64,000 bases of DNA from Candidatus Marinacidobacterales bacterium. Lineage in GTDB: Bacteria; Acidobacteriota; Vicinamibacteria; Marinacidobacterales; SMYC01. Shown here piece after piece: positions 1 to 64,000 of the stretch. Below the pieces are notes generated by a model. That model was given only the letters and a program-made list of their open reading frames with translations, had not been told where the DNA came from and made no database searches. The stretch is taken from NCBI GenBank assembly GCA_965237955.1, contig OZ250169.1, positions 4,576,001 through 4,640,000 on the forward strand, read 5' to 3'. The stretch's first letter is position 1. Each line of letters begins with the position of its first letter. The position numbers and the translations under genes are program-made.

Positions 1-111
1 CATTTGGACGAGGACCGACCACTGTACGGTGATCACGACCGAATGAAAGCTCTTGTGGCTAGCGGCGAGATCTTGGAAGAAGTCGAAAAAGAAGTAGGCA
101 ACCTTGGATAG
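1..111 (+). CDS. 3' end of a probable histidine/aromatic amino acid ammonia-lyase (partial, runs in from window edge)
   Basis: Frame 1 reads HLDEDRPLYGDHDRMKALVASGEILEEVEKEVGNLG*, resembling the DR-x-L C-terminal tail of HAL/PAL lyases. Only 36 codons are visible. Confidence 0.5.
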   Translation, partial: HLDEDRPLYGDHDRMKALVASGEILEEVEKEVGNLG

Positions 112-139
112 GAATTTCAAAAATAGGGTCTGGTAGAAT

Positions 140-1363
140 ATGATAGGGTGCATTATTAAGAACATGTTGGAGAACCCTATCATGAAGAAAGCCCGCGTAT
201 TTTCGTTTGTCGGATTTCTCGTACTCTTTCATTGCTCCGCACCGCGACCTTCCGGCATTCCGATTTCAAGCACGAACCTGACGGAAGCGCTGACAGAGAA
301 GATCGAGCCCCTGATTGAGCAGACCATGAAATCCTATGACGTCCCGGGACTGGCGCTCGCCGTCGCCAAAGACGGCAAGATCGTTTACGCCAAAGGATTT
401 GGGGTCAAGGATCTTCGGAGTCGGGAGCCCATCACGCCTGATTCTTTGTTTCATATGGCTTCGGTTTCCAAGACCTTCGTTGCCACGGCGATCGTGCAGC
501 TGCTTGAACAAGGCAAGATCCAGCTCGATGATCCTGTGCGTACGTACCTTCCCTACTTTCAACTGAAAGACCCTCGATTTAAGCAGATTACGATTCGTCG
601 TCTACTGACCCATACCGCAGGGTTGCCCTACCTGGAAAACGAAAATCGTAACTTCGACTGGGACAGGCCGGAATATGACTCGGGCGCCTTAGAACGATAT
701 GTGCGCCGTCTCCATGAAGTGAAAATGATCGCGGCGCCGGGAGAAAAATTTTCCTATAGCGATATGGGATTCGAGATCCTGGGAGACGTCATTGCAAAGG
801 TCTCGCAACAATCCTTCACGGATTATGTCAAGGTGCATATTCTTGACCCACTAGGAATGAGGGAGAGTAATTTCTTCCGGCCGGACACTTCATCCCGCCT
901 CTGGACCACCGGCCATGTGAGAGGATCCAAAGGCGAGCCCAAAGTCAGTTCTATGTATCCGTACAACCGTGCCCATGGGCCCAGCTCCACCCTCGAATCG
1001 AATGCGATCGAGATGTGCCACTGGGCGATCACGAACTTAAATCGGGGAATCCTCAACGGAAAACGCATCCTCAAGTCGTCCAGTTACGAACTGCTCTGGA
1101 ACCCGGGGCTCGAAACCGAGTGCGGCCCAAGATGCATCGGTCTCTCCTGGTTCCTCGACAGGCATCGTGATCAACCGATCCGGATCCATACGGGCAGCGA
1201 TACGGGATATCAGTCGGTACTCATATTGCTGCCGGATCAATCTGCGGGCGTCGTCGCGATGAGCAATATGGGTGGTTTAAAAGTCGTCGCTCCAATCGCT
1301 TTTGCGGTATTAGATGTTGTGCTCGGGCATGAACCCGAATTGAATATCCAAAAATCCGATTAG
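140..1363 (+). CDS. Serine hydrolase, beta-lactamase class C/AmpC-like family, probably exported
   Basis: SxxK (ASVSK), LLTHTAG, YSD at the YxN position, HTG box, hydrophobic N-terminus ending in Cys. True start may be ATG 182. Confidence 0.88.
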   Translation: MIGCIIKNMLENPIMKKARVFSFVGFLVLFHCSAPRPSGIPISSTNLTEALTEKIEPLIEQTMKSYDVPGLALAVAKDGKIVYAKGFGVKDLRSREPITPDSLFHMASVSKTFVATAIVQLLEQGKIQLDDPVRTYLPYFQLKDPRFKQITIRRLLTHTAGLPYLENENRNFDWDRPEYDSGALERYVRRLHEVKMIAAPGEKFSYSDMGFEILGDVIAKVSQQSFTDYVKVHILDPLGMRESNFFRPDTSSRLWTTGHVRGSKGEPKVSSMYPYNRAHGPSSTLESNAIEMCHWAITNLNRGILNGKRILKSSSYELLWNPGLETECGPRCIGLSWFLDRHRDQPIRIHTGSDTGYQSVLILLPDQSAGVVAMSNMGGLKVVAPIAFAVLDVVLGHEPELNIQKSD

Positions 1364-1399
1364 GCCGTTTCCCGTCCAAAACCGCGAACAAGAATTACG

Positions 1400-1631
1400 G
1401 TTTGACCTGCCGGCCCACGAACAGCGCCGTGCCGCTCCGCCGATCCGAATCAAGATGCCGCTTCCAGAACTCACTTTTCCCAGCAGCGGACATTCGGGGT
1501 TGAGACAGCTCAAATTCTTCACTTCGCGTGGGCCTTGTCCACGAGAGAACTCGTTCTCTCGAATTTAGGCTCAAACTCTAGCACGCGAACGGGTTACCGC
1601 CTGGCCACCAACAGTTCATGGCCGAAGCACC
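1400..1631 (-). pseudogene. Possible IS1-like transposase N-terminal zinc-finger remnant
   Basis: MKNLSCLNPECPLLGKVSSG (from 1522, minus strand) resembles the CxNPxCxxxG start of IS1-type transposases, then degenerates. Confidence 0.3.
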
Positions 1632-1768
1632 AAAGATATAGGTGGGGAGGGTTATTTCGAGCACCTGTCTTGCATCGTTTCGCGGGAATGGTTAGCCTTT
1701 GTCGTAATGACTGGCGCGCCGCGCCCGATTTTTCAACCTGTTAGCGTCCCGACACCCCCGGGGACGGA

Positions 1769-3418
1769 GTGCTGATGGCGACGAAACAGCGAGCGAGAAC
1801 CGAAGAAACACTCGATCCCAAGCTGGTCCTATCGAGTGAGAGTCTGAAGGCCGACCCCGACCCGGACCGGTTGCTGTCGATTTACGGGATCGGACGACAG
1901 CTTCTAGAGCAGCGCGAGCCCCGTGAAGTCATCCGTACTATCCATCACGCGTTGATCGAGCACCTCCAACCGGATCACGCGGCGGTGCTCAGCATCTCGC
2001 GTACCGGGGCCATGAAGCCGCTCGCGTCACACCGCCTCGATCTCACCGGGCCGGAGCGCCAGTGGCAGCTCAGCCACACCGCGTGCCGCAAGGCGAAGGA
2101 GTCCGGCCTCGCGGTCCTCATGACGGATCAGTTCGACGACCTCAGCGTCAAGGATGCCGAAAGCGTCCACATCTTGAGCATTCGGTCCATCATTTGCGTT
2201 CCGTTAGCACAAAATCCGGTGCGCGGTTTGATCTATCTCGACAATCGTGGTGGCCGGCGCATGTTCAGCCGCGAGGATCTCGAGTTCGTGACCGCGCTGT
2301 CCCTCTATACGGCGATCCTGGTGCAGCGCACGCGGGAGTATGTAAAGAACAGCGACGCGCTCAAAAGCAGCAACGAGCGCCTGAGCTTGTTAGAGGACGA
2401 GCTTTTGCGCTACCAGCTCGTCGGGCGCTCGCCCAAGCTGCTGTCCGCGTTCGACCAGGTCAGGCGGCTCGCGGCAGCCGGGGCGAGCGTGATTCTGCGT
2501 GGCGAGACCGGCACTGGTAAGGAGCTGTTCGCGCGCGCGTACGCCGATAACAGCGATCGCCGCGGCAAACCCTACGTTCCCGTACCCATCCCCGCGCTTG
2601 CGCCGACGGTGATCGAATCCGAGCTTTTCGGGCACGTGAAAGGTGCCTTCACCGAAGCGAAGCAAGACAAGAAAGGCCGCCTCGAGGTCGCCCACGGCGG
2701 TGTGCTCTTTCTCGACGAGGTCGGCGACATCGAGCTCGCGCTGCAAACGAAGCTCCTTCGGTTTCTGGATTCTGGCGAGCTGTACCGTGTCGGGGACACG
2801 AGACCGCGCTACGTAGATGCGTACGTCGTGTCGGCCACGAATCGGCCGCTCGAAAAGCTGGTTGAAGAAGGCCGGTTCCGAGTCGACCTACTCGCTCGGC
2901 TCGGCCAGACCGTGAACCTGCCGGCACTCCGCGAGCGCCGAGAGGACATCTCGACCCTGGTGGACCATTTCACGTCCATGTTCGATCGCGGCTCGGTCAA
3001 GAAAACGTACGCGCCGGAGACGATGGACCTCTTGGTGAACTATCGTTGGGAGTTCAACGTGCGCCAGCTCAGTCAAGTCATCCAGAGTGTTCTCTGCCTC
3101 TCCGACAACGACGTCATCATACCGGACGACCTCCCCGAGTTCATCCGCGGCGCGCCCACCCGCACTTCGCCCCGCACTTCGAATGACCCGGTCGATGGTG
3201 GCGCCACCGAAGGCTACCGAGACTCGTCGGGCTCGTCGGAAGCGCCGCGGCCGCTGAAGGAGATCATGGAGGAGCACGAGCGCTCGCATATCGTGCGTGC
3301 GCTCGAGTTCACCAAGGGCAACAAGCGCAAAGCGATCGAGCTCCTCAAAATCTCGCCCGACACGTTTTACAAACGGCTAGAGCAGTTCGGGCTGCACAAG
3401 AAGAGTCAGCCCAGCTGA
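1769..3418 (+). CDS. Sigma-54-dependent transcriptional activator (GAF + AAA+ + Fis-type HTH)
   Basis: GAF region (SIICVPL..GLIYLD), Walker A GETGTGKE, ESELFGHVKGAFTEA, Walker B LFLDEVG, C-terminal HTH. Confidence 0.93.
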   Translation: MLMATKQRARTEETLDPKLVLSSESLKADPDPDRLLSIYGIGRQLLEQREPREVIRTIHHALIEHLQPDHAAVLSISRTGAMKPLASHRLDLTGPERQWQLSHTACRKAKESGLAVLMTDQFDDLSVKDAESVHILSIRSIICVPLAQNPVRGLIYLDNRGGRRMFSREDLEFVTALSLYTAILVQRTREYVKNSDALKSSNERLSLLEDELLRYQLVGRSPKLLSAFDQVRRLAAAGASVILRGETGTGKELFARAYADNSDRRGKPYVPVPIPALAPTVIESELFGHVKGAFTEAKQDKKGRLEVAHGGVLFLDEVGDIELALQTKLLRFLDSGELYRVGDTRPRYVDAYVVSATNRPLEKLVEEGRFRVDLLARLGQTVNLPALRERREDISTLVDHFTSMFDRGSVKKTYAPETMDLLVNYRWEFNVRQLSQVIQSVLCLSDNDVIIPDDLPEFIRGAPTRTSPRTSNDPVDGGATEGYRDSSGSSEAPRPLKEIMEEHERSHIVRALEFTKGNKRKAIELLKISPDTFYKRLEQFGLHKKSQPS

Positions 3419-3423
3419 GACTG

Positions 3424-5977
3424 TCAAGACTCGGAGCGGTCGACGCGCACCTCAGCAAGGGCCGGATCATTCAAATACGGCCTCAAGTCCGGGTCGTTCT
3501 CGACGTTGAAGATCGCGCCGCCCCGGATGGCGCGTTCCATGTGGTGGACGGTCGCTTCGCGGTCGCCGCAGATCGAATACGCGATCGCAACGATGAAGTT
3601 GACTTCGGCGAGATCGGAGTTCGGCGGTGCCGCTCGTGATGCTTCGTCGACGGCCTCGTCACAACGTTCGAGACCCGCGAGCCCTGCCGACAGGATCGCT
3701 CTCGCTCGATTGTCGTTGGGGTTCACTTCCAATTGTTGCCGCCACAATTCGTCCGCGCGCGTGTAATATTCCTTCGCGGCGGCATCTAGATCGAGCTGAC
3801 GATAGGTGTCGGCAAGGCCGGTCACGTAATGTGGGTCTTCGAGCCCGGAAATTTCGATAGCCTTGCGGAACTGCTCGAGGGCATCCGTGAATCGGCCCAT
3901 TGAGTAGTACACCACGCCGAGATTGTTGTACGCGGGACCATCGGGGTCGATGCCGATCGCGGCCTGAAGCAGAGGCTCCGCCTGCTCCATCTCACCCGAC
4001 ATAAGGTGCACTGCCGCGAGATTGTTGTAACCGACGTCGCTTTTGGGTCTAAGGCGAATGACTTCGCGGAAGAGCGGTTTGGCGGCGTCGAGCTCATCCG
4101 TCTTCGTGTACAGGTAGAACTCGCCCTTGTCCCGGTAGTTGCCCCAATACCCCGGGCGGAGATCGATCGCGCTCTGATACATCGCCTCGGCGTCATCCAA
4201 ACGCCCGCGCTTTTCGTAGGTGTCTGCGATGAGGCGGACGACGGCGTCGTCGGCAGGGGCGAGCGCGAGCGCCCTCTGAAAGGACACTTCGGCGTCCACC
4301 CGCTTGGCCGCGGCCGAGCAAGACGACACCGAGGGCGAGATGAGTTTCGGCGATTTCGGGGTCGAGCATCACTGCGCGGTCGGCTTCGGCGACGGAACGA
4401 GCGACGAGAGCTGGCTCTCTGGAATCGACGTATAGCTCCCACAGCGCCAGGGCGAGTCCCGCATGCGCTTCGGCGAAGTTCTCCTCGGCGTCGATGGAGC
4501 GGCGGAAGGCTTCCGCTGCGAGCGCGTGGTCCTGCTCGGCCTCCCAACCCCATAGATAAGACCGGCCCTCGAGGTAGTTCTCTCTCGCGACATTGCTCGT
4601 AGGCGTATGTCGGTCGTCGCCCTCCCGTGCACCCAACGAGTCGGCGATCGATGTGGCGACGATGTCTGCCAGATCCAGAGCGTCAAGGGTATCAGGGGTT
4701 CCGGTGGTGAGCTCCTGGGGCCACCCGCGCGCATCGCCGTCGCGGCGCATGAGGCTTACCGTGGCCGTCAGCCCGCTCGCGCCCTCGGCCAACTCCGCTC
4801 GCACGATCCACTCGACGTCGAGCTGCTCGGCAACCACCCCAGGATCCTCGTCCCACGGGAAGGTCCTGCTGATAGAGAACGGCGTCACGTCGAGGCCGAC
4901 GAAGTCTCTCAATCGGTCGCTCACAGCGAGTGGCCCGATTTGGCCGACGTTGGTAGCTCCTATTACCGCTTCGTCGCCCCACGGTAGGACGGCAATCGTG
5001 TGTTTCCGCGGCCATAGGATTGCGGCGATGATGACCGCGACCGCGACCAACGCGGCAGCTGTGCCGATGCGCTTGGCGCGTTTGGGTTTCACGACGAATC
5101 GTTCGTACGTCGACGACTCGATCTGGACCCGCGCGCGCTTGAGCTCCTGGACCAGCTCTCTCGTGTCTTCGTACCGCTCGTCCGCTTCTTTCTTCAGGCA
5201 ACGATCGAGTATCGGTTGGAGGCGGCTTGCCACATCGGGCCTCACCGACTCGGAGAGCTCTGCCGCCGGGGAATGGATGATGGCATGCGCGGTCTCGAGG
5301 GTGCTGTCCCGCAGGAAAGGATTTTTTCCCGAGAGCATCTCGTGCAAAAGCACTCCGAAGCTGAAGATGTCGCAACGGTGATCGAGCGGCAGGCCACGGG
5401 CCTGCTCCGGTGCCATGTAGGACAGCGTGCCTTTTATGGCGTCCGAGCGGCTCGGGGCGCGCTCCGTGGTGTCATCACCGAACTCTTCGAAGACGGGCAG
5501 CGGCTGCATGAGCTTCGCCAAGCCGAAATCGATGATCTTGATGTGCCCTTCGTCGGTGACCATTACGTTCCCGGGCTTGAGGTCGCGATGGATGATGCCT
5601 TTGTCGTGTGCGAACGCGAGAGCTTCGCTGATCTCGAGCGCGTACTCGACGATGGTTTAGGGATCGAGTGAGCCTTGGAAGATCAAATCGGTGAGCTCGC
5701 GTCCGCGGATGAACTCCATCGCGATGAAGGTAAAGCCGTCGGCCTCTGCGATTTCGAAGATCGTGGCGATGTAGGGGTGTTCGAGTGCAGCGGTCGCCTT
5801 CGCTTCTTGAACGAAGCGCTTTCGACTATCAGGGTCTGATGTAACGAGTGATTGCGGGAGAACTTTGATTGCGAGCTCGCGACTGAGCTGAGTATCCCAC
5901 GCGCGGTAGACCTCCCCCATTCCGCCACGGCGGATCTCTTCGATAATTTTGTAGTGCGAAAGGGTATTGCCGATCAA
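3424..5977 (-). pseudogene. Ser/Thr protein kinase with TM segment and C-terminal TPR repeats, disrupted
   Basis: [32 protein letters not shown], then a TM helix and TPRs. In-frame TAA at 5657-5659 and a +1 frameshift near 4302. Confidence 0.88.
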
Positions 5978-6342
5978 AGCTTCCCGCCTCTGACTCGTGC
6001 CTGTAACGAACTTTTAGATTGTACGGCGAGCTTGAATGCGGTTCAAATGCTCGAGTACCGGATGGCGCAAGGTTCCGGCCACTCACGTTCCCGCAGATGG
6101 TGGCGGTTTTTCGAGCTTTGCGGGAGCGGGAGCTCACCGCTCGCGCGCGGCCCAACCGAGCCCCTCTTCCGCAAGGCTCTCAACCACACCATGATGGCGT
6201 GTCCTCGTGGATAGACGGACGGGAACTGCAAAATCCCAGGAACGCGTGAACCGATCGGCTGGCGCGGGAGTACCTACCATCCGGTGTCGGTTACGAAGCG
6301 TTCTTTTGTAATAATGGTGGTAACGGTCCAGGAGGGCTTGTC

Positions 6343-6909
6343 GTGGAACACGCTTTGAGCATTTGCCTTGGTTTGGGGCTCGCGGCCGCTGCGGGGTTTC
6401 GGATTTTCGTCCCGCTTCTGGTGATGAGTGTTGCCGCCTACACGGGGCACCTCGAGCTCGGGCAAGGCTTCCGCTGGATCGGCACGCTGCCGGCGCTGGT
6501 CGCGTTCTCGACGGCCACATTTCTCGAGATCGGCGCGTACTACATACCTTGGCTCGACAACCTGCTGGACACCGTCTCCGGCCCATCGGCGGTCGTGGCC
6601 GGCTCGGTCATCGCCGCCGCGACGTTCACGGAGATGGATCCGCTGTTGAAATGGAGCCTCGCGATCATCGGCGGCGGTGGGCTCGCAGGGATTGTGAAAG
6701 GAACGACCACACTCGCGCGCGGCACATCCACGGCGATGACCGGTGGGTTGGCGAACTGGATGCTGTCATCGTTCGAGGCCGGAGCCTCGTTGCTCCTTTC
6801 GACGTTCGCGATTCTCCTGCCGTTGGTGGCGATGGTATTCGTCGTGTTCCTCGTGTACGTCGCCGCAAAAAAACTCTTCGGCTGGCTCGGCGAAAGCCGG
6901 GAAGCCTGA
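6343..6909 (+). CDS. DUF4126-family membrane protein
   Basis: GLGLAAAAGFRIFVPLL and YYIPWLDNLLD motifs, multiple TM helices, GGAGG RBS upstream of GTG. Confidence 0.8.
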   Translation: MEHALSICLGLGLAAAAGFRIFVPLLVMSVAAYTGHLELGQGFRWIGTLPALVAFSTATFLEIGAYYIPWLDNLLDTVSGPSAVVAGSVIAAATFTEMDPLLKWSLAIIGGGGLAGIVKGTTTLARGTSTAMTGGLANWMLSSFEAGASLLLSTFAILLPLVAMVFVVFLVYVAAKKLFGWLGESREA

Positions 6910-7000
6910 CCCACGAAGTTGGTAAGAGTGGAGAGCCGCTGCGCGGAAGAGCACCTCGTACCGATTCTCTTTTTTTCGACCTTGAGCCCCAGCGTTGTTT

Positions 7001-7054
7001 TTCTCTGTGAATCTCTGCGTCCTCTGCGCCTCTGCGGTGATTCTTGGTTGCGGC
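7001..7054. repeat. Periodic CTCTG(C/T)G repeat tract (REP/MITE-like half element)
   Basis: TTCTCTGTGAATCTCTGCGTCCTCTGCGCCTCTGCGGTGA followed by TTCTTGGTTGCGGC, between convergent genes. Confidence 0.6.
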
Positions 7055-7132
7055 ATCGTTGCGCGGTACCTCTGTGGCCATCTTTTGGTCGTTTGGCCGC
7101 AGCCCGCGCCAGGGTTTCTTTGGGTCGCTCGT

Positions 7133-7405
7133 TCAGCGACGCTCTGTCTTCACGATCGCGACGAGCTTGGCTTCGATGGCGCTACAGGGAACGAAGAACG
7201 GTTTCTCGGACACCTCGACCCAGATTGTGTTCTTGTCGATAGTGTAGGAGCCCTCGAACGCGCCGACCGGCGTCGGCAGGGAAAAGTGACCCACCGCGGG
7301 CGAGCCTTCGAAGTGGCCGCCGGCGTCGGTCATCTTCGCTCGGATTTTCTCGACGAGAGCGGTACCCGAGCCGGGGAACTCGAACTGGAATCGGCACTGA
7401 GACAA
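7133..7405 (-). CDS. Small hypothetical protein (90 aa)
   Basis: Clean ORF with TTG start directly after the upstream stop; protein-like composition (GSYTI..KPFFVPCSAIE). Confidence 0.7.
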   Translation of the reverse strand: MSQCRFQFEFPGSGTALVEKIRAKMTDAGGHFEGSPAVGHFSLPTPVGAFEGSYTIDKNTIWVEVSEKPFFVPCSAIEAKLVAIVKTERR

Positions 7406-7624
7406 TTAGTTCTTGTCTCGTTTTTTTCGAGGTCTCTCGGCGGTAGCGAGGAGTTTCTCGATGTCGGTGGCGGGCAGGGTGCGAGAGCCAACCTCGCTCA
7501 GGAGTTCGTCGTCGCTGAGCTGCATCAAGCGCACGTGGCGCTTTTCCAAGTGGCTTATGAGACGTCGAACACGCCGTTTCAAACGGTCCAGCTCACGGTC
7601 GATATCCTTGAGCTCGTCCAGCAT
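7406..7624 (-). CDS. Small coiled-coil hypothetical protein (72 aa)
   Basis: GGAGG-like RBS, heptad-rich sequence, abuts the next gene. Confidence 0.6.
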   Translation of the reverse strand: MLDELKDIDRELDRLKRRVRRLISHLEKRHVRLMQLSDDELLSEVGSRTLPATDIEKLLATAERPRKKRDKN

Positions 7625-7719
7625 CCTTCTGCCTCCGGCTGTCTTGAATTACGTGGAACAACTTATTCTACCGTACGGACGTGCGCATGTCTTCGCCTCG
7701 ACGTAGAATGTGCGCTCTG

Positions 7720-9476
7720 ATGAGCCACACTATCTTTTCTCCCCTCCTCGTTATCGCGCTCGCGATGGCGTCCGCGCCCGCCGAGGCCCAAAAAGAAACG
7801 CTCGATGCGCTGTTCGAGGAGACGTGGGCGTTTCGACTGCAAGAAGACCCGCTCCGTGCCACGTCCGTAGGGGAGCACGCGTACGGCGACCGCCTGCCGG
7901 GGGTCACCGCGGAGGATCAACGCCGTCGCGACGAGTACTACCATGGCGTCCTGGCGCGGCTGGACGCCATCGATCGCGATGGGCTCAGTGGTTCCGATCG
8001 CCTCAACTACGATATGTTCCAGCTGAACCGAAACACGACGACGTCCAGGAATTCGAGTTCAAGGGATACCTCCTGCCCATCAACGCCGACTCCGGCTTTC
8101 ATATCGGTTTCTCGCGTCTGCCGAGCCGGGTACCGCTGGCGACGGTCGCGGATTACGAAAACTACATCGAGCGCTTGAAGCTGGCCCGCGGCTACATTGG
8201 AGAGCATATCGAGTTGATGCGGGAGGGGATTCGCATCGGTATGACGGTCCCGCAGGTCGTGCTTTCCGGTTACGAGGTCACCATCGAGAGCCACGTAGTC
8301 GACGGGGCCGAAGCGAGTGTTTTTTTCGCGCCGTTCGAATCGTTTCCAACCACCGTGCCACAGGCGGAGCAGGATCGACTTCGAACCGCCGGTGCTGCGG
8401 CCATCATCGAATCCGTGGTCCCGGGCTACAGCGACTTTCTCGAGTTCATGACCGAGGACTACATCCCGGGCGCGCGCGACACGATTGGAGCATCGGAGCT
8501 ACCCAATGGCCGCGCGTACTACGCCTACCTCGTCGGGCACTTTACGACGATGGACGTCACCCCCGATGACGTGCACCAGATCGGTCTCGAGGAGGTCGCT
8601 CGCATTCGTCGAGAGATGGACGATGTGATCGAGGAAGTCGGTTTCGAAGGCGACTTCGCGGCGTTTCTCGCGTTCTTGCGCACCGACCCGCAATTCTACC
8701 CCGAGAGCCCGGAGGAGCTTTTGAAAGAAGCCTCCTTCATCGCCAAGAAGATGGACGGTATGCTGCCGTCGCTTTTCAAAACGCTCCCCCGGCAGCCGTA
8801 TCGGGTCGCGCCGGTTCCGGACCACATCGCGCCGAAATACACCGCGGGACGCTACGTGGGCGCGCCGATCGACAGCACCGAACCCGGGACGTATTGGGTC
8901 AACACGTACAAGCTCGATAGCCGTACGCTCTACACGCTCGAAGCGTTGACGCTTCATGAGGCGGTTCCGGGTCACCACTTGCAGAACGCGCTTCGCCAGG
9001 AGTTGACCGAGCTTCCCGAGTTTCGGCGCTACTCCGGTATCGGAGCGTACGGCGAAGGGTGGGGACTGTACTCCGAGCGACTCGGGCTCGAGGCGGGTTT
9101 CTACGAAGATCCCTACAGTAATTTCGGACGTCTCACCTACGAGATGTGGCGGGCGTGCCGTCTCGTCGTCGATACCGGGCTCCACGCCAAGGGCTGGACA
9201 CGCCGCCAAGCCATCGACTACCTTGCGTCGCACACCGCGCTCTCGCTTCACGAAATCTCGACCGAGACCGATCGATACATCTCGTGGCCCGGGCAAGCGC
9301 TCGGTTACAAGATGGGTGAGCTCAAGATTCGGGAGCTTCGCGAGCGTGCCGAGAACGTCCTCGGTAAGGACTTCGATGTGCGCGCGTTCCACGATGTCAT
9401 CTTGTTGAACGGCCCGGTGCCGTTACCGATCCTCGATGATCTCGTGACCGCGTGGATCGAGCGCACCGAGCACTAG
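7720..9476 (+). pseudogene. DUF885-family exported protein (putative metallopeptidase), frameshifted near 8014-8035
   Basis: Signal peptide MSHTIFSPLLVIALA in one frame; HEAVPGHHLQ, EGWGLYSE, WRACRLVVDTGLH and RYISWPGQALGYKMG in another. Confidence 0.88.
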
Positions 9477-9514
9477 GCGCTTTCGCCGGGCTGGATTCGC
9501 CCTGGCCGCGTGTC

Positions 9515-9523
9515 TGATATGCT
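9515..9523 (+). promoter_or_regulatory. Putative extended -10 promoter element
   Basis: TG-a-TATGCT ends ~7 nt before the long hairpin at 9530; no good -35. Confidence 0.35.
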
Positions 9524-9529
9524 TTTCAG

Positions 9530-9727
9530 CGTCACGCGAGTCCACACCTTAGGGTCCGGGCAAGAATAAATGCCCATTCTTGGGCGGCGCCCGTATGGCA
9601 AGGCGCGAGAAGTGAATAATATCTAGATATATGACCGACGAGCAACGCAGCCAGACGGGATGGATCGGCGTCCAAGAATGGGTAGTTATTCTTGCCCGGG
9701 CCCTTAGGTCGACTCGGGCGGGTGGCG
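9530..9727 (+). ncRNA. Candidate structured RNA / long hairpin (alternatively a MITE)
   Basis: Arms 9537-9586 and 9669-9716 are near-perfect inverted repeats with several G-U-compatible differences; extra stems CCCGT-TGGC/GCCA-ACGGG and CGTCAC/GTGGCG. Confidence 0.5.
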
Positions 9728-9744
9728 ACTATCGGAGTTTTGAT

Positions 9745-10086
9745 ATGAAAATTGAAGAGCATCACGAAGCAAACAACGTGGTAATCCTCGACCTGCAAGG
9801 TAAGCTCATGATCGGCGACGGCGACATCTTGCTCCGGGAAAAGGTCGAGGGTCTGGTGGAAGCGGGGCACCGGAGAATCGTCCTCGACCTCGCCGACGTT
9901 CCGTACGTCGATAGCGCCGGATTAGGAGAGATCGTCCGCTGTTACACGACGCTGTCGCGCAAGAACGGCCGGCTGAAATTGCGAAATCCGAGCAAGAGAA
10001 TCCAAGATCTGCTGAAGGTGACGAAGCTCCTCAAGTTCTTCGGCGACGACGACGAGTGGCCAGAGGGGAGCGGGTCCGAGCACTAA
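9745..10086 (+). CDS. STAS-domain anti-sigma factor antagonist
   Basis: IVLDLADVPYVDSAGLGEIV with the conserved phosphorylatable Ser; GGAG RBS before ATG 9745. Confidence 0.9.
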   Translation: MKIEEHHEANNVVILDLQGKLMIGDGDILLREKVEGLVEAGHRRIVLDLADVPYVDSAGLGEIVRCYTTLSRKNGRLKLRNPSKRIQDLLKVTKLLKFFGDDDEWPEGSGSEH

Positions 10087-11080
10087 TCCAGCGTGTCCCG
10101 GTAGTTCACTCTAAGCTCACGGTTTATGTTTCGGATCCGGTCCGTGGGCCTCGAGTGGCTTCCGAAGAGGAAGGTCGACATCGTGTCTTGCTCGCCGTAC
10201 TTTTCGCGGAATTTCTTCCACAGCTCCGGGCCTTGGGATACGTCGAAGCCGGCTTCGTACGCGTAGCGAAGACCGACGCGGTCGGCTTGGTCTTCCATCT
10301 CGCGGCTGTAGCCGCTTTGCCATGCGGAGATTCCGAGCGAAGCGCCCAGCCCGGCGGCAGAGCGTCCCGCGCCACTATCGATTGCGCCCGCTCCGACCGC
10401 TCCAGCGACGCCCGCGATTTGACCCCACATGTTCTTCTTCATGCCACGCCGTGAGTGCTCGTGGGTGTAATGAGCGAGCTCGTGGCCGAGAATGATCGCG
10501 ATCTCGTCGTCGCTCATGTCGTTCACGAGACCGGTGTACACCCAAATCGCGCCGTTACCCATGGCCGATGCGTTCCACTGTTTCGTTTTGTTGAAGCTCC
10601 TTCCGCCATACGTCGAAGCCGACGACGTGCGGGTTCACGTCGTCGAAAGATGCCGCGGACGCGTTCGACCTCGGGGCCGCTGTCCAGGATGTCACCCACG
10701 CTTCGGCGCCGTCGGCCATCTTCCATGTACATCTCACCCGCGTCGACCCACATCTTCTCGATCCGGTTGGTCGCGCTCACGACTTCGGACTCGTACATGG
10801 CGCTGCCGTTCGGCTTGGCCTCGATTTTGGTGGCGCGCACCATGCCGCTTGGCTGGCGCCGGCCCTCGACTTTGACCTCATGGCCGAGCGGAATACTCGC
10901 GAGCGTGCGGATGCCGTCGCCTTTGAACCTCGTGTCGTTGAGCGCGTACACGCGCTGGCCTTCGACGACGAGGAGTCCGCCCTCGTTGTATTCCGCGTAT
11001 CCGTCGAGCTTGACCCTCGGACCGTCTTCCGCGGCCCCAAGGAATGTGACCAGGCTCAAGATGCAGATAGAACGCAGCAT
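10083..11080 (-). pseudogene. M48-family metallopeptidase with N-terminal DUF5666-like domain, broken by an internal inversion
   Basis: NASAMGNGAIWVYTG, ILGHELAH, YSREMEDQADRVG, SHSRPTDRI. The linker LLKLLPPYVEADDVRVHVVE lies on the opposite strand at 10588-10647. Confidence 0.85.
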
Positions 11081-11166
11081 GATCAATTTGGCGTCCTTCC
11101 CGGCGGCGATGTACCCATGATAGACAAAAACGCACGCGGACTCCAGAAAAGAGGTTAGCATGGAGT

Positions 11167-11382
11167 ATGGACGCTTTCGAACCCGCTGGCGTGAAACCCG
11201 AGATCTCGTACGACGAGCTCCCCGCGCCGGCTGAGCCCTCCCCCGACACCCTATCAGGGATGGCCACAGAGTCGCAGCGACCGCGCTTTTCGACACGTAC
11301 CGCGACGAGCTCGCCGCGTTCGAGCCAGACGGGCTTCAGTACTGGATCAAGGCCGTGGACGACTCGCTGCCGTGGCCTTGAG
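11167..11382 (+). pseudogene. Gene fragment(s) abutting IS3; start resembles a tRNA-binding (CsaA/Trbp-like) protein
   Basis: GGAG RBS then MDAFEPAGVKPEISYDEL. The similarity is lost after ~18 codons, and another frame ends ...YWIKAVDDSLPWP*. Confidence 0.3.
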
Positions 11383-11412
11383 TGAACCGCCCCGGGAATC
11401 CCGGAGACTGTT

Positions 11413-12647
<1,235 letters not shown>

Positions 12648-12697
12648 GACTCCATCCTCTCAAGAGTTGGAGTCTCCGGAAAAGCCGGGGCGGTTCA

Positions 12698-13976
12698 CAG
12701 ATACTGCTACCGATGATAGCTGGGATCGCGGCCACGAAGGCGGATCTGACGGAATGGGTGTACGAGCAAGGACTGACAGCTCTGCACCTACTGCTCAGAG
12801 AGGACGCCGAGGAGATCGCGGGGCTCAAGGGCAAGCACGAGAAGGAGCGAACTCATAACCACTGGGGGAGCACGAACGGAGAGCTGAGCTTCGGTGGTCG
12901 TCGCATCCAAGTGTCGCGACCTCGAGTTCGCTCGAAGTCGGGCGAGGAGGCGTCGCTTCCACACTTCGAAGCCTTCCGCGAAGAAGACCCGCTTCCAGAG
13001 CGAGTGTTGAATCAGATCTTGATGGGGGTATCGACCCGAAATTACGAATCGAGTCTGGACAAACCCGCGGCCAAGTTGAAGTCTCGTGGCACGAGTAAGA
13101 GTGCCGCCAGCCGTCACCTCGTGAGCCAGACGACTAAGAAGCTCGAGGAATACCTGTCTCGGCGGCTAGAGGAGTTCGAGCTTGCGGCACTGATGCTGGA
13201 TGGCCTTGAGGTGGCCGGACAGACCGTCGTCGTAACTCTCGGTATCACAATAGATGGAACGAAGGTGCCCCTGGGTATATGGCTGGGCTCGACGGAGAAC
13301 TCTCGGGTGTGCACCGCGATGTTGCAGGACCTTCTCGAGCGAGGCTTGCGCGTCGATGCGTCGATTCTCTGCGTAGTGGACGGAGGCAAAGGCATCCGCA
13401 AGGCACTCGTCGACGTTTTTGGGGACCTCGCGGTCATCCAAAGGTGCCAGATCCATAAACTCCGAAATCTTCGCTCGTACCTTCCCAAGTCTCGTCACGC
13501 CTACGTGCTCCAGACGATGAAGGAAGCCTACAAGTGCAAGAGTGCCGACAAGGCGCGCAAGCGACTTCAGGCATTGGTGTCGTGGCTCGAGCGAAACGGC
13601 TACGACGAAGCTGCCGGAAGCCTTCGTGAAGGGATGGAAGAGACACTCACGGTCGTGAAGCTCGCGCTGCCCGCCTTACTTCGCCAGTCTCTTGCCACGA
13701 CGAACGCCATTGAGAATCTCAACGGAACCATTCGCAGAGTATCGAGAAACGTCAAGCGTTGGAAGAGTCCTTCCATGGTTCGCCGATGGACCGCTCTTGG
13801 CGTCGTCACCGCGCAGAAAGAGTTCCGGCGTATCAAAGGCTATCGCCATATGGGCGCTCTCGTTCACGCGCTTAGAAGCAAACAGAAATCTCTTGACAGC
13901 GATGAGTTTGCTGCCTAAGAGTATTCACAGGTGCCGCCGCTACCCGACCAAATTCAACAGCGGCCGGGACATCCCC
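12698..13976 (+). mobile_element. IS256-family element, left end removed by the IS3
   Basis: The transposase frame is open right at the IS3 end. The right end TTCAACAGCGGCCGGGACATCCCC resembles the end of the second IS256 (TTCAACTATCTCAGGGGCATCTCC). Confidence 0.8.
12713..13918 (+). CDS. IS256-family (Mutator-like) transposase, N-terminally truncated
   Basis: GVSTR, LMLDG, VVDGGKG, QRCQIHK, TTNAIENLN. Confidence 0.9.
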   Translation: MIAGIAATKADLTEWVYEQGLTALHLLLREDAEEIAGLKGKHEKERTHNHWGSTNGELSFGGRRIQVSRPRVRSKSGEEASLPHFEAFREEDPLPERVLNQILMGVSTRNYESSLDKPAAKLKSRGTSKSAASRHLVSQTTKKLEEYLSRRLEEFELAALMLDGLEVAGQTVVVTLGITIDGTKVPLGIWLGSTENSRVCTAMLQDLLERGLRVDASILCVVDGGKGIRKALVDVFGDLAVIQRCQIHKLRNLRSYLPKSRHAYVLQTMKEAYKCKSADKARKRLQALVSWLERNGYDEAAGSLREGMEETLTVVKLALPALLRQSLATTNAIENLNGTIRRVSRNVKRWKSPSMVRRWTALGVVTAQKEFRRIKGYRHMGALVHALRSKQKSLDSDEFAA

Positions 13977-14002
13977 GAGAGTGCGAGTCTAACAGCTAGT
14001 AA

Positions 14003-14080
14003 TCAGCCTAGGGTGGCCGTTCGGCCTGAGAACAAACCCTCGGAACCTGATCCGGTTGATACCGGCGTAGGGAGTGGTAG
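14003..14080 (+). promoter_or_regulatory. TPP (thiamine pyrophosphate) riboswitch
   Basis: GGGTG-GCCgttcGGC-CTGAGA-..CCC..GAACCTGAT-CCGG-TTGATA-CCGG-CG-TA-GGGA matches the THI-box consensus. Confidence 0.88.
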
Positions 14081-14386
14081 CTCGTTCTTCCAGTACTTCG
14101 GAAGAACAGCAATCTCGAGCGAGGCGGTCATCTCGAACGCAAGGGAGACTGACGATGTTCGCTACGAGAATCCCCGCCCTCTCGCCCGCCTTGGTGGGTT
14201 GCGTCCGCAACGCCTTGATCCGGGAATGGATTGCTCTACAAGTATTGTGCATTGGAGTATCGGGTGTCCCTTCCATAAACTCGAGCTGTATGAGATTGGC
14301 GAACTTCCGGTGCTTCCGGCTGTTTCGGTTCAGCTGGAACATGACAGTCCTGAAGTTAAAATACGCACATGGAAAAAGGAGCTGTC

Positions 14387-14719
14387 ATGAGCAAAGGTCG
14401 TCGTCGTCACACTGCGGAGCAAAAGGCAGAGCTGTTGCGCCAGCACGTTGCCGAGAAAAAGCCGGTCTCGGAGGTATGCAACGAGGCAGAAATCCAGCCG
14501 AGCCTGTTCTACACATGGCAAAGGGAGCTATTGGCTGGAGCCCATACGGTGTTTTCGTTCCGTCGTGCGCCGAGCCGTGAGAAGGAGCTAGAGGAGAAGC
14601 TCTCCCGTCTCGAGGCGAAGGTGGCCCGTAAGGATCAGATCATCGCTGAGGTGACCGAAGAGTACGTGACACTCAAAAAAAACTTGGGGAAGCCTGAGTG
14701 GTGCCTGGATTCCCCATGA
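14387..14719 (+). CDS. IS3 transposase OrfA
   Basis: RRRHTAEQKAELLRQH HTH, coiled coil, A8 slippery tract at 14675-14682. Confidence 0.85.
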   Translation: MSKGRRRHTAEQKAELLRQHVAEKKPVSEVCNEAEIQPSLFYTWQRELLAGAHTVFSFRRAPSREKELEEKLSRLEAKVARKDQIIAEVTEEYVTLKKNLGKPEWCLDSP

Positions 14720-14744
14720 CCGTCGTGACGAGGTTGTCGACTTC

Positions 14745-15659
14745 GTGAACACAATCGCCACCAAGACCCAGCTTCCGGTCCAGCAGATCGTTCAGTGGTG
14801 CGGGATCGCTCGGGGCAAGTTCTACGACTGGCGCAAGCGGTACGGGAAGGTGAATGAGCACAACGGCCTGGTGCCGCGGGATCACTGGATCGAAGAATGG
14901 GAGCGCCAGTCCGTGATCGACTACTTCGACTGCCACCCACTGGACGGGTATCGCCGACTCACGTTCATGATGCTGGACGAAGACGTGGTGGCAGTTAGCC
15001 CCTCGACGACGTACCGGGTGTTGTCGAAGGCGGGTCGTCTGGACCGTTGGAACCCGAAGCCGTCGAAGAAGGGAACGGGCTTCGTTCAGCCGCTGCGAGC
15101 GCACCAGCACTGGCACACGGATATCTCGTACTTGAACCTGGGTGGGACGTTCTACTACCTCTGCTCGTTTCTGGATGGTGCGAGCCGCGCGGTGGTTCAC
15201 TGGGAGATTCGTGAGTCGATGACGGAAGCGGATGTGGAGTGCATCTTGGAGCGAGCAAAGGAGCGGTACCCCGATGCGCGGCCTCGAATCATCTCGGACA
15301 ACGGTCCGCAGTACATCGCGAAGGACTTCAAGGCATTCATCCGCATCTCAGGGATGACGCACGTGAGGACCGCGCCGTACTACCCGCAATCGAACGGGAA
15401 GATCGAGCGTTGGCACAAGACGATAAAATCGGACGCCCTGCGTCCTGCCAGCCCCACGAGCCTCGAAGAGGCTCGCCGCTTGATGGAACGATTCGTCGAA
15501 TATTACAACGGGGTTCGCCTGCACAGCGCGATCGGCTACATTGCGCCGCTGGACTTCATGGATGGCAAGGCCACCCAGATCTGGTCGGAGCGAGACCGCA
15601 AACTCGAGCAGGCTCGGAAGCTGCGGCGTGAGCGCCGTGCGAACAAGGTGCCCGCATGA
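14745..15659 (+). CDS. IS3 transposase OrfB (DDE)
   Basis: WHTDISY, IISDNGPQY, PQSNGKIERWH, RLHSAIGY. Confidence 0.9.
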   Translation: MNTIATKTQLPVQQIVQWCGIARGKFYDWRKRYGKVNEHNGLVPRDHWIEEWERQSVIDYFDCHPLDGYRRLTFMMLDEDVVAVSPSTTYRVLSKAGRLDRWNPKPSKKGTGFVQPLRAHQHWHTDISYLNLGGTFYYLCSFLDGASRAVVHWEIRESMTEADVECILERAKERYPDARPRIISDNGPQYIAKDFKAFIRISGMTHVRTAPYYPQSNGKIERWHKTIKSDALRPASPTSLEEARRLMERFVEYYNGVRLHSAIGYIAPLDFMDGKATQIWSERDRKLEQARKLRRERRANKVPA

Positions 15660-15940
15660 ACACTCTGATCCCAGGAGCCCCACTCCGTTCCCTCTCGCCC
15701 ACAAGCATTGAGTACCAGAGAGCGCAGGGGGCGTCAAGGGCGGCGAAGCCGGCGCGCGCAGCGCGCTTTACCCTTGACGCCCCCGAGCACTCTGGTACGA
15801 TCCCTGGGGCGATAGGGGACATCCTGCCGCCGGGCGTTGCGTTAACGTCCAACCTCGCTGTCATCTTCACGCTGAACCAATACATGCCCATTAAGTGTTG
15901 GTGAGATGACGCTAAGACTTTACGCTGCATTAAATTAAGT

Positions 15941-16045
15941 TAAATGACCCCCGGCAGAGCCGGGGGCTTATCTTTGTTAGCCCCTCAAAGGGGCAGGTTC
16001 ATGAGCCGCCTGAAGGCGGCTGAACCACTATTGGGCCTTCTTGGC
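15941..16045. mobile_element. Probable IS200/IS605-type end remnant (hairpin cluster)
   Basis: TAAATGA then CCCCCGGC-AGA-GCCGGGGG, GCCCCT-CAA-AGGGGC and AGCCGCCT-GA-AGGCGGCT hairpins; cut by IS21. Confidence 0.55.
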
Positions 16046-16050
16046 TGCGT

Positions 16051-16206
16051 ATTCCGGGGCATCGTGAACGCAGATTCCAGCCGAAGGTGAACATCCATTC
16101 CAAAGCATCGTGAACACGGATTCCGGGGATCGTGAACATCGATTCCGGGGAAGGTGAACACGGATTCCAGGCAACGTGAACGCCGGTTCCGGCATCGCGA
16201 ACGCTC
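16051..16206 (+). repeat. About seven tandem 22-23 bp IS21 transposase-binding repeats
   Basis: Units such as ATTCCGGGGATCGTGAACATCG and ATTCCGGGGAAGGTGAACACGG, without unique spacers. Confidence 0.85.
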
Positions 16207-16265
16207 ATCGATAGCACGTTTCAAGGCAACTCTAGGTCGTACCCGGAAGGAGGACGATCTAGGAA

Positions 16266-17822
16266 ATGGCAGCTAAGAGGTTATCGATGAGAAAAATACG
16301 AGAGGTTCTAAGGTTAAAGTACGAGCTGGGTTTTACTCACCGCATGATCGCAAAGGCACTTCGCGTGGCGGTTGGAACGGTGAGTGAGTACCTGGCCAAG
16401 GCGAAGAAGGGTGGTCTGAGCTGGCCGCTCCCGGAGGAGCTGAGCGACGGGGAGCTGGAGGCAGGGCTGTTTCCGCCGCCGGGCTCGTCTGGCGCACGGC
16501 CGGGTCTGGACTATGCCCACATCCACGAGGAGCTGAGGCGTCACCGAGAGCTGACGTTGCTGCAGCTGTGGGTGGAGTACGCGGAGAATAAGCCGGGAGC
16601 GTACGGCTACAGCCGTTATTGCGAGCTGTACGGTCAGTGGAAGAAGAAGCTGAACCCGACGATGCGTCAACGGCATCGAGCAGGCGAGAAGACATTCGTC
16701 GATTTTTCGGGGAAGAAGCCTCACATCGTCGATCCGAAAACGGGAGAGCTCGTCGAAATGGAGCTGTTCGTCGGGACGTTGGGCGCGAGCAGTTACACCT
16801 ACGTCGAAGCGACACTGAACCAGTCGCTGGAATCGTGGGCGAAGGCCCATAAGGGGATGTCGGATTACTTCGGTGGCAGTACGGAGATCTGGGTTCCGGA
16901 CAACTTGAAGAGCGGCGTGGATTTGGTGGACCGTTACGAGCCAGGGATCAACCGGACGTACGAAGAGCTGGCGACGCATTACGGTGCGGTTGTGGTCCCG
17001 GCTCGGGTGTTCAAGCCGAAAGACAAAGCGAAGGTGGAGTCGGCAGTGCAGGTGGCGCAGCGCTGGATCCTGGCGGTGCTTCGTCATCGCACGTTCTTCA
17101 GCCTGGCGGAACTGAACGAAGCCATCTGGGAGAAGTTAGAGGTCCTGAATGCGCGTCCGATGCAGAAGCTCGGTGTGAGTCGGCGGGAGTTGTACGAAAG
17201 GCTAGACCGGCCCGTACTGAAACCGCTACCGCAGGAGAGCTACGAGTTATCGACGTGGAAGCGGTGCAGAGTGAACATCGACTACCACGTGGAGGTGGAG
17301 AACAACTTGTACAGCGTTCCCTATCAGCTCATTCACGAGAAAGTCGAGGCACGGGTGACGGCCTCGGTGGTGGAGGTCCTGTTCAAGGGAAAGCGCGTCG
17401 CGTCGCATCCCCGCAAGAAAGGAAAGGGGCACTACTCCACGAACCCGGAGCATATGCCACGTTCGCATCGGGAGCACCTGGAGTGGACGCCGTCGCGGCT
17501 GCTCCACTGGGCGGAGCAGTCAGGTCGCGCCACGGGAAGGCTGGTTGCGGGGATTCTAGAGAGTCGGCCTCACCCGGAGCAGGGATTTCGCTCTTGCCTG
17601 GGAGTCATGCGACTAGGCAGCCGCTGGGGCAGTGAGCGTCTCGAGGCCGCTTGCGCACGAGCGGAAGCTTTGAGCTCTTACAGCTATCGCACGGTGAAAA
17701 ACATTCTCTCGGCTGGTCTGGATCGTGTGGTGCTCGAATCGGACGCCGAAGCGAAACCGCGAGAGGAGCACGAGAACATCCGAGGCGCGGATCACTACGA
17801 AGGAGGAGAGTCCCGATGCTGA
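16266..17822 (+). CDS. istA: IS21 transposase IstA
   Basis: N-terminal HTH, FVDFSG, VPDNLKS, KPKDKAKVE. Confidence 0.95.
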   Translation: MAAKRLSMRKIREVLRLKYELGFTHRMIAKALRVAVGTVSEYLAKAKKGGLSWPLPEELSDGELEAGLFPPPGSSGARPGLDYAHIHEELRRHRELTLLQLWVEYAENKPGAYGYSRYCELYGQWKKKLNPTMRQRHRAGEKTFVDFSGKKPHIVDPKTGELVEMELFVGTLGASSYTYVEATLNQSLESWAKAHKGMSDYFGGSTEIWVPDNLKSGVDLVDRYEPGINRTYEELATHYGAVVVPARVFKPKDKAKVESAVQVAQRWILAVLRHRTFFSLAELNEAIWEKLEVLNARPMQKLGVSRRELYERLDRPVLKPLPQESYELSTWKRCRVNIDYHVEVENNLYSVPYQLIHEKVEARVTASVVEVLFKGKRVASHPRKKGKGHYSTNPEHMPRSHREHLEWTPSRLLHWAEQSGRATGRLVAGILESRPHPEQGFRSCLGVMRLGSRWGSERLEAACARAEALSSYSYRTVKNILSAGLDRVVLESDAEAKPREEHENIRGADHYEGGESRC

Positions 17823-18574
17823 CACCCGAAACGATAGAAAAGATGAACGCCATGAAGTTGTTCGGCTTGGTGTCCGCGTTCGAAACCCAGTTGAGCTCGA
17901 GCGAATACAAGGAGCTGAGCTTCGAGGAACGTGTGGGACTCCTGGTCGATGCCGAGTGGACCGCCCGCGAACAGCGTAAGCTTTCTCGACGACTGCGAGC
18001 GGCAAAGCTCCGCTATCCGGCATGTTTGGAGAACGTGAACTTCCAAGCGCCTCGAGGCTTAAACCGCGAACAGATCTTGAGCCTGGGCAACTGCCGCTTT
18101 GTCGGTGAGCGCCATAACCTGCTCATCACCGGCCCGACGGGGATTGGCAAATCGTTCTTGGCTTGCGCCTTCGTGGAGCGGGCCTGTCGTCGCGGCTTCA
18201 CCGGATGCTACGTGCGAGCACCGCGCTTGCTCCACGAGCTCGCGGTCGCTCGTGGTGATGGTTCCTACGCCCGGCTTTTGACGAAACTCGCCAAGCTGGA
18301 CTTACTGGCTATCGATGATTGGCTGCTTCACCCGCTGAAAGAATCGGAGAGACGGGATCTAATGGAGGTCATCGAAGACCGCGCCGAGCGTGGCTCCACA
18401 CTCATCGCGACCCAGATTCCGCTCAAGCAGTGGCACGAAGCGATTGGCGACCCAAACCAGGCAGACGCTATCTGCGATCGCATTCTCCACAGCGCGCACC
18501 GCATCACTCTCAAAGGAGCTTCTCTGAGAAAGACCAAGGCTGCGCCAAAGGCATTTGACAACGCCGATGCATGA
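17816..18574 (+). CDS. istB: IS21 helper ATPase IstB
   Basis: GPTGIGKS, LLAIDDW, ADAICDRILH; overlaps the istA stop. Confidence 0.95.
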   Translation: MLTPETIEKMNAMKLFGLVSAFETQLSSSEYKELSFEERVGLLVDAEWTAREQRKLSRRLRAAKLRYPACLENVNFQAPRGLNREQILSLGNCRFVGERHNLLITGPTGIGKSFLACAFVERACRRGFTGCYVRAPRLLHELAVARGDGSYARLLTKLAKLDLLAIDDWLLHPLKESERRDLMEVIEDRAERGSTLIATQIPLKQWHEAIGDPNQADAICDRILHSAHRITLKGASLRKTKAAPKAFDNADA

Positions 18575-18988
18575 GCGAGCGAGGGACCACAGCGTCGATG
18601 CGATAAAAACGGGTGAAACCGCCAAACCCGGGGTACCAGACGATGCGGCGCCAAAACGACGCGCGAGAATGCCTCAGGAAGCGTCTTCTCGAGCCAGGCC
18701 ATACCCCAGCAACCCCCCGAAACCAGCCCCACATCGCCCGGGGTTCGGCCGCGGCAGGTCGCTGCCTACGGGAGCGGGAAGGTCGCTTCGCGTCTTTCCT
18801 TACGCCCGCTCCCTCCGGCACCGACCTGCCGCCCCTTGCTACACAACACGCAGGTAAGATAGGTTCACGTTTTCAATCAGTGGGAAGGAGGTCACCCAAC
18901 ACTTCATCGCTTCGATGAGCGTTCGGCTTCACCGGATTCGCTGTTCAGCTTGCTCTGGATTCGGCGTTCACGATGGCTGGAATACGCA

Positions 18989-20086
18989 CCCAGGCGAGAT
19001 CGAGCTCCGCGAATCCCCTGGTGTTCATCCTGACCGCCGCGGTAAGGCCCTTGACGTCGCTCAGCTCGCCGACAATGTAGCGAGCCTTTCGGGCCCACTC
19101 CGCCTCGAGGGCCTCGTGATCGAGCCGCTCGTAGCGGTTCAGAGCCACGATGAGGCCGATGATCTCCTCCTTACCGACCTTCATCCCGCGTCCGAGGTGG
19201 CTATTGGGTGAGGCCTGCATCAGCGCCGCTTCGATGAGATCCTTCCTGCCTGCGAGAATTCCTGTCGAACGATCGTCGGCGTGGAGACCCGGGAGCAGTT
19301 CAGGAATGCGGTGAACGACAAGACGGCAATGATTCACGTTCTGGCCCGGCAGGAGCATGTGCGAGCCGATGAGCCCGAGGTCATGAAGCCCCACGAATTT
19401 CTGGAGATCGGAAAGCGGGCCGGCGTTCCGGTTCTGATCGATGCCGCTTCCGAGCTTCCCCCCGCCGTCAATTTGACCCGCTACGGCGAGATGGGAGCGG
19501 ATCTGCTGGTGTTCAGTGGGGGAAAGGGGATTCGCGGGCCTCAATCCATGCCCGCAGCGCGATAGGCGCGGTCATAATCCAGACGGTGCGCGTTCTGGAT
19601 GAGGCATTCCACCTTCGGCCAGGCTGGGTGCGGTAGCGCTTCCATCTTCTCTTCGTCCGTCCCGGTGAGGCAGGCGGCGGCGCCGAGGATCATCGCGGAG
19701 AAGGCGCCGGAGGCGACCATTGCGGACTCGGTATGGACCACCTCGGCGATCCTCTTGCCGGCGGCCCGGTTGAGCTCGTGCATGTCCACGAAGTACCGGT
19801 TGGCTTCCGCGATGGCTTCAATGACCTCGGCCGGCATTCGAGAGCCTCCCATGGAGGTATGGTTGTCATGACAGGGCACATGCGGATAGACCCCCAGGAG
19901 CCGCGTGTAGATGTTGTCGCCGTTCAGGCGATTCACGAGCGGGGCCAAGTTGGTTGGCACAGAAGCTCGGTCGGACGGACGCGAGCAAGCGCCAAATAGT
20001 CCTCCCGCGAGCCCGGCGCCGAAGAACTGCCGTCGACTCCACTTCATGCTGGACGGCTTCGATAGGTGTCGCCTTGGATCTTTCAT
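18989..20086 (-). pseudogene. SelA-like / DgaE-like PLP-dependent enzyme with Tat signal; middle third inverted, C-terminus cut by IS21
   Basis: SRRQFF Tat motif and TSMGGS on -; LIDAASE and FSGGKGIRGPQ (PLP Lys) on + at 19269-19544; STGILAG and GRGMKVGKEEI back on -. Confidence 0.85.
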
Positions 20087-20166
20087 CTTGACCTCCAACA
20101 GGTTCCGCCTCCCCTTGTTCGAAAGGCGATATCAAGAAACACAACGGGCCAGAGCGGGTTGTAATC

Positions 20167-22281
20167 TTACTGAGATACGAAACCTTTTCTCTTCAGCAAA
20201 GGCTCAATGCTGGGCTCAGCCCCCCTGAAGCGTTTATAGAGGGTCATCGGATCTTCCGTGCCGCCTCGTTCGAGAATGTTCTTCCTGAATGACAGTGCCG
20301 TTGTTTGGTCAAAGATGCCTCTTTCTTCGAATACTTCGAAGGCGTGGGCATCGAGAACCTCGGTCCATATGTAGCTGTAAAATTCCGAGGAGTGTCCGTG
20401 GTTGAAGATATGTTCGAAATGGGTACTTCTGTATCTGACTCCAATCTCCGGAATCAGACCGATCTTGTTGAGTGACTCGGTCTCAAACTTCTCTAAATCC
20501 AGTTCTTGGGGTTCGGTGAGTGTGTGCAGTTCGAGGTCCAGGAAAACAGCCGACAGGTATCCAACCGTCGCAGAGCCCTGGTTGAAGTGAGTTGCTTTCT
20601 CTAACTTATCAATCAGTTCCCGAGGAATAACTTCACCAGTTTCGTGGTGTTTTGCGTAGATCTCGAGGACTTCCGGTTCGAAGGCCCAATTCTCCATCAT
20701 CTGCGAAAGGAATTCCGCGAAATCTCCGGCTACCGCAGTTCCCGAGAAGCTGGAATACGTACAGTTGGAAAGCAACCCGTGAAGTGCATGTCCCAATTCG
20801 TGAAACAAACTCGATATTTCTCCCGAGCTGATGAGTGCTGGCTCGTCGCCGGTTGGTTGCGACATGTTAAAAACATTCAGTACGACTGGAAGAACATCCT
20901 TGCCGCCCCGTCTCGATTGTTTTCTGAAGCTCGTCATCCAGCCCCCGCCGTTTTTGCTGGCTCTTGGGAAATAGTCCATATAGAGGATACCGAGATGCGA
21001 GCCGTCGGCTTCGGTGACCTCAAACACCTTCGCATCTTCGTGATAGCGGGGAATGTCGGTTCTTTCGACAAACTGAATGCCGTAGAGTCGATTCGCGACC
21101 GTAAAAGCGCCCTCTACGACATTTTCCAACTTGAAGTAGGGCCTTAACTCCTCCTCATCGAGGTCGTACTTGGCCTTTTTTTGCTTTTCCGCGTAGTACC
21201 TCCAGTCCCAGGGTTGCAGTCTGAAAGCCTCGCCCTCTTTATCGATCATCTCCTGAAGCTCGGCGGCCTCTTTTTTGGCCAACTTCAAAGCCGGTTGCCA
21301 AAGCTGGTCGAGAAATCCGTAAACAGTCTCCGGGTTCTTGACCATATTGTTTTCGAGCACGAAATGGGAGTGGGTTTTGTAGCCGGAGAGATTTGCCCGT
21401 TCCGCGCGAAGAGATGCTATTCGAGACACGGTAGCTTTGTTGTCCAGATCATCGTTGTTATTGCAGCGGTTGATGTAAGCGTTCAGGAATTTTTCCCTGA
21501 GGGGACGTTTTTCCGAATAACGCAGGAATCGAAACACATCATTTCGAGTGAATACCCACTTCCCTTCGTGTCCCCGTTCTCTTGCAACTTCTGCGGCTCT
21601 GTCGACAACCACGGCGGGCAGGCTGGCGAGATCTTCTTCCTTTTCGATGACGAGTTCGAGCCGATTGTTTGCTTTCAAGACATTGTCACCAAACTCGAGT
21701 ATGAGGGGGGACAGCTCCTCGTTGATGTCTCTCAGCCGGGCTTTCTTTTCCGCGTCGAGTTTTGCGCCGCCCCTCACAAAATCTTTGTAGTATTTCTCAA
21801 GGAGCGCGTTTTGCTCCAGCGTCAAGTCCAATTCATCTTTCTGGCCATAAACCGTTTCGATTCTCTCGAATAGTTTTTCATTCAACGTGATGTCGCTCCG
21901 GTGCTTGGATGTCAGGGGAGCGACTTGTTTTGCTATTGCCTGCCTATTGTCATTCGCAATGGTCGAGTTGAGAACCGAAAGGACGCTGCCGACGGTTTCC
22001 AGCAAAACCCCACTATGCTCCAGGGCTTCGATTGTGTTTTCGAAAGTCGGGGCCTCGAGGGTGTTGACAATCGCTTCGATCTCCTTTTCCTGCTCTTTCA
22101 TGGCTCGTTGAAAAGCCGGCAGATAATGTTCGTCCTTTATTTTTTCGAACGGCGGTACGTTAAAAGGAGTATCAAACTCTGAATAAAACGGATTCGACTC
22201 GGTTTCTTTTTGGCCGGTGTGATTCGTGCAGGATAGAACCATCAAAGTCAGAGAAACGGAAAAAGTAAGTGCTTTCTTCAT
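20167..22281 (-). CDS. dcp: M3-family peptidyl-dipeptidase Dcp-like metallopeptidase, lipoprotein
   Basis: LSC lipobox, LQPWDWRYY, DYFPRASKNGGGWM, FHELGHALH, YSYIWTEVLDA. Confidence 0.88.
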   Translation of the reverse strand: MKKALTFSVSLTLMVLSCTNHTGQKETESNPFYSEFDTPFNVPPFEKIKDEHYLPAFQRAMKEQEKEIEAIVNTLEAPTFENTIEALEHSGVLLETVGSVLSVLNSTIANDNRQAIAKQVAPLTSKHRSDITLNEKLFERIETVYGQKDELDLTLEQNALLEKYYKDFVRGGAKLDAEKKARLRDINEELSPLILEFGDNVLKANNRLELVIEKEEDLASLPAVVVDRAAEVARERGHEGKWVFTRNDVFRFLRYSEKRPLREKFLNAYINRCNNNDDLDNKATVSRIASLRAERANLSGYKTHSHFVLENNMVKNPETVYGFLDQLWQPALKLAKKEAAELQEMIDKEGEAFRLQPWDWRYYAEKQKKAKYDLDEEELRPYFKLENVVEGAFTVANRLYGIQFVERTDIPRYHEDAKVFEVTEADGSHLGILYMDYFPRASKNGGGWMTSFRKQSRRGGKDVLPVVLNVFNMSQPTGDEPALISSGEISSLFHELGHALHGLLSNCTYSSFSGTAVAGDFAEFLSQMMENWAFEPEVLEIYAKHHETGEVIPRELIDKLEKATHFNQGSATVGYLSAVFLDLELHTLTEPQELDLEKFETESLNKIGLIPEIGVRYRSTHFEHIFNHGHSSEFYSYIWTEVLDAHAFEVFEERGIFDQTTALSFRKNILERGGTEDPMTLYKRFRGAEPSIEPLLKRKGFVSQ

Positions 22282-22285
22282 GGGT

Positions 22286-23622
22286 CTACTCCGTTAGAAG
22301 GCCCGCCCAACCGAGGAGAGCGGTGATGGCCGCTAGCACGGGAATGAGCACGGCGGTTCGCATGAGGAACAGGGCGAGGAGCTCGCGGGCACGGACGGGG
22401 ACAGCGCGGAACATGTCGATCATCATGGGTGCCACCGCGGAGAAGAAGATGAGCTGAGAGATGGAGAGCACGGCAATGAAGAAACGAGCCGGTAGGGCGG
22501 CCTCTCGAGTCAGGAGGGCGGGGATGTACATTTCCGCGACTCCGACGAGGGCGGCGGGCGCGAGGGTCTCGGAATCGGGAAGGCCCAGTGCATCCAGCAC
22601 GGGCACGAGGGGTTGCCCCAGGATTGTGAAGATCGGCGTCTCCCGAGCGAGTAAGAGTGCCGCCGTGCCGACGGCAAGGATGCTTCCCAGGATGGTCGCA
22701 GCGAGCACGAGCCCGTCCGTGAACCCCTCGCGCAACATGCCGCGAAGGCCAGGCGCCTGGTTCGCCTGACGGATGGCGCCCTCCCAGGCGGTCCTCAGTA
22801 GCCCGCCTCCGTCCGCTCGCGCGGTTGGCTCGCGTCGCGGGGGGCCCAGGTATTCCTCGGACTTTCCGGTGATGGGCCAAGTCCGTGCAAGAATTGCGGT
22901 CATCAGGTAGACGGCAAGGAAATAGGTGAGGAAGAGGTGGAGGATCGCCAAGGTCTGGGCTACCACGGCGACGAAACCGATGCTCACCGTGGAGAAACAA
23001 GTCACGATGGTATAGGCGCCTCGCGGCGACTGTAGTAACCCTCCTCCATGAGCTTCCGGGTCAAATAGAGGCCTACGGAGTAGCTACCGACCCAGGAGGT
23101 GAGGCTATCCAGAGCCGACCGGCCGGGTAGGCGGAAGAGCGGTCGCATCACGGGGCGCATGAGGGTGCCGATGAACTCGAGAAGGCCGTAGCGGACGAGC
23201 AGCACGAGGAGGGTCGCCCCGAGAGGAACGATGACCGCGACGGAAAGGGCCAGGGTGTTCCACATGAGGTCGGCCACACCATCCTGAAGGAGCACCTCGG
23301 GACCGATGCGGAAGAAGTAGAGGATGGCCAGCGCAAGGCCGGCGAGGCTAAGTAGGATCAAGGGCGTCGAGGTCCGGAAGCCCTCGAGGAGCTTCGGTAT
23401 CGTGGGGCGCCAGCGGACCGCTACCGTTGCGGCACCGACAACGGTGAGGGCCAGGCAGTAGACGGCCACCGCGGTAGGCATTTCACGGACGAGCCACCGC
23501 ACCACCAAATCGAACGGAACCGTGACGCGCCCTTGAACCGGCACGGGGAGCGCAAAAAAGGCGAGGCCCAGCGCCGAGGGGAGGAGAAAACGGAGGGCGT
23601 TCACGAATCGTCGGGGTCCCAC
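22286..23622 (-). pseudogene. YjiH-family membrane transporter (nucleoside-recognition/gate domain), frameshifted near 23012
   Basis: YGLLEFIGTLMRPVMRPLFRLPGRSALD, TCFSTVSIGF, EMYIPAL, SISQLIFFS split over two frames. Confidence 0.82.
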
Positions 23623-24027
23623 AGAGCTACTCCAGCTCGATGTATTTGAATTGGCTAAAAGTGGCCTTTTTTACTTTTCTGGTAGAGCGGTCGTGTGCTC
23701 GAGCCGCAAAGAGTCGGATCGTGTGATTGCTGGATCTGATACCGTTCTGAAACGTCGTCCAATGTTCTCCATCATCACTAAAATAGAAGGAGAGGTCCCC
23801 GCGGTCGTTTCTTATTTTCAAGTAAACACTACCTTTGGTCTTTACCGGCACATCGTTGCTGCGACCGCCCCAGGATGCGGAGCGCATGGCATGATAGACG
23901 GAGGACACGTCCCCTTTGGTGTAGCTTACTATTTCTCCGTCCGTCTTGAGTCCTTCATGGTTGCCAAATGTAAAACCTGCCAAGACTCCTTCCGGGCATT
24001 CGATCTTTACCGTCGCTTCGAAACTCT

Positions 24028-25472
24028 GGAGGTGCCCCCACCATAGTTGAAGGTTCGAGGTGGTGGCGGCTCCTGACACATGGTTTACCCGACTTTGGCG
24101 TGCTTGTCGAGCGCTTGATTCTCAGTGACCTCCGCTAACTTCGCTTCGAGGATCGGTAGCGATTGGTATCCAATGATACGACGGAAATTTTTCTCCGTGG
24201 CGAGCAGAGCCGAAGCGGCCCATCTCAGAACCATCTTGCCATTGCGCCAGCGGGTGACGCGACGGGTACGACCTCGCGCACCGCTGAAGCACGACTCGAT
24301 GATGTTCGTCGATCCAAGGCAGCGTTTCAGAGATGCGGGGAGGTCGAGCTCGTTGATGGTGAACATCTCGTCGAGCCCCTCCCGGATGCTCTCCGCCGCC
24401 GAGGGGTAGTCGTCCTCGAGCCACTTCGCCTGTTGCTCCAACCGCGCTTTGCCCTTCTTTGCTGGGAGCTGCCAGGCCGAACGCAGGCTCGCTTGCACTT
24501 GCGGCTTCAGCTCCTGCGGCAGATAACCGAGCACATTGCGCTCCTTGTGCTTCCTGCAACGCTGGACCTTGTTGTGGGTACCGAACACAGCGTCGACGGC
24601 GACCCGTAGCGCCTTGGAGCCATCGATCACGAACAGCCGACACCGCTCTGGGCTCAGGCCTCGTTCGACCAGGTCCTCCAGCAGCGCCTTGCACACTATC
24701 TGGTTCTCCGATGCTCCATCCCGAAGCCCCAGAACATGCTTGTATCCCTCTGTATCTACGCCGATTGCCGCCAGAGCGTGGTGCTCGCCGAAGCGAATCC
24801 CGTCCAGGTACACGACCGCGATCTCCAGCTCGTCCAGCGGACGCTCCATCAGCCCCTGCAACTGCTCCGCGCTTGCTTCCACGAACTCACGGCTCACCTC
24901 GCTCTTGCTAACCCCTACCGTCTCCGCCATCTCGGGAAGAACCGACGCGTACTTGCGCGTCGACACACCCAGCATCAGGATTTCCCAGATGCGTTGGCTC
25001 AGCCGAGACGAGTTGTTCACCGCTTCGTAGGCAGGAATCGCAACCTCCCCTCCCTCTGCCTTTCCCTTACGCCGCAGACGTGGCCGGCTCACTCTCAACT
25101 TCCGCTCCGCAAGGCTTACTACGCCACCCTGCCGGCCGTGCCAGCGAACATCGCTACCCTTCTTCCCCAGGTGTTTCTCCCCAGCCACACTTTGGGCTGA
25201 CAGATCCAAGACCGCTTCGATCGTCGCTCGGCCAGCAACGTCGATCACTTCGTCGATCGCTATCTCGGTTCGCTCAATCGCATCCAAGAACGGCAACAGA
25301 GCTTGCCCCTTCGAGCTCAGTATCTCTCGAAGATTCTTCCTGTTCTTCGCATCGATGATTTGGTAATTTGACATCGTGGTGGCTCCTTTCTTTTTCCTTC
25401 ACAGCCGGATTCTATCGAACCCGGCCTTAGGAGCCGCCACTCCTAACCTTCAACTATCTCAGGGGCATCTCC
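24028..25472 (-). mobile_element. IS256-family element, 1445 bp, with 8-bp target duplication GAAACTCT
   Basis: IRs GGAGGTGCCCCCACCATAGTTGAAGGTT and AACCTTCAACTATCTCAGGGGCATCTCC; GAAACTCT at 24020-24027 and 25473-25480. Confidence 0.95.
24085..25374 (-). CDS. IS256-family transposase
   Basis: GVSTRKY, VYLDG, VIDGSKAL, QRCRKHK, STNIIES. Confidence 0.95.
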   Translation of the reverse strand: MSNYQIIDAKNRKNLREILSSKGQALLPFLDAIERTEIAIDEVIDVAGRATIEAVLDLSAQSVAGEKHLGKKGSDVRWHGRQGGVVSLAERKLRVSRPRLRRKGKAEGGEVAIPAYEAVNNSSRLSQRIWEILMLGVSTRKYASVLPEMAETVGVSKSEVSREFVEASAEQLQGLMERPLDELEIAVVYLDGIRFGEHHALAAIGVDTEGYKHVLGLRDGASENQIVCKALLEDLVERGLSPERCRLFVIDGSKALRVAVDAVFGTHNKVQRCRKHKERNVLGYLPQELKPQVQASLRSAWQLPAKKGKARLEQQAKWLEDDYPSAAESIREGLDEMFTINELDLPASLKRCLGSTNIIESCFSGARGRTRRVTRWRNGKMVLRWAASALLATEKNFRRIIGYQSLPILEAKLAEVTENQALDKHAKVG

Positions 25473-25548
25473 GAAACTCTTGTTGGTAGCCACGACTGAT
25501 ATAGAGCTCGCATTCTTGCTGTTCTCTCCTCTGGCTTCCAGCAAAAGT

Positions 25549-27315
25549 TTACCGTTGCTGAACTCGTTCTTTTTCACTTGGGTTGTATACCCATTGAATG
25601 CCCAGTTCATCTGACGAGAAGTCATCCGATATAGGCATACCGTGACCTACATTGTCACCTTTCGGCATCGGGATGGTGCCCGACGACTCCAGGCCGATGT
25701 ATTTGAACTGGCTAAAGGAGGCCTTTTTTACTTTTCTGGTAGAGCGGTCGTGTGCTCGAGCCGCAAAGAGTCGGATCGTGTGATTGCTGGATCTGATACC
25801 GTTCTGAAACGTCGTCCAATGTTCTCCATCATCACTAGAATAGAAGGAGAGGTCCCCGCGGTCGTTTCTTATTTTCAAGTAAACACTACCTTTGGTCTTT
25901 ACCGGCACATCGTTGCTGCGACCGCCCCAGGCTACGGAGCGCATGGCATAAGAGGCGGAGGACATGTCCCCTTTGGTGTAGCTTACTTTTTCTCCGTCCG
26001 TCTTGAGTCCCTCATGGTTGCCAAATGTCAAGCCTGCCAAGACTCCTTCCGGGCATTCGATCTTTACCGTCGCTTCGAAACTCTTGTTGGTAGCCACGAC
26101 TGATATAGAGCTCGCATTCTTGCTGTTCTCTCCTCTGGCTTCCAGCAAAAGTTTACCGTTGCGGACTTGAACTCGTTCTTTTTCACTTGGATTGTATACC
26201 CATTGAATGCCCAGTTCGTCTGACGAGAAGTCATCCGATAAAGGCATACCGTGCCCGACGTTTTCTCCTTTGGGCATCGGGATGGTATCCCAGGATTTCA
26301 ACCCGTCTTTGATCACCGGCCATCCATCCGAAGTCCACGCAACAGGCATCAACAACGTTTGTCTGCCCAAGCCGCCGCCCTCGCCACTCGTGGCATGATA
26401 AACGGTCCACCATGATCCGTCTGCTGCCTCGAGGACGGTTGCATGGCCCTGGCGCCACCACTTTTCTGAATGGGAATAGGTATGAACCAAGGGATTATGG
26501 GGTGAATCAGTCCATGGCCCTGTCGGCGACACCGAACGAGCGACGACCGCCATGTGAGCCGTTGACGGTCCACCCGTTCCGCCCATTGCAGTTACCAAAT
26601 AGTAAAAGCCGCTCTTGAAAAATAGTTTGGGACTCTCTAAACCTTTGGCTTCCACAATCCAATCTTTGGGATATTTCCAGCCGTCGTATACAAGTTCTGG
26701 AGGAGCCGTGACTCTCAACCCATCGTCGGAAAGCGCCATCACGAAGCCAACGTCAGTATGAAGATACTTCTTACCTTCTGGCGTTTGAATCAATCCGGGG
26801 TCATTGCCAACGTAAAGATCATCCTCGATAGGGTCTCTATCGACTCGGATGGGCTCGCTCCAGGGTCCTTCCGGCTTTTCGGAGTTGATTACGAAATTTG
26901 CCCTATTAGGTGGTGCAAGCTCCGCTGCTTTGCCCGGCCAGGAACCAGCCGGCATATAAATATGGAACTTTCCGTTGAAGTACTGTAAGTCAATAGCCAA
27001 AATGCCATCCAGGTCGTCAAAACTATGCCTGACGATGGGTCTCCAGTTGACCAGATCACGCGAATGCCACAACATGACTCCAATCCGGCGGGTAAAGGCC
27101 ATGTAATAGTCTTCCCCGACTCTGACGATGGTCGGGTCGGCGTAATCACCCGCCATGATAGGATTTTGGTAATATCCGTTGCCGAGATCTGCACTGGGCT
27201 GGTTCTCCGCCTTGACCCGTTGAGCTCGCTTCTGTGCTTCTTCCGTACGTGGTTGAGAATTCAAACTCCCAGCCAAGACAAGTATGGATAAGGTTGAAAC
27301 AACGACATTCTTCAT
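25549..27315 (-). CDS. Glycoside hydrolase family 43 (beta-xylosidase/arabinofuranosidase), secreted
   Basis: Signal peptide, YQNPIMAGDYADPTIVRVG, HSRDLVNW, ESPKL, GHATVL, plus a C-terminal sandwich domain. Confidence 0.9.
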   Translation of the reverse strand: MKNVVVSTLSILVLAGSLNSQPRTEEAQKRAQRVKAENQPSADLGNGYYQNPIMAGDYADPTIVRVGEDYYMAFTRRIGVMLWHSRDLVNWRPIVRHSFDDLDGILAIDLQYFNGKFHIYMPAGSWPGKAAELAPPNRANFVINSEKPEGPWSEPIRVDRDPIEDDLYVGNDPGLIQTPEGKKYLHTDVGFVMALSDDGLRVTAPPELVYDGWKYPKDWIVEAKGLESPKLFFKSGFYYLVTAMGGTGGPSTAHMAVVARSVSPTGPWTDSPHNPLVHTYSHSEKWWRQGHATVLEAADGSWWTVYHATSGEGGGLGRQTLLMPVAWTSDGWPVIKDGLKSWDTIPMPKGENVGHGMPLSDDFSSDELGIQWVYNPSEKERVQVRNGKLLLEARGENSKNASSISVVATNKSFEATVKIECPEGVLAGLTFGNHEGLKTDGEKVSYTKGDMSSASYAMRSVAWGGRSNDVPVKTKGSVYLKIRNDRGDLSFYSSDDGEHWTTFQNGIRSSNHTIRLFAARAHDRSTRKVKKASFSQFKYIGLESSGTIPMPKGDNVGHGMPISDDFSSDELGIQWVYNPSEKERVQQR

Positions 27316-27457
27316 CTTCGTGCTCCATCGCAGGCTGAAGACGCCTGACATTCGTGGCCGTCGGCTCCCGATCGTTCTTAGTTTCGCAAGGGGCTCGGCT
27401 CCATAGCTCGGGCAACCGGCGTTCGAATTTTTTCTGATGCGCCGGTCGAGGTCGCGG

Positions 27458-30400
27458 TCACGGCCGCTTCAGCAAATCCTCCAGCTCGTAAACCTCTCCG
27501 TTCTTGATCACCGTCCGGACTCGCCGGGCGTTCCGGATATCCTCGAGCGGGTTGCCGTCCACGATGACGATGTCGGCCAGTTTTCCGGCTTCGATGCTTC
27601 CCAGGTCTTCGCCAGCACCCAGTGCCTCGGCGGCATGGAGGCTCACCGTCTGGAGGGCCTGATAGGGACTGAGCCCCGCGTCAACCAAACGTTGGAGCTC
27701 CGTATGGAGGCCAACGGCATAGGGAATAAAGTCGGTTCCACCGAGGATGCGGCCCCCGGCCTCGTGGATGTCGTTCACGATGCTCACCAGCCGCTCGAGA
27801 AAGGCCTCCTCGGAAGCCCTGTCGTTCCGGACCCGCTCCATCGCGGCTTTGGTCGACTCGATGACCGGGGAAGGAAAGAGATCCATGCGTTGGTCCTCGA
27901 TGAGCGCCGGCTCGCGCACCGCCGCCAGGGGGAAGGACCAGATCGCCACGGTGGGGGTGATGGTCATTCCCGAGCGGGCGAGAAGCTCGGTCATGTCCTG
28001 GTAGGTCCGGTAGGTAAGAGTCGTCTTGGGCGAGTAGCCGCGCCGGCTCGTGCCGCGGTAGTGCTCGGTCCCGTCGGTGCCATAAGCAACGGCGGGATAG
28101 AGCTCGTGCGAGGTGACCGGAATTCCCATCTGGTGGGCGCGCTCTACGACTCGCTTCTGGACGGGATCGGAAAGCCGCACGTAGGTCTTGATGAAATCGT
28201 ACTCGAGCTTTCGGGCCACTTCCAGCTCCGCTTCCACCTGCGCTCCGGCGTCCACAGACAACATGCCCGCAGAGTGCGTCCGCGACCCATCGAAGGCTGG
28301 GCCAGTGAAAAACTCGCGGGGGCCGATGCGCTTGCCGGAGGAGATGGACTCGAGGCGCTCTCGTGCCTCGTAGGCGTTGGACACAGGCTCCCTCACCGTG
28401 GTGACGCCGTAGGACAGCCAGATGCGGCCGAGGACCTCCCCGAAACCGGCCCTCTGGTGGGTGTGCATATCGATGAGCCCGGGAATCGCCGTTCCCTGAG
28501 CGACGTCCACGACCCTCCCGGAGTGAAGCTCCGACCGGTGGGGCGCGACCTCTCGCACACGGTGACCATCAATAATAATGTCCACGTTGCGGCGCGGAGA
28601 ATCGGAGCGGCCGTCGAGAAGCCGGCCGGCATGAACCACGAGACGATCAGTGGGAAGCTTCCGCTCCCAGGTAAGCTCGAGCGGGATGGTGTCCACTCGA
28701 CCGTCGTCGAGGGAGACGCGCTGCAGGCGGTCCGCGGCCATGAAGAGAATCGCTCGTGAGTTTCCCGTCCAAGAGATCGCAGCGGGCCGCTCGTTCGCGA
28801 ATCGCCGCGGCGGTCCGATGGGCTCACCGGCTTTGCTCACCGGGACGACCCACAGGGCTCCATCACTCGCGAAGGCCATCTTGCTTCCATCGGGAGACCA
28901 CACCGGGCCGTCGGTCCCTCTCGATCCGATCGAGCGGTGGGGAAAAGGCGTCACTCTGCGATCGGGAGAACCATCACGGGCGATGAGGAGGATATCGTTG
29001 CGGCCTTCGCGATAGCGCGAGGAGTACCGGTTGAGGGCGGAGACCGCGACGATGGTCCCGTCGGGAGACCAGGTTGCCCGCCCCGCCGGCCCGAAGAGCC
29101 GAGCGTGGAGCTCTTCCACCTCTCCGGAGGTGACGTCGACGACGTTGAGTGCGTCTCGGCCCCCGGAGAAGGCGACGAGGGAGCCGTCGGGGGACCAGAC
29201 CGGAAAGGTCTCGGCGCCGGGGCGGTCGGTAAGCTGTCGGTCCTCGCCGGTGCGGAGGTTCCTGATCCAAAGGTCCATCGTCCCGGCGCGATCGCAAGCG
29301 TAAACCAGCCGCTCCCCGTCCGACGACCAGGAGGGATGGAGCTCGAGGAAAACATCCTCGGTGAGTCGCTCCGGCTTCCCGCCGATGGTAAGGAGCCAGA
29401 GATCACCGAGAGCGACGAATGCGATGTGATTGCCGTCGGGAGAGACAGCCGGCGTGACGATGCCCAGCACCGGTTTGGGATCGGTGGAATCGAAGTCCCT
29501 TCGCCGTCTTTGATAGATGTGTCTTTCCAATGTCACCGTGGCTTGGAACGCCACGATCTCGGAATCGCTCAGATCCACCGAACGGCGTTTGATCTTGCCA
29601 TCGGCGGTGTAGAGAAACTCGGTTGGCGAAAGCCATGAGGCCCGTAGAGGGAAGACATCCTCGTCGGGGAGAGTGACGCGTCGGGGTTTGCTCGCAGATG
29701 ACGACGATCCGCTCCCTCTCACGTCCACCAGAAGAAGGCGGCTTTCGAGTCCTTCGATCTCGTTGAAAAGGAGCATGGTCCCGTCGGGGCTCCATGACGG
29801 AGCCGAGGGGTCGCCGGTGAGCCGGGCAACCGTCCACTGCTTGCCATCGCGGAGGAGGACCCGCACCGAGCGGGCCGACTCCTGTTCGGAGGCGTAAGCG
29901 ATCCTCCGGCCGTCCGGCGACCATGCGGGCGAGAACTCGTTTCCGGCGCCGGTCGTGAGCCGGTGGAGTCGACCCGTCTCCAACTCCAGCTCCCAGAGGT
30001 CGTAGCTGCCTTCCCGGTCGGAGGAGAAAACGATCTTGGAGCCGTCGCTGGACCAGTGAGGCTCGCGGTCATCGAAAGGGCCGAAGGTAAGCTGGCTCAG
30101 ATCGGTTCCCTCGGCCGAGACGGTCCATAAATGCCAGTTCCCGTCGCGGTAGGATTGGAAGGCAATCCGCTTGCCGTCGGGGGAGAAGGCCGGCTGGCGA
30201 GCATCTCCCAAGGCGTCGGTCAATGCTTTTGCGGTACCTCCCGTGATCGGCAGCCGCCAGATCGTTCCCTGAAGATCGATGACGATGATGCCCCCGTCCG
30301 GGGAGACGGCGGCCGCGAGGTCGGTTCCCTCTTCCAGGGTGACCTCGACCTGCTCGACGGCCAAACTCGATTCTCCCTGGCCGGAACTTCTTGCGGGAGC

Positions 30401-30466
30401 GAAGAGGCAGACAATGGCGCCGAGACAAAAACAGTGGGTAAGCGAAAGCTGATTTGCGTTGTGCAC
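27458..30466 (-). CDS. Secreted amidohydrolase with N-terminal TolB/PD40 beta-propellers
   Basis: Repeated P-x-W/F-SPDG motifs; PGLIDMHTH, GTD, GSIEAGKLADIVIV. Confidence 0.88.
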   Translation of the reverse strand: MHNANQLSLTHCFCLGAIVCLFAPARSSGQGESSLAVEQVEVTLEEGTDLAAAVSPDGGIIVIDLQGTIWRLPITGGTAKALTDALGDARQPAFSPDGKRIAFQSYRDGNWHLWTVSAEGTDLSQLTFGPFDDREPHWSSDGSKIVFSSDREGSYDLWELELETGRLHRLTTGAGNEFSPAWSPDGRRIAYASEQESARSVRVLLRDGKQWTVARLTGDPSAPSWSPDGTMLLFNEIEGLESRLLLVDVRGSGSSSSASKPRRVTLPDEDVFPLRASWLSPTEFLYTADGKIKRRSVDLSDSEIVAFQATVTLERHIYQRRRRDFDSTDPKPVLGIVTPAVSPDGNHIAFVALGDLWLLTIGGKPERLTEDVFLELHPSWSSDGERLVYACDRAGTMDLWIRNLRTGEDRQLTDRPGAETFPVWSPDGSLVAFSGGRDALNVVDVTSGEVEELHARLFGPAGRATWSPDGTIVAVSALNRYSSRYREGRNDILLIARDGSPDRRVTPFPHRSIGSRGTDGPVWSPDGSKMAFASDGALWVVPVSKAGEPIGPPRRFANERPAAISWTGNSRAILFMAADRLQRVSLDDGRVDTIPLELTWERKLPTDRLVVHAGRLLDGRSDSPRRNVDIIIDGHRVREVAPHRSELHSGRVVDVAQGTAIPGLIDMHTHQRAGFGEVLGRIWLSYGVTTVREPVSNAYEARERLESISSGKRIGPREFFTGPAFDGSRTHSAGMLSVDAGAQVEAELEVARKLEYDFIKTYVRLSDPVQKRVVERAHQMGIPVTSHELYPAVAYGTDGTEHYRGTSRRGYSPKTTLTYRTYQDMTELLARSGMTITPTVAIWSFPLAAVREPALIEDQRMDLFPSPVIESTKAAMERVRNDRASEEAFLERLVSIVNDIHEAGGRILGGTDFIPYAVGLHTELQRLVDAGLSPYQALQTVSLHAAEALGAGEDLGSIEAGKLADIVIVDGNPLEDIRNARRVRTVIKNGEVYELEDLLKRP

Positions 30467-30632
30467 GGGATCCTTCCCCGGGATGACTGTCGTTACCTAA
30501 GAGATACGAGAGTTCGAAATCGGGAATGTTAGTCGGATTGCTCTCCGACAAGCAAGTCAGTACGAATGTCATGTTTGCACATGATGCCGGTTCCTAATCG
30601 AAGACGGACCGTCCAGTGCTCGCTGTCTCTGT

Positions 30633-31826
30633 TTAGAGAGTCTTCACCAAAACGAACTTCTGGAGGCGCCGTTGCATGTGCACCTCACCGGTGTAGATGT
30701 TGCCCCGGGAGTCCACTGCCATCTTGTGCAGCCAATGGAATTCACCGGCGCCGCGGCCGCGGCGGCCGAAGGAATCGAGAATCTCCATGTCGTCTCGTCG
30801 CAGGATCCAGACCCGCTGGTTGGTTCCATCGGCGACATAGAGAAAGGTCTGCTCCTCATCCGGTGAAAGCTCAATATCCCACACCGTTCCGCTCCGGGTC
30901 TCCTTAGCGATGAACACTTCTTTCACGAAGGTGCCGTCTTTTCGGAAGATCTGAATACGGTTGTTCCCGCGATCCGCTATGTATACGAGCCCGTCTTTCG
31001 AGATTCGAATCCCGTGCACACTCTCGCCGAACTGCTGCGACACCGGAGCGTCCGGATCGTAGCGTTCTTGCGGGGCATCGTCCGGCACGTTTCCGTAGGC
31101 TCCCCAGTGCCGCTTGTATTCCCCCGTATCCGCATCGAACACGATCACGCGCTTGTTCAGGTAGCCGTCGGTAACGTAGACTTCGTTCGTCTCGGGGTCG
31201 ACTTCGATGTCGGCGGGGTGTCCCAGAAACTTCGTATTGTTGCTTCCGCGGGTCTTGCCAGCCTCTCCGATCTGGAGGAGGAACGTGCCATCACTGCTGA
31301 ACTTCAGCACCATGTGGTCTCGGCACCGTGGGTTGGCCTCCCCGTGCACGCGGTGGTCAAGTAAGGTCTCTGGGTCGCCGATGCCTTCTCCGCCCAGCCA
31401 GACGTTGTCGTTATGGTCGACGAACATTCCGTGCTCGGTGCCGGGCCAATCGTAGCCGGGCTCCGGACCACCCCATGAGTCCAGGAGATTGCCTTCCGCA
31501 TCGAACACCAGGACCGGTGGAGCCGGCTTGCAACACATCGATAGGGGCGGATCTTGCGCCAAGCCCAGCTCGCCCGGAGTCAGGCTCCCCGGACGCTGAA
31601 GGACCAAGATACGATCCTCCGAGTCGACCGCCATCCCGGCAATCCGTCCAATGAGCCAGTCGCTGGGGAGCGGCTTCGGCCAGAAGGGATCGACTCTGAA
31701 CTGCGGTGTGCTCGTCCCCTCATCACCGGCAGCCGGCGCCTCCTCCATCGCCGCCTGTCCACATCCCATGGCCGCTATGCATAGGACAGTTGCTGCGGCT
31801 CGATAAAGAACTAGCGCGAATTTCAT
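30633..31826 (-). CDS. NHL-repeat beta-propeller lipoprotein (peptidyl-hydroxyglycine lyase-like)
   Basis: AMGC lipobox, VDPFWPKPLP, YVTDGYLNKRV, YIADRGNNRIQ. Confidence 0.8.
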   Translation of the reverse strand: MKFALVLYRAAATVLCIAAMGCGQAAMEEAPAAGDEGTSTPQFRVDPFWPKPLPSDWLIGRIAGMAVDSEDRILVLQRPGSLTPGELGLAQDPPLSMCCKPAPPVLVFDAEGNLLDSWGGPEPGYDWPGTEHGMFVDHNDNVWLGGEGIGDPETLLDHRVHGEANPRCRDHMVLKFSSDGTFLLQIGEAGKTRGSNNTKFLGHPADIEVDPETNEVYVTDGYLNKRVIVFDADTGEYKRHWGAYGNVPDDAPQERYDPDAPVSQQFGESVHGIRISKDGLVYIADRGNNRIQIFRKDGTFVKEVFIAKETRSGTVWDIELSPDEEQTFLYVADGTNQRVWILRRDDMEILDSFGRRGRGAGEFHWLHKMAVDSRGNIYTGEVHMQRRLQKFVLVKTL

Positions 31827-32115
31827 GATTACCTCTTGATGACCGATCGGCCGTTCATATCGGTCGACCCCATGGCCCGGCGGATGGTGTGGGTGAGATG
31901 AAGACTTTAGGCAAGGGCCTCTCACGCCGATTCGGCGGTTGTCTATCTGCCCCAGTCGGTCGATGCGATCCGATTCGCAGTCGTATCGTAAATCGTACTC
32001 TACCACAATGGGTTTTTTGGAAGGAACGGCCATGTTCAGAGAGCTTATCTTGGAAGTTAGACCCTTGTGTATATCGAGAAGCCCGTCCCGCAGGGTGCAG
32101 TCCCTATGAAACAAC

Positions 32116-33114
32116 TCAACGAAATCGGGGAATGATTTTGTCGCCATACTCCGCGACGATGCGCTCCTCCTCGGTGTTCATGAGGTAGATGGTGAATTGA
32201 GTGACCCCTGCCTCCTCGAGTGCCTTTAGTTTTTCCACGTGCTGCTCGGGCTCACCGAGGATGCCGAAGCTCTCCACGACATCGTCGGTTACGAAATCCA
32301 GATGCTCGGCGTCCTTTTTGCCGTGCTGCCGATAGTCGTATCCCTTACGCCGATCGATGTAGCCGGTGAGACTCTGAGGCACGAGCTCCGAGTCCCTTCC
32401 GTACTTGTCGACGATGTCGGCGACGTGGTTTCCAACCATGGCGGGAAACCACCGGGTCTGCTCGAGGCAAGCTTCCATGGGATCGATCCAGGCCGGTGCC
32501 GCCGCCATGACGTTGTACCCGGACATATCCCGTCCGGCCGCCTCTCCCGCTTGGACGGCCTGCTCGGTGAACCATCGGCACAGTCCAGGATCGCCGATTT
32601 GCAGTACTAGCCCGTCGCCGAGCTCACCCGCGGCGGCTAGCGCCTTAGGCCCGTACGCCGCGATCCAGATTGGCAGCTCGAACTGGCTCCAGGTGAACTG
32701 CACCTCGGCCGGACAGTCTCCGTAGCGGACCGATTCACCTCGACAGAGCGCCTTGACGGTCGTGATGAAATCGCTCATGCGGGCAATGCTGGCAGGCTTG
32801 AAGCCCATCATGCGGCGCGAGCTGTCACCCCGTCCCACGCAAATCTTGAACCGGCCCTCGCTCTGCTCGGCGAGACTCGCGAAGAGGCTCGCGGCAGCCG
32901 ACCAGTCACGCACGTCGGGATTGGTCACCAAGGGACCGAAGCGAATGGATTCCGTTGGCTCCATGCACATCGCTATGGTCGGATAGGGGTCGCGCCAAAG
33001 AATGTGGGAATCGTAGAACCAGCAATGGCTGAAACCGGCGAGCTCAGCCTGGTGGCAGATTGCCTTCGTTCGCTTCGTGCCCATGTCCCCCTTCAAACAA
33101 ATCGCGAAATCCAT
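32116..33114 (-). CDS. LLM-class, probably F420-dependent oxidoreductase (TIGR03842-like)
   Basis: WFYDSHILWRDPY, GPLVTNP, GRGDS, WFPAMVGNHVAD, GYDYRQHG. Confidence 0.8.
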   Translation of the reverse strand: MDFAICLKGDMGTKRTKAICHQAELAGFSHCWFYDSHILWRDPYPTIAMCMEPTESIRFGPLVTNPDVRDWSAAASLFASLAEQSEGRFKICVGRGDSSRRMMGFKPASIARMSDFITTVKALCRGESVRYGDCPAEVQFTWSQFELPIWIAAYGPKALAAAGELGDGLVLQIGDPGLCRWFTEQAVQAGEAAGRDMSGYNVMAAAPAWIDPMEACLEQTRWFPAMVGNHVADIVDKYGRDSELVPQSLTGYIDRRKGYDYRQHGKKDAEHLDFVTDDVVESFGILGEPEQHVEKLKALEEAGVTQFTIYLMNTEEERIVAEYGDKIIPRFR

Positions 33115-33192
33115 GGTCGTCCCTCCTTCCTCGCTCGTCCTTGCCGGCCCCCCCTATACAGTCCCGTATTAATGAGTGCCGCCGCATAAGAC

Positions 33193-33689
33193 AAGAACTA
33201 ACGCAAAGACGCAAAGGCGCAACGTCGCAAAGCTCGTCGCGAGAAGTTGCTCAACGAACTTCATAGACCATTCACCACACGATGGATACCGTCTTTGACA
33301 AGCCGTCTTCCGAAGTTGATGACCAATCCGAGTTTCAGATCCAGTAGGCGCAAGTACGTTAACTCTGGGCCTCGAAAACAGGATTGTCCTCCCTGGCCGC
33401 TTTGCACTCAATGATGACGAGGCCTTCTATAAGCAGGTCGACACGCAGTTCAGCCGCCAGGCGCTTGCCTTTGTAGATGAGCGGTACCACCTTCTGTCGC
33501 TCAACGCCTAGCCCTCGCTGCTCCAGTTCGTAGACGAGCGCTTCTTCGTAAATGCTCTCGAGTAAGCCAGGCCCGCCCAAGGTTCGGTGTACCTCAATGG
33601 CTGCGTTTACGATAATGCCACTCAGCTCGTTCTCGGTCGCATCTCGTCCCTTTGCGCCTCCGCGCCTCCGCGCCTTTGCGTTCGTTCTT
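33193..33689 (-). mobile_element. Candidate GxxExxY mini-element bounded by 40-bp imperfect inverted repeats
   Basis: 33193-33232 vs reverse complement of 33650-33689 match at 32/40; both are built from 8-nt CGCAAAGG-like units. Confidence 0.55.
33261..33642 (-). pseudogene. GxxExxY protein (PD-(D/E)XK nuclease, PDDEXK_3), two frameshifts
   Basis: TENELSGIIVNAAIEVHRTLGGPGLLESIYEEAL...RVDLLIEGLVIIECKA...LTYLRLLDLKLGLVINFG; shifts near 33638 and 33363. Confidence 0.88.
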
Positions 33690-33697
33690 AAAATACG

Positions 33698-35137
33698 TCA
33701 CCTTAATCGCGGATTGAAGTACTTAGCATCCAGATAAAGATGTCCAAATTCCTTCGCCCCGGAGGACGACCCGGCGAAAATACGAGGCTCACGGCTCGTC
33801 TCCCTCCCGTACTGCTGGGCAATCGTTCGGACGGATGCCTCTGCATCTCTATGAGCGAGAATCGCGACCGTGCCACCACTGCCCCCACCCGTTATCTTGG
33901 CTCCGAAAATCCCCTGGGTTGGTCCGGCGGCCCGCGACAGCTCGACCAACCGGTCCGTCCCTTCTGAGCCCAAGCCACAAGCCGAATAACTCGCGTGGGA
34001 CTGATACATCAACTCACCGAGCAGAGGCGCATGTGCCAAGGCATCACCCGAAAGCAAGTGGGCAAAGGTTCGGAGACGGAAGTGCTCGTAGACGGGATGG
34101 GTGGTAGCTTGGCGAACGGGGTAAGTTGCCTCGGGGTCGACCTGGGTCACCGCATCTTCCGTATCACCATATCGCTCGATGAACCGAGCCCCCACCATGG
34201 CCTCCGGCAAATGATGCAAGTACTTTTGCCCGAGCTCGGATGGGGTCAGGTTCGCGAGGTAACCTCCCCAGTCCGTACCCGCCATCTCTTTCAAGATCCG
34301 ATAGCCCATGAACGCCCCCACACGCACGGACCCGTAGTCGGCGCCGGAAACAGCGTGATAGATTCCGGAGTCGATACCCCAAAATGCCAGCTCTTCGGGA
34401 ACGGCCACCGTTCCCTGCACCTCTGCCGGTTGGCACAACAGAGCCAGCAATCGGTTCGCTTCACCGTAGACGGAGCTCATCTGGTCCATGATGCCGCAAG
34501 GCGCGCCCACAACAAGGTTCTCCACCTTCTGGCACAATAGGGCCACCTCGCGTTCCTCGAGCCCGAGGTCAAAGGAGGCATCGATAGCCATCATCGCTGC
34601 CACTTCCAGTGCCGCCGATGAAGCCACACCCTTGCCTTCGGGCAAGCTCGAATGGATGAAGAGCCGGGCCCCCTCCGGGAAAGCCACCGCCTTCTCCCGC
34701 ATGAGGACGAGAAGAGCTCCCGCCACATAGGCTGCCCAGGACGTGTCCGGATCGCGCCGGAAGTAGTTTCTCGCTTCTTCGTAGGTGATCGGGTTTCCGT
34801 CGGCCTCGAAGTCATCGAAAGGCATGGTGAAAACCGATGCGGCGTCGTCTCGTTCCTCACTCGAGGTGACGATGGTCAGCACCCGGGCGGTGTCCCGTTG
34901 CAAAGCAGCCAACGTCGCTTCGCGAGTGGTTAGTTGCAGGACGAGTGAGCCGGAATAGTCCGCGATCCCACCCATGACATCCAGCCGACCGGGGGCTCGC
35001 GTCAGGACCATCGACGCCTTGGGGTTCCAATGCTGGCGCAGCCTCGAACCGTCCACTCCGCTCGGCGCATGGAGGGCTCGGACGAAACGGTCTACATCGG
35101 GCCAATCGCCAACCTTTTCGCTCATCATCTCGGACAT
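33698..35137 (-). CDS. GHMP sugar kinase, L-arabinokinase/galactokinase-like
   Basis: RAPGRLDVMGGIADYSGSLVLQ, PEGKGVASSAALEVA, CQKVENLVVGAPCGIMDQM, GAKITGGGSGG. Confidence 0.88.
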   Translation of the reverse strand: MSEMMSEKVGDWPDVDRFVRALHAPSGVDGSRLRQHWNPKASMVLTRAPGRLDVMGGIADYSGSLVLQLTTREATLAALQRDTARVLTIVTSSEERDDAASVFTMPFDDFEADGNPITYEEARNYFRRDPDTSWAAYVAGALLVLMREKAVAFPEGARLFIHSSLPEGKGVASSAALEVAAMMAIDASFDLGLEEREVALLCQKVENLVVGAPCGIMDQMSSVYGEANRLLALLCQPAEVQGTVAVPEELAFWGIDSGIYHAVSGADYGSVRVGAFMGYRILKEMAGTDWGGYLANLTPSELGQKYLHHLPEAMVGARFIERYGDTEDAVTQVDPEATYPVRQATTHPVYEHFRLRTFAHLLSGDALAHAPLLGELMYQSHASYSACGLGSEGTDRLVELSRAAGPTQGIFGAKITGGGSGGTVAILAHRDAEASVRTIAQQYGRETSREPRIFAGSSSGAKEFGHLYLDAKYFNPRLR

Positions 35138-35153
35138 GCGACGAGTTGTCGTC

Positions 35154-36179
35154 TCAATCCTGCCACAACCCTCGCTTGCGCAGTGCCTTCTGGAACAGAG
35201 GCTCGATTTGCGCCTGGATGTCAACATTGGCATATCCGACCCAGCTCACGTCTGCGGTTACGTTCAAAGGGGCCGACAAGGGGCCGCCGTCGACGTCGGT
35301 CACGACGACTCCAAGCTCCCGCGCGATGAGCTCGGTGCACAAGTCATAGGGATGACAACAGAGGCCCAGGGAAAGGCCTTGCTTGGCGAGAAGCGGTTCC
35401 ACGAGAGGCCGTATATCAGCGGTGAATCGATCGTGCCCGGACATCAACTCGTAAAGTTGTCCACCGCTGCAGATGTATTGATCCTCGAAACAGTGGGCCT
35501 TCCCTCGTTGCACCGGCCCGAGCGCTCCCAGAACGATTTCCTCGTCGATGGCTGCCAGCTCTTGCCGCATGCCGGGGAAGAATCGGGAGACCATGGCAAA
35601 TCCGTGAGCGATGGTCGGGGCACGGGATGGTCTCAGGTCGAGAGCGCTTCTTTCTCCGGTCAAACGGTCATATCGCTCCGCACCGGCCCCTTTCCCCTCG
35701 ATGGTCCAGACCACGTCCGACAAATGCTGCTTGAGGAGTGGGATCTCCGTTTGCACCGCCAGCGCGATATCACCGAGATTCGTGCTCCCGCCTCGATTGG
35801 GGGCCACCCCGGTCAGAACCCAGGAGCTTCGTTTTTGATACATGGTCCCTCGAGTGCCGTCGATCGGGTCGATGATAATGCGCCAAACCGCCTCGTCCTC
35901 GGGTACACCATCAGGTAAGACCATCTGGCCGCCGCGCCCCAACCCCTCGCCGACGAGCACGATGGGGATCTTGGAGGCGATGACCTCGTTGAAATACTCG
36001 ACCAGCGTTGCCTCGCTCACACGGTCGATAGCATAGATCGTATCCCCTTCCCCTTCCCCGTCCTCGGAGATGGCAGCCAACTCGTCGAGGCTGGCCTGCT
36101 CGCAGGCCGCGACGACCTCGCCGCGGATCATCTCGTGCAATCGCCGAATGGCATCGAGCAGTTCGGTAACGTCCCTCAT
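35154..36179 (-). CDS. Inositol monophosphatase/FBPase-superfamily phosphatase
   Basis: [15 protein letters not shown]. Confidence 0.85.
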
Positions 36180-37228
36180 CTCGATTGATGTCGGTAGTGC
36201 AGGTCCGGCGAAGCCCTCAACTCGGCTGCCTTTTCTTCGGGAATGGTGTCACTCAGGAAATTTCCGCCGCCGATTTCCGGTCCCGCGAGGTACTTCAGCA
36301 ACTTGGATTTTCTCAGCGGAGGATGAAACTCGACGTGAAAATGAAAACCACGGTAATCCCCGCCGTCCGTGGGGGCTTGATGGAGCGGCATGACGTAGGG
36401 GAAACGCATCTGCCATAAGTTGTCGAACTTGATGAGGATGCGTCGTAGGGCATCGGCAAAATCGCAGACCTCGGCATCGGTCAGCGAAGCGACGCTGGGA
36501 CGGGTGGCTCGCGGGGCCACGAAGACCTCGTAGGCGTATCGACCGAAGAATGGGATGAAGGCGACGGCCTCGTTGTTCTCGTGCACGATCCGCCGCCCAT
36601 CGGCCAACTCCTTGGCTAAGATGTCTTGAAACAAAACGCGCCCCGTTTCCAGTAAGTGCCGCTCGCTGGCCCTTGCTTCTGTCTCGATAGTCTTGAATAC
36701 GAAATTGGTCGCATAGATCTGGCCGTGTGGATGGGGATTGGAGACTCCAACCACCTCCCCTTTGTTCTCGAACATCAATGCGTGGTGGATCTCCGGCCGG
36801 CTACCTAGATCGACGTATTCCTTTTGCCACGTGCCGATCAAGGCCTCCACTTCTTCTTGTTCCATCTCAGCCAGTGTCAGATCGTGCCGGGGGCTGTAGC
36901 AAACGATGCGGGCAATTCCGGTGGCGGGTCGTCGTCGGTAGATTCCCAAGGATTCCGATTCGGGAAAATCGGTAGGAGCATCGACAGCCACACAGGGATG
37001 ATCATTATCGAATACGAACGTCTGCTCGTACCGGGGGTTGCGCTTACCACTGACGCGCCGGTTACCCGGACAGAAGTAACAATCGGGAGCATATGATGGA
37101 AGAGGAGTTTCTTCGCCCGACACGGTCTCGCCAATCCATGGTCTATCTTGCCGGTGTGCCGCCACGATGACCCACTCTTCACGAAGGGGGTGCCATCTTT
37201 GCTCCCATCTTCCCTCTCTCACGCTCAT
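36176..37228 (-). CDS. galT: Galactose-1-phosphate uridylyltransferase
   Basis: [32 protein letters not shown] (HPH), LAGPE. Confidence 0.92.
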
Positions 37229-37265
37229 CGATTTCAACTTATAGATGGTCGTCTGCCCGCTGGCA

Positions 37266-38891
37266 TTAAAAAAATGTCCTCAACGGAGAGAAGTACACCA
37301 AAACCATAACAACCACCGCCAGCACGATCAAAGAGAGGGCGACGTCGATCCAATTCCAGGTCGCACGCGATTTTGCTCTGTCTGCTGAGACGGTCGTGGC
37401 ATAGGTGAGACCGCGAATACTCTCCGCGGGCGGGGGCGGGGTAACCATGCTGACAACGATCATCAAGAAAACGCAGAAGAGAAACAAGAAAATCGCGAAA
37501 TGGAGGAAATTGATATCAGCAAACGTATACAGCCAGCCACTCAGTGCTTCCTTGTTGAGCTCAGCGATCAGTCGTCCCATACCAAGCAGGAAACCGCCCA
37601 CGAGCGCGGCGAGAGCGGCGGCGGCATTGATGCGCTTCGAGAACAACCCGAGAAAGAAGACCGCCGCTATGGGTGGCGCCACGTAGGCCTGGACGCTCTG
37701 AAGGTAGTGATAGAGCTCGCCGGAGAGGGTTCTGAGTAGAGGAATCCAAGCGATTCCGGTGACGACCAAGACGCTCGTTGCTACCCTACCGACATGAACG
37801 AGCGTCTTTTCCGAGGCGTCCGGCCGGAGCTTCTTGTAGATATCCATGGTGAACAACGTGGAGGAGGAATTGAAAACCGCGGCCAGCGAGCTCATGAGCG
37901 CCGCCAAGAGTCCGCCTGCCACCAGACCCCTTAGACCCGCCGGCAACAGTGTGGCCACCATGGCGGGAAAGGCCTGATCGGCTTCGGCCAACTCGAGCTG
38001 GCCGCTCTGGGCGAGGGCATAGGCGATGACGCCGGGGATTAGAAAGATGAAAAAGGGAGTGAGCTTCAAGTAGGCGGCAAAAATCGTGCCGCGCCGAGCT
38101 TCTAATTCGTTCTTCGCGGCCAGCACCCGCTGCACGATGTATTGATCGGTGCACCAATACCAGAGTCCGACAATGGGCGGAGCAAAGACCATGCCGGTCC
38201 AAGGGAAATCCGGGTGATCGGCGGGCAGAAACATGTTGAAATGGTCGGGACCGGCGAGGGCGATGAGCCGGTCAACCCCTCCCAGCTTGATCAAACCGGC
38301 AAGGGTGACCGTGACGGAACCGGCGAGGAGGACGATCGCTTGAAGGGCTTCGGTATAGAGCACCGCACGCAGTCCGCCGAGGACCGTATACACGCCCGTC
38401 AAGAGCACGATGAAGAGCGCGCCGGTCCAGAAGTCGATACCCATGAGGACTTGAAAGACGACGGCACCAGCGTAGATCGTGACGGAGATCTTCGTAAGGA
38501 CATAGGCGATGAGTGTCGTGACGGAAAGCAGCCAACGTGCCGCAGGGCTGTACCGCTTCTCCAGGAACTCCGGCATGGTAAACACCCGGCTCCGCATATA
38601 GAAAGGCACAAACACCCAGCCGAGCATGAGAACGAGCCACGAGTGAAGCTCGTAGTGACCCATCACCACGCCCGATTTGGCTCCGGTTCCGGCGAGTCCG
38701 ACGATGTGCTCCGAGCCGATGTTCGACGCGAAGATGGAAGCTCCAATCACGAACCAGCCCACGTGACGTCCGGCCAAGAAGTACTCCGTGGAAGACTCCG
38801 TCTTTTTCCGGACGACCCACCAGGCAATGCCCATGAGTATGAGAAAGTAGATTCCGACGACGACCCAATCGAGACCATTAAATGTCGACAT
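37266..38891 (-). CDS. Sodium:solute symporter (SGLT-like sugar transporter)
   Basis: [44 protein letters not shown]. Confidence 0.92.
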
Positions 38892-39177
38892 TACGTAATC
38901 TCATCTGCTCTGTAATCGCGCGCGAGTTCAACCGATCTAAAAAACGGGGAGCTCCGGTTTGGATGGAGCTCCAGACACCGCTGCCGGAATTGTACCGCCG
39001 AAGTCGGTCGATTTCACAACCGAACGGATTTAGAATGTCTTGTCAGTAGTCGGCGGGTGCATGGTCTGAGTTGGACGATTCGTTTCGCTTGTGAACGGAG
39101 ATGATGGAGTAAAATGAGTGATTCCAAAGCAATCGTTCTAGCGGTGATCACCCTATGTCTTGGACCGAGTTGCAAGT

Positions 39178-40317
39178 ATGGGTAAACAAGAACAACCCAG
39201 CCTGCAGGGCAAGCAAGGATCGCGAATTACGAAAGAGGCCTTCGGAACCATGCCGGATGGGACCTCCGTCGATCTCTACACTTTGAACAACGCCAACGGT
39301 TTCGAAGCCAAGATCACCAACTATGGCGGAATTGTGGTGTCACTCAACGTTCCGGATCGACAGGGGAAGGTGTCGGATGTGGTGTTGGGATTCGACACCT
39401 TCGAATCCTATCGCGGAAGCCATCCCTATTTCGGTGCGCTCATCGGGCGATACGGCAATCGGATCGGTAAGGCAAAGCTCGTCCTCGACGGTGTCGAGTA
39501 CACGTTGGCCGCGAACAACGGCGAGAACCATCTCCACGGAGGTCTCCGCGGCTACGACAAGGTCGTTTGGAAGGCCGAGGTAGTCGAGGACGATGACGAT
39601 CCGTCGCTCAGACTCGAGTATCTGAGCAAGGATATGGAAGAGGGATATCCGGGTAACCTTTCCGTCGAAGTCGAGTACAGATTGACCGATGACAATGGGC
39701 TCCGAATCGACTACCGGGCCACGACGGACAAGAAGACGGTCGTCAATTTGACCCATCACTCCTATTTTAATCTCAAGGATGCCGGTGCGAGCGACATTCT
39801 TGGACACGAAATGATGATCGACGCGGATCGATTCACGCCGGTCGCTGAGGGGCTGATTCCAAGTGGCGAGGTGAGAAGCGTGGGGGGCACTCCGTTGGAC
39901 TTTCGGCAGCCGGTGGCCATCGGAGCCCGTATCGACCAAAACGACCCGCAATTGAAATTCGGAGGTGGCTACGATCACAACTGGGTGCTGAAGGGCCAGG
40001 ACGGTTCTTTGGCGCTGGCCGCTCGTGTCTACGAGCCTACGACCGGGCGGGTCATGGAGGTGTACACCACCGAGCCGGGTCTCCAGTTCTACTCCGGAAA
40101 TTTCCTCGACGGAAGCCAAGTCGGGAAAGGCGGTCTACGCTACGAGCATCGTTCCGGATTTTGTCTGGAAACGCAGCATTTTCCCGACTCTCCCAATAAG
40201 CCCGATTCCCCATCGACGGTCTTGGAGCCGGGAAGGGTGTACACACACACGACTATTTACAAATTCTCGGCCAGCAATGGGGGAGCCTCTTCCGGGAGCG
40301 GGCAGGGGAACGACTGA
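39178..40317 (+). CDS. galM: Aldose 1-epimerase (mutarotase)
   Basis: GRYGNRI, NHLHGG, GYPGNL, NLTHHSYFNL, YDHNW, CLETQHFPDSPN. A probable signal peptide starts out of frame at 39114. Confidence 0.93.
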   Translation: MGKQEQPSLQGKQGSRITKEAFGTMPDGTSVDLYTLNNANGFEAKITNYGGIVVSLNVPDRQGKVSDVVLGFDTFESYRGSHPYFGALIGRYGNRIGKAKLVLDGVEYTLAANNGENHLHGGLRGYDKVVWKAEVVEDDDDPSLRLEYLSKDMEEGYPGNLSVEVEYRLTDDNGLRIDYRATTDKKTVVNLTHHSYFNLKDAGASDILGHEMMIDADRFTPVAEGLIPSGEVRSVGGTPLDFRQPVAIGARIDQNDPQLKFGGGYDHNWVLKGQDGSLALAARVYEPTTGRVMEVYTTEPGLQFYSGNFLDGSQVGKGGLRYEHRSGFCLETQHFPDSPNKPDSPSTVLEPGRVYTHTTIYKFSASNGGASSGSGQGND

Positions 40318-40495
40318 GGCAGACGGGAACGAAGATTACAACCCACCACGACGTCTCCCCGCCATCGACTACGGCTCGCCTCTCGAATCGAAAACAGGTA
40401 TTATCGCGTCGCCTAGAACCGACTGTTCAACCCGTCCCCGGGAACGGGACACTTCAGAAGAAGCCTGGTTAACTAGGGCTGAAAAGGGGTATCGA

Positions 40496-43400
40496 ATGTC
40501 AAGGAGAAACACGAGGCCGGAGATTCACCGGATTGCTTGGGTAAGCGTTCTCATTCTTGCCGGCTTTCTGTCGCCAGGCTACGCCCAAGAGATTGATTCT
40601 GACGTATACAGCGAACTACGGTATCGACACATTGGTCCGCAGGGCAACCGAGTGGTTGCTGTCGTCGGCGTCCCGGGGGATCCCAATATCGTCTACACCG
40701 GCGCGGCTTCCGGCGGAATATGGAAATCCATTGACGGAGGTATCAATTGGGAGCCCATTTTTGATGACCAGGAGGTGTCCTCGATCGGGTCTCTGGCGAT
40801 TGCGCCCTCCGACCCCAACATCGTCTGGGCGGGAACCGGAGAGACCTTTCTCCGCAATAACATCTCGATCGGAAATGGCATCTACAAGTCCACCGATGCG
40901 GGCAAGACGTGGAAACATATGGGATTGGAAAAGACGGGCAGGATTGGCAGGTTAGTGATCCACCCGCGTGATCCCGATATTGTTCTTGCTGCGGCGATGG
41001 GGCATTGTCATGGTCCCCAGCCCGAGCGTGGGATCTACCGCACTACGGATGGGGGCAAGACCTGGGACAAGGTGCTGTTCGTAGACGAGAACACCGGTGG
41101 CGCGGATATCGCCATGGACCCCAACAATCCGCGGATCCTCTTCGCGAGCATGTGGCAAGTTCTGGTCACAACCTGGGGTGTCCTCAGCGGCGGACCGGGT
41201 AGCAGTCTCCACAAGTCCACGGACGGCGGAGCAACGTGGACGCCCCTCCGCGGCCATGGGCTTCCGGCCACAACCCTGGGGAAGATCGCGGTCGCCGTGG
41301 CTCCCAGCAATTCCGATCGGGTCTATGCCACGATCGAAACCGGGGACGGCGTGCCCCAGGAGGGAAAGAACATCGGCAACGGCTCCCTTTGGAGGTCCGA
41401 GGATGGCGGTGAGGAGTGGAAACTGATCAGTTATGACCACAGTCTCAACGAGCGAACTCATTACTACGGGCGTATGGCGGTGGCACCGGACAATGCCGAC
41501 GACGTCTACTTCATAGGCGGTACACTCGTCCGTTCGATCGATGGCGGTGTGAGCGCGGAAGGGCTCCGGGGGGGTGACAACCACGACATGTGGATCGATC
41601 CGACCGATCCCGATCGGATGATCTTGGGTGCCGATCCGGGCCCCGTCCTTACCACCAACCGTGGTCGGACCTGGAGCAACAGAAGCCTTCCCATCGCCCA
41701 GATGTATCATGTAGAAGTCGACAACAAAATTCCCTACTTCGTTTACGGTAACCGCCAGGATGGCCCCTCGTTCCGAGGCCCGAGCAATCCACTGGGTGGC
41801 GGGATCACGGCGGGTCTGTGGCGATACGTGGGCGGCAATGAGAGTGGCTGGGCCGTTCCCGACCCGGTAGACGACAACATTGTCTGGTCGGGCGGCTATG
41901 ACGGTGCCATCGACCGATTCGATCTCGACACGGGCCATGCGCAGTCCGTCAAGGTCTGGCCGGAGACCTCCATTGGCTTTTCAGCTGGCGACATGAAATA
42001 TCGTTTTAATTGGACCTTTCCCATCGCCATTTCGCCGCACGATCACAACAGAGTTTATGTTGGCAGCCAATACGTTCACCAGACGACGGACGGTGGCCGT
42101 AACTGGAAGGTCATTAGTCCGGACCTGAGCACGGACGATGAGACCCTTCTCGAGAATTCAGATGGCTCCAAGTCTCCCAGTGTCGGCGTCGAATTCGAAT
42201 TTGGCTCTGTCGTCTTTGCCATCGCCGAGTCACCTCTGGAAGAGGGGCTTATCTGGGCGGGCACGAATGATGGGAACGTCCAGGTGACCCGGGACGGGGG
42301 CGCCAATTGGACTAACGTCACTGGCAATATCCCCGGTTTGCCGGCCTGGGGCACGGTCAGCAGCATAGAACCTTCCCGGTATGATGCTGGCAGCAGCTAC
42401 ATTACGGTGAACTTGCATCACGTGAACAATCGCGATCCTCATGTTTACAAGACAACGGACTATGGGAAGACCTGGAAATCCATTAGCTCGGATATTCCCA
42501 GGAGCGTATTCAGTTATGCCCGTTGTGTGCGTGAAGATCCGGTACGGAAAGGGCTGCTCTATCTTGGGACGGAAAACGCGCTATATGTTTCCTTTAATGA
42601 CGGAGACAACTGGGTTCCCCTACAAAACAACATGCCACACACGCCGGTGCACTGGATGGTCGTTCAAGAGCATTTCAATGACCTGGTGGTAGGCACCTAT
42701 GGGCGAGGCTTTTGGATTATGGATGACATCACCCCCCTCCAGCAGCTCACGTCGGAGGTTGTCGATTCCGAGGTCCATCTTTTCGCTGCGCGGCCGGCAT
42801 ACCGTTTCCGGAATGTCGGTCGTCGAATGTCCGTCTACAATGCGCAGACCATAGGACAAGGCCCTCCCTACGGTGCTTCCATCAACTACTATCTGAAGTC
42901 CGCTCCGACCGATGACGTCACCATCACCATCCTTGACGAGAAGGATCAGACAATCAAAACGCTCGAGGGATCCAAGGAGCCCGGTATCAACCGGGTGATG
43001 TGGGACCTGAGGCATGAGCCATCCAGGCAAGCCATGTTGAGAACCAACCACGAGTATGGCCCTCATGTGGAGCTCGACTCACGTACGCAAACGCGACCCC
43101 TGCCCGCAGGCGGGTCGATCAGCCCACAAGCGGTACCGGGGATTTACACAGTAAAACTAAGTGTCGAGGGCCAGGAACTCAGTCAGAAGCTCACCGTGAA
43201 GAAGGATCCCAACTCGGCCGGCAGTGAGGCGGACATTCAGGCTCAAGTGAAGATGTCGCTCGAGCTTCGGGAAGACGTCAACTCCATCATGGATATGATC
43301 GACAAAATTGAAACAATCCGAGGGCAGATTTACGATCTCACGATACTCCTCGAGGAGGACGAAAACGCTGGCGAGGTCATTAGTGCAGCGGAGGAGCTCG

Positions 43401-43711
43401 ACAACAAGCTGAAAGCCGTGGAAGAAGGTCTCTTTCAAATGAAACAGACGCCAGGTGCAGACTTTTGGCGTTGGAAGACGAGGCTCTTGGGGCGGTTCCT
43501 CGTGCTTGCTTCAGAGGTGGGAAGTTCGTGGGGAGGCGCCGGCAATGACTTTGCACCGACGACTTCGCAAGTCGAGGTGCATGAGCTCTTGAAGAAGCGA
43601 CTGACGACCCACCAGGATCGGCTGAACGAGCTGCTCGACAAGGACGTCCCTGCTTTCACCGATCTGCTGAGGGAGAAGAATTTGCCAACGATCTTTCTGG
43701 TAGCAACCTAG
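40496..43711 (+). CDS. Secreted BNR/Asp-box (sortilin/Vps10-like) beta-propeller glycosyl hydrolase-like protein
   Basis: Signal peptide, many S/T-x-D-G-G-x-T/N-W boxes, GNRQDG, VGTYGRG, C-terminal coiled coil. Confidence 0.88.
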   Translation: MSRRNTRPEIHRIAWVSVLILAGFLSPGYAQEIDSDVYSELRYRHIGPQGNRVVAVVGVPGDPNIVYTGAASGGIWKSIDGGINWEPIFDDQEVSSIGSLAIAPSDPNIVWAGTGETFLRNNISIGNGIYKSTDAGKTWKHMGLEKTGRIGRLVIHPRDPDIVLAAAMGHCHGPQPERGIYRTTDGGKTWDKVLFVDENTGGADIAMDPNNPRILFASMWQVLVTTWGVLSGGPGSSLHKSTDGGATWTPLRGHGLPATTLGKIAVAVAPSNSDRVYATIETGDGVPQEGKNIGNGSLWRSEDGGEEWKLISYDHSLNERTHYYGRMAVAPDNADDVYFIGGTLVRSIDGGVSAEGLRGGDNHDMWIDPTDPDRMILGADPGPVLTTNRGRTWSNRSLPIAQMYHVEVDNKIPYFVYGNRQDGPSFRGPSNPLGGGITAGLWRYVGGNESGWAVPDPVDDNIVWSGGYDGAIDRFDLDTGHAQSVKVWPETSIGFSAGDMKYRFNWTFPIAISPHDHNRVYVGSQYVHQTTDGGRNWKVISPDLSTDDETLLENSDGSKSPSVGVEFEFGSVVFAIAESPLEEGLIWAGTNDGNVQVTRDGGANWTNVTGNIPGLPAWGTVSSIEPSRYDAGSSYITVNLHHVNNRDPHVYKTTDYGKTWKSISSDIPRSVFSYARCVREDPVRKGLLYLGTENALYVSFNDGDNWVPLQNNMPHTPVHWMVVQEHFNDLVVGTYGRGFWIMDDITPLQQLTSEVVDSEVHLFAARPAYRFRNVGRRMSVYNAQTIGQGPPYGASINYYLKSAPTDDVTITILDEKDQTIKTLEGSKEPGINRVMWDLRHEPSRQAMLRTNHEYGPHVELDSRTQTRPLPAGGSISPQAVPGIYTVKLSVEGQELSQKLTVKKDPNSAGSEADIQAQVKMSLELREDVNSIMDMIDKIETIRGQIYDLTILLEEDENAGEVISAAEELDNKLKAVEEGLFQMKQTPGADFWRWKTRLLGRFLVLASEVGSSWGGAGNDFAPTTSQVEVHELLKKRLTTHQDRLNELLDKDVPAFTDLLREKNLPTIFLVAT

Positions 43712-43726
43712 GGAGCAGAGAAATCA

Positions 43727-45361
43727 ATGAGAGGTCCTGCAATACGAGCCCTGTGCCTTTGCTCTTTGTTCCTAGTTACCCTCACCGCCTGCAGCGAGAG
43801 CGACCGGCCCATATTGGATTTGGTCATCGAGAACGGTCATGTCGTCGACGGTACGGGCAGTCCCTGGTTTGCCGCCGACGTCGGCATTGTCGACGGCAAA
43901 ATAGCCAATGTCGGCGATCTGGCAACCATCAGCCGAGAGCGCACCATCGATGCCACCGGCCTCGTCGTCTCGCCGGGCTTCATCGATATCCACAATCACT
44001 CCGACGATGAGCTGCTGGAAATGCCCCTCGCCGAAAACTACATCCGGCAGGGCGCCACCACATTGGTCATCGGCAACTGCGGTCACTCGACCGTGCCGCG
44101 CGAGGAATGGCCCACGTTCGAGAAATATTTCGGCCACCTCGAAAAAGATGGCACTACGGTCAACGTCGCAGCCCTCATGGGACACGGTGATCTGAGAAGC
44201 TACGTCGTCGGCGAGGATGATCGGGCACCCACCGCCGAGGAGCTCGACAGGATGAAATCCGTCCTCAACGGCGCCATGGAGGATGGCGCTTTCGGCATGT
44301 CGACCGGTCTGGCTTACGCGCCGGGAATGTTCGCCAAAACCGATGAGCTCATCGAGCTGTGCAAGGTCGTCGCCCAATATGATGGCCTCTACGCCACGCA
44401 CATCCGTACCGAAGGTTCCAGTTCCACCTGGAAAAAATCCGTCCTCGAAGCGATCGAAACCGCGGAACACTGCGGGGCTCATCTGCAGGTCTCCCATCAG
44501 GAGAGCCATTACCCGAACTGGGGCGATGAAGAAAAGATTATCAAACTGCTCGAAGCGGCCCGTGCCCGAGGCGTGGACGTCAGCACCGACCTGCCGCCCT
44601 ACCTAGCGGGCTCGACCACGATTTATCAGATTCTGCCCAACTGGGCGCTGGATGGAGGCGACCCCGAAGTCTTGAGAAGGGTACAGGATCCCGAAGAGAG
44701 GAAAAAGATCCGACACTACGTCTATGAGGAGAAGGAATCACACACCACTCCGCCCGTCGCCCTTCTCGGAGACGGGCATGCCGATAAAATCTGGGTGAGC
44801 GGCAAACACATCGCTCAAATCGCCGACGAACGCGGACTCGACCACCTGGACACCGTCTTTCAGCTCATCATCGAAAACAAAGGTGGCGTGAGCATCGTGA
44901 TGGAGCAGCACTATGAAGACGACATCCGCAAGTTGGTCAGCCACCCGCTCTCCATGATCGAATCGGATGGCCGCATATACAAGGTCGGCGACGGCGTGCC
45001 CCATCCCCGCAGCTATGGCGTCTTCCCCATCACCTTTCGCAAGTACGTGCGCGGAGAAACCCGCGCGGAAGAACCCAAAGAGGTGGGCAAAACCATCCTC
45101 ACCTTGCAGGAGGCCGTCAGAAAAATCACTTCATTCCCGGCAACCAAGCTGGGCATCCAGGACCGGGGCCTGATTCGCGAGAATATGTGGGCCGATATTA
45201 CCGTCTTTGATCTCGAACGCATCACCGACCAGGCCACTTACGCCGATCCCCACCAGTTCCCCAAGGGCATCCCCTACGTCATCGTCAACGGCGAAGTCGT
45301 GGTGGAGAAGGAAGAACCCACCGGCGCCCGCCCCGGCAGAATCCTGAGACGCTCAAGATAG
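43727..45361 (+). CDS. N-acyl-D-amino-acid deacylase (D-aminoacylase) family lipoprotein
   Basis: LTAC lipobox, PGFIDIHNHSD, GNCG, STGLAY, PHPRSYG. Confidence 0.9.
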   Translation: MRGPAIRALCLCSLFLVTLTACSESDRPILDLVIENGHVVDGTGSPWFAADVGIVDGKIANVGDLATISRERTIDATGLVVSPGFIDIHNHSDDELLEMPLAENYIRQGATTLVIGNCGHSTVPREEWPTFEKYFGHLEKDGTTVNVAALMGHGDLRSYVVGEDDRAPTAEELDRMKSVLNGAMEDGAFGMSTGLAYAPGMFAKTDELIELCKVVAQYDGLYATHIRTEGSSSTWKKSVLEAIETAEHCGAHLQVSHQESHYPNWGDEEKIIKLLEAARARGVDVSTDLPPYLAGSTTIYQILPNWALDGGDPEVLRRVQDPEERKKIRHYVYEEKESHTTPPVALLGDGHADKIWVSGKHIAQIADERGLDHLDTVFQLIIENKGGVSIVMEQHYEDDIRKLVSHPLSMIESDGRIYKVGDGVPHPRSYGVFPITFRKYVRGETRAEEPKEVGKTILTLQEAVRKITSFPATKLGIQDRGLIRENMWADITVFDLERITDQATYADPHQFPKGIPYVIVNGEVVVEKEEPTGARPGRILRRSR

Positions 45362-45497
45362 AACGCGATATAGACCTCCCGAGCCCCACCCAGGGGACCG
45401 CGTCTCCGAGAGCGACATGTCATTCACTCGTCGGGTGGCATCCAGTCCACGAGCTGCGACCAGAGCGACCAGTTCTTCCCGTTGACGGTGACCATGG

Positions 45498-47606
45498 TTA
45501 CGGGAGGTCGTTCAACTGTTGACGGATTGCCTCCTGATCGGGATCCATCTGCAAGGAGCGCTCGAGCATCTCCCTGGCCTTTTCCACTTCTCCAGTTCGC
45601 TGGTAACAATCCCCTAGAGTGTTGAGCAGCGTCGTGTCGGGAGGACGAATCGTAATGGCCTTTTCCAGATGTCGTTGGCTGCTGGCACAATCGCTCTTCA
45701 AGTAGTAAGCGCGACCGAGACCGTCGAGGACTTCGAACTGGCTCGAGAAGCTATCCGCCATCGGCTGAAGAAGCTCCAAGACGCGGTCGGCCTGACGCTC
45801 CAAGACGCGGTCGGCCTGACCTGCGCGCAGAAGCGCTTTCGCAAGAGTCCAACGCGCGCTCGGCAGTTGCGGGTTGTTTGTTGCCACGGCCGCCTCGAGC
45901 TCGCGCGTCGCTTCATCGAAACGCTCCAGCGCCAGCAGCTGTTCTCCCCGCTGCAGCTGCAGGAGCCCGGGCGCACGCACGTTGACGGCGCGACGATAAA
46001 CGATGCCAGGCCTGGGAATCGCCGTTCGGGGAGAGATCGTCAATGGGGCTCTTCGCGCCGCCACGACGGTCCCGGCAGGTTCCAACAGCTCTACCACGAC
46101 TTCGTAGTTGCCGCCCATCATTTTCAACAGGGACAATTCCTCGACGACCGGTCCCGCTCCGTAGTGGGCGAGCTTTGCTTCGCGCGAATCGAGGATCTCT
46201 TCCCCGTTGAGCAAGGCAACCCGCAATCCGAAGTTGGGACCGACGCCGTGCACCTGTGCAAAGACCTGCACCGTCTCGCCGATCGCAAAAACACCTCCCG
46301 CCGCCGGCTGCACGCGACGGCCTTCCACCCGGAACGCGCGGTGATCACCGGGCGGCTCGTTGGCCGCGAAAGAGATCTTCCCGTAGCCCAGAATCACTTC
46401 GCTGAGCAGGGGCTCGACGCCGGTCAGCGGCTCGATGGTTAGCTCTCGCTCCGCGACCGTGAACTGCTTGAGCACTCGATTGCGGACGATCACGCTCACC
46501 TTGTACTGCCCGTCGACGATGGGGAAATTATCCTGATAGGAGAACGGCGAGGATTGGACTTGGTGAATTTGGTCCGGCGACAACTCCACGTAGGCTTGTT
46601 TGGTGTGCTCCAGAATCAGACGGTCCTCCCCGTCCCGAACTTCCAAACTGATATCCAGGGTCGTGTAGCCTTTGTTTTGCTCTTCGTCCATCTCCATGCT
46701 GAAGTCTTGCGGGTCGAGCTCGATGCTGTAATGGACGAAGGCGGTATCCTGTGGCCCGAAGAGCACCGCGAAGAAACTTCGACTCGGCACGAAGTTGAAC
46801 GAATACTCGGCGGAGACCAGGTCTCCGTATCGGAGATAGGCGTCCGCGTAGTCAGGGCGAATCGCTCGCTTGGGAAACTCCTCCACCCTGGCCATCATCA
46901 AGTCGGTACCCATCGACGCAATCCCGCCCCGGAAGTCGGGGGGATCGCTGGTATCGAAAGACAACGAAGCGACCCCCAGCTCGGGGCTGATGTCGGTTAG
47001 CATGTCGACAGCCCTGACGTTATCGACGCTGTGGACTTCGCTGCTCCTGATGAGAGAGGTAGGTCCGTCCATGATGGGGTGGTAGATCCTGTACTCGCCG
47101 ATATCGTCTCGCTGGAAAAACAACAAGTAGAAGAACGCAGGCAGCCTCGATACCGGAGGGGCTTGGTAAAACCACAGCTCGCTCGAGACCAAGTCGTTGT
47201 ACCCGTCGAAGCGCTGTACGTCCCTAGGCTCGCCCAGGATGATGTAGTACCTCCCCCGGTCGGTCCTCCAACCGGGAAGATACGTCTCCCGACCCAGGAA
47301 CTTGTTCGCGTGCGCGAGCCGGCGATAGTGCTCCTCCTTGAACTCGTTGACCGGGGTAGCGCGAACGGGGTCCCGCTTTCTCCAGAAAGAGTCGATGAAA
47401 AGGTTGCGCTCCTCGATGGTCCCGAGATCGAGGAAAACCTCGTGTTCCCTTTCGGTGATGATATACACGACCTCTTCCTTCAACCAGGTTTTGTGCTCGG
47501 GCGAGAGATTCTTCTCGCGATCGTCGGCCGAAGCAACGCCGACAAAAGCCACGAGGAGGAGTAACGCGCGGCTAACTCTCATTGGCTTCCTGTTCTTGTA
47601 GCTCAT
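45498..47606 (-). CDS. GWxTD-domain protein with C-terminal TPRs
   Basis: WLKEEVVYII, FWRKRDP, NEFKEEHYRR, GWRTDRGRYYIILGEP. Confidence 0.9.
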   Translation of the reverse strand: MSYKNRKPMRVSRALLLLVAFVGVASADDREKNLSPEHKTWLKEEVVYIITEREHEVFLDLGTIEERNLFIDSFWRKRDPVRATPVNEFKEEHYRRLAHANKFLGRETYLPGWRTDRGRYYIILGEPRDVQRFDGYNDLVSSELWFYQAPPVSRLPAFFYLLFFQRDDIGEYRIYHPIMDGPTSLIRSSEVHSVDNVRAVDMLTDISPELGVASLSFDTSDPPDFRGGIASMGTDLMMARVEEFPKRAIRPDYADAYLRYGDLVSAEYSFNFVPSRSFFAVLFGPQDTAFVHYSIELDPQDFSMEMDEEQNKGYTTLDISLEVRDGEDRLILEHTKQAYVELSPDQIHQVQSSPFSYQDNFPIVDGQYKVSVIVRNRVLKQFTVAERELTIEPLTGVEPLLSEVILGYGKISFAANEPPGDHRAFRVEGRRVQPAAGGVFAIGETVQVFAQVHGVGPNFGLRVALLNGEEILDSREAKLAHYGAGPVVEELSLLKMMGGNYEVVVELLEPAGTVVAARRAPLTISPRTAIPRPGIVYRRAVNVRAPGLLQLQRGEQLLALERFDEATRELEAAVATNNPQLPSARWTLAKALLRAGQADRVLERQADRVLELLQPMADSFSSQFEVLDGLGRAYYLKSDCASSQRHLEKAITIRPPDTTLLNTLGDCYQRTGEVEKAREMLERSLQMDPDQEAIRQQLNDLP
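45773..45820. repeat. 24-bp perfect tandem duplication inside the GWxTD gene
   Basis: GCTCCAAGACGCGGTCGGCCTGAC x2 (QADRVLE repeated). Confidence 0.9.
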
Positions 47607-47759
47607 TCTAATAATCTATACCTCAGAATGAGAGGGGATGCCAGTTGCTTCAGGGTCATATCAGACCGTCTTCACCGGCTCAATGAGTTGCACACACGCC
47701 GCTGGCATGAAATGCGCTAACCTCCGCCGACCAAGGGATTCGCTTTATCGTGTCCGTCC

Positions 47760-47946
47760 ACGGCCGGATCGCAAGATGCAGCTCAAGGAGGATTTCGATC
47801 TGAAGCACTTCCACGACCAAATCACCACCCTGGGATCGGTTCCATTGTCCCTCCTCCGGTGGCAAATCACCGGCCTAGACGACGAAATGGACAAGTTTTG
47901 GAATCCGGTAAGACTCTTCTCCATCTTGGAGCCTGCGTCGAACTGA
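47760..47946 (+). pseudogene. C-terminal remnant of a DUF885-like gene
   Basis: QLKEDFDLKHFHDQITTLGSVPLSLLRW parallels the end of the DUF885 gene (LGKDFDVRAFHDVILLNGPVPL). Confidence 0.65.
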
Positions 47947-48068
47947 GCTCAGCGTGCGAGCCGTGTTCTTCGCTAGCGCCGCCGTTCGTCCGTAGTCGGG
48001 CCTAGAGAGCGTACACTGAAATTTACCTGCAATACCGTGCATGAAGTTTGGCTAGAAGTTAGTCGGTA

Positions 48069-49025
48069 TCAATATCCCTTCGAGATATCGACCACCCCCT
48101 CCAGCGTCTTGCCTTCTTCGAATCTCTTCAAATTTCTCAGGAATACCTTGGTAATCTCCTCCGGCAAACTCGGCCCGGATATGTGAGGTGTAAGGACCAC
48201 GTTCTCCGCCTCCCACAAGGGGTGATTCGCCGGCAGAGGCTCCTCATCGAACACATCCAAAACCGCCCCGGCGATCCGCTTCTGGCTCAACGCATCCAGC
48301 AGGGCTCTCTCCTGCACCAGCGGCCCTCTAGCCACATTGATGAGATAAGCGCTCTGTTTCATCTGTGCGAACTCTCTGTCACCCAGAATCCCTTCGGTCC
48401 GGTCGGTGAGCGGTAGAGCGAGCACCAAGAAATCGACTTCCTGAAGAAACGTGTCCTTCTCCGTCAGCGGGTACACCCTTTCCACATAAGGCAGAGCTCT
48501 TTCCTGTTCAACCAGGCCGATGACCTTCGCCCCCGCGAGATGAATCCGATAAGCCAATGTCGACCCTACCGATCCCAATCCCATGACTCCCACGGTTTTG
48601 CTTCGAATCGACTCTACCAAGAAAGGAGCCCATCGTTTCTTCCGCTTGTTCTCGAACACCTCCTCCATTCGCTGGGTGAGTGCCAGCATGTACCCAAGCA
48701 CGTATTCGGCCATGATGGAGCCGAACAACCCTCTGATCTTGGTCAAGGTCACGTGCGACGGTAAAGCCTTGGATCGTACGAAATTCTCCACGCCGGCCCC
48801 CATGGCCTGAATCCATTTGAGTCTCTTCGCCCTGCTGATGGCGTGCATCGGGAAGGTGTGACCGGCGAAGATGATCTCCGCGTCTTTGACGACGTTTGCG
48901 ATTGCAGCTTCGTCCCTGCAATTCAGCAAATTGAGATCTTGCCGAGCCTCCTCCAACAGCTTTTGGTAACGGTCCAAGAATTCCGGGTTGTGGTGGTAAA
49001 CGAGTACGTTGCGGCCTGAATCCAT
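48069..49025 (-). CDS. D-isomer-specific 2-hydroxyacid dehydrogenase
   Basis: GAGVE, GLGSVG, LINVARG, LDVFDEEPLP, TPHISG. Confidence 0.92.
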   Translation of the reverse strand: MDSGRNVLVYHHNPEFLDRYQKLLEEARQDLNLLNCRDEAAIANVVKDAEIIFAGHTFPMHAISRAKRLKWIQAMGAGVENFVRSKALPSHVTLTKIRGLFGSIMAEYVLGYMLALTQRMEEVFENKRKKRWAPFLVESIRSKTVGVMGLGSVGSTLAYRIHLAGAKVIGLVEQERALPYVERVYPLTEKDTFLQEVDFLVLALPLTDRTEGILGDREFAQMKQSAYLINVARGPLVQERALLDALSQKRIAGAVLDVFDEEPLPANHPLWEAENVVLTPHISGPSLPEEITKVFLRNLKRFEEGKTLEGVVDISKGY

Positions 49026-49228
49026 TTGTAAGTACCTCCCTCTTGTCATTGGAACCGACCTCAAGGATTGTTTGGAGTCAACGGCCATAGATGGAGTCGG
49101 TTTGACACCTTTGACTCTACAGAAAGTAATGCGGCGAGATTCGGGGCGGAAGTGACAGAAGCGCGAATCGGTACGAAACTGTCCTACCTGGAAGAGGATT
49201 CGCCCCCTAATCGGGCGGCGTTTGCACG

Positions 49229-52190
49229 TTATCGGGCATCGGGCTGGACGCGCAGCGGACGCGAAAGCTCCTGCCCGTCGACCCAGAGCGTGACCTCGTA
49301 CTCGCCGAGACCCACCAGTGGAACCGGCCGCCCCTGCCGGCTGCGCCGGGTGAGGCGCCGGGAATCGTTGCTGCCCACTCGCTGCCAGGGCGGGGGGGGA
49401 GAGCGCGAAGGTTTCCTCAAGTCCCACACCAGCCTGTTGAGACCCGCCCGGGAGGACCCGGAGAGCTCGCGTACCAGCCTCCCTTCCGCATCTTGAATGG
49501 TAATCGTCACCGGTGCCGCCCGCGTCTCGCGAAGAAAGTAGTAGATCGTGGCCCCCGGGGGAGCCAGCTCGCTCCGATCGCTTTCCGACACCAGCTCGCT
49601 GTAGGGGTTGGCAGCCGCGAAACGCCGCGCGCCGCTCGCGCCCTTGTTCCTGGTGATGTCGACGTCGAGGAGCGTCGTGGGCTCCACCGCGAAGAGATGC
49701 GCCGGGCTGGCGAGCACCTCGCGGGTGAGCGCTCGAAGAGGCGCGATGTCCATGATGTAGATGCTCCGACCGTGCGTTCCGGCGACCAGATCCGCTTCCC
49801 GCGGGTGAATCACCATGTCCCTCACCGGGACCGTCGGGAGACCGTTGCGGAGAGCGAGCCAGTGCTCGCCAGCGTCGATGGAGACGAACGCCCCGTTCTC
49901 GGTTCCGACGAACAAGAGATCACGGTTGACTCGATCCTCTCTGATGACTCTGACCGGCACCCCGGGAGGAAGACTTCCACCGATGGGTTCCCAGGTTCCG
50001 CCGTAGTCCCGCGTGCGAAAAAGATAAACGCCGAAATCGTCGTTCCGGTGATCATCGAAGGCCGCATAGGCGGTGGCGACATCGAAATGAGATGCCTCCA
50101 GGGAGCTGACCCACGCACGCGGCGATCCCCCAGTGTCCGCGGGAAGTCCGGCAATCCGTCCGGCTACGTTCGTCCAGGAGCTGCCGCTGTCACGGCTGAT
50201 GTGCAGGCTCCCGTCGTTCGTGCCCGCCCAGAGTACGGCGGACCCGAGGGGCGATGCGGCAATGGCGGTGATCGTGGCTCCCTCGCCGGTGTCGCGACTG
50301 GGCCGGCCCCTGGACAGATCGGGGCTGACCGCCGTCCAGCTCTCGCCTCGGTCGTCCGTCTTCAAGAGCATCTGAGCGCCGAGGTAAAGCGTCGAGGAAT
50401 CGTGCGGGGACATGACGAAAGGGGTGTTGAAATTGAATCGGAGTTTTTCATCACCGGCGCGGGGACGGATGGACTTCCTCACACCTTTTTTCATGTCGAG
50501 CCGGTGGATGTTGGCATACTGGGACTCGATGTAGATCGTCGCCGGATCGCCCGGGTCGACCTGGACGTAACCACCGTCGGCGGTGCCGAGCTTGAACCAG
50601 TCCCTGTCGGCGATTCCACTCCGATGGCGGGTGGCGCTCGGCCCGCCCCAGCTGCCGTTGTCTTGAAGTCCGCCATAGACCCAGTAGGGTTGCTGCATGT
50701 CGACCGCTATCCCGACGAACTGTCCGACGGGCATGGGATGATTCTCCCAATGGTCCCCACCGTCGTAGCTGGTGAAGAGCCCGCCGTCGCTGCCGACGAT
50801 CAGGTGGTCCGAGTTCTCCGGGTCGATCCACATGGCGTGGAAGTCGCCGTGGATGAAATCGCTGGTCAGCCAGGACGAGAAGGCCCAGCCCTTTTGTTGC
50901 AACCGACGCCCACCGTCCGTGGACTCCCAGGTTCGGACCCAAAGCACGTAGACGTGGTCCGCGTCGGCGGGGTTCACCCGGATCTGGGAGTAGTAGCCTT
51001 CTCTTTCGTTCAGCTTGTTGACGCGCCTCCAACTTTCCCCCTTGTCGTCCGATCGAAACAGCCCGCCGCCGGTGTCCAGCTCATCGAGATCCAGAAGAAC
51101 CCGCATCTGCGCCTGCTGGCGGCGGCTCAATCCGGCCACGATGCTGCCCGACAAATCTCCCGGTGGTGCCGCCCCCATCATAAGCTCGATCCGAGCGAAC
51201 TCGGACTGGTCCGGTCTCTCATCCTGCCGCAGGAGCTCGCGTAGCCGGTCGACGCTCGCCTCCGGCGGGTGGATCCAACGCGGCGCGACCTCCACGATCG
51301 CATAGACGACGTCGGGGTTGGCGGGCGCGATAGCGATGCCGATGCGCCCCACGCGCTCGCTCGGCAAACCGGCACGGAGCGGGCTCCACGTGTCGCCGCC
51401 GTCGGTGGTCTTGTAGAGACCGCCGCCGTCGAGCACGTAGATGCCGACGCTGTCGAAGTCATCGAAGCGGTCGCTGCGGCGGGCGTAGGCGGCGGCATAC
51501 AGCGTGTTCCGATCCGCGGGATCCATGGCCACGTCGACGAAACCCACGTCCTCGCCGATGAACATGGCCTTGTGCCACGTCTCGCCGCCGTCCGTCGTCT
51601 TGTAGAGGCCTCTTTCCGTGTTGGGACCCCAGAGATGCCCCAGGGCCGCGACGTACACGATGTCGGGATCGACGGGGTCGATCACGATCCGGCCGATGTG
51701 GTGCGTGTCGGCGAGTCCCATGCGCTTCCAGGTGCTCCCGCCGTCCCCCGACTTGTACACCCCGTCACCCCATGAGCTGTAACTGCTCGCGTTCGCTTCT
51801 CCGGTTCCCACCCACACAACGTTCGGGTCGGAGTCGGAAACGGCGATGGCTCCAATGGAGCTCGATCCTTGTTCGTCAAAGATTGGCAGCCAGGTGGTCC
51901 CGTTGTTGATCGTCTTCCACACACCGCCGGTAGCGGTGGCACAGTAGACGCGGTATAGCTCTCCTTCCTGGGAACGGCGATGTCGGTCACCCGGCCGCTC
52001 ATATGAGCAGGGCCGATCAAGCGCCAACGCAAGGGCGTGAGCTCTGCCTCTGTCACGCCGAGCGACTCGGCCCAGCCGAGCCAGGGGACGGTGAGGGTGG
52101 CTGCCAAGGCGGCCGGCCAGCCCGAAACGAGATCGGAATCTCGTCCGTCGCGACGAGCGCCGTCCCCTCGGAGAACGTCCGAACACACTC
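49229..52190 (-). pseudogene. Second BNR/Asp-box propeller protein, frameshifted near 51950
   Basis: WRLIGPAHMSGRVTDIAV in one frame; ATGGVWKT, GGLQDNG and GTHGRS in another. Confidence 0.85.
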
Positions 52191-52214
52191 ATGCCCCACA
52201 GCCTATCAACATGG

Positions 52215-52336
52215 GCTGGGCACTCCCGGGAAACACTGAAAAACTCCGTAACAGCAAAATGTTAGACCAAGGCCGACGCAGTGGGATAGGGACAGAAGCG
52301 GCCTCGACAGGGAAACTGTCCCCGGGAATGCCCAAC
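52215..52336 (-). other. Candidate structured leader RNA / inverted-repeat element
   Basis: ~20-bp outer stem with G-U pairs on the minus strand enclosing two inner hairpins, just upstream of the BNR gene. Confidence 0.4.
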
Positions 52337-52589
52337 AAGACAGATTTGGTAGCACTCGTGCTTCTGTCCCCCTCCTTTTGATGCCCATTGTCGTATGATT
52401 CACGTTGTGGTTCGCAAGCGCGGACTCGAGAAGCTCTCAGGTCCGGCAAAGCGCCTGCGAGCTTCGAGCCCAGCGCCACCCAGTACTGCCAACGGAGGAG
52501 CCTCGCCTGTTGGAACGACGCGGGGCGATCGCGAGAGTCTCTGTATCGGCGGCTGGTAAGCTCGTCGACGCTGGCTCGCGGAGGATCAT

Positions 52590-52820
52590 ATGACGAATCG
52601 GAACTCGGCTACAGCGATAAAAGCCTCTCGGTCCGAAGGGGCTAAGCAAGTTACATCCATGGAGGCGCGGACGGTTTCCATCCCCTTGCGCGAACCTCTG
52701 GCCTTCGCAACCCGAAGGGTGGATCAGCGCCAGTACACGCTGGCACGTATCGGCACAGCGGATGGCCTCCAAGGATACGGCTTCTGCTACTCCGGTGACC
52801 GGGCCGGGAGTCAGATCTAG
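52590..52820 (+). pseudogene. N-terminal stub of a mandelate racemase/muconate lactonizing enzyme
   Basis: GGAGG RBS; ARTVSIPLREPLAFATRRV...ARIGTADGLQGYGF; ends at the stop of the convergent gene. Confidence 0.7.
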
Positions 52821-54619
52821 CGATTCGTCGGCACCCGTCGTTGCAGCTCCGCAAGCCAGCCGGTCGCGACTTTCAAGCGCGCTTTCGATTCGCTCCCGGG
52901 AAGAATCATCAGGAACCTCTGACCGTCCGGCGCGACGTCGTAGGATGGATTGCCATAAGCGTTCGTGCGATAGACTCCCTCGAACAACACTTGTGGCTCC
53001 CTCACCTTGAGCTCGGGCTCCGTCGCGATGGAAACCCTCATCAACCGCGTCCCCTCTCGATAGAAGAGCTCCGAGCCGTCTGGCCCCCAGACTGCCTCGG
53101 CCCCGCCCTCGGTCGTGATCTGGACCGGCTCACCGGGCCCGGGAAACGGGAGCAGGTAGACCTCGTTCCGGCCGGAGCGGTTCGACACGAAGGCAATCCA
53201 TCGGCCGTCCGGCGAGAACATGGGGGCCAGCTCGTTGAAGGGAGTCACCACGAGAGGTCTCGGGTGACGCTCACCCTCCATGGGAAGGATCCAGATATCC
53301 CGTTGCGTGGACGGATGGACTTCGTAGAACGCGAGGAACCGGCCGTCGCGCGACCACGAACCGGGCACCTGCTGGTTCTCTCGAGACAGCAGATGCTCGG
53401 TAACGCCTCCCTCAACCGCTCTCGAATAGAGACCCAGGCTTCCTTCCCGCTCCGAGTTGAACGTCACCCGCTTCCCGTCCGGCGTCCACGCCGGGAAGAG
53501 GTTCTCGCCCTCGTACGTGGGAATCAACCGGCGACGTTTCTCCCCCTCGTAGATCCAGATGTCGCGGCGGCCGCTCTCCTCGACGATGCGCACCGCGATC
53601 CGTCCGTCCGGGGAAACGCGTGGATACCAGAAGTCCTGACGGAGATCGGACACCGGCGCCGACTTCCCGCGCCGATCGACCCAGACGAGCAGGTGGTTCG
53701 CAGCTATCCCTCGCTCGACGTAGACGAGAGCCCCATTGCGAGCAATCGCGAAGTTTGCGACTCCAGAGACCGGATGAGCCGGGACCTTCTGCGGCAACGC
53801 CGTCTCGGGGCCGATCACGCGAAGCGCCTTGAGGTCGAACGGAACCGCAAAGAGTCCCGCGAGCTTTGCGTACACGAGGTGCCCGGTCGGTACGTAGCGG
53901 GCGTCTGTACCTCCGCGAAGAAGCCGTTTGCGCTCCCCCGTTTCGAGGGAGAGCACTGCGATGGGCGCATCCTTCGCCTCGTAGCTTCCCCATACGGTGA
54001 ACAGAACGTTCTTTCCGCCCGGCAGGATTTCGGGCCAACGGTGACTGTGCTCACCCTGATCGGATTCGGGAGTTGTCAGTACCGTGGGCGCACCTCCATC
54101 TGCGGAGACTCGATGGAGGCCCGACGCACCACTGGGAGCGAACACGATGTAGTCGTCAGCGCCCCAGGCCGCGCCCCGGCTGTCGGCAGGCGCCTGGCAA
54201 ATCGTATGGGACGACCCTCCGGCCAGTTCGATCTTTCTCAGCTCGCCGTCGGCGAAGAAACCGATCCACTTGCCATCGGGAGAGAAGAACGGATTGTGGG
54301 CTCCCTCGCTGCCGGGAATCGGACGGGCATCGAAACGATCGAGCTCTCCGACGTAGAGCCGTGTCGATCCGTGCTCGAAAGCAGCAACGACCAGCAGCGC
54401 CCCGTCCGGCGAGATGGTCAGAGGCCGGGAGTATCCCGTTTGCAGAGAGCCGACGTTCAGCTCGATCAAGGAGCCTCCTGAAGTTTGTACCGGTGACGCC
54501 AGGACATGGCCACCCAGAAGCGCTGCCCCCACGGCCATTGCCAGAGGACTCCGGCCGTTTTTTCCTCCCCGAAGGGGCTTTTCCTGTCCGCGGCGGAGCT
54601 CACGGCTCGTCAAACCCAT
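52817..54619 (-). CDS. TolB/PD40 double beta-propeller protein
   Basis: PFFSPDGKWIGFF, HRWPEILPGG, PGSWSRDG, PMFSPDGRWIAFVS, YDVAPDGQRFLM; start uncertain. Confidence 0.8.
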   Translation of the reverse strand: MGLTSRELRRGQEKPLRGGKNGRSPLAMAVGAALLGGHVLASPVQTSGGSLIELNVGSLQTGYSRPLTISPDGALLVVAAFEHGSTRLYVGELDRFDARPIPGSEGAHNPFFSPDGKWIGFFADGELRKIELAGGSSHTICQAPADSRGAAWGADDYIVFAPSGASGLHRVSADGGAPTVLTTPESDQGEHSHRWPEILPGGKNVLFTVWGSYEAKDAPIAVLSLETGERKRLLRGGTDARYVPTGHLVYAKLAGLFAVPFDLKALRVIGPETALPQKVPAHPVSGVANFAIARNGALVYVERGIAANHLLVWVDRRGKSAPVSDLRQDFWYPRVSPDGRIAVRIVEESGRRDIWIYEGEKRRRLIPTYEGENLFPAWTPDGKRVTFNSEREGSLGLYSRAVEGGVTEHLLSRENQQVPGSWSRDGRFLAFYEVHPSTQRDIWILPMEGERHPRPLVVTPFNELAPMFSPDGRWIAFVSNRSGRNEVYLLPFPGPGEPVQITTEGGAEAVWGPDGSELFYREGTRLMRVSIATEPELKVREPQVLFEGVYRTNAYGNPSYDVAPDGQRFLMILPGSESKARLKVATGWLAELQRRVPTNR

Positions 54620-54924
54620 TGTCTACCCAGGCACTCCCAACTCCGTCGCATGGGCTCTCTCCTTCCCGGATGGAACGCCGAGTGAGCGGCAACCAGTCGC
54701 TCTCGATTTTCGGCAATCACCCCGGTGAGGTTGTAGACGATGTCGGCATCGAGCTCCGTGGTGGTGAAAACGACATAGGGCATACCTACCGTCCGTGCGT
54801 CCTCGCGCTGGTTGGGATATCGATCGGCGGGAAATGCGCAGCCCACAGATGTGGCAGCAATAATTGCTGCCAGCGCTAGAGATACGGCAGTTACCCAGCG
54901 TGCGAGCTTTCGCGTCTTCATCAT
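54610..54924 (-). pseudogene. Internally deleted TAXI-type TRAP solute-binding protein
   Basis: Signal peptide joined directly to the C-terminal motif FPADRYPNQ...DADIVYNLTGVIAENRERLVAAH. Confidence 0.6.
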
Positions 54925-56051
54925 CTCGTTCTCCGAGGATCCCACCGGTAGGTCTCGAGCGTTTTCTCATCGAGCTCGATGCCGAGCCCGGGCGCCTGGG
55001 GAACGGCGAGAAACCCGTCTCGAGGGACGAGAGGCTCTCGGAGAAGCTTCCGCCGAAGAGGGTTCTCGGTGACGTTGAGCTCCTGATAGGGCGCATCGGC
55101 CTGGGTGACGAGAAAGTGGAGCGTGGCGCTGACGAGAATGTCGGTGGCCCAGCAATGAGGGATGACGTGCACGTTTCGTATCTCGGCTAGAGCGGCGATC
55201 CGCCGGATCTCCGTGATGCCGCCGACACGGGCGATATCCGGCTGGATGATCCGCAGCTTTCCTCGTTCCATGAGATCCCGGAACCCGAAGCGTGTCGTCT
55301 CCTTCTCTCCTGTGGCGATGGCGGTTGGCGAGGCGGCCACGAGTTCGGCGAACCCGTCGAGATTGTCGGGCGAGAGCGGCTCCTCCAGGAAATAAACGTC
55401 GTCTTCGGCGAGCGCGTTCCCGAGCCACAGCGCGTCTCCAAAGGAGATGGCAGCACCCATATCGACCATGAGGTCGAGCTTCGGTCCGACGCCACGGCGG
55501 AGCTCGTTTACCCAACGCGCGTCCTCGCGCACGTTTTGGCCCAGCGTCCCCCACCCGAATTTCACCCCGGTGTAGCCCTGGTCGATCAGTTCTTTGGCCC
55601 GCGGTACGACTCGAGTCTTGTCTTCGGGCGTGAGATCACTGGCATAGACCCGGACACGGTCCCGCCTCGCCCCGCCGAGAAGCTGATAGAGCGGGCGGCC
55701 GGTCACCTTCCCCAGGATGTCCCAGAGGGCGATATCGATCCCGCTCATTGCGTGGATGACGGCCCCGCGCCGACCGAACGTCGAGGTGTGCTCGTACATG
55801 AGGTCCCAGAGCTCGTTGATGCGGAGAGGGTCCTTGCCGAGGAGAAGCTGCCGAAGCCCCTGTCCGGTGAGCTGCGAGATGGGGGCATCGATGATCGCCT
55901 TCAGCACCAGTGGGGAGGTATGGGCCTCTCCGATCCCGGTGATGCCTTCGTCAGTGTGAACACGAAGGATGAGGACGTCCTGCAATCCGTCGCCGTTCGG
56001 CCGTACTTCGGCAAGCCGCAGCGGGATGGTCTCGACGTCCGTGATCTTCAT
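54921..56051 (-). CDS. Mandelate racemase/muconate lactonizing enzyme family protein
   Basis: MKITDVET, SGIDIALWDILGK, KFG, LMVD, FLEEP, TGE, IQPD, PH, PGLG. Confidence 0.92.
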   Translation of the reverse strand: MKITDVETIPLRLAEVRPNGDGLQDVLILRVHTDEGITGIGEAHTSPLVLKAIIDAPISQLTGQGLRQLLLGKDPLRINELWDLMYEHTSTFGRRGAVIHAMSGIDIALWDILGKVTGRPLYQLLGGARRDRVRVYASDLTPEDKTRVVPRAKELIDQGYTGVKFGWGTLGQNVREDARWVNELRRGVGPKLDLMVDMGAAISFGDALWLGNALAEDDVYFLEEPLSPDNLDGFAELVAASPTAIATGEKETTRFGFRDLMERGKLRIIQPDIARVGGITEIRRIAALAEIRNVHVIPHCWATDILVSATLHFLVTQADAPYQELNVTENPLRRKLLREPLVPRDGFLAVPQAPGLGIELDEKTLETYRWDPRRTR

Positions 56052-56157
56052 CGGAAGCCGTTGAGGCGCTCGCAACGCGCGAGCTTTTGAGCTGGCAGTA
56101 TAGCGTATGTCATGGTTCTCGAGGACGAAGCCCTCATGTCGTCCCCTCCTCGTCTGC

Positions 56158-56397
56158 TTAGTACCCCATCAGTCGCGGCAAGAACAAGGACAATTTCCGG
56201 CACGAGCGATCACAACTGTGAGCGCCAGCATCAACGTCAGATAAGGAAAGAGAGCCCACGACCTCTTCGGCCGCCTCGCGGTGCGTCTTGAAGTTCACCA
56301 CCACGTCGGCTCCCTCGCGACCCAGTGCCATCGCGATGGTGCGCCCAATGCTTCGCGAACCTCCGGTGACCAGCGCTCGCCGGCCTTCGAGGCGCAT
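56158..56397 (-). pseudogene. Fusion remnant: SDR N-terminus joined to a TRAP DctM C-terminus
   Basis: [18 protein letters not shown]...AAEEVV, then (frameshifted) [29 protein letters not shown]. Confidence 0.6.
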
Positions 56398-56530
56398 ACT
56401 CTTCCTCCTTGCGTCTTTCAATCAAGCTGACGCCAGACAATAGTGTCAAGCTCGGCCGGAGGCAAGATCGGTTCGCGGCTATCTGCAATCGACTCGTTCA
56501 CCTTTTTGAGAGAGCTACGAAAGGAGTAAG

Positions 56531-56660
56531 ATGCTCACATTCCGAAGGTGGGCTCCTCTTGACGACCAAGCTCCACGGTTGCGTGTCGCTGGCGACGACC
56601 GAAGAGCAGATCGAGAACTTCCTTTCTGCTTTCGAGCGCCTCGTTCGGGGAGGGGCATGA
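56531..56660 (+). pseudogene. Remnant: gene start fused to a class-III aminotransferase-like C-terminus
   Basis: AAGGAG + ATG 56531 (MLTF), then in another frame GGLLLTTKLHGCVSLATTEEQIENFLSAFERL*, overlapping the SDR start (ATGA). Confidence 0.5.
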
Positions 56661-57445
56661 CGACGTCGGAGAGAAACGGAGAAGCTGTGCTGACGAACAA
56701 AGTGGCCGTGGTCACCGGCGGTGGTACCGGTATCGGCCGCTCCATTGCTCGGCTGTTTGCCGCCCGGGGCTGCTCGGTGGTCGTCGCGGGGCGCCGCCAG
56801 GAGCCGCTCGAGGAAGTGGCGGGGGAGATTTCCGGAAGCGCCTGCCGCGCCGACGTCTCCCGCGAGCAGGACGTGGCCGCCTTGTTCGAGCTCTGCCGCC
56901 ACACCTACGGCGGGCTCGATGTGCTGGTCAACAACGCCGGTGTGATCGGCCCCATCGCAGAAGCTTCGGAGATGGACATGGAGCTCTGGGATGAAGTGAT
57001 GGCCGTCAACGTACGCGGGGTTGCTCTGTGTACCAAGTACGCCATCCCGATGATGAAGGAGCGGGGCGGCGGCTCCATCGTCAACGTGTCCTCGATTTCG
57101 GGTTTGAGGGGGTATCCGAAGCGCAGCGCTTACGTGGCCACCAAGTTTGCCGTCAACGGCATCACCGAGTCCGTCGCCCATGAGGTGGGAGAGTACGGAA
57201 TACGGGTCAACGCCGTCTGCCCCGGCGCGGTGCACGGCGAGCTCATGGAACGAGTAGTTGATCGTCGGGTTAAAGTGGAGGGACGCTCGCGTGAGGAGAT
57301 CATCAAGAGCTCTTACACCGAAGTGGCCGCCCTTCGGCAGTGGGTCGAGTCCGATGAGGTCGCGAAAGCGACGCTGTTCCTCGCCAGCGATGCCGCGAGC
57401 GCCATTACCGGCGAGTTTCTCCGCATCGATGCGGGGCGGATGTAG
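56657..57445 (+). CDS. SDR-family NAD(P)-dependent oxidoreductase
   Basis: TGGGTGIG, NNAG, YVATK, VNAVCPG. Confidence 0.93.
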   Translation: MTTSERNGEAVLTNKVAVVTGGGTGIGRSIARLFAARGCSVVVAGRRQEPLEEVAGEISGSACRADVSREQDVAALFELCRHTYGGLDVLVNNAGVIGPIAEASEMDMELWDEVMAVNVRGVALCTKYAIPMMKERGGGSIVNVSSISGLRGYPKRSAYVATKFAVNGITESVAHEVGEYGIRVNAVCPGAVHGELMERVVDRRVKVEGRSREEIIKSSYTEVAALRQWVESDEVAKATLFLASDAASAITGEFLRIDAGRM

Positions 57446-57449
57446 CGCC

Positions 57450-57761
57450 GTGGCTTTCTGGAAACGATCCCGACATCGCGCGACGGACCTCCGCATCGGC
57501 AAGGCAGTCGAAAGACCGTTGCCGGCGAGGGTCATCGTCGACGGCGAGCCCCTCTCCGCCTACGAGGGAGAGAGCGTGGCAGCGGCGCTTCTCGCTGCCG
57601 GCGTCCTCTACCTGCGATCGAGCCCGCGTTTGGGTCAACCAAGAGGAGTGTTTTGCGCGATGGGCGTCTGTCAGGAGTGCGTGGTGGAGGTCGACGGGCG
57701 TACCGTGCCCGCGTGCCTGACGCCGATCCGCGATGGAATGGAAATCCATCTCAGGCGCTGA
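57450..57761 (+). CDS. (2Fe-2S) small subunit, HcnA/opine oxidase-like
   Basis: GESVAAALLAAG, FCAMGVCQEC, ACLTP. Confidence 0.88.
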   Translation: MAFWKRSRHRATDLRIGKAVERPLPARVIVDGEPLSAYEGESVAAALLAAGVLYLRSSPRLGQPRGVFCAMGVCQECVVEVDGRTVPACLTPIRDGMEIHLRR

Positions 57762-57764
57762 GCG

Positions 57765-59198
57765 ATGGTGGAAAGTGATCTCGTCGTTCTCGGGGCTGGT
57801 CCTGCGGGAGTAGGCGCGGCGCTCGCCGCCAGCCGTCACGGCCTCCGGGTGGCGTTGATCGACGACGCTCCCGTCGCCGGAGGTCAGATTTACAAAGCAC
57901 CACCGTCGAGCTTCACCGTCGATGATCGCCGAGCTCTCGGAGCGGAGCACCAGCGGGGAGCGCGCCTGCGCGACGAGCTTGCGGCGAGCGACGTCGAGAC
58001 GTACTTCGGTCGTACCGTATGGCTGGTGAGCCGCGGCTTCGTCCTGGAAGCGGTGGGCCCCGGCGGTTTGGAGTCCTTCCGCTCGAAGAGCTTGATCCTC
58101 GCCACCGGGACCTTCGAGCGTGTCATTCCTTTTCCCGGATGGACGCTACCCGGCGTGATCGGTCTTGGCGCCGCGACACTCCTCCTGAAGAGCCAGCAGA
58201 TGTTGCCGGGCCGCCGTACGGTCGTCGCCGGTGCCGGCCCTCTTCTTCTTGCCGTTGCTGCCGGCGTGCTCAAAGGGGGAGGGGAGCTCGTGGCTGTCGT
58301 CGATTTGAACGGCCCGGCGGATGCGCTTCGTGTGGCCCCTCGTCTCATGGGCCGGCCCGATCTCGCGTTGCAAGGCATGGGCTGGATGGCTCGGATCCGC
58401 GGCGCCGGAGTGCCGGCGCTCTCCCGCCATGCGGTCACGGAAGTGAGGGGTGAGGATCGGGTTCGTGAGGTTCGGGTTACCCCCGTCGATTCTGAGTGGA
58501 AGCCGCTCCCCGACCGAAAAACCCGTGTCTTCGAGACGGACGTTCTCGCCGTCGGTCACGGGCTCGTTCCGGCAACCGAGGTGAGCCGACTTCTCGGCGT
58601 AGACCACGAATATCGAGCCGACGAGGGAGGCTGGGTTGCCACCCACGACGAGCTCTTTCGCACGTCGCTCCCCGGGCTCTACGTGGCGGGAGACGTGGCG
58701 GGGATCGCGGGAGCGAAGGCAGCCGCGTTGAGGGGCGAGCTGGCCGGCCTCGCCGCTGCTTACGATCTCGGAAAAGTGTCTCGCGACGATTGGGCCCGGG
58801 CGACGTCGACGCCGAGACGGCGGCTCCGTCGCGCCGAGCGGTTCGGCTCGGCGATGAGCCGGCTCATGAAGCTTCGTCCCGGTCTGGTGGGAACGATCAC
58901 TGGCGACACGGTCGTGTGCCGCTGTGAAGACGTTTCCCGAGGCGAAATCGACGACGCCCTCGACAACGGTGCCGGAGACTTGAATCAGCTCAAGGCCTGG
59001 ACGCGGTGCGGGATGGGACCGTGCCAGGGACGCATGTGCGGTGAGGCGGTGGCGAGCCTGCTCGCGGCACGCGTGGGCAACCGGGACCAAGTCGGGCAAT
59101 GGACGGGGCGAGCACCGCTTCGCCCTGTCCCCATGGAGATCCTCACCGGAGAGTTTCGTTACGAGGAGATTTCCCTTCCGCCACCCGCTCCTCGTTGA
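57765..59198 (+). CDS. FAD/NAD(P)-dependent oxidoreductase with BFD-like 2Fe-2S, HcnB/OoxA-like
   Basis: GAGPAG, ATGTFER..PFPGWTLPGV, VCRCE, RCGMGPCQGRMC. Confidence 0.9.
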   Translation: MVESDLVVLGAGPAGVGAALAASRHGLRVALIDDAPVAGGQIYKAPPSSFTVDDRRALGAEHQRGARLRDELAASDVETYFGRTVWLVSRGFVLEAVGPGGLESFRSKSLILATGTFERVIPFPGWTLPGVIGLGAATLLLKSQQMLPGRRTVVAGAGPLLLAVAAGVLKGGGELVAVVDLNGPADALRVAPRLMGRPDLALQGMGWMARIRGAGVPALSRHAVTEVRGEDRVREVRVTPVDSEWKPLPDRKTRVFETDVLAVGHGLVPATEVSRLLGVDHEYRADEGGWVATHDELFRTSLPGLYVAGDVAGIAGAKAAALRGELAGLAAAYDLGKVSRDDWARATSTPRRRLRRAERFGSAMSRLMKLRPGLVGTITGDTVVCRCEDVSRGEIDDALDNGAGDLNQLKAWTRCGMGPCQGRMCGEAVASLLAARVGNRDQVGQWTGRAPLRPVPMEILTGEFRYEEISLPPPAPR

Positions 59199-59207
59199 AA
59201 AGGAGAG

Positions 59208-60359
59208 ATGACGATGCTGGAACTGAAAGGTGTACTCGATGTCGTCGTCCTTGGTGGGGGCATCATGGGCTCAACCACTGCTCTCCACCTGGCGGAAGCG
59301 GGGATGCGCGTCGCGGTGCTCGACCGCCGCGGTCTGTGCTCCTTGGCTTCGGGGGTGAACGCGGGTACGCTGTCCATTCAGAACAAGCGAGTCGGTCTCA
59401 TACCCTACGCGCTCCGAAGCCTGGATCTGTGGGAAACGATGGCGGAGCGATCGGGTGTCGAGGTCGGTTACCGCCGTATCGGCGGCCTCGCCATCGCCTT
59501 CACCGAGGAAGAGGCGGAAGTCATGAGAACCCACATGGAGGAGAAACGGCAAGCGGGAGCGCCCATCGAGATCGTCGATGCGGCTCGCGCTCGCGAGCTC
59601 GAGCCGTCACTCTCTTCACACGTCGTTCTGGCGAGCTTCTGCCCTTTCGAGGGCTTCGCTAACTCCGCTCTCACCGGGCTTGCCTATCGCAAGATGCTCC
59701 TCCAGGCCCGAGTCGATGTCCGGGAGGGTTTCGAAGTCACCGCGCTGGCCCGAGACGGAGATGGTTTCTCCGTGACCGGTAACGGTGCCACCCTTCGGGC
59801 TCGGCGTCTCGTCATGGCTGGAGGAGCTTGGCTCGGAACGCTCACCCGCAATCTCGGCGCTTCTCTGCCGGTTCACCTTCGCATCAACCAGGTGGCGGTA
59901 ACCGAGCGCTTCCCTCCAACCATCACTCGGGTCCTCGTTCACGCTCTTGGTGTACTGACGCTGAAGCAGTCGACCAACGGAACGGTTTTGATCGGTGGCG
60001 GCTGGCAAGGCTCGGGCACACTCGATGAAAGCCGAACCGACATCGTCATCGAGAACTTGATCGGAAACCTCCGTCTGGCGCAGCACACGATTCCCGCCCT
60101 GGCAAAGACGCGATTGGTGCGGACCTGGCATGGTTTCGAGGGCTTCGTTCCCGACCACATGCCGCTTGCCGGTGAGTTGAACGAACTGCCGAATGCCTTC
60201 GTCGTCGGTTGTACCCGCGGTGGCTTCACCATCGGGCCGTACGTGGGAAAGCTTTTGGCCGAGCATATTCTGGGAAAAGAAACCGAGATGCCGCTGTTCG
60301 ATCCGAACCGGTTTCAGGGCACGACGGGAGCGCCACTTCGGCCTGCGGTAGAATTTTGA
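59208..60359 (+). CDS. FAD-dependent D-amino acid oxidase-family subunit, HcnC/OoxB-like
   Basis: GGGIMG, ASGVNAG, GFTIGP. Confidence 0.88.
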   Translation: MTMLELKGVLDVVVLGGGIMGSTTALHLAEAGMRVAVLDRRGLCSLASGVNAGTLSIQNKRVGLIPYALRSLDLWETMAERSGVEVGYRRIGGLAIAFTEEEAEVMRTHMEEKRQAGAPIEIVDAARARELEPSLSSHVVLASFCPFEGFANSALTGLAYRKMLLQARVDVREGFEVTALARDGDGFSVTGNGATLRARRLVMAGGAWLGTLTRNLGASLPVHLRINQVAVTERFPPTITRVLVHALGVLTLKQSTNGTVLIGGGWQGSGTLDESRTDIVIENLIGNLRLAQHTIPALAKTRLVRTWHGFEGFVPDHMPLAGELNELPNAFVVGCTRGGFTIGPYVGKLLAEHILGKETEMPLFDPNRFQGTTGAPLRPAVEF

Positions 60360-60805
60360 CGACGCCCGCTGCGACGACCCGCGAGTAGAAAGCGGCACTC
60401 GACGTGCCGCCCGGCCTGGTACCGTTTCTTCCCCAGCTGCTTGCGGATATCTGGGTCTTGGGCAGCTGGCCAGAGAGAATCATCGACCTGCTTCGTCCGC
60501 TTGCCCCACACTAGCGCTGTTGCTCAACGAACTGCCCACGGTGCTTTCGAGTGAACGAACGGATTTCGTTCATTCCCCGATGACCTCCGCCCACACGGGC
60601 GGTGCCATTGCTGTCAAGTTGACGCGACAGGTTGACCGGCAAGACCACTCGGTGCCGGTCGCAAAAGGTCGTCTTCCGATACGGTCGAGCTCACAGGAGT
60701 GTGGCTGATGGCTATGGTTGATAGCGCAAGGAGACTGGCTCAGGTTGGTGAGAACGAACCCCCACGCCCTTGTTCAAATCCAAGCGGCGAGAGTTGACTG
60801 CCCTC

Positions 60806-61006
60806 TCAGGCCGCTTCGCGCCATTCGTAACGGTGGTGGAGTCCGCCCACCCGCGGTAGCGCAACCACCTTTGCTATAGGTGACGGTCGCGGCATGATTG
60901 CTCTTGCGTTCGGGGTGTCTTTCTTGAGTCCCAAGTGGCATCGGTCTTCGTGGTAGTACAGATGTAAGAGCGCATGAGTCGAACGAGATGACTCTCGCCG
61001 AGGACC
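60806..61006 (-). pseudogene. C-terminal remnant of an integrase-core transposase
   Basis: VLGESHLVRLMRSY..YYHEDRCHLGLKKDTP...VVALPRVGGLHHRYEWREAA* across frameshifts. Confidence 0.7.
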
Positions 61007-61101
61007 GCTGCCTCGGCTCGGACGAAACGCGTCGCTGGCGTGAGACGTAAGCCATCGCGGCCGAAGCGAGCGCGGGCCGGGTTTGTTAGCCGCTTCACTT
61101 C

Positions 61102-63153
61102 GTGATCGGAACGAGAGATGCTACCCTGCGCCGGGGTTTGGCGCGGCGACGTCGCCCGAGCTTCCCCACCCGAGTTATGCCGGTCGTCCGAAGACCTCCT
61201 TCCCGCCACCGGGACGGCGTCCTGGAGGCGGTCGTTGTCACCGTCTGGATTTTTCTTCTCTACGCCGCAGGCGCAAGTCCCACGATCTTCGTTGGTGACA
61301 GCGGCGAGCTCGTCGCCGCCGTCCATACTCTCGGCATTCCCCACCCTTCCAGCTACCCGCTCTACGTGCTCACCGGAAAGCTCTTTACACTCCTCGTTCC
61401 CTTCGGGTCGGTCGCCTACCGCATGAGCTTGTTCAGTGCGTTCTTCGCCGCGGGTGCGGTCGGCCTCCTCTACACCACCGCGCGCCGGGCGGGACTTCAT
61501 CCGGTGGCGAGCGTATTCGGCGCGAGCCTCTTGGCGGTGAGCCCGAGCTATTGGGGGGAGGCGAACGTTCAACGCGTGTACAGCCTGAACGCGTTTTTCG
61601 TGATGGCGTCGATCGCCGCCTTCTTCGAGTGGTATCGTTGCCTGGATCGACGGGACGCTCGATGGCTCTATCTCAGCTTCTTCATTGCCGGCCTCGGTGC
61701 GACGAACCATACCTTCATGGCCGTTCAGGCCGCCGCCATGTTCGCGGCGGCCCTCGTCTACGAGCCGCGCCTCGCCACGAAAGCCGTCCGGCTCGCCGCA
61801 ATCGCCGGCTCGTTCGGGGTCGGTCTTGTTCCCTACCTGTATCTTCCGCTACGCGCGCGCGCCAACCCGCCGGTCGATTGGGGCAGCCCGGAAACCGTCG
61901 CCGGCTTTCTGGACGTCGTGCTCCGGCTTGACTATTGGGGCCAGGCTTGGGTGGAGGGACCGTTCGATGCCATCCGCGCGGCGGGCGATTACGTGTGGAG
62001 CTTCGGAACGGAGCTATTGTGGCTCGGCGCCGCGCTGGCCGTCGCGGGCGCGCTCACGAGTCGCGGCCGCGACTGGCCCCGGCTCCTCCCACCCATGGTG
62101 ATGGGAGCGAATCTTCTCGCCCTGGTTCTTCATGGATCGCGCACCGACCTTTTCATTTGGCACCGTTACTACATCCCGTCCTACGTCATGGCGTCGCTTC
62201 TGGCTGCGTTCGGCTGTGACGAGCTCTGCCGGCGGCTGCCCCGTGGCCTGCGTTTGGCTCCGCTCGTGCTTCCTCTGGCGGGGTTGTTCCTCGGCGTCAG
62301 CGATTTCGACCGACGCCACTACCGAGTCGCCGATGACTTCGGCCGGAAGCTCTTGAACTCGCTGCCGGAGAACGCCCATCTTTCGGCGAGCGGGGATAAC
62401 GTTCTGTTCCCGCTCATGTACCTGCACTATGTCGAAGTCGTGCGTCCGGACGTGCATCTCATCCCTCAGGGCGTCTTGGACGCGGATCGTCCCCCGTTGA
62501 GCTTTCGTCCCGACGAGGACGCGCTCTACTTCACGCACCACCCCAACTGGAGTGTGGCGGGTCTGGAAATCGTTCCCGCCGGTCTCGCGTTCCGCGTTGC
62601 CGGCGTCCGCCGAGTCGGAGCAGGCACCGGACGCGACGGCACGGACCCCGCCCTGGAAACGCCCGTACTCGTACCGTCGGGAAATCTCGCGGGAGACGGG
62701 GATCCGAACGTCCCGAAAGACTATTTGACGCAGAACCTCATCGGACACTACCACTACATGCTGGGGACGACTTTCGCCGGACGCGACTGGCCGCGCGCCC
62801 TGGCTGAGCTCGACCAGGCGGCCGCGGCGGCCCCGGACAACGACGTGCTGTTCTATAACCTGGGACTGCTCTATACCCGAAACGGCCTCTACTCGGAGGC
62901 GTTCGATGCGTTCCGGAGATCCGCCGCCATCAACCCGCGCCCGCTCGCGGGATCGCCGAAGGCGAAGGCCCGAGATCGCCTGGACGAGGTGCGCCGCGAG
63001 CTCGACCGGCTGGGTGCGATCGAGCTGACACTCCAGAGCGAGCTCCCGCCTTTGGGCACGCCCGAGCGGGCGCCCTCCTTCGCCGAACACCTCGATGCGC
63101 TCGGCGAGCGCCTCGCGGCTCGAGGATACCGCATTCGCGCGCTCCGCCCTTGA
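61102..63153 (+). CDS. DUF2723/TMEM260-like GT-C membrane glycosyltransferase with C-terminal TPR
   Basis: GDSGELVAAVHTLGIPHPSSYPLY, YLYLPLRA..PPVDWGSP, GDNVLFPL, TPR motif FYNLGLLY; start uncertain. Confidence 0.85.
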   Translation: MIGTRDATLRRGLARRRRPSFPTRVMPVVRRPPSRHRDGVLEAVVVTVWIFLLYAAGASPTIFVGDSGELVAAVHTLGIPHPSSYPLYVLTGKLFTLLVPFGSVAYRMSLFSAFFAAGAVGLLYTTARRAGLHPVASVFGASLLAVSPSYWGEANVQRVYSLNAFFVMASIAAFFEWYRCLDRRDARWLYLSFFIAGLGATNHTFMAVQAAAMFAAALVYEPRLATKAVRLAAIAGSFGVGLVPYLYLPLRARANPPVDWGSPETVAGFLDVVLRLDYWGQAWVEGPFDAIRAAGDYVWSFGTELLWLGAALAVAGALTSRGRDWPRLLPPMVMGANLLALVLHGSRTDLFIWHRYYIPSYVMASLLAAFGCDELCRRLPRGLRLAPLVLPLAGLFLGVSDFDRRHYRVADDFGRKLLNSLPENAHLSASGDNVLFPLMYLHYVEVVRPDVHLIPQGVLDADRPPLSFRPDEDALYFTHHPNWSVAGLEIVPAGLAFRVAGVRRVGAGTGRDGTDPALETPVLVPSGNLAGDGDPNVPKDYLTQNLIGHYHYMLGTTFAGRDWPRALAELDQAAAAAPDNDVLFYNLGLLYTRNGLYSEAFDAFRRSAAINPRPLAGSPKAKARDRLDEVRRELDRLGAIELTLQSELPPLGTPERAPSFAEHLDALGERLAARGYRIRALRP

Positions 63154-63157
63154 TGCC

Positions 63158-64000
63158 ATGCAGCGATGGAAAGTCGTTCTCACACTGATTCTCATGGCCG
63201 AGGGCTCGTCCCAGGCGCAAGGACACCTCGAATCCCAGGTCATCGAGGCTCCCGCGCTCCTTCTTTCCGGCGCGACGGGAGAGCAGCGAGAGGACGGACT
63301 CCGCGTTCTCACAACGGTGAAAGGCGAACGGGCCCGCGCCTTCACGTCGGGTCTGGAGCTCGACGCGTCGACCTACGACTATGTCGAGATCGCCGTTCGA
63401 GCACCGATCACGAAGGAGCTGTTCTTTCTCTGGACGACGTCCGCGGATCCGGATACCGTCCAAGGCGTCGCTCTCCCTCGGCCGGAGGACGACGAGACGA
63501 TGCTCTATGTCGGCTCGCATCCTGAGTGGCGAGGTTCTATCGAAGGCATCGGTATCGGGTGGACCGGCCCTTTGAAGGCTCCAATCACCCTTGGTCGTTT
63601 GACGCTCCGGCCCTCCTCGGCACGCGCCCAATGGCTTTCCGTCTGGCACGAGTGGACCGCGTTCGAGGGCTTGAAGGGTTACTCCATGAATTTCGTCATC
63701 GGAGGCTCGGCTCTGTCGTCTCAACGCGTGCGCTTCGTGCCGGCGGTCGCGTTCGCCTTGCTCCTCGTCCTCGCCGTTTATGGGGTCACGACCCGCATAC
63801 GCGCAAGACCTTTTCGCGGCGGCGCCGCGGCCGCGATCGTTCTCGCAGGATGGCTCTTGGTGGACGCACGGTGGCAGTGGGATCTCTGGCGCCAGGCTCG
63901 GCTGACGCAAGAGCGCTTCGAGGGCAAGTCCTTCACGGAAAAAAAGCTCGCCGATGACGACGGGGAGCTCTTCCGTTTGGTCATGGAGTTGAAGCGAATG
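63158..64000 (+). CDS. Hypothetical membrane protein (partial, runs off window)
   Basis: Open frame of 281 codons from ATG 63158 (MQRWKVVLTLILMA..., HPEWRGSI, two TM segments); absent from the ORF track because it has no stop. Confidence 0.75.
   Translation, partial: MQRWKVVLTLILMAEGSSQAQGHLESQVIEAPALLLSGATGEQREDGLRVLTTVKGERARAFTSGLELDASTYDYVEIAVRAPITKELFFLWTTSADPDTVQGVALPRPEDDETMLYVGSHPEWRGSIEGIGIGWTGPLKAPITLGRLTLRPSSARAQWLSVWHEWTAFEGLKGYSMNFVIGGSALSSQRVRFVPAVAFALLLVLAVYGVTTRIRARPFRGGAAAAIVLAGWLLVDARWQWDLWRQARLTQERFEGKSFTEKKLADDDGELFRLVMELKRM

What the first reader, a model, noticed from the sequence alone, without database searches (positions are those of the whole stretch)
33193..33689. 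GxxExxY nuclease gene packaged between 40-bp periodic inverted repeats: candidate minimal mobile/REP-type system
Seen: the left flank AAGAACTAACGCAAAGACGCAAAGGCGCAACGTCGCAAAG (33193-33232) and the reverse complement of the right flank, AAGAACGAACGCAAAGGCGCGGAGGCGCGGAGGCGCAAAG (33650-33689), match at 32/40. Both are tandems of an 8-nt CGC(A/G)(A/G)AG(A/G)-like unit. They tightly enclose a ~125-codon GxxExxY gene, and the 497-bp unit sits 8 bp after the stop of the sugar-kinase operon. Known: GxxExxY proteins are PD-(D/E)XK-fold proteins of unknown function, and I know of no established transposition role. Inference: this is a small selfish element, or a REP/RAYT-like pair, in which the nuclease binds the periodic repeats and spreads into sites just after stop codons. 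No target duplication is visible, and the gene has two frameshifts.
Basis: partly seen in the sequence, partly recalled or inferred. Interest (0 to 1): 0.75.

Follow-up and report, generated by a model that had tools for sequence, protein, structure and literature searches.

The report
Lone nuclease gene among octamer hairpins
A small, recently broken nuclease-family gene sits in the loop of one of about 90 repeat elements (mostly hairpins) built from an 8-base unit in this genome, and the same gene-plus-repeat pairing recurs across many bacterial phyla, which makes the repeat the likely target of an enzyme family with no known job.

Summary
In detail: 40-nt arms, 32/40 alike, built from 8-mers, enclosing a GxxExxY (PF13366) gene 8 nt after the kinase stop. 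One correction: the gene has one frameshift plus a lost start codon, not two frameshifts. Sister strains lack both lesions.

The arms belong to a genome-wide family: 145 arms in 92 elements, mostly gene-less hairpins at gene 3' ends, with only this one GxxExxY gene. The pairing is general. Homologs have inverted flanks in 56 of 77 loci against 2 of 273 controls. The repeat word tracks the protein clade, which spans 15 phyla. Orthologous gaps in relatives are often empty.

The cassette is not a fresh IS. It is single-copy, sits at the same place in a sister lineage and shows no target duplication. Four of nine repeat-rich relatives have no such gene. A parallel heptamer family here encloses a non-nuclease four-helix-bundle gene.

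Best reading: a REPIN/RAYT- or Ssn-like repeat-nuclease pair with a PD-(D/E)XK enzyme; activity untested. I found no description in nine paper searches. This scan has reported the design many times on other genomes.

The parts
33193..33232 (+). Arm downstream of the gene: A-rich lead-in plus four octamer units (core 33200-33232)
33261..33640 (-). GxxExxY (TIGR04256 / PF13366) pseudogene, 380 nt; a continuous frame would be 126 codons plus stop. D and ExK of the PD-(D/E)XK site are still present
33363..33364 (-). Single frameshift (one base fewer than in sister strains X4 and X6)
33638..33640 (-). Former start codon position (GCG here, GTG in sister strains), 9 nt inside the upstream arm end
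33650..33689 (-). Arm upstream of the gene: four octamer units, begins 8 nt after the kinase stop
33698..35233 (-). Context: galactokinase-like GHMP kinase, last gene of a symporter / galT-like / phosphatase-like / kinase run
   Evidence: kinase hits below equivalog cut-offs
32116..33114 (-). Context: TIGR03842 LLM-class F420-dependent oxidoreductase

Best explanation
The 497-bp unit is the only gene-carrying copy of a genome-wide family of octamer-array hairpins, and the enclosed PD-(D/E)XK-fold protein, broken in this strain, is likely the sequence-specific nuclease that recognises those arms. Shown: the anatomy; about 90 gene-less elements at gene 3' ends; gain and loss of hairpins between genera; repeat word tracking protein clade; purifying selection on homologs. 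Predicted: the nuclease fold. Inferred: the protein reads the fixed CGC..G letters in 8-nt register. It would nick at or next to an arm, probably in hairpin or single-stranded form. Host repair and recombination would then copy arms into new A/T-rich post-stop sites and shuffle units between arms, leaving no target duplication. The gene would only rarely move, by landing in the loop of a hairpin. In this strain the family has no intact partner gene.
For: Homolog flanks: inverted-repeat score >=14 in 56 of 77 loci vs 2 of 273 shifted controls; arms on both sides in 59 of 74, one side in 9, none in 6. Word tracks clade: same word class in 2% of protein pairs at 30-45% identity, 86% at 55-65%, 99% at 65-75%; nearest neighbour agrees in 102 of 109; 62 of 70 rows of this gene's clade (SH-aLRT 98, quick tree, 15 phylum labels) carry the CGC word. 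Hosts: 35 of 50 genomes holding close homologs have >=5 arm matches vs 13 of 250 in a phylum sample; in that sample 18 of 22 repeat-positive vs 80 of 228 repeat-negative genomes have PF13366. Skeleton letters deviate in 32 of 992 positions vs 301 of 992 at the variable positions in partner arms picked without a skeleton filter. Model pLDDT 95.9; matches are PD-(D/E)XK proteins, Cas4/RecB-type among the best; D68, K80 invariant and E78 nearly so in 64 rows. dN/dS about 0.07-0.15 in 5 pairs and 0 in one; 3 of 9 pairs saturated. None of 28 Y1-transposase, RT, GIY-YIG or four-helix-bundle positions lies within 1.9 kb of an arm. Ssn nucleases are a tested precedent for this layout (PMC11893778).
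Against: No activity was tested. A PD-(D/E)XK nuclease cuts but is not known to join strands (own knowledge), so spreading needs host repair. Four of nine relatives with >=20 arms have no PF13366 match, among them G001 with 130 arms at 91% completeness; a fifth (G017) has only a gene with another word. A parallel family in this genome (126 heptamer arms) encloses a four-helix-bundle gene, a family not known as a nuclease (own knowledge), so the layout does not need a nuclease. Word and gene are inherited together, so clade tracking alone does not prove recognition, and kin are not independent in the genome counts. The within-locus CGC vs CAC test was mixed: CAC-cassette hosts had 10 and 5 CAC vs 1 and 0 CGC matches, but one CGC-type host had 7 CAC and 0 CGC and two had 0-2 matches in all. 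Three distant homologs showed no periodic flanks by eye.
Confidence: 0.45

Rival explanations
1. The hairpins are moved by a shared host or trans-acting machinery, and GxxExxY is one of several cargo or adaptor genes that sit in loops.
For: The same layout encloses a non-homologous four-helix-bundle gene with its own 126-arm heptamer family in this genome. Loops also take in other words and an IS. Different periodic hairpins fill the same orthologous gaps in different relatives. Repeat-rich genomes without the gene exist.
Against: Each protein clade keeps its own word across phyla, which pure cargo would not need. Catalytic residues and coding frame are conserved. No candidate mover lies next to any arm.
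Confidence: 0.25
2. Domesticated host function like SsnA/NTS: the nuclease cuts incoming or exposed single-stranded DNA at the arms and tunes recombination; spread of the repeats is a side effect.
For: Single copy, inherited in place in a sister lineage; eight Chloroflexota homologs share a neighbour family; purifying selection; precedent in PMC11893778 (sections 5 part 1, 10, 12 read).
Against: Patchy presence (11 of 41 relatives), 112 neighbour clusters among 143 flanking ORFs, and the gene is broken in a genome with 145 arms.
Confidence: 0.15
3. RNA-level element like the 23S rRNA intervening sequences: the arms pair in the transcript so that RNase III can remove the insert or the stem acts as a terminator or stabiliser.
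For: Placement after stop codons, 44 of 92 in convergent gaps. This cassette's sense strand folds at -196 vs -165 kcal/mol for the antisense, with the arms paired.
Against: No bias to G:U over A:C on the transcribed strand: 59 vs 55 in 47 cassettes; 36 vs 44 in 32 co-directional hairpins. Paired arms are less alike than randomly paired arms. No Rfam match.
Confidence: 0.1
4. Autonomous IS-like element: the gene encodes a transposase and the 40-nt arms are its terminal inverted repeats.
For: Size, terminal inverted arms, two near-identical copies (98% over 834 nt) in one Sorangium genome.
Against: One copy here and no interior match elsewhere; no target duplication; arms 80% alike; hairpin loops are not deletion derivatives of the cassette; 13 of 74 homologs have whole hairpins on both sides; the Sorangium duplication extends about 400 nt beyond the arm.
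Confidence: 0.05

Closest known systems
Ssn nucleases with NTS/SRM repeats (PMC11893778; abstract, Results part 1 of 4, sections 10 and 12 read)
   Same: Small single-domain nuclease gene flanked on both sides by a hairpin repeat that occurs in many gene-less copies; homologs carry their own repeat variants; patchy cross-phylum spread.
   Different: Ssn is GIY-YIG (cd10448) and its repeat is a 20-50-nt palindrome. Here the enzyme is PD-(D/E)XK, each arm is a non-palindromic tandem of 8-mers, and no activity is shown.
REPIN / RAYT (REPtrons, TIRtrons) (PMC3337134 and PMC3733652; passages read)
   Same: Inverted doublets with variable spacers in extragenic space, a single-copy partner gene, one repeat type per enzyme type.
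   Different: RAYT is an HUH/Y1 transposase and each REP is itself palindromic. Here the partner is PF13366, arms are tandem arrays, and none of the genome's Y1 matches lies near an arm.
ORF-bearing 23S rRNA intervening sequences, S23p / PF05635 (PMC4990558; search listing and start of abstract only)
   Same: About 0.4-0.5-kb insert with a small ORF between inverted arms; a PF05635 gene in this genome has the same arm layout.
   Different: Not in rRNA; different protein; no strand bias in arm pairing.
GxxExxY / PDDEXK_3 family (TIGR04256, PF13366; PMC3424549, one table row read: function 'Unknown', multiple transfers)
   Same: The gene is a member.
   Different: The link to octamer arrays is not in that row or in the other papers my searches returned.

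Membership tests
GxxExxY / PDDEXK_3 | HMM score over curated cut-off | tested here: met
   TIGR04256 79.1 bits vs 35; PF13366 88.4 and 22.8 bits vs 22
GxxExxY / PDDEXK_3 | GxxExxY motif and PD-(D/E)XK acidic/lysine residues | tested here: met
   GLLESIY, D and ECK present in the window copy; G, E, Y, D, K invariant in 64 rows
GxxExxY / PDDEXK_3 | PD-(D/E)XK fold | tested here: met
   Model of an intact homolog (L004), pLDDT 95.9; best Z 8.3, rmsd 2.8, 97 aligned (3ijm); Cas4 4ic1 Z 7.7, rmsd 3.6, 100 aligned; no Foldseek hit at E<=0.001
REPIN/RAYT | Partner gene is an HUH/Y1 tyrosine transposase | tested here: not met
   Enclosed gene is PF13366; 20 Y1_Tnp positions (representing 25 matches) are all 1.9 kb or more from an arm
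REPIN/RAYT | Inverted doublets with variable spacer, many extragenic copies | tested here: met
   69 inward pairs, 0 outward, loops 9-190 nt apart from this one; 89 of 92 elements outside predicted genes
REPIN/RAYT | Each REP unit has its own palindromic core | tested here: not met
   Arms are direct tandems of D-CGC-V-R-R-G; only a 3-4-bp mini-stem is possible
REPIN/RAYT | Single-copy partner gene specific for one repeat type | tested here: met
   One PF13366 match in the genome; word tracks clade
REPIN/RAYT | Enzyme acts on the repeats | not testable with these tools
   needs biochemistry
Ssn / SRM | GIY-YIG cd10448 domain | tested here: not met
   PF13366 only; the genome's 3 GIY-YIG matches are 7.8 kb or more from arms
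Ssn / SRM | Gene flanked by its repeat in many homologs | tested here: met
   59 of 74 with arms on both sides
Ssn / SRM | Site-specific cleavage of single-stranded DNA | not testable with these tools
   needs biochemistry
Insertion sequence / MITE | Near-identical copies and target-site duplication | tested here: not met
   Single copy; 91 distinct among 103 four-unit arms; no duplication at the cassette; relatives too diverged to see one at other sites
rRNA intervening sequence | Located in rRNA with S23p ORF | tested here: not met
   Between two protein genes; no Rfam match

The most novel reading that the evidence does not exclude
GxxExxY proteins are a large, naturally diversified set of tiny sequence-specific nucleases, each clade reading its own 8-10-nt tandem word. 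They spread their hairpins without a transposase, by nicking and host repair, and their genes home into hairpin loops. This would be a third class of repeat-enzyme pair beside RAYT and Ssn. The arms would be kept imperfect on purpose, with a fixed recognition skeleton and scrambled wobble positions.
Probability: 0.3. Interest if true: 0.85.

Novelty: new variant of a known kind. Interest (0 to 1): 0.6.

Why it matters
PF13366 is common (99 of 251 genomes in the phylum sample) and has no assigned function. The arms give it a defined candidate substrate with a clade-by-clade word code, so the question can be tested with oligonucleotides and one 126-residue protein. If true, it explains a widespread class of intergenic repeats and offers small programmable-by-clade nucleases. 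This locus adds a natural intact/broken allele pair at one site in near-identical strains.

Tried and rejected
Assembly error as the cause of the broken gene: rejected, since contigs of two runs match the window exactly across both lesions.

Empty kinase-LLM junction: not found. In 11 kinase orthologs no LLM match followed within the 1.5 kb fetched; four of these loci were cut short by a contig end or a broken kinase. The two closest (88-89% identity) diverge about 30 nt before the arm.

Target duplication at gene-less sites: relatives too diverged. Laying strain contigs on a 17.5-kb stretch with three hairpins showed no clean filled/empty joint in the rows displayed; many rows were cut.

Hairpins as internal-deletion derivatives of the cassette: no interior match elsewhere in the genome. 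RNA-strand selection on the stems: no G:U bias. DGR-like adenine mutagenesis: considered because variation falls on the A positions of ACGCAAAG, but the spectrum is position-specific (C nearly absent at position 1, T rare at 5, almost only A/G at 6-7) and no RT gene lies near an arm; not pursued.

Viral homologs: none confirmed with one query. Solved relatives by sequence: 0. Promoter: none by consensus scan; one terminator-like hit at chance level. The careful tree did not finish; the quick tree was used.

Paper searches (9 answered): GxxExxY (3 papers, 2 listed; one passage read, on Cas4 vs GxxExxY annotation near an RT); PDDEXK_3 / inverted repeat (10); REP + octamer terms (35); TIGR04256, 0 papers (60); REPIN/RAYT + novel-family terms, 0 (61); IVS + four-helix bundle (70); PF13366 + repeats, 2 papers (71); REPIN background (79); short tandem + inverted arrays, 0 (86). 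Subscription papers and all supplements were not seen.

Full report
Observation. The two arms lie where stated and match at 32 of 40. Each is an A-rich lead-in followed by four 8-mers. Between them, on the minus strand, lies a GxxExxY gene (TIGR04256; PF13366 in two pieces) spanning 33640-33261, 380 nt. The kinase stop is 8 nt from one arm, the LLM start 78 nt from the other, and no target duplication is visible.

State of the gene. Contigs from four runs of four studies were laid on the locus. X1 and X2 hold contigs identical to the window across both lesions. X4 and X6 hold strains with 5-7 differences over 718-934 nt that have one more base at 33363 and a GTG at 33640-33638. So the window allele has one frameshift and a lost start codon, and both are recent and strain-specific. 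X1 and X2 also hold a lineage about 92% identical with the cassette next to the same kinase end, the extra base present, and 8 gaps in the arm region (one unit's length). The cassette has therefore been inherited in place.

The repeat family. The 8.13-Mb single-contig genome is probably an Acidobacteriota member (inferred). It holds 145 arms of three or more units, against 0 in each of three codon shuffles. A looser scan gave 69 inward-facing pairs, none outward, with loops of 9-190 nt apart from this one; its 58 unpaired hits include false positives. Only one PF13366 match exists. With a home-made gene finder, 92 elements fall into 44 convergent, 41 co-directional and 4 divergent gaps, and 3 inside genes; background gaps number 782, 2251 and 1098 (chi-square p 5e-14). 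None of 28 positions of Y1 transposase, RT, GIY-YIG or four-helix-bundle genes is within 1.9 kb of an arm.

Arm anatomy. The unit is D-CGC-V-R-R-G and the outer unit is nearly fixed. In 124 partner arms found without a skeleton filter (11 of 135 seeds had none), skeleton letters deviate in 32 of 992 positions and variable letters in 301 of 992. Of 103 four-unit arms, 91 are distinct. Hairpins with related loops (80% or more) are hardly more alike at variable positions than any two hairpins (0.64 vs 0.58), so units are reshuffled or drift fast. The two arms of one hairpin are less alike than randomly paired arms: 27.7 vs 28.6 of 33 in 28 pairs, p about 0.002 in 69 pairs, none identical over units 2-3. 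Arm polarity within loop subfamilies may explain part of this. Mismatches show no preference for G:U on the transcribed strand. This points to a DNA-level constraint on a recognition skeleton rather than to selection for an RNA stem (inference).

Homologs. Eighty close relatives were fetched from GTDB genomes; 77 had flanks. An inverted repeat scoring 14 or more joins the flanks in 56 of 77, against 2 of 273 shifted controls. In 74 scored for layout, 35 have the gene in a loop as here, 13 have whole hairpins on both sides, 59 have arms on both sides and 6 have none. Their 143 flanking ORFs fall into 112 clusters, with one stable Chloroflexota locus of eight. I added distant homologs: 178 loci had flanks, 139 after dereplication, 109 of them with an assigned word. 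The word follows the protein: nearest neighbours agree in 102 of 109, and 62 of 70 rows of this clade, from 15 phylum labels, carry the CGC word (quick tree). The sets came from few queries and gene and arms travel together, so this shows a lasting package, not recognition. Homolog pairs are under purifying selection. A model of an intact homolog has the PD-(D/E)XK fold, with Cas4/RecB-type nucleases among the best but modest matches.

Genome-level co-occurrence. Hosts of close homologs have five or more strict arm matches in 35 of 50 (50 of 62 intended) against 13 of 250 in a phylum sample; the cassette's own arms account for at most a few. In that sample 18 of 22 repeat-positive and 80 of 228 repeat-negative genomes have PF13366. 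Against this, 4 of 9 relatives with 20 or more arms have no match (73-94% complete), and one more has only a gene with another word.

Mobility. Seven gene-less sites were compared with five relatives; six gave junctions, 24 comparisons in all. Fourteen are short gaps without the hairpin and three hold octamer arms in another arrangement. One holds a heptamer hairpin and one a different short tandem; five hold other genes (only the first 260 nt viewed). Hairpins thus come and go between genera, and different families use the same gaps. For the cassette itself no empty junction was found.

A parallel family. The same genome has 126 arms of a GCYGAYG heptamer in 111 elements; one inverted pair encloses its only PF05635 four-helix-bundle gene. 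Some octamer loops contain CAGGAA arrays, the word of another GxxExxY clade, and one is hit by an IS. Loops are thus insertion sites, and the layout occurs with a protein not known as a nuclease. This is the main reason for keeping the cargo rival at 0.25.

Mechanism and comparison. I commit to a repeat-recognising nuclease whose nicks, repaired by the host, spread and shuffle the hairpins (0.45). It works like Ssn/NTS (PMC11893778) and REPIN/RAYT (PMC3337134, PMC3733652) but is a member of neither, as the enzyme and the repeat structure differ. It is not an IS.

Novelty. Nine answered paper searches found no description of the pairing; subscription papers and supplements were not seen. Earlier notes of this scan describe the same design on many other genomes and gave me the Ssn and intervening-sequence leads. 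What this locus adds is the intact/broken allele pair, the arm statistics and the two parallel families in one closed genome.

Noticed in passing
G000:C1:3408337-3408830 (L124): The only PF05635 four-helix-bundle gene sits between inverted GCYGAYG heptamer arrays; 126 such arms in 111 elements genome-wide.
   Followed up: partly
L273:1991-3077 and 4369-5458 (G000:C1:3428490-3431957): A 1087-bp IS-like element with TGCCTTGGTGCAC ends gives 128 BLAST hits in G000, mostly 98-99% identical, and is 97-99% identical to many copies in G008 and G013, which are other genera. One copy sits 7 nt inside an octamer arm.
   Followed up: partly
L272:15871-15995: An unrelated ~125-bp repeat is shared with G008 and G013 at 87-96% and is skipped by a contig of run X6, so it is polymorphic between close strains.
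   Followed up: no
L276:6620-6843: Another ~225-bp repeat with dozens of 84-95% matches in G008.
   Followed up: no
G000:C1:8125515, 6260353, 2789559: Long octamer-hairpin loops contain CAGGAA arrays, the word tied to another GxxExxY clade for which this genome has no gene.
   Followed up: partly
G000:C1:1-1000000 and 3500000-4000000: Octamer arms are nearly absent from these stretches (1 and 0); heptamer arms are absent from the first megabase.
   Followed up: no
L014, L048, L059 vs L022, L023, L047, L068, L069: At one shared Chloroflexota locus both arms read CAC-type in some lineages and CGC-type in others.
   Followed up: partly
L329 (G008:C1:623900-625200): Arrays of three different words (CGCAGAG, CCAGGAA, CACGAAG) are stacked in one intergenic gap.
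   Followed up: no
window:33698-40317: Leloir-like cluster: sodium/solute symporter, galT-like, phosphatase-like, galactokinase-like on minus, aldose epimerase-like gene divergent on plus.
   Followed up: no
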